Shown in pieces: positions 1 through 28,225 of a DNA stretch of 28,225 nt. Under the pieces are notes generated by a model. That model was not told where the DNA came from. It saw only the letters and a list, made by a program, of their open reading frames with translations, and did no database searches. The stretch lies in the NCBI GenBank assembly GCA_003971905.1, contig RSEE01000022.1:744001-772225 (forward strand), written 5' to 3'. A program made the translations under genes and the position numbers. Numbering within the stretch: position 1 is the stretch's first letter; every line of letters begins with the position of its first letter. The DNA comes from Moniliella sp. 'wahieum' (taxonomy: Eukaryota).

Positions 1-1112
1 TGTCCTTCGTTCGTCGCAGCCAAGCTGTCCCATTGCACGCTAACATGCAAAAAGATCAAAGACTCACACAGTCAAGGGGAGACGCGCGTTCGTTTCTCAC
101 TTCGGGCGACAACGTGACACGGGCAATTGAAGGTGGGCTACAACGAGAACGCTAACTAAGGAAACTAAGGATCTCTCAGGCTCCACTGGCATGCCTACTG
201 TCTTCCCTGGGTGCCAAGGGTCTACGTCAAGGCCGCAGTCTGCCACTCGATTGGTACGTGACCTCGGGGACTGACCACCAAGACCTGATCATGCTGGCAC
301 AGAACGCGGTCCCCAATCCCCAATCGGACGTGCTATTCTCTCTCCACGCCTGCAAGCTGCAGCGGTCGAGCAGGGGAAGCCCAGTCTTCATTGTTCGTCC
401 CGCGGCAAGGATATCTATATCACTGATATCTATATGTTATGCTGTTCCCACCAGTTCTGAGTCTGCAATATAATGATGCTGTTGCAACTTGGTCGATCCT
501 ATTTACCCAAGAGGGCTTCATGAATCTCTTGCTCCCCTACCCGATGAGATAACCTGAACACGCATCACTGCATCATATGCATCAGGTATGCTGGTTCCCT
601 GAGGAATGCAGACATTCATACTATGCGCCAATTTGTTTATGCAATGCCATGACATTATTCACATCCGGCTGGAACGAAAGCCGCAGGCAGTTATACTAGA
701 GTAGCACGTAGCAGAAAGTAGCGAAGTAGTAAGAAGTAAAGAAAACCGTTCTTGCCAAACACGCACAGCCCGTCCGCACCGGACGGGCCCAGTGAGATCG
801 ATGAGAATGCCCTCCGAGCCCAACCAGTCCCAGAAGGATGGGGGTGGGGGTGGGGCGGTAGAACTGTGGTCAGAGAGCCAGCTAGCGGAGAGACGAGGTC
901 GTTGATGTTTTTTGCCTCCCCCCGTGCTTCAATTGGCTGGCTGCAAGAAACAAGAAAAAGGAATCCAAAGTATTTGATTTGTGGATTTGTGCTGTGCCTC
1001 CCTGGACCAGGTCCTGAACAGAGACCAGCATGCAAGGCAAGCGCTTCAAGCTTCAAAGGTTGAGTACTGATTACTGACGTTAACCGATGGACGATGGTCC
1101 GGCGGTAGGATC

Positions 1113-2456
1113 TTACGGCGCTTCGTCCGCCTTCTCACCCAAGGACGGGACCGGTTGGGCCGGGGTGGTCGCAGTTGCCTTAGGCTGCGACGGGCGAGGT
1201 AGCTGCGGCCGACGAACGCCGTCTTCCCACGCCCAACGCACCCAACACCGTATCCTGCACCACGTCGCCTGTCCAACGCATGGACTAGGCCATCGTGACG
1301 TACCGGCCCCGAAGCAGGGGGAGGTGGGGAGGTAGTAGATTTGTGCGAAAAGCACCGTGTCAAACGTCCCAGTGGGAAGGACCCGAGTCACTGCCTTCGC
1401 CATCAGAAGGAGACGTGGGGCTTGGTTGTCATGCTCATGCTTCGAATGGGATACGAAACCAGGAGCAACGGGGCAGCATGCTGCAGCGACGCTTGTCCTT
1501 CTTCCGGTGGTTGGAGGATGCGTGGGAGTGGTGAGCAAAGCCCAAGCCGGCGGCTGTGATGGTAGCTGACCGATGAGGTCGTTCGGCTCTTTCCTGTTGC
1601 TCGACTTCTTTCTTGAGCTGCTTAGTCTCGCGTTCGAGTTCTTTTTCGTGGAGCTTGGTTTGGCGCTCCTGTTCCAGGCGCGCAGCCTTGGCTCGGTCCT
1701 CTTCCCGTTCGAGGGCTAAGGCTTCGTGGGCATGCGTGTCGGCCACCTCGGTGTGCTTTCGCTCCAACCCGGCTTGGTCGCGCACCAAGGTGCCGTTTCA
1801 GATGCACGGCGCGGATGACGCAAGCGCGCCGCCGCCTTGAGCACATGATCTTGTACAAAGTCCCCCGTGTCCAGGAGGGTGACGCTGCGTTGCGGGTGAT
1901 GCGGTTCTTTGGACGTGGGACTTTCGACGCGGTACAGGGGGTTGGCCTGGTAGGTGGATTTGCTGCGCGGGAGCGCATCGGGATTGCCATTGGGGGAGTG
2001 GGTCGCATACTCCACATCCACATCGTTCACCGCCAACACGTCAAAGGGCGTGGCTTGGTCCTCGTCCGGCGAGGTGAAGACGTAGCGTTTGCCATGGGCG
2101 TCAGAAGGGTGACGAGCATGATGGGGCGAGGTGGGTAGGTTGGCTTGGGCCTCGGACGAGGCAGCCGTGGGCTCAGAGGTGACGCTGCTGGGGGACAGGA
2201 CGCGACGGAGAAAGTTGGGCCGTGTTCTTCGGATGTGGTGCCGGCAGGGGAAGCGGATTCACCGGCGGATTGGCCCGCAGGGGTGAGGGGTGCTCGTGGG
2301 TACCCTCGGGCTCACCAGCAGGCGGGGCCGACTGGGTGGCAAGCGGAGGGTGAGCGTCGGTGGCGGGCTGGGAGTTGGGGCCGAGGTGGATGGACTTTCG
2401 GATGGCGTTGGAGAGGCGGCGGATGGGCCCCTGGGAGGGCGGGTGGTGTCGGTCAT
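1113..2456 (-). CDS. Hypothetical protein with Pro/Ser-rich N-terminus and central charged coiled-coil (frameshifted; 3' end uncertain)
   Basis: ATG at 2456 (MTDTTRPPRG...) lies ~50 nt below a TATAAA. Overlapping minus-strand ORFs (2259-2525, 1716-2039, 1435-1788, 1113-1538) appear to tile one protein. 1435-1788 encodes an E/K/R/Q-rich coiled coil (EALALEREEDRAKAARLEQERQTKLHEKELERETKQLKKEVEQQE). No family recognised. Confidence 0.45.
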
Positions 2457-2502
2457 TGTGGGTAGGTGGGTTGGAGGGAGAGAAGGGAGAGAGGGGGCGG
2501 GG

Positions 2503-2508
2503 TTTATA
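2503..2508 (-). promoter_or_regulatory. TATA box of the hypothetical coiled-coil gene
   Basis: TATAAA on the minus strand, followed by a pyrimidine-rich stretch and the ATG at 2456. Confidence 0.45.
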
Positions 2509-3687
2509 GCCGCGTCAAGCGTCAAGGGCCACCGCGTAGATCGAACGGGCAGGCGGGAGGGTGGATGGGTGATGGGGGCTGCCGTCGATGACGCATGATG
2601 TGGTCTGTGCAGTGTGGCAGCCGCCGGGCAGAGGCCGGCCGGGGATTGCCGGGTCCATCGTCCACGGCGACGTGTTTTGGTATACAGCGGGTGGCATCAG
2701 TTATCAACTTGATAGCTCAGCTGAGCACACACCAATTTGCCAGACGGCGTCATAACATGTCCATGTCGCCACCCTGTGGCCACCTACCGCAACCTAGAAA
2801 TGGTCCCAACTAGCCCCCAACGTCCACTAGTAGATCAGGCGCTTGCCTGGCGTGGCCCTCGGACCTCAGACTGAGATCCAGAACTCGCAGCCGACAGCCA
2901 ACGCCCAAAGGTCCATAACTGTCTGCCCACCCTGGCGCCGGCTAAACAGGTCGTTGGATCCACACTGCGCCTGGGCCAGCCTGGAAATCAAGCCACTTTC
3001 AAGCCCCGTCCCGCGTTAGCGCGTCACCCATCCACCCTCCGGTTTCCCCCTTCCTCCATCGACCACGGGCCACAGCCCATCGCTTCCGCCTCTCCGCCGG
3101 ATGGCTGCCGCCTGGTACGCGGGACGCCCACTCAGTGTACTCAGTAATACTACTCTGAGATCTGAGACGCTGGGGGGCCCGTGTGCGTGGGAGGCGGTCC
3201 CTGGGCCGGGCCAGGGGTGCGCGCCTAGGCCCTAGGCTAGACTGCTGTTGCCGCCACCCGTACCTGTCCGGACTCCGTGGGCTCCGGCAGGTCTGCGGCG
3301 CCGTCGCGCACACCATCCCATGTCACGGACATGTCACACTCGGCGGTAACTCAGTGGCAGGAGCCGTCTGGTTCCGAGGCGTTGCATCAGGACGCACTGA
3401 GGCTCAGTTGGCCTCAGCACCCTCAGCACCCCAGTCTCCCCTGGCACATGACGTCATGGGCTGGTCGATGGTGTGGGTGGCGGGGGATGATCGATGATGC
3501 ATGATGCACGATGCATGATGTCGATGATGCAGTGGACCAACCGAACTGCATCCTACGACCATGCGTCACGTGCATCAGCATCGAGCACCCTACATAAGGA
3601 TGAAGCTGATGAAGACGAAGAGGCCGAGATCAAACGAGGAATAGTAAGATCTAAGATGCCTGAGCAAGAGTATGAAGGAACGATTAA

Positions 3688-3815
3688 TGAGATGGATAAG
3701 ATGGGATAAGATAAGATGAGATAAGATGAAATGAGATGAGATGAGTTGGGAAAACATGAGATAAGATGGAATGAGATGAGATGATCAACGAGATGAGAAG
3801 AGATGATGAGAAGGA
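3688..3815. repeat. Degenerate pentamer microsatellite (GAGAT/GATAA/GAAAT)n
   Basis: Direct reading: gataagataagatgagataagatgaaatgagatgagatgag... Intergenic, downstream of the Ral2-like gene. Confidence 0.85.
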
Positions 3816-4198
3816 TGAGAGGTAGCACGGGATGGGATGAAAAAAGGCACGAATGATGGATGAGGCCTGAGGCTACTAGTAACAGGAAGTAAGGATGAAG
3901 CAAAAGTGGAATGGAGGAAGGAAATGGAGGGAGATGACTGGAAAGAAGGGGACGAGAGGGGAGAGGAGAGGAGGGGGGGGCAAGCCCAAGTCCAAGCCCA
4001 AACCAACCCCATCATACCTACCCACACAGCATCACCAAAGGGACCTGTGGGGGGGTAGGATCGACTCGAGGTGGGGAGTCGAAGGATGTTTCTTAGTTCA
4101 GCCTGCGAGAGCGACCATCCCATCCCATCCCATCCCGTCCCATCGCGTTCCGTCGGGTTCCGTCGGTCGGGTCGGGTCGCACGCGACCCACTCACCTA

Positions 4199-7100
4199 CT
4201 ACCCGAGGCCGAGACCCACGAGGGAACTTGTGCTACCAGTGACGCTGGTGGTCGAACCGCTGCACCTGGGTCGCGGACCCGGGCGATCATCGAGCATGTC
4301 AACAAAGCTATGCGACAAGGACAAGGGTACATCCAACCGTCGCTGTCTTCCCCTCCACCTCCCCATCTCCGTTCCCATCTCCGTCACCGTCCTGGTCCCT
4401 TGGCCCTCAGCTTCTGCACCCACCATGGGAGCAGGCTGAGCGTGCGCTTCAGCTGCCCTCGGCTTCTGCACGTAACTCCATCCGCCTTGCAATCCGTTTG
4501 AGCCGCACGCCTTCGCTCGTGGGACTCGGCAAGGCATAGCCATAGCCATGGGGATGACCGTGCGTCAAGCGCGCCAAGCGTGGCGCAGAAGGGGGAGACG
4601 CCACCCCAGCGGGGCGGACCGCGGGGCGCGGTCCAGACTCTCCGGGGGGAAGGGCGATGCGGGCTGGGTCGTGGCCGTGGCCGTGGTGGCCGTGGTGGTG
4701 GATGGGGTGGTAGGTGTCGATGAGGAGGAAGTAGATTCGCGCTGGCTCGGGCTGGGCGGGACGTGGTGCCGAGGCGTACGAGGCAGGGCTAAGGGGGCGA
4801 ACGCGTGGCTGGAACCAAGCGGGTCGAGCGGGTCGAGCGGGTCCAGTGGGTCGAGTGGTCGAACGGGTCGGGGTGGGAGGTAGACGGGGGGGAAGTAAGT
4901 ACGCTCGTGGAACTGCGGGACAAGCGCAGTGGATGGTCAGACGCGGTGCGTGCGCCCAAGCCGGTCAAGCGCGTACTGGCACTAGTGCTAGCTGCTGCTG
5001 CTGGTGGAGCCAGTGGGAAGGGACGTATCAACCGCCGGAGGAGGGGACGGGGCGCGCGCGCCACCCGTCAGGCGGTACATCGCCAAGTCCTGTACCGATG
5101 AGCGGGGGGAAAGCCGTCCCATGAGCCCGGGCGCCAACCCCGACGCTGACGCTGACGCCGTGCCGGGACTGGTGCCCAAGATGGAGGGCGAGCCGAGCGG
5201 GTCGGAAGGCATCCTGCTCTTCACGGCTTGGGCGTACGAGCCACCCGGGCCCGGGAAGTCTGGGTCCCAACCGCGCTCGTGCTCGTCCACAGTCTGGGGC
5301 CGGGGTTCCGCACCTGGGCCGGGAGCTCGTCCACCCGCCGCTGACACACCCGACGGCGCGAGGGGGGGCACGGACTCGGCCACGGACGAGGACAAGGACT
5401 TGGACGCGCCTGCCCCCCCGCCCCACCGACCGGGGAGCAAGCTACTGCTCGCTGCGCAGCGGCCGTGCTGGGCGGTAAGAATCCGGTGCCGGTGCCGGTG
5501 CTGGTGCTGGCGCGTGAGCAAAGGCAAAAGGAAGCGAGCTGCGCACCGTTTGTGCGGCCCTTGAAGCGGGGTGGGGTAGTAGGCTGCTACTACTAGTTGG
5601 CAAGGTAACCTGTGATGCAGGTTGGCTAATGCGAGGACCTAAGCGGTCCAAGCCCAAACTTTTTTTCAATTGGATCACCGTCCGGAACGCATGGATCTGT
5701 ACCGCCCTGGCCTCGGCTAAGGCCGCAGCGTCAACGATGGCTTGGGCCAGCTGCAGGCGGGTTTGGTTGGGAAGCGCGAGGGTTAGGGATAAGGCGTGGG
5801 ACTGGGACGACTGGGGTAGAGTAGGGGCAGGGTCGCGGTCGAAGGAGAACGAGTGGGAGTGCGAGTGCGAGGGTGGGAGCGGGGCCAAGTCGTTGGTCAG
5901 TGCGTGGTGCAGAGCGTGGGCGCACCAGCGTGCCAAGTCGGGCAGGTGGTAGATGCGAGCCAAGAGGAGCAAAGCGGAGCTGATACGAGGGTGGCGCTGG
6001 AGGGGGGGGGTAGCGAGCGTCAAGGTATAAAAGTAGAGCAACAACGAACGCACTACATCAGGAGGTTCAGGCAAGATGAGTCTGCGCGGGGTGGTGAGAC
6101 GGACATCCGACTTGCCCAGTCGCAGTACCATCGCTTCTTCCTCTTGACCTTCCTCGGCGGAGGTACGAACGAGGTGAAGTGCTCGTCCGCGGTAGGTGCG
6201 CATCGCGTCCCGAAACCATGGCCAGCGACGTTCCAATAGCGCACGCCACGTGCCCACCCTCGTCCCGTCTTGGCAGATCACTTCAAAGTCGCCTTGTGCG
6301 CCTATACTGCTCGCCAAGCCAGACGACCTACCAGCCGACGTTTCCACCCGCCTGGACCGGCGCCTACGGCCGAGGAGGCGGGGAGAGAAGACCCAAATGG
6401 ACACACGGGCGGGCCTAACGATCCACCGCGCGTCGCGCCAGGCGTAGCAGCAGGGGTTGTACGAGTGTCAAAGCGGGTGTAGCGGTGTGTAGCGGGTAGC
6501 GGTAGCGGTAGTGCTGTCGGCTGCTGCTGTGCTACCATCTTGGGCGGTCGAAAGCATCATGTCAATGCCCAGCTCGATGGTCCAGGGTGCGACCTGCGCC
6601 AGAGGGGGCTGGTAGATCCCCATGCTTCCAAGTCCAACGCAGCTAGCTGGTGCATGTTGACCTGACGAGCTTGGTAGTCGGTGGCCAAGTCGCGCGAGCG
6701 CAAGCCAAGATCAACATACGATTCTCCTGACGGTTCAAGAGGGCTTTGTTCCACGATCCGGTACTGAGCAACGTGCCGCGTCCAAGCGGGTCCAGCGCAG
6801 CTGACTCAACTGCAGCGCCACAGCGCATGCGTTTGAGTCGTACTGCCCAAATGGGTGCCGGAAACAAGTAGTAGATGATCACCTACCACGTACCCGGTCG
6901 GAAACCGCAAGCCTGGAGGCACAGGTACCAAACTCTCCCTTTCTCTGTCCCTGTCTCTGCCCTTGTCCCTGTCACCACCTGGGAACGCTGGCTGGGATCC
7001 ACGACGACCCTGGACCATTCGCGCACCGAGGTCTTCAATGGTCAACTGACACAGGTGCCCGGTAGCATCCTGCTCGTATTGGAACAAGAGCAACTCGCGC

Positions 7101-8629
7101 TGCACGTTGGAGAAGCGCGAGTTGGAGTAGAGCAGTACGGGCGGCAACCGTTTTTTCGCAGGCGACGAGGTTGAGGTGAGGAGGTGGTGGAAGAGATGGA
7201 GGTGAACGAAGAAGAAGAGGAAGAGGAGGAGGAGGAGGATGAAAAAAGAAGAAGAAGAAGAGAAGGAAGGAGGGAAGGAGAGGAGGAAGGCGGTACGGAC
7301 GTGTGGGCAAATGGAACACTGAACGGTAACCGCCGTAGATCGGTCAGGCCCAGGTTCAAATCCTTCTCGCGCGTCACGGTGTCCAAGGTGGGAGTGGTAG
7401 ATTGAGACCGTTCCAAAGCTTCGAGCGATTTTTGCAAACCTCGTACCGGCCGAAGCAAAGGAGCTATCCGGGCGCAGCGGCAGGCCATGCGCGACCGAAG
7501 ACCGGCGTACGTCGGACGCCGCAGCGGAAGCGGAGGAAAGGGCAGAGGCAGGTAAAGTGGTAGAGCTCAAGGGGGAAAGCGCACCGCTAGCTGTCGAGGT
7601 CCGACGACTTGTTGAGGGCAGTGCCCCGCCCCGCCCCGCGATTGGAGCCAACAAGGCCATTGCGTTGATGAGGCAGGTCCGATCGCGTCGGCGGATTCGG
7701 ACGTTCGCCACCCACTACGATTTCGCGTCCTTGGCCATCGAATACGGCCCACGGTACAGGCGCCAACAAAGAGCGGTAGCATCCGAACTTACCCTTGAGT
7801 GGGTCGGTGCGCAGCCATCGCGACTGGCGCAAACTGAACAAGTTGGCTTGCATAATGTACTCGTTCTGTGCGTCTTGGCCGCCAACAACCAACAGGTAGT
7901 CGCCCACGACGGCGCTGAGGTGGGCGTAGCGCGCCGTAGGCCGCGGCGGGGGCACATCGCTATTGGGAGGGTGATCATAGCTCAAGTCCCACGTTTGGGT
8001 GGTCAAGTCGAACGCAATGATTTCAGACAAGGTTGCCAGTCCATCAGCCGCTGGGGCCGAGGTGCCGTGGGCCAAGGACGTGGCGTGCCCGATCGACCAG
8101 TATCGGTTTCACTGGCGCGTGGGGTGCGCAGCGTGATGTGATGGTCTCGGACGATTCGCGCTCACTTTGGGGCCGGGGACCGAGCGCCATGCCGCCCGAG
8201 ATGAGCAGACGACCGTCCCAGACGTTGGCGGCGTGAAAGTAGCGCGGCTGGGGCCAGGCACCAGAGGAAAGGAGAGGATCGTTGGCGATGGCCAACTCGC
8301 TGGGCTCGTCTGCCTCGTGGTTGGCAAGGACGATGGCTGCGTCGGGTCCGGGGCCGAGGAAGGACCAAATGCGAGTGGTGAGGTTGAGCACGTAGAGAGG
8401 GCATTGGTTAGTCTGCGGTCGCTGAGGCGGCCACCAAAGACGTAGAGGCACGCTTCCCCCTTGGAGGAGGTGCCTGGACCCGATTCGACGACAGTGGTGG
8501 ATGCGCCCTGGGGGGGGAGGGGCAGCAAATGGTTAGGAGGGCGAGGAAGAAAGACGGGGGAAGGAGGGCGTAAATCAGCGGAGGCGGGATGGTGCCGGTT
8601 GTGGTGAGCAGAAAGAAACGAGGAGGCAT
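4199..8629 (-). CDS. ral2: Kelch-repeat + BTB/POZ regulatory protein, Ral2/Mds3/Pmd1 family (several frameshifts; long low-complexity C-terminus, 3' end approximate)
   Basis: Family motifs occur in order across frames: TTGTIPPPLI|GASTTVV, LYVFGGRL, PQPRYFHAANVWDGRLLISGGM, PTARYAHLSAVVGDYLLVVGGQD, LLYSNSRFSNVQREL, PPGLRFPTG, GSWNKAL, DLATDYQARQVNM..LDLEAWG, then BTB (GDFEVICQDG..LLERRWPWF..LPEPPDVVRSLLLYFYT). First intron ~8508-8572 has a CTAAC branch at 8532-8536 and a CAG acceptor. Confidence 0.85.
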
Positions 8630-9107
8630 CAGCGAGGGAGGGGGGCTGGGCGCGGGGCTGGGGCTGGGGGGAAGGAGTGTTGGTGATGGGGCTGGGGCGG
8701 ATGAGAGGGAGAAGGAGCGAGGGGGGGCGGGCGGGGGGGAGGCGGATCCGCTGTCGGTGCGGGTGCGAGGAAGGGGCGCATGGGCGGGGGGGGTGGAGGC
8801 GGAGAAGGAGGGAGCGGGAGAGGGAGAGGGAGAGGAAGAGGGAGAGGAGAGGGAGAGGAGAGGAGCGAAGTGGGAGGCAAAAGGACGCACGCCAGCGGGA
8901 CAGAGAGCAGAAGAGAAGACAAGAGAACAGAACAGACAGATGACAGAACCGACGACCAACGACGGCTGCCGCTGAAATTCAGCCTGCGCTGCTCGTCGAG
9001 GACGCAAAGAAAGACAGAAGCGCCTGCCAGGGGCTGTTGCGCACCGCACGCTGGCCGACTGCTGCTGCGCCCCCGCCCCGGCCCCCCCGCCGACACGGCT
9101 TGTGGCG

Positions 9108-9115
9108 TTATATAT
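9108..9115 (-). promoter_or_regulatory. Putative TATA element (ATATATAA) upstream of the Ral2-like gene
   Basis: Only AT-rich element between the ligase stop and the Ral2 ATG, about 480 nt upstream, followed by a CT-rich leader. Confidence 0.3.
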
Positions 9116-9544
9116 GTGCTGCCCATCCCACACACCTCACTCGTCACTCGTCACTCGCAGTGGTAGTAGCACTAGCACGGCCTAACCCCCCCCCACCCCC
9201 AAGTGTGATAGTGGATCTCAATCACCACCGCCTCCACGTGGCTGCCCGCACGCTGCCCCCCGCTGCCTGCCCCGACAGCCACGCCACATCCTCCGCCTAC
9301 GTACGCCTTTTCAGATCTGAATCTGCGATCTGGATCTGAGCCCAGCTGGCCTCCGCCATCCATTGCATCCATCATCCATCATCCATCATCCGCCCATCCG
9401 CCATTAGACATCCGCCCCCCTCCGCCTCCTCTGCTGCCTGGGTGCGCAGGCGGCGCAGACGCACACTTTGCACATCCGGATCCTGCGGCCCCGTCTTGTC
9501 TGCATCTGTCCACACCCGCACCCCTCGCTCGTCAGCACCAGCAC

Positions 9545-12500
9545 TCACTCCGCACTCCGCACTCCCCCGATCCAGCACGCACCAATGCCCAGGTAGACCG
9601 GGTGTCGTGGCTTGCCCTCCTTTTCCGTCAGGTCCCAGCAGCGGTACTTGACGATTGCGCCGATGGGAGGCCATTGACCGCGGGTGCGGGTTTGTGCGTC
9701 AAGACCCGATCCGACATTGAATTGTACGCCCGACGCCATACGGCAGGTAAGTGCGCCGATCTGGTTCGGGTCTTCATCTGGTCTTCCGTGTCGGAGCGGG
9801 GTGTAGCCAACGACAGTGGCTTCGCCATCGTATGCAGCTTTGACCTTGTACAGTACCCTGTTGGACCTTCCTGGGACGTAATCTGATCCTACTTTGCGCA
9901 GCATCGCGCCTTCCCCCCGCGCTTGAGTATGGCCGCGACGAACGAGGCGAGGTGGGCGGGGGATTGGCATCGGATCTGTTTCAGTGGCACCACCCTCCGT
10001 GCCTGGGGCGAGGTGAGCAGCGCAGTAGATTGCGATTGGGACGAAGTAGCTCGTGCTTCGGGATTCAATGCCCACACCACCTCGTCCGGCGTCAAGGCTG
10101 GGCCCAAGCGGTCCGTCATGAGCTCCCACCGTGCTTCCACCGAAAGCTTACCTGCCCCACTGGGCGAACGCGGGAAACAGTCAAATACCATGTACACACC
10201 CCGTCCCAGCGCGCGTGCGACGACCGGATCTTACCTGACGTCGCATTGAACGTATCCCTGCCACCCCACAGCTCCCCATCCAGCGCCAAGTCGGTCGGTA
10301 ACTCTGTGTGTGTTACGCAGCATGGGGGTCAGTACTCAGTCTCCGTGTCAATGCAAGTCAAATTCCAGGTTCCGTGCGACCTGTGAGTGTGTTGACCGTT
10401 GACATGTTGACAGATCTTCCTTTTTTTTCTTTCGATGGGTTGCCGGCGGCGGCAGGCACAGGTACGTACCTTTGGCAAACTCGGGCGGGGACGCTGGGCA
10501 TGACCTTGGCGGGAAATCAAATACTCGCCATCCCAATACGCTCGGAACCCATCCAACTGGTGCCACCATCCACAGTTTCATCGTCAGTTCGTCAGTTCGT
10601 CAGTTCGTATACTCCATTGATCGGTTTCTCGGTTTCTTGGTTCGTCCCGTGCCCCCTCTCTCCTCTCCTCTTGTTCTGAAAAGAAAGAAAGAGAGACGCG
10701 AAATGACGCGACACGACACGACACGACACGATACGAAACGAAACGAAACGAACGAAACCGAGACCGAGAAGGAGAAGGAGACCCAACCACGCAACCAGGG
10801 GGGGCGACAACGTACCTTTTCCGACATCCACCAATCTCCGGGACACATCTGCTCAGTCCAGCTAGCTGGTACCATCTTGGCTAACATGAGCGCGGGGGGA
10901 GCAAGCTTCCTCCGCTCTCTCGGCTGCGCCGTCCCTGACCCACCGGCGTCCCGCGCGTCCGAACCACCCCGGCAGACCAAAGTGGAAGTAGAGGTAGAGG
11001 TAGAGGTAGGGGTAGGGGTAGGGGTGGAAGAGGAGAGGGAGGACGAGCAGCGAGCGAGGAGGGCACGGGCACGGACACGTGCATCGGCTGGGACAAAGAG
11101 GGGGAAGCAACTGGTTGGCTACTACTAGGGTGGGGAGGGAAGCTAGGAGAAGAAGAGCCGGGGAAGGATGCCAACCGGGCTGAGAACCCTGCTGAGACCC
11201 CGGCTGAGAAGAAGGATGGTGCATCAAGATGCTCACATGACCCTTTTCCGAAGCGGGGGGAGGGGGGGCGAGTGTGGGAGGCGGACGAACGTGGCGGGCC
11301 GCATTGAGGCGGAACTTGTCGTACGCCGAACCGAGGAAATGAGTTAGGTGACGACAAGTTCGTTGCCACGTTGGCGTGGCGTGGTGCGCAAACTTGAATT
11401 CCGGACAGGTACAGAGCCAAGTCAGGGCCGTCTTGTGCGTAATGCGGTACGCGTGCGCACCAGGGAATAAAGAGACTGAGGTAGACGCTCCAATGGCCAG
11501 ATGGGTACGCGGACGCGGGGTCGAGTCCGTCTCGGAGTCCGCGTCGGCGTCCGCGTCCGCGTCGGTAGCTGACTGGGTCAGAGCGGGACCAGGGTCGGTG
11601 CTTTCTTCAGTAAAGGGAGGTACGTGGGGGACAAAGTGGTAGGAGGAGGGGGACGAAGCGAGTTGGGACCCCGATGGCTGGGACGGAGCCGGGGCAAATG
11701 CAGGCGCAGACGCAGACGCAGGCGCCGAGGAAGAGGGTGCAACTACGTTTCTTGGGTCTTTGGCGGTGGGGTTGGCTGTAAAGTTCGGCTGCGGGTTGGA
11801 TTGGGTTGTAGGCTGCCTGTTCCGGATGGGCGAGGCTGAGAAAGAGGACGAAAATGAGGACGAAGAAGAGGAAGAGGGAGAAGGAGAAGGAGGGGAATAA
11901 GGAGAAGGGAAAGGTGAGGAGGAGGAGCACGCCGCTGGCCCTAGCTCGGACGCACGCGCGCGACGCTCCTCTGTCCCGGATAGCTGGGTCGGGGAGGCGG
12001 AGAAAGGGATGGACAAGGGAGGAAGCACATTGGGTTTTCCCCTCGCAGCGGGGGGAAGAGCAAGCAACTTGGCTTTACCTCTCGCGGCACGGGAGGTGGG
12101 GGACGAGGACGAAGCAGAGATCGGTGCAGTAGCATGAGATAAACGGGACGACCAGGGCGCAGCCGGGTCCACCTTTTCTGCCTCCGCATTACCTGCCGCC
12201 CGAGCCGGCTCGCGATTCACGACTGGGGAATCCGAGGCAGCCGCATGACAGGTGGAGACGGTAGTCGGGGTGACACTCCTGGGCGGGTAAGCTGGGGGTT
12301 CCAAGCTGAGGCCGGGGCGCTGAGGCGATCTACGCGGCGACTCAGGTGACGATCGATGCGGCGGGACGGGAGATGCGGTAGGGGAGAGGGAAGACGGTGG
12401 TGGACCAGATAGGGGAGGCTGGTGGTGGTGATGATGAGGTCCTACTGACCGAATCTGGTTCCCCGTCGCCATACCCACCGCGGTGGCAGGCAACGCATGT

Positions 12501-12976
12501 GGCTTGTCCGAGCCTGGTACAGGCACGGGACAGGCACGGGGACAGGCACGAATACCGGCCTGGCCATCGGCGTAGCAGGTACAGCACCGGCATTGGCCAA
12601 GGGGGAAGGATGGGATCGGAGCCTTCATACTCTTGCGTTGCATCCGAGTCGGACCCCCTCGTCGGTCCGTCCGCGCTCGGGGACGAGACAGCGGACGAGA
12701 CAGCGGACGAGACGGGGAACGGGACGGGGAACGGGACGGGGGAGGAGACGGGGGACGAGACGGGGAACGCAGCAGCCCAGGGTGTGCGGCGCGGACCAAG
12801 CGGGTGGTCCGGGTCGGAAAACTCGGGGACGGTAGCGTCCGAGTCGGAAAGTTGGGCGGCAAGGTCCTCGGTCCGTAGATCGGGGGGTACAGTAGGGAGG
12901 GATGGAGTGAAAGCTGGGACGGGTGAGGGCGAGGGGACCGTTTACGCTTGCCCAGCGTCGTGGCTGGATCGTGCAT
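9545..12976 (-). CDS. ATP-dependent DNA ligase, minimal bacterial-like type (adenylation + OB domain), with SWIM-like Zn finger and long disordered N-terminus
   Basis: Spliced reconstruction gives LMLAK...GDWWMSEK|LDGFRAYWDG (motif I KxDGxR), LPTDLALDGELWGGR (III), YMVFD (IIIa), EGAMLR (IV), LYKVK (V), then OB fold (EATVVGY..GALTC..FNVGSG..PPIGAIVKYR..GKPRHPVYLG). Introns at 10557-10815 and 10304-10469 (GTACGT...CTGAC...CAG). CTCP-x15-CRH finger at ~11349-11412. Single-base frameshifts at ~10480, ~10195 and ~9915, plus a frame change near 11100. Confidence 0.9.
10705..10781. repeat. Compound microsatellite (ACACG)n-(AAACG)n-(GAGACC/GAGAAG)n inside a ligase intron
   Basis: Direct reading of 10705-10781, within intron 10557-10815. 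Confidence 0.85.
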
Positions 12977-13059
12977 TGCGCCCGGGCGGTGGGAGGCCAG
13001 AGGTGTGTCCGCCCAAGCGGCGGTTGATGGGTGGTGGTGGTTAAGTGGGTGGATGGGGG

Positions 13060-13106
13060 GGATGGATGGATGATGGAATGGATGGATGGATGGATGGATG
13101 GATGGA
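13060..13106. repeat. (GGAT)n tetranucleotide microsatellite upstream of the ligase ATG
   Basis: ggatggatgga tgatggaatggatggatggatggatggatggatgga. Confidence 0.85.
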
Positions 13107-14973
13107 GGAGGAGGCCGTGGATGAAGGAGGATGTGAGAGGGAGAAAAGATGAATGCATCAGCCTGCCTGCCTGTCTACTTGGCCAGTGGAGGATGATCGA
13201 TGAAATCACGTGTCGCATGGGCGAGGGGGATTCTACAAATTACGTCATCACGACCTACGCCACGGCGACGGCTGCCAAGACTCGGCATTACGCATTTGCC
13301 ACCCGTGTCACTATCACCCCGACAACGTCACCCATCGTAAACGAGGAAGTGCTATCGGATGATATTGTTTGTCCCTTCGCAGCCTCCGTTTGCATCTGTT
13401 GGGGTGGTAGTGTTAGGCCTCCCTGCACCCCTCAGTGAATCGGTGACGCTCTTGCTTAGCCGGTCGAAAGAGTTCCGAAAGAGTTCCGCTCGCAGGGCGC
13501 GCGCGCCCTGCTCGCTCCATCTCCCTTCTCTCTCTCCTGCCTTCTTTCCTTCAGATGCTTGTAGACTTGTGGTCACCCCTTTGCCTTCACTCCTGCAATG
13601 TCTGAAGGCTGCTTTGGCAGCTCATTCATAGGATCTTGAGTGCTCCCAAGTCGACTCTATAGCAGCTTTCGTCTGCTTCGCTCTGTCACATCTACGTATA
13701 CGCAGCCTTGCCACGCGTGCAGCCGCCTCGGCTTCACGCCCAAAGGCTTCTCCTCCTCGCTCGGATAGCCCAGGCTCGAAACTACCGTGAGCCGTCTTTC
13801 ACGTAAGGGACTGTACCCCACCAACCTGAGTGAGACCCTGGCAGGGCCCGCCTGCGACAGGGTCGTCGTAATTCACATGGATCGAGCCCGCCACCTCTGG
13901 ACCATCGATCATCCTTACTCCATCCTTCCCCAATCCACTTTGTCCTCCCCTCTCTTCTTGTCCTCCCCCCTCTTCTTGTCTTCCTTCCCCCCACCTTATT
14001 TTTGTCGCAAAGACCCCAATTGCTTTCCACATCTCCTCCTTGCTCCACCGCTCCGCGGCAGTCTTGTAGCCAGGTCGACGGCCGTGGGGGCACAAACGTG
14101 GGAGTGGATTGAAGGGGCACCGTGTGCCAGTGTGGTCGTTGGTGCCGCAATGGGGGCATTGGCGGTGAGTACGGGTAGCGGCATTTTAAGTGGGTGGAGG
14201 GACGCGTCGACGCGACTCTGCCATATGCCCGATAGTCGGCGCAGCCAGCCCCGTCACGTGCAGGTGGGGAGCAGTAGGGTTGCAACTTTTTGGTGGGTCC
14301 TGCCATATGGTAATAGAAGATTAGTCGCTCGTCGCTCGGCACGTGTTATCTAGGCCAGTGTCCCACAGGAGACATGCTCGAGACGCCACCTGTCGGTCGT
14401 GGACGCCAAAGTTGGCATGTAGACTCTGCGCAGATCCCACCCCGTCCCGACTTGGACTTGCGCGCGAGCGCCCTTACATGTTACACCGATGGCATGCGCA
14501 TAGTCCCTGCTCCCCTCGGCACGGATGTGGGCACGGACCATCACCCACCGTATTATACGTGGGACTTGACCTGCACTGCCCTTCAGATCCTTCAGACTGC
14601 CTATGTGGTGTCGCCCCATCTCCGCCAGACCGACTCGCCGCGGAGCGCACAGACAACAGCGCACGGAGCCCCGGAGCAAGTGGCGTTGGGAACCCCAGGC
14701 GCGTTTCGGCTGCGGCCCCCTCTCCCACGCGTCGTTCCTCTCCTCTGGCCCAGCTGGAATTACGCGTTACGCGTTACGTCAACGCAACCCTAGCCATCCT
14801 TGGCCTCTTCCCTCGGCAACTGAGCCTCCGCAGCCCTCGCAGGTAAAACCCGCACCCTGCGCCGCAGCCTTTCCGACCCCGCCCCCGCCCCCGCCCCCGC
14901 CCTCGCCAACCCCCTCGCCCCCCCTCGACGCCCACCGCTCTGCCCAGCCGGGCACGACAGGACCTTTTGTCCG

Positions 14974-16757
14974 ATGGCCAGCACGTCCTCCGCCTTGTTC
15001 GGCGAGCTCGACGCGCCGAGCAAGGACGAGTCCCGCAACCAGCTTCTCCCCCCTTCCTTTCGCCCCAGCGCGCCCTCGTCCGGTCTACGTTGGGGCTGGG
15101 CTACCACCGCCGTCTGAGCGAGGGCGAGGGTGTGCGTGTTGCTTCCCCTTCCCACCGGGGCAAACGGCGCGCAATCTATCTGCTGCTGGCGCTGCTGGCC
15201 TTCCTTATCTGTCTCGGTGTGGGGTTAGGCGTGGGCCTTGGGTGGGTCTACGGGACCGGAACCGGAACCGGGACGGGTCTGTAGTGGCCCGTTTCAGCTC
15301 CCCCCCTCCCCCGCAAGCCACGTTCCTTCGCTGGGCGCCCTGCCCCGGTCAGACGCGTGCGACGGTACCGCTGATGCATTCGGACCGGTGGGCCGACCCG
15401 GCAGCGGCGCTGCGAGCAATGCTACTCTCGGCGTGGTGATTCACATGGGATTGGACGCAACTTTCAAGGAGCGTTTGCTGGGATTGCGCCCATGCTCAAT
15501 CTGAGTTCTACCGTGCTGGTCGCACCCAACTTTTACTTGCCTAGCGATGTGCCGCGGCGGAACGGCCAGCGGCACACGTACTCCAACTGGTACAATGTCT
15601 CGGAGACGTTGGCATGGAACAACTTTACCGATTGGGTTGGTGGGGCCGATGCGGTTGCGCCCACGCCTTCCCAAGCTTCGTCCGAGATGGTCGCAACGGG
15701 CAAACAGTGTAGTACGTATGACGTGCACGATGGCCTGGTTTCCCTCTTGGCCAACACGACGCTCTATCCCAACCTGCGCCACATTATTGTTGCTGGGCAC
15801 TCGGGTGGCGGAGCCTTGGTCGCACGTTACGCCCTCTTCTGCCAATCCACCTGTCGCACCCGCCGGTCACCCTAATGTGACGGTGCGCTATGTACATGCC
15901 AACAGTCCCAGCTTCCCCTACTTTAGCGCCGCCCGTCCCAACCGGACCAGTGACCTGGCCTGCCCGCATCAAAATCAGTGGATGTACGGGTTGGCCATGC
16001 CAAACCGGTACGCTGCCCAGCGTCTGGCGCTTCCGGTACGCGAGTTGTTTCAGTGCGTATGCTCTTGTGGATCTGTGCTGGCGAGCCCCACTGAGTACCG
16101 AGGACCGAGTATTGAGGATTGAGTGCTGAGTACTGACGCACCACTCGCATTCGCACAGACAATACATTGAGCGGGACGTGGTGCAGCTGCAAGGAAACCA
16201 AGATACGCGCGCACAATTCCCCATTGGGGATTACACGTGCGAGGTAGAAGCGCAAGGTGGGGACGATAGGAGGGATCGCAACTACGCCTGGTGACGTACA
16301 AGAACCTTCTCGCCGGATCACCAAGCAACGTGACCACACTCCCCTTTTACTCTAACCTACGGATCGATGTGCCGCCCAGCGCAGCGTTCGACGATGCCGT
16401 CCTGCCCAGCACGACCACGTCACCGTCGACCCTAAGCTCGGGGTCGGGATCGGGGTCGGGATCGGGATCCTCCGCGGCCGCATGTTCAACGGCTACCTCG
16501 TTTCAGCTGCCACTCAAAGCCAAGACCGTGCCAGCGGGGTGCGTCCTTTCCGCCACCGCTTCTGTCTGGTGGATGGAGTGGGCCATGTGGCGCCGTTGAT
16601 GTGGAAATCGAGTTGTGGCCAAGCAGCGTTTGACCCATTCGAGGGTGTGCCGACGACGTGGGACGTTGATTCCCCCGTGGTTGGCCCGCGTTCCATCCGC
16701 CGCCGCTATCCTCTTCTTCCCGCTCTGCCGCTGCCGGAGGCACGGCTGGCGGGTAGT
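14974..16757 (+). CDS. Type II membrane-anchored alpha/beta-hydrolase (GHSGG nucleophile), frameshifted; ends approximate
   Basis: ATG at 14974. TM segment KRRAIYLLLALLAFLICLGVGLGVGLG, then VLVAPNFY, LYPNLRHIIVAGHSGGGALVARYA (Ser at 15801-15803), VRYVHANSPSFPYF and NQWMYGL. Intron 16053-16158 (GTGCGT...TACTGAC...CAG) joins to QYIERDVVQLQGNQDT..CEVEAQG..RRDRN. C-terminal CLVDGVGH carries the putative catalytic His. Confidence 0.75.
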
Positions 16758-16800
16758 TCCATTCCCATTCCATTCCCATTCCCATTCCCATTCCATTCCG
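16757..16800. repeat. (CCATT/CCCATT)n microsatellite
   Basis: ttccattcccattccattcccattcccattcccattccattcc. Confidence 0.8.
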
Positions 16801-17035
16801 TTCTATCCCGTACCAGCACGCATCTCGTCCTGACCTGTTCTTTCCTCCTCGCGCGCATCTGTTTTCTTTGGGCTTCCTCGCCTCGGCATCGCGCCATCGT
16901 GCCATCGTGTCGTCCCACCTCGTTCTTACCCTTTTGGACCGCAGCCTCTGGGCCACCAGCGGCCTTGACCGACCTGTACTCGGTTGGTTCACTGGCACTT
17001 TGTTCTGTTCCACGAGATATCACGTGTCCATGTCA

Positions 17036-17168
17036 TCAATCTCCAATCCTCAATCTCCAATCCTCAATCCTCAATCCTCGATCCTCAATCTTCGATCCGG
17101 ATCCCCACCATTATATGGATTCTTCCTGAACATGATATTGAACGTCGAACGTCGAACGTCGAACTTGA
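17036..17168. repeat. Two heptamer tandem arrays: (TCCTCAA/TCTCCAA)n at ~17036-17097 and (GAACGTC)n at ~17140-17168
   Basis: Direct reading; located in the convergent 3' region between the hydrolase and HOL1 genes. Confidence 0.8.
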
Positions 17169-17899
17169 ACGGTGAACCTGTTTACTCCTCATTTGTTTGT
17201 ATTTTCTCCCTCTCGCCCTCCTGCTGTCCTGTCAATCTCCAGTCCGTTTTGCTCCTGTTGGCACCTTTTTGCACCTGCTTGCGCTTGCTTTCTCTTCTTT
17301 TCTCTTGTCTTCTCTTGTGTCCTCTTGCTTTGCACGTTACGCGTTCACGCGCCACGGTGATCCCCACCTAGGTTTCCTCTGCTTCCTGCCACTTTCCGAG
17401 TGTAGTCTGTGCCTAGACTAGGTGTTTCCTACTACCTACTATCACAGTATTGTCCAGTCCTTGAGCGGTAGCACGCGGTATAACAGGAGCGGGAAGATCC
17501 GGGGGGCATGGGGAGCACAAAACCTGATGTTAGTCGGTGGTTCTTCGGTACATGGTACGTGGTACGTGGCGCGTGGTACATGGTACGTGGGGTACCTCAT
17601 GGATGCCCTCAATTATGGGAGAAAATGGTATGGACATTCCTGGCACCGTATAATAAACGAAAGGAAGGCTTAAGCGAGCCCAGTACCGTTTCAAGAGGAC
17701 AGAAGAGTGATCGGGACATGCAAGTAAACCGCTCGGACTGTAAAACGGTGCGGGTGGGAAAACGCGGTGGCAAGTCCCTTTCTCCATCCTCGCTCGACTC
17801 GTTGGGGTAAAAGAGGAACCGAGACAGAGGCAGAGACGGAACGGAGACGGAGACAGTGAGGGAGTCCAATGAGGAGACGGAGGTGGGGGGGACAAGGAG

Positions 17900-19902
17900 T
17901 CAAACCTCGGCGCGTGCCCTGACCATGTCGAAGTAAGTTTTCTTGGTGAGTCGGCGGAAGGCCTTGCCCCAGATCATCATGGGGATACAGAGCAGGATAA
18001 AAAGAGGTCCAGCACGGCACATGCGATCATCGTGTTCTCCACACCGACGCATCGATCCATGGACCTGGACAGAGGAAATAACATCGTGGGTTAGTCATCT
18101 GAGATAGGACCATGGTGCATGGTGCATGGTGCATGGCGCTTGGCCCCAGATCGCACAAGCGACAGTGCAACAGCAGGGACATAGGACACTAGGAAAGCGC
18201 GACGTACCAACAGCAAATGTGAATCCGCAAGCCATGCCGTTGTTGATCAATGCAATGCATGCCATACCTACGCGACAGGTTGCGTCCCGGTCAGTCAGTC
18301 AGTACCACACATCTCTCACTTGGGGAGGAACGTAGAACGTAGAAGGTAGAACGTAGAAGGTTCAAGTTGAACAAGACGAAGCCGACGTACCTTCCATCAC
18401 ACAGTCCGGGTAAGCCTCAGCGACGTACGTCATGGACAAGTCGCCGCAGCAACCGAATCCGAATCCAATGAATCCGAGGGCGACATAGGGTGCGCCCCAG
18501 GACCAACCTCTTGCGGTCCCGATACCAAACGAGCAGCCGACAAAATAATGAACGCGGTGGGGATCATGAACCAGAGACGGTCTTCAGCTTCGCGGTGGCC
18601 CTGGCGGCGCCGCGCGAGCCAAATGACAAATTTGTCATTGAGGTACCCGCCATAGATGCAGCCCAGCACGCGCCAATCAGACACGGCACATTCATGATCC
18701 CGTCGGCGGCGTCGCCGTAGTTCCACGGTTCGTCGGTCTTATCTTCCTCGAGGGTGAGGTAGAAGGAGAGCCACGCGTCCTGCGCGCCCCATTGCAGGCC
18801 ACTAATAGGATGGCGGGGAAAATGAGCATGCGACAAGTCAAGCCGAACCGTTTGCAGTACTGCACAAAACCGGTTCCTTTGAGGTTGTGGCAAACGTGAT
18901 GGCTGAATGGATTGCCAGTACGTTTTTCTCGGTTCGTGTGCTCGGGAGCCAGAGTGGGGCGCCAACGCACCCGATTCCACCAGCCTCGGAGATACCATGT
19001 CCCCCTTGGTATGTTTCTCCTTCCAGACTGGATTTGGAGCCGGTCTCGTGCTCCAGATGGGCGAGGCGGCCGTGTCCGACACCAGAGCTCGCGCTCGAAC
19101 ATTGTCTCCTCCATGCCAAACAAGAGAACAAGAATGGTGCCACCGGAAATGATGGTGGCCCACCATCCGATCCGCGCCAGCCAAACGTGTTACTTCGGCA
19201 ATGAAGCTAGCGATCAAAGGTCCAATGTAGGTGCCCACCGAGGTGGCCAGCACATACCACCAGCCCAACGCCGAGCCACGCTGGTGGTCAAACGACACAT
19301 CGGTCAAGGACAATTGCACGTTGGCCTCGGCGCATGACTCACTCGCACCAACACAGTTGGTTTCCAAATCGAGTCGCTGGCGTCTCGGTCTTGGCGTACC
19401 AGATCGCCCCTGCCAAGCCCGAAAACATCGAGAGCAGGTACACGCACTTGCGTCCATACAGCCATGGCACGGGAGCCGTGAAGAAGGTGGCCAGGCCAAT
19501 GGCGGCAAACAAGACGCCTTAGTAGGATATCCGAAACGGGTCAGCAGGCCTGCCGAGGGGGAGGAGGAGGGAGGAGGGAGGGGCGGGAGGGGCACATCAG
19601 GATATAAAAGAAGAGAGCGCATACGCATATGGCACGCGACACGTACCAGCTGCGGTGTTGGCGTAGTTATACGAGATGCCTAGCTGGCTCTCCATGCCGG
19701 TCTGGCCCGAGCCGGCATCGTTGGACGTGGCAGCGGTGAGGCCGGCAATGTAGCAGCACAGGAGACCGTTCCAGAAGCGGCGGGTCCAGTGCCAGGTGAG
19801 CGGGTCGTTGGGGGAGTCGGTGGGGATGGGGAGGAGGATGAGGTGGCCGTCGTCGAGCAGATCCCACGTGCCGGGAAGCTCCTCCGTGTGCGACGAGGTC
19901 AT
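17900..19902 (-). CDS. HOL1: MFS transporter, HOL1-like (DHA1-related polyamine/histidinol uptake), frameshifted
   Basis: LILLPIPTDSPNDPLTW, AGLTAATSNDAG, YGRK, ESCAEANVQLSLTDVSFDHQRG, YVLATSVGTYIGPLIA, FGMEETMF, GLQWGAQDAWLSFYLTLEED, IMNVPCLIG, EAEDRLWF and IWGKAFRRLT match the HOL1 subfamily. Introns at 19518-19646, 18268-18390 and 18065-18207 (all GTACGT...AG). Stop TGA at 17900-17902. Confidence 0.88.
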
Positions 19903-20175
19903 GCGAGCGGCCAAGAGGGGGCAGAGGCACAGGCGTGCGGAGGCGAAGAGGCAGGAGCAGGTGGAGGGAGGGAGGGGGGAGGGAAGGCGGGGGGAAGGGA
20001 TGGGTGCGAAGGGGCAGGGTTAGGGGAAGACGGGAAGACGGGACGGAGACAAGGGCGGATGGCGGCGAGGTTGCGTTGAAAAGCAAGCCACAGCAGTGTT
20101 TGTGCCCTGGCTGACAGACTGCCTGGGCGGCTTGCCTCTTCTGCGAGCTCTCCTTGAGGGGCAAACGACGGGGGA

Positions 20176-20248
20176 GCAGGGGCAGGGCAGGGCCAGGGCC
20201 AGGGACCGGACCGCGCAGGACAGGGCAGGGCAGGGCAGGACAGGGCAG
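20176..20248. repeat. (GGGCA/GGACA)n pentamer repeat upstream of HOL1
   Basis: gcaggggcagggcagggccagggccaggg...caggacagggcagggcagggcaggacagggcag. Confidence 0.75.
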
Positions 20249-21207
20249 ACTGGGGACCTAGTATTCGGCGCTTGGCTCTGCGTTGGCCTTGCTTCGCCAA
20301 GCCCCGCCTGGCACGGCGGCAGTGTGCACACGCCGATAAGGTACAGACGCACCCGTCTCAATTTTTTTCCGCCTTACCCTTCGGCGCGTCAGCGCTCAGA
20401 GCGCTCAGAGTACCCGCTGAAACTTGCAAGCGGGAGGCTTGGTTCGCGGATCATCGATTGGCGGACATCGTCACCGATCCGCCACTTTGTCCTTGCACTG
20501 CCCCTGTGCCCGTCGCCCACCCCCTCTCCCCGGGCACGCATCCGCGCGTACCGCTCCGGCTGAGCCCAGTGGCCACTCGAACCAATAACCGCCCCCACAC
20601 TTGAGCTTGACTAGTTGACTCCACTCCAACGCCAACTCCGACCCCGCTGCATCCACGCACAACCCAATCACATGAATCACATCTTGGATCTTGGATCTTG
20701 CCCCCCTCTGCTCGGTGCCTCGCACGCTCGTCCCCAAACGTTTCTTGCCGCTCGCAGCGCCATTGCACGCGCCACCTCCCATCTCCCAGTTCTGGGCACA
20801 GCGTTCGGCTCTGCGATTGGATCGATCTCATCGATTATCGATCATCTCCGACGCATGTAGATCGCATTCTCTGTTCGTGCACAGTGCCAGTACTATCACC
20901 GCCCCACAATCCTATACGGCAGGCCTTAGTACGAAGTGATCGTTTGCCATTCTCCGTCCCTTCTCCTTCGACCCTCGGGCATCAATGCATCACGTAGGCT
21001 TGGAAGAACAGGCCACGGGGAGCGGCTGTCACATGTCACCCAGGCGTCAGGCCTCCAGCGTCGGCCACAAAACGGCATGCCATCGACTGTGTGCCCCGCC
21101 CCGCCTCTCTCTCTCGAATCGTCGGAGATATAGGCCAATCGGAACATGCTCATCAGTAGCGTCCTTGCCATCCGCCCGAGCGCGAGCATCGCGCTATATG
21201 CGCCCAC

Positions 21208-21257
21208 AGCGCCTGAGCGCCTGAGGGCTTGAGCGCCTGAGGGCTTGAGCGCCTGAG
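21208..21257. repeat. 16-bp minisatellite GAGCGCCTGAGGGCTT x ~2.7
   Basis: Units at 21215-21230 and 21231-21246, partial unit at 21247-21257, plus a flanking agcgcct. Confidence 0.8.
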
Positions 21258-22137
21258 CCCCACACCTTACTCCATACGCAGTTTGAGTACGCATCCATCA
21301 TGGCATCCCCCCAGCTGATCCAATGCCACTGGACGACCTGAGGGAGGAGCGACATGCTCCTTGTTCGTTGGTCGGTTACCCGCCCATCATGTACAACAGA
21401 GAGCAGAGAAGCCGCTGCTGGCGGTGTCTAAACTCGCATCTCGGCGCCTAACGCGGCTGATAAAGCCTAAGGCCCAAGGCCTACCTATGCGCTAAGCGCT
21501 CAGAAAGCAGACGTTTCTCTAACGCCTCTCAAAGCCTGGTCGGGCACTGCGGGGGAGATGCGGGGAAGTGTTCTGCGACGGAGGATGGTGGATGGATGTC
21601 ACATGTCAGGGTTACGCGGTTACGCGTTACGCGTTGCGCGTTACGGGCCAACGTGCAGCCCGAGCACAGCAGAGCGATCGGGTGGCCGAAGCTCGTCCCG
21701 CCCGTCCGCTGTTGCCCCCGAGCGGCTACTACCAGTGCCCTACCAGCCACCGCACCACGCATCACGCATCCTGCATCATGCATCACATGTCACACATGTC
21801 ACGTGAGCGTGCCGAGTGTCCCATGTCCCATAGCATGCCACATGCCACGTGGGACGCGGCAACCCTAGACCCCAGCATGCGGCGGCTGCGGCACCCCCCA
21901 GCGGCACTCCAGTGCTGGTGTGCGCAGTGCACGCACACTGCCCTCGCGCTACCTTGTCCAACCCTACTTGCCCCCTGCTTCGTCTTGCCTTGCCCGACGG
22001 TAAGCACGCGGGTTGGCCGGATCGGGTTGGGTTTGCCTCACCACATCTCGCGCGCCTGAGAGTCTCTTTGACTAAGGTCCATTGGACGGATTATCAGCAC
22101 GCACCTCACCACTTGATTTTTCTACGTTTCCATCACC

Positions 22138-22657
22138 ATGAAGCACGTCGCCGCTTACCTTCTTCTTGTCTCGGGTGGCAACACCGCCCCGTCCGCTAAG
22201 GACGTCACTGCCCTCCTCGCCACTGTCGGCATTGAGCCCGACACGGAGCGCCTCGACAAGGTCGTTGCTGAATTGGCTGGCAAGGACGTTTCGGAGGTAC
22301 GTTTTTCCTTTCCTTTTATTTTCTTTTCTCTTTCTCGCCGCCTTTGTCCTCCAACTCCCATGTGGACCGTTTCTGTCATATGGGCCGGCTAGGACATGGG
22401 TTTACCTGTACAAGTTATCGGGCCTAGCCCCACCCTGCACACACTTGACAAACTAACCCTACCCTATTTGACCGTTCGCAGCTGATTGCCGCTGGCGCTG
22501 AGAAGCTCGCTTCCGTGCCTGCTGGTGGTGCTGTGGCTGCGGCCCCGGCGGCCGGTGGCGCCGCTGCGGCCACCGACGCTCCTGCTGCCGAGGAGAAGAA
22601 GAGGAGAAGGAAGAAGAAGAGTCGGACGATGACATGGGCTTTGGTCTGTTTGACTAA
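22138..22657 (+). CDS. RPP2: 60S acidic ribosomal protein P2
   Basis: Exon 1 22138-22296 (MKHVAAYLLLVSGGNTAPSAKDV...LAGKDVSE). Intron 22297-22481 (GTACGT...ACTAAC...CAG). Exon 2 reads LIAAGAEKLASVPAGG... and ends ESDDDMGFGLFD* (TAA 22655-22657), which needs one extra G near 22601. Confidence 0.97.
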
Positions 22658-23868
22658 ACCTGTTTTTCTCCCGCTTTGTCCCTTGTCCCCTATGACAGGG
22701 GGGCGCAGTATACACGATGCATGCAGAGCCTGACCCGTGCGGCCGCACCCGGTACATATTGCTCTTCCGGATGGGTGTGAGAAGGCATGCCGTGCCGAGG
22801 TACTGGGTACCGGTCATGCGCGCCTGTGTTGCGTAGATGGGGTCATGTTGTGTTGCCTAGGTCCCCGTCCCGAGGACGAGTGTCCAACTGGGCTTGGAGC
22901 CGTCCTTGGCGTGGGCCCGAGACGCAATCGGATCTGTACATGCGCACAGCAAGGTGGGAGGTGGGGCATGCCATTGGCCAGTACATTTTTACCTCTCTTT
23001 CTGTTGTAGCTTGGGTGGTACCCCCGTACCCGGTACCGCTGCAAGGTGAATGCTGCAAGTTGGCAACTGCAAGTTTGACGATAGGTTTGCGCGTAGCTGG
23101 GAACCCGGGGGCGCGTACCACGTCCCTTGGGGAGTGTAAGTAGGAAGGGCAGCCGGTGTGTTGGGATGCAAGGGCACGCGACGTAGTACCAAGTCTGCTC
23201 AAGCTCATTCCCACGCTCACCGTCAACCTGCTGCTTTGGACTCGGCTCCGTCCCCTCGCCACGTCCTGCTAGCATCGAACGCGGCACGGTGTGGGTGACT
23301 CAGAACGTGTGGAAGGGGGTACTACTATCGCTATTTATAGCATCCAACAAACTACCTACCAACCAACGAGGCGGCACCGAAGCCCATTTTTCACAAGGGA
23401 GAAAAAGGATGACAGCATGTGCAACGTGCAATGAGATGGATACAGTCAGACCGCATAGAGGCCGGGGCGAGGGAAGAGAAAAAAGGGGGTAAAAAGGATG
23501 CAGGGACAAAAGGTCCGGGGGAACCAAGCGGGCCAGGAGCAGGTGTATAAGCGAGACGCGGAGGGAAGGGAGTGAGAATGAGGAATGAGGAATGAGGAGG
23601 GAGGAGGAGGAGGGGAGGGGGCGAAGAGAGAGGATAGCGAAGAGTGTGGAGAGGGATTACCATACCGGTGTGGGCGAGGGTTGTGGTGCGAGAGGAGGCG
23701 GGGAAGGGTAAGACCCGAGCCAAAACGACGAATGTTCAATCCACCAGCTGTGACCAAGCTGAGCACGCCAGGAGCTTGGTTGCTCGCCTCCGCCTGGCAA
23801 GCCTTGACAATCGAGCTGAGCGCACCAACGTTTCCCGCAGCAGCGGCGAGGAGCGAGCGGGTTATGAG

Positions 23869-24924
23869 CTAGGAGCGAGCTAGCTGCCGCCGCGCGCGGC
23901 CGACGCTGTACCGCCCCCGTACCGTCGATCCTTGCAATAGCGAACCCAGGTTGGGACAGTCGACGTTGACTTTGACATTGTTGACTGGGATACTAAATGT
24001 GAAGGATAAGACGGCGACCTTAATTCTGAGGTTGACGAGAAGCGGGATGGTGTTGGCACGCTTGGCCTTGTTGGTCTTGGCAACGTCGGCGGCGGGAGAG
24101 TCGTCGTTGCAAGTGGCTGTCAAGCTGGACAAGCTAGACAGACCAGCGTCCCATCCGCACCCACGTGCAACATCTTGGAACACGACTGCATTCTTCAGTG
24201 GCTGGTTAGCCTGTACCAGGTCAGTTCCAGGCAACGCGATTGTCGTGTTGGCGTTGCTAGCAATCTTGATGTTGTCCTCCTTGGCGGTACCGAGCAAGTT
24301 TCTCTCACATTCGCTCGTAGATCGTGGCATTGATCGTCTTGACTGTCGCGCTGATCGAGTTGGGATTGGCAACGCCCGCGTAGACCGTCGTGTTGAGGAA
24401 CAGTTTCTGATTCGCAAGCCCCAGTTGGGGATCGGCGTAGCCCGATACGCCCACATTCGGAGGGCGGGCAAACTGTAGCAGTAGGGAAGTAGAGTAGTAG
24501 GGACGGCAGGGGGGGGGGGGAGAGGTCAGGGGCCAAAGAGGCTAAAAGGCATGAGATGAGGACCCACCGGGGCAGGGTAACGTACCATGACAGCCAGCAG
24601 AATGCCCGACACAACACCAATGGCCAGCAGCACAAAGCAAAAGAGCGAGCCGAGGAGCTTGGCACAGCCATTGCGGTCTGCCAAGCGGGACTTGTCCTGG
24701 GCAGTCCAGATGGTGTTGCCGCGGTACGCTCGGCCGGTGATCATGCCGTACGAGCTGCCCTTGGCAGAATGGTGCCGGAGCTGTACCTTCCTTCCTTGTC
24801 GGTGGGCTTGTCGGTGTAGGCGGGTAGCCGGCGGGGGTGAGGCTGGGCTCGTCGTAGGCGCCCTGGCATAGTCGTTGGTGGGGTACTGACCGTACGCATG
24901 GCCATAGGCAGCGTTGGTAGCCAT
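23869..24924 (-). CDS. Type II single-pass membrane protein with LEA_2-like beta-sandwich domain (probably extends further 3', see findings)
   Basis: ATG at 24924, Tyr/Pro-rich N-tail, TM LLGSLFCFVLLAIGVVSGILLAVM. Intron 24473-24585 joins to FARPPNV...GVANPNSISATVKTINATIY (NPN motif typical of LEA_2), then LGTAKEDNIKIASNANTTIALP...VFQDVARGCG...VDCP. Confidence 0.65.
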
Positions 24925-25821
24925 GGGGGGCTGTGGAGGGGGGGAAGGTGGTAGAGGGGGGAGCAGGCAGGCCCGAGCGGTGTGGGACCGAGGCGGATGC
25001 TCGATGCGCTGAACGGGAGCTGGGGCTGCAGCGGTGCGAGCGAGGTGCGGGTGCAGAGGGCTGCCCCCGTGCCTGCGGGCCCCACACGCGGCCCAGAGGC
25101 GCGGCGGCAGGGGGCGCATATTCGATCACTGTCAATCCCACTAAGACTAATGCGCCCGCCGGCCTGCGCGCTACTGCCTGTGCTCACGCCGAGCAACCCG
25201 CAGGCAGGGGGGCAGTCCCCGGCTGCCTGCCCAGATTCTCTACCGCACCCTGCGTCCCCAGCCGCCTTGGCGCCCTGTACATTTCAAACCAGACGCACTG
25301 CCCCGCCTGCCTTTCCGCCGTCCTGCCTCCCCGATCCGCCCAGAGTAGCCTAACCGGCCTAACCTTTAACCCCTCACTCTCTCGCCGCCTGCCTCTCGCT
25401 CCGGGGTGCACCACCCCGTCACCCGCCCACCCACTGGCTCCCTGCGCCTCTGTCGTGAGGCTGACGGAGTGTCGCCCATGCCCGGTACTTCCACCAACAT
25501 CTTATGCTCCTCTCCCGGGGTTAGGCTGAGGCCTGAGGATTGAGGCCTCCAGCGCTCACACTTCAACAGCGCTCCGACGTCAGGAGAGGACACAACTGGA
25601 CAGCTGGACAGAGGGCGCGCTACAGTGTACTCCCCAGACGGCTTTGCTTGATGCCGTCATGCACATGCACATGCATCATGGTGGTCTCTGGCTCTGAAGA
25701 GTGACGATGGAAGATGCGAGTAGGTGGCGTCGTGCCATATACGTGGATCCCATACCACTGCAGGCCAGCTCCATTCATCATGGAGATAGATCGATGCATA
25801 GATGCAAGGAGGCAAGGATGA

Positions 25822-25908
25822 TCCATGGTCAATGGCCAATGGTCAATGGTCCAATGATCAATGGTCAATAGATGACATGTGACATGGTCCCGGTCAAGGT
25901 CAATGGTC
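25822..25908. repeat. (ATGGTCA)n heptamer tandem array
   Basis: atggtcaatggccaatggtcaatggtccaatgatcaatggtcaa...aaggtcaatggtcaa. Confidence 0.8.
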
Positions 25909-26342
25909 AATAGATGTGATGGTAAAGGTCAAATGGCCCGTGATATGCACGAGGATGAGAAACAACACTGTACGGCACCCGTACGTCCCTAGGCAGCAGC
26001 ACGATGCAAGCCAAGAAAGGTCTGGGAGCAGCGGGGGGGGGGCAGGGTAAGGCAGAAGGGGGTTCAAGCTTCACGTTAGATGGGGCATGATGAGATGAGA
26101 TCTGAGATCTGAGAGGCGGCGGTAGCAGGTAAAAGTACAAGATGCGGCACATATACCGGAGGTGGGAAGGCACAAAGACACAAAGCACAAAGGCACAAAA
26201 GTGACAAAGGGAAAAGGGGCAGGGGGGGGGAAGAGGTGGGCGGGGGCAATCATGGACAAGGTGTACAGGAGCAAACCGAGCGGGCAGCCGGGGGACAGAA
26301 CAAGAGACAGAGGGGGAGAAAGAGACAGTATGATCCGCGCGA

Positions 26343-28175
26343 CTACTGGTCAGGCGCAGGATGGGAGAGGGCACAGCCGAGGCAGGAGCCGGTGCCGAAG
26401 GCGCGCCCACGAAGGGCGTGGGTAATGTGGGTGGGGGCTGTGCAAGGGGTGCGGTGGACGGGGCGGGGGTTGGACGACCCGACTGTACTGGGTGGGTGGA
26501 TGACGACGGAAAGTGGGTTCTTGGAAAAAACTCAGACGAAGACCAGGAGTTTGACCCGTCCGTCGAGCATATGACCATTGAGCGTTTGTCGTGCGTTCGA
26601 AGCGGCTGAGACCGAGTCAAACTCAACGAAACATACGGGGCCTCCTCCACTCCCGCCTCCTGAACTGGCAGTAGGAGGCAGATTCGAAAAGAGTATCATC
26701 TCTTTCTCTCCTTCTCCCGACTTGGCCGAGGACATTACACGGAATGCCATCGCACGGTACCCAGGTTGCGAAGCAAATAGCGCCCGTGCGCCTCTTCCAA
26801 TTTCTTCCGCTTGGCTTCCCCGCCTGCCGCCGCGGAATTGGGCAAGTTGCCTACAAACAATGTTGTCCCAGGGGGATTATGGTCCCCAATCCCCACAGGG
26901 CCGGTGGAACGTGGACGAAGGGCGCTTGGGATTGGGAGACGGGAACTGGACCAGGACCGGTCAGGGGGACACTGGGGTTCACCCCCAGCCCTGCAAACCC
27001 GGAATGGGGCAGTGGCAGGCGGGATGAAGGGATCCGGACTGGAGGCACCGCGGTGACTGGGACCGGGGTTACGATGGGAGGAGAAAGCGCGTAACGTGCT
27101 TGGAGGGGGCAAGCGACCGCCTGATACGGACCATCGCCCCCCCGTCGATAAAGGACAGGGGGGCAGGGGGCCACCCAGCATAGGCCAATCAGGAAGAGGG
27201 GGAACATCCCGCATCCACTCTGGTCCATTCGGAGGCGCAGATGGTACCCATTCTCGCCCCATACTGGTGGTGGTGGTGGACCGCATCGTACGACGCCACC
27301 TACGCCTGGGTCAAAGGCCAATCTTCTTCTGTTTCGTCCCAGTCGGTCGACGAGCCTGGGGTGAAACGCGGTGCACTTTCCAGAGCCGCGCCGATTGACG
27401 GTGGCGCATCCGAGGGGAACGATGATAATCCCGGGGAGAGACCTGCGCACTGGAACCACCCAGGCCCATGCCAGGACTGAGAGGCAAAGGAGGGGGGGAC
27501 AGATACCGTTCCTCGTCTTCGTAGCGTGAAGCAGTGGGGAAAAGGCACGTAGGCCTCGAGGTGGCAAAAGGGTAGGAGGGGCGGAGATGGCGCCGCAGAG
27601 GGTGGGGGCCGAAGCGCTTGGTGTGCGGTTTTTCTTGGCCATCTCCGTCTTGAGCACTGCGCCGCGGTCGGGATCAACTTTGCGTCCATGCAGGCTGTCG
27701 CGCGCAGAAAGGGCGTCGGCGCGAGTGCGAAAGCGGGCAAATCCAATGTCTGCTTGAGCTTGGCTGGTGATTGGACACAGCAGCGTGGGAAGGCGGGGGT
27801 GGGGGCTTGAGGGTAGCCGCCTCAAACCAGGGGCAAAGAGGAAGAGGTTGTGGAACTCGCGATCGGTCATGTCATCGGGGAATCCAACGATGAAGACGGT
27901 GGTGATGTCTTCGGTGGGTAAGACGGGAGGAGGGAGGCGGCATGGCCTGTTCCGGCACGGCCACGTTCTGGGCTGGGCTCGGGAGGAGTGGGGAGGAGAG
28001 GAGGCTGTCGCGCCAGCCCAGCGCTCGGCGGTGGCGGGAGCGGGAGCGGGGGCGGGGCGGGAGCGGAGCCGGAGTGGGAGCCGCCGGAGCGGGAGCGGGA
28101 TCGGGAGCGGAAGCGGGTGGGCGGGAGAGCGGCCGAGATGCTGGCCGACGGAGCAGGACGCATCCTATCGGCCAT
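26343..28175 (-). CDS. scw1: Two-RRM RNA-binding protein, Scw1/Whi3-like (RBPMS/cpo-type first RRM); frameshifted, stop approximate
   Basis: ATG at 28175. RRM1: DITTVFIVGFPDDMTDREFHNLFLFAPG..IGFARFRTRADALSARDSLHGRKVDPDRGAVLKTEMAKKN. RRM2: DHNPPGTTLFVGNLP..PGYR..GPVCFVEFDSVSAASNARQTLNGHML..LRLSFSKNP (one extra T at ~26525). Confidence 0.85.
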
Positions 28176-28225
28176 GGTGGCGAGGGCGAGGGCGAGGCGG
28201 CGGCGGCGAGGCGGAGGCGGCGGAG

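What the first reader, a model, noticed from the sequence alone, without database searches (positions are those of the whole stretch)
9545..12976. Bacterial-type minimal ATP-dependent DNA ligase, intron-containing, fused to a SWIM-like finger in a fungal genome
Seen in the sequence: all nucleotidyltransferase motifs (EKLDGFR, LDGELW, YMVFD, EGAMLR, YKVK) and a compact OB domain. There is no Lig1/Lig3/Lig4-type helical DNA-binding domain and no BRCT domain. Established knowledge: this compact core, with W-W-x-SEK-LDG-x-RAYWDG and F-x-VGSG..PPIG..GKPR-x-P, resembles bacterial minimal ATP-dependent ligases (LigE/PRK09125-like) more than the canonical eukaryotic ligases. From memory, SWIM-ligase fusions are patchily distributed in bacteria and some fungi (sometimes called LigK) and are poorly characterised. 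Inference: this is an anciently transferred and domesticated accessory repair ligase, since it carries canonical spliceosomal introns and sits among housekeeping genes.
Basis: partly seen in the sequence, partly recalled or inferred. Interest (0 to 1): 0.7.

Follow-up and report, generated by a model that had tools for sequence, protein, structure and literature searches.

The report
Fungal SWIM-finger Ligase E gene
This is a real, intron-containing fungal gene for a small bacterial-type DNA-sealing enzyme with a zinc finger in front, one more member of an already described family, and its apparent breaks look like sequencing errors.

Summary
On the minus strand, about 9372-11530, lies a gene for an ATP-dependent DNA ligase of the Lig E / "LigK" type. 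It has a nucleotidyltransferase core with motifs I-V, a PF14743 OB domain, and a SWIM-like CxC...CxH module upstream. Three GT..AG introns (259, 166 and 77 nt) interrupt it. The coding end is at 9372, not 9545, because a last intron and a 44-residue tail were missed. The N-terminus and the SWIM-to-ligase linker are unresolved.

The ligase core sits inside a Ustilaginomycotina clade, next to Tilletiaria anomala, within a eukaryotic clade separate from bacterial SWIM-ligase-WGR enzymes. Its history therefore looks old and vertical in fungi.

The three frame breaks each equal one missing base in a G or C run. One independent contig covers one site and carries the extra base. The neighbouring Kelch-BTB gene has four breaks of the same kind. 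The window keeps 57 of 66 near-invariant family columns. Assembly error is therefore much likelier than a pseudogene.

The family is published (Hecox-Lea 2018; Nicolas 2023), and relatives are named "SWIM-type domain-containing protein" in UniProt. Verdict: new member of a known kind, low to moderate interest.

The parts
9372..9505 (-). Exon 4: C-terminal tail (DADKTGPQDPDVQSVRLRRLR...) and stop codon at 9372-9374
   Evidence: tblastn of P0001, P0002, P0143 and P0108 aligns their tails to 9506-9414. The frame is open to 9372 and the spliced translation runs through.
9506..9582 (-). Intron 3, 77 nt, GTGCGT...CTGAC...CAG, phase 1
   Evidence: Sequence reading. P0001 and P0002 run straight through this point without an intron. 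P0003 diverges after LGIG, as expected if it has an intron at the same place.
9583..10303 (-). Exon 3: motifs III (LDGELW), IIIa (YMVFD), IV (EGAMLRK), V (LYKVK), the OB domain and motif VI (KPRHP). It holds two one-base frame breaks, in the G runs at 10199-10202 and 9913-9918.
   Evidence: tblastn shows frames -3, -2 and -1 in succession, while P0003 and P0002 are continuous across both sites. Pfam PF14743 hit.
10304..10469 (-). Intron 2, 166 nt, GTACGT...CTGAC...CAG, phase 1
   Evidence: P0003's open frame begins inside non-homologous sequence just before LP..LDGELW, the same position.
10470..10556 (-). Exon 2: LDGFRAYWDGEYLISRQG...PEFAK, with a one-base frame break in the C run at 10487-10490
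   Evidence: The contig of run X1 has one extra base behind 10486, which closes the frame.
10557..10815 (-). Intron 1, 259 nt, GTACGT...CAG, phase 0. It splits motif I between K and L and contains short tandem repeats.
   Evidence: P0078 (Pseudozyma flocculosa) carries a 29-residue in-frame insertion, V...Q, at exactly this point, which reads as a retained intron.
10816..10908 (-). 3' part of exon 1: ...KLAPPALMLAKMVPASWTEQMCPGDWWMSEK, with the catalytic lysine codon at 10818-10816
   Evidence: tblastn of P0055 (Tilletiaria) and P0039 aligns to 10908-10813 in frame -2.
10909..11272 (-). Pro/Ser-rich linker between the SWIM module (frame -1) and the ligase exon (frame -2). The reading path is unresolved: either two further one-base gaps or an intron.
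   Evidence: Of 66 GT..AG removals that keep the frame open, none has a consensus donor, branch site and acceptor together, and the best one deletes residues that align to Tilletiaria.
11273..11530 (-). SWIM-like zinc-finger module (three strands followed by helices); ligands C40, C42, C59 and H61 of this 86-residue stretch
   Evidence: tblastn to the SWIM modules of P0017, P0078, P0023, P0143, P0108 and P0052. The four ligands are invariant in 42 of 42 aligned sequences. The AlphaFold model has pLDDT 91.8.
11531..12976 (-). Possible N-terminal low-complexity extension or 5' region; not established as coding
   Evidence: All three minus frames are largely open here because of composition. No Pfam domain was found. 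Reading the sequence, I saw no ATG in any minus frame between about 12030 and 11480. Homologs place only about 40 residues before the module.

Best explanation
This is the gene for a fungal member of the eukaryotic 'Ligase E' (formerly LigK) family. The protein is intracellular. It has an N-terminal SWIM-type zinc module, a long Pro/Ser-rich disordered linker, and a two-domain ligase core (nucleotidyltransferase plus PF14743-type OB fold) with a short conserved tail.

Inferred mechanism, from the intact motifs and the known chemistry of the superfamily: the lysine of SEK|LDG is adenylated by ATP, the AMP is passed to the 5' phosphate at a nick or break, and the 3' OH attacks to seal it. Motifs III-V hold the nucleotide, and the OB domain (motif VI) closes over it.

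The core lacks the helical DNA-binding domain of Lig1/3/4. The SWIM module and linker most likely supply extra DNA or break recognition, or recruitment to damage. This step is inferred and not shown.

By analogy with the irradiation-induced Mortierella and rotifer enzymes, the gene is an accessory repair ligase rather than the replicative one.

The three frame breaks in the window are most likely single-base under-calls in G/C runs of the assembly, so the real gene is probably intact. It was inherited vertically within Basidiomycota (Ustilaginomycotina).
For: Identity:
- PF14743 hit at 53.4 bits.
- phmmer finds 1075 relatives at E <= 0.001.
- The best PDB matches are Lig E-type and Chlorella virus ligases only, 7 of 7 hits (6gdr is named as the Alteromonas Lig E in PMC7470946).
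- The family HMM scores the spliced core at E 2e-85.
- Motif I K/D/G, LDGEL, FD, EG-M-R, K-x-K and PR-P are all present. The window agrees at 57 of 66 columns that are at least 85% conserved in 106 relatives; 2 more are the X placed at breaks, and 7 differ.

Architecture:
- The SWIM module aligns to those of named relatives, and all four ligands are invariant in 42 of 42 sequences.
- Relatives are called 'SWIM-type domain-containing protein' or 'DNA ligase' by their sources.

Placement:
- window + P0003 has support 100/100. It is sister to Tilletiaria (87/90), inside a 9-row Ustilaginomycotina clade (100/99). Next come Pucciniomycotina (83/86) and a eukaryotic clade (90/91), separate from 11 bacterial SWIM forms (100/99).
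- The neighbouring gene's best named relative is also Tilletiaria.

Intact gene rather than pseudogene:
- Each of the 3 breaks is closed by one extra base in a C4, G4 or G6 run.
- Run X1's contig covers 10359-10582 with 0 substitutions and has the extra base at the only break it covers.
- The Kelch-BTB neighbour shows 4 further breaks of the same direction at G runs within 420 nt of conserved coding sequence.
- Apart from the frame breaks, the exons contain no stop codons.

Function by analogy: PMC10665377 (abstract and passages) reports irradiation induction in Mortierella verticillata and break-ligation activity for the rotifer enzyme.
Against: - Only 1 of the 3 frame breaks is covered by independent sequence. 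That evidence is a single 224-base contig at depth 2.2, possibly from the same sample as the window. The same contig also has one base fewer in an intron A run, so it is not error-proof.
- The reading path from the SWIM module to the ligase exon, and the start codon, could not be established. The claim that both lie in one polypeptide rests on homologs.
- Pfam's own SWIM model does not hit the window and is sub-threshold in relatives (11.8 and 12.9 bits against a cut-off of 19.6, in 2 of the 3 relatives tested).
- PF01068 is below its cut-off on the fragmented window pieces (12.4 bits).
- The window differs from the family at 7 of 66 conserved columns, for example H for F in PRFP and W for P before PPIG.
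- No activity, expression or localisation data exist for this gene.
Confidence: 0.8

Rival explanations
1. A decaying pseudogene: the three frameshifts are real mutations and the ligase is no longer made.
For: The assembly carries three frame breaks in about 800 coding bases. At least one more frame change separates SWIM from the ligase. Seven of 66 conserved columns differ.
Against: All breaks are one missing base in G/C runs and all shift in the same direction. The same holds for four breaks in the conserved neighbouring gene, which points to a systematic assembly error. The one site with independent cover is intact there. The exons contain no stop codons, and every catalytic motif is kept.
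Confidence: 0.12
2. Bacterial contamination or a very recent horizontal transfer, rather than a resident fungal gene.
For: The catalytic core and the SWIM module have close bacterial counterparts in Myxococcota and Planctomycetota.
Against: The gene has three spliceosomal-type introns, two at positions shared with other basidiomycete genes. The core nests in a Ustilaginomycotina clade that mirrors fungal taxonomy, apart from the bacterial clade. It lacks the WGR domain found in 6 of 6 bacterial-type forms tested. The flanking Kelch-BTB gene is fungal, with the same closest named relative.
Confidence: 0.02
3. A canonical eukaryotic ligase (Lig1/Lig3/Lig4) fragment or an mRNA capping enzyme misread as Lig E.
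For: The KxDG nucleotidyltransferase motifs are shared by the whole superfamily. One relative is labelled 'DNA ligase/mRNA capping enzyme' by its source.
Against: The OB domain is PF14743. No PF04675, PF04679 or capping-enzyme family was hit in any piece. PDB relatives are only Lig E-type and Chlorella-virus-type ligases. All 14 longer homologs tested carry PF14743.
Confidence: 0.01

Closest known systems
Eukaryotic Ligase E / 'LigK' (Adineta vaga AvLigE, Mortierella verticillata MvLigE; PMC10665377, PMC6264785)
   Same: The core is the same PF01068 + PF14743 pair. The protein is intracellular and eukaryotic, carries extra damage-response-type modules around the core, occurs in many fungi, and forms a lineage distinct from Lig1 and Lig3/4.
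   Different: The rotifer and Mortierella enzymes carry PBZ fingers. This one carries an N-terminal SWIM-type module and no PBZ, BRCT or WGR domain. Neither paper mentions SWIM (0 occurrences in the main text of each; supplements not read).
SWIM-ligase proteins of Ustilaginomycotina (Tilletiaria anomala KDN42082.1, Tilletia horrida, Ceraceosorus bombacis CEH13077.1, Thecaphora frezii, Melanopsichium pennsylvanicum)
   Same: They fall in the same clade (100/99) and have the same order of SWIM, linker and ligase core. The intron position in motif I is shared with Pseudozyma flocculosa. None has WGR (0 of 4 tested).
   Different: Identity is only 41-46% over the C-terminal stretch from motif IV through the OB domain in tblastn. 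The window and its unnamed relatives P0001-P0003 share a roughly 30-residue insertion between motifs IIIa and IV.
Bacterial leaderless SWIM-NT-OB_2-WGR ligases (Myxococcota such as Chondromyces apiculatus, Planctomycetota such as Blastopirellula marina); the 'NT-OB_2-WGR cluster' of PMC7470946
   Same: The N-terminal CxCPAW...CxH module is homologous and the core is the same. Two papers already note that fungal sequences connect to this cluster.
   Different: The bacterial forms carry a WGR domain (6 of 6 tested) and have short linkers and no introns. They form a separate clade.
Canonical periplasmic bacterial Lig E (6gdr Alteromonas mediterranea; 4d05; 8u6x)
   Same: They have the minimal two-domain fold and are the closest solved structures by sequence (E 1.6e-8 to 2.3e-6).
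   Different: Canonical Lig E has a leader peptide and no appended domains (PMC8455567 and PMC7470946, passages). The window's core sits at least 195 residues behind a SWIM module.

Membership tests
Lig E / LigK-type ATP-dependent DNA ligase (NT + OB_2 core) | Motif I KxDG with the catalytic lysine | tested here: met
   SEK|LDG lies across intron 1. K, D and G are invariant in 106 of 106 relatives and present in the window.
Lig E / LigK-type ATP-dependent DNA ligase (NT + OB_2 core) | Motifs III, IIIa, IV, V and VI | tested here: met
   LDGELW, YMVFD, (E)GAMLRK, LYKVK and KPRHP are present. The E of motif IV lies at a frame break and is read as X.
Lig E / LigK-type ATP-dependent DNA ligase (NT + OB_2 core) | OB domain of the PF14743 type, not PF04679 | tested here: met
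   PF14743 scores 53.4 bits against a cut-off of 28, with no PF04679 hit.
Lig E / LigK-type ATP-dependent DNA ligase (NT + OB_2 core) | PF01068 adenylation domain above Pfam's gathering score | tested here: inconclusive
   The best window piece scores only 12.4 bits against a cut-off of 26.2, because introns and frame breaks cut the domain. The spliced core could not be given to the Pfam tool. A family HMM built here gives E 2e-85.
Lig E / LigK-type ATP-dependent DNA ligase (NT + OB_2 core) | Placement within the family tree | tested here: met
   The window lies inside a eukaryotic clade (90/91) and a Ustilaginomycotina clade (100/99). The tree has 52 rows and is rooted on 4 phage-like ligases.
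Lig E / LigK-type ATP-dependent DNA ligase (NT + OB_2 core) | Self-adenylation and nick sealing | not testable with these tools
   Needs biochemistry.
Canonical periplasmic Lig E (sensu Williamson) | N-terminal leader peptide directly before a bare core | tested here: not met
   The core is preceded by a linker and a SWIM module, not a leader. The definition is taken from PMC8455567 passages.
SWIM zinc finger | CxCxnCxH ligand signature | tested here: met
   C40, C42, C59 and H61 are invariant in 42 of 42 aligned modules, including the window. That CxCxnCxH defines SWIM is recalled from the 2002 description of the domain, which was not read here.
SWIM zinc finger | Match to Pfam PF04434 above its cut-off | tested here: not met
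   The window has no hit at E <= 10. Relatives reach 11.8 and 12.9 bits against a cut-off of 19.6. UniProt nevertheless labels relatives as SWIM-type.
SWIM zinc finger | Fold like a solved SWIM domain | tested here: inconclusive
   The model is confident (pLDDT 91.8). Foldseek finds 0 PDB matches at E <= 0.001, and the best VIA-align Z is 2.3.
Lig1 / Lig3 / Lig4 | N-terminal helical DNA-binding domain (PF04675), PF04679 OB domain, BRCT (Lig3/4) | tested here: not met
   None was found in any of the 20 ORF pieces covering both strands of 9212-13435.

The most novel reading that the evidence does not exclude
The SWIM-type module may be an ancestral, co-inherited part of the leaderless Lig E lineage rather than a late fungal add-on. 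The same CxCPAW...CxH module sits in front of the core in Myxococcota, Planctomycetota, oomycetes, chytrids and basidiomycetes. On this reading, eukaryotes and these bacteria exchanged an already fused 'sensor plus minimal ligase' unit. The module would be a break or nick sensor that stands in for the missing DNA-binding domain, much as the zinc finger does in Lig3. It has no solved structural relative, and none of the four ligase papers read here mentions it.
Probability: 0.35. Interest if true: 0.5.

Novelty: new member of a known kind. Interest (0 to 1): 0.25.

Why it matters
The gene adds one more basidiomycete to the eukaryotes known to keep a bacterial-type accessory DNA ligase, a family linked by experiment to radiation and desiccation tolerance. 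For this window the practical lesson is that the assembly carries frequent one-base gaps in G/C runs, so apparent pseudogenes in it should not be trusted. At the family level, the conserved SWIM module in front of the minimal core is annotated in databases. It is absent from the main text of the four ligase papers read here and has no solved structure. It is therefore a reasonable target for asking how a ligase without a DNA-binding domain finds breaks.

Tried and rejected
- Whole genome: none is held for this window, so the presence of Lig1 and Lig4 could not be checked.
- RNA evidence: no RNA holder is listed for the stretch, so splicing and expression are untested.
- Sequencing runs: only one DNA run held any of the stretch (share 0.05). 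Its single contig covers 10359-10582 only, so frame breaks b and c have no independent cover.
- An exact 30-base search of JGI metagenome contigs found 0 matches.
- A protein-guided scan of the same collection gave 4 loci, at most 43% identical, too distant to settle the gene model.
- A word-index search with the SWIM exon for longer proteins found none at E <= 0.01, so no close relative supplied the N-terminus or the linker.
- Intron search in the linker: 66 frame-preserving GT..AG removals, none with a full consensus. This was rejected as an explanation but is not excluded.
- Fold searches with the SWIM-module model: Foldseek against PDB gave 0 matches at E <= 0.001. VIA-align against 48,161 chains gave a best Z of 2.3. 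This is no evidence either way about the fold.
- Pfam on the other minus-strand and plus-strand ORFs of 9212-13435 showed nothing relevant. No rival gene was found on the plus strand.
- Literature searches: SWIM + 'ATP-dependent DNA ligase' + fungi, and SWIM + 'DNA ligase' + WGR, each returned one irrelevant paper. 'DNA_ligase_OB_2' returned none.
- Earlier scan notes: none for this genome or for this sequence.
- Programmed frameshifting was considered and dropped. The same breaks occur in an unrelated neighbouring gene.
Full report
**What is there.** The feature lies on the minus strand. Stop-to-stop frames and the raw sequence show ligase motifs spread over three reading frames. WWMSEK ends at 10816 and is followed by GTACGT. 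LDGFRAYWDG starts at 10556, after CAG. LDGELW, YMVFD, EGAMLRK, LYKVK and FNVGSG...PPIG...GKPRHP follow downstream. A CxC...CxH string (LCTCPEF...RTCRHL) lies upstream, near 11410-11345. Pfam on six ORF pieces hit only the last one: DNA_ligase_OB_2 at 53.4 bits (cut-off 28) and a sub-threshold DNA_ligase_A_M at 12.4 bits. The weak Pfam picture comes from introns and frame breaks cutting the domains.

**Gene model.** I used tblastn with 7 and then 8 homologs and checked the splice sites. This gives four exons:
- exon 1: ...10908-10816
- exon 2: 10556-10470
- exon 3: 10303-9583
- exon 4: 9505-9372

The three introns are 259, 166 and 77 nt long. All have GT(A/G)CGT donors, and the last two have CTGAC branch sites.

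The tail (DADKTGPQDPD...RLRRLR) aligns to the uninterrupted tails of P0001 and P0002. The coding end is therefore 9372, not 9545.

Two intron positions recur in relatives:
- Pseudozyma flocculosa P0078 has a 29-residue V...Q insertion exactly between K and L of motif I.
- P0003's frame opens just before LP..LDGELW and diverges after LGIG.

The spliced core, computed in a script with N at the breaks, is 344 residues with no internal stop.

**The frame breaks.** Three breaks remain inside exons. They lie in a C4 run (10487-10490), a G4 run (10199-10202) and a G6 run (9913-9918). Each is closed by adding one base, and each shifts the frame in the same direction. P0002 and P0003, from other assemblies, are continuous across the second and third sites.

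One public DNA run held part of the stretch. Its 224-base contig covers 10359-10582 with no substitutions and two length differences. One is a base fewer in an intron A run. The other is an extra base behind 10486, which restores the frame to ...SRQGHAQRPPPEFAK. This is thin evidence: the contig has depth 2.2 and may come from the same sample as the window.

The neighbouring Kelch-BTB gene gives separate support. Its conserved segment 6960-6540 changes frame four times against homologs P0163-P0165. Each change is again equal to one missing base in a G run, in the same direction. Seven of seven breaks examined in two unrelated adjacent genes therefore share one signature, which is that of a systematic assembly error.

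The window's core also keeps 57 of the 66 columns that are at least 85% conserved in 106 relatives. Two more are the X placed at the breaks and 7 differ. Every catalytic motif is kept. I put a true pseudogene at about 0.12.

**What could not be resolved.** The SWIM module is in frame -1 and the WWMSEK exon is in frame -2. Either two more one-base gaps or an intron must lie between 11272 and 10909. None of the 66 frame-preserving GT..AG removals has a full consensus. The best one deletes residues that align to Tilletiaria.

Homologs put only about 40 residues before the module. Reading the sequence, I saw no ATG in any minus frame from about 12030 to 11480. The long frame up to 13174 is open in all three minus frames because of composition. 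The start at 12976 is therefore unsupported. Searches for a close relative that would settle this failed.

**Family.** An exhaustive phmmer search with the C-terminal 122 residues found 1075 proteins at E <= 0.001.

Pfam on 14 of the longer ones gave:
- PF14743 in 14 of 14
- PF01068 in 14 of 14 at E <= 0.01
- BRCT in 9
- WGR in 2
- PBZ in 1

Source names show fungi of many phyla (Collybiopsis, Rhodosporidiobolus, Pseudozyma, Globomyces, Allomyces, Blastocladiella, Funneliformis), oomycetes and Thecamonas. Several are labelled 'SWIM-type domain-containing protein'.

Of the 101 stored relatives that contain motif I, 50 have a CxC...CxH string upstream.

The only solved relatives by sequence are Lig E-type entries (8u6x, 4d05, 6gdr, 7obn) and Chlorella virus ligase. 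No Lig1/3/4 chain appears.

No DBD, BRCT, WGR or PBZ was found in any frame of 9212-13435.

**Phylogeny.** A quick tree of 107 rows and a careful tree of 52 rows (LG+G4; the bootstrap had not fully settled) agree:
- The window pairs with unnamed P0003 (100/100).
- This pair is sister to Tilletiaria anomala (87/90).
- It lies within a nine-row Ustilaginomycotina clade (100/99).
- Pucciniomycotina are next (83/86).
- All of these sit in a eukaryotic clade (90/91), distinct from 11 bacterial SWIM-bearing ligases (100/99).

Rows were chosen by me from the 150 best hits plus 11 of the 35 bacterial loci. No Lig1/3/4 sequences were available to include.

The pattern fits long vertical descent in fungi. 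It says nothing about the direction of the older bacteria-eukaryote exchange.

**The SWIM module.** Bacterial genomes hold the same fusion. 35 loci were found with P0066, in Myxococcota, Planctomycetota and Obscuribacterales. 26 of them carry an N-terminal CxCP[AS][WF]...CxH module. WGR was present in 6 of 6 bacterial-type forms tested, and in 0 of 4 Ustilaginomycotina forms.

I aligned the window's 86-residue module with 20 bacterial modules and 21 eukaryotic proteins. C40, C42, C59, H61, G67 and R74 are invariant.

AlphaFold gives a confident model with three strands followed by helices (pLDDT 91.8, pTM 0.78). Neither Foldseek nor VIA-align finds a solved relative. Pfam's SWIM model misses the window and is sub-threshold in relatives. 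I therefore call it SWIM-like by signature and by database labelling of its homologs, not by profile or fold.

**Literature.** For each paper below I read passages found by term search, plus the abstract where shown. I read no supplements.
- Nicolas et al. 2023 (PMC10665377) rename it Ligase E. They show X-ray induction in rotifers and in Mortierella verticillata, and report break-ligation activity and improved radiotolerance of human cells expressing it.
- PMC7470946 and PMC8455567 note mostly fungal sequences joined to the bacterial NT-OB_2-WGR and leaderless Myxococcales clusters.
- 'SWIM' occurs 0 times in the main text of all four.
- Two library searches combining SWIM with ligase terms returned only irrelevant papers.
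My bacterial loci agree with that.

**Verdict.** The gene is a new member of a known, published family. Its 'damage' is most likely an artefact of the assembly. What remains mildly interesting is the unstudied, structurally unmatched SWIM module shared by the bacterial and eukaryotic leaderless Lig E enzymes.

Noticed in passing
window 5450-8600, minus strand: This is a Kelch-repeat plus BTB-like gene (Pfam Kelch and LZTR1-type propeller hits) whose best named relative is Tilletiaria anomala. Its conserved segment 6960-6540 changes frame four times, and each change equals one missing base in a G run. That is evidence that the assembly has frequent homopolymer gaps.
   Followed up: partly
window 26535-28164, minus strand: Pieces of an RRM-domain protein gene lie in at least two frames (RRM_1 hit on 26535-26876; a second RRM-like stretch, VFIVGFPDD...IGFARF, in 26854-28164). 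It is probably also affected by introns or frame breaks.
   Followed up: no
window 10557-10815 (intron 1 of the ligase): The intron holds short tandem repeats (TCGTT/TCGTG units, and ACGAACTG three times). Its last codons read GWWHQ just before LDG, mimicking the true exon-1 WWMSEK. tblastn therefore aligns homologs to the wrong copy, which lacks the catalytic lysine.
   Followed up: partly
L014 and L015 (Sandaracinus and a deltaproteobacterial MAG): In L015 (checked with Pfam) the WGR domain sits at the N-terminus, before the SWIM module, instead of after the OB domain as in L002, L022 and P0066. L014 has a near-identical N-terminal sequence and probably the same rearranged domain order, but I did not check it with Pfam.
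   Followed up: partly
P0158 (cluster of P0104): A protein filed under the fern Adiantum nelumboides belongs to a cluster that sits inside the Ustilaginomycotina ligase clade. This probably reflects fungal DNA in a plant assembly.
   Followed up: no
window 10976-11036 and 11840-11900, minus strand: These are low-complexity CT-rich repeats (CTACC/CCTCT units) within the linker and the upstream region. Read laying skipped 10976-11036 and 10698-10790 as repeats.
   Followed up: no
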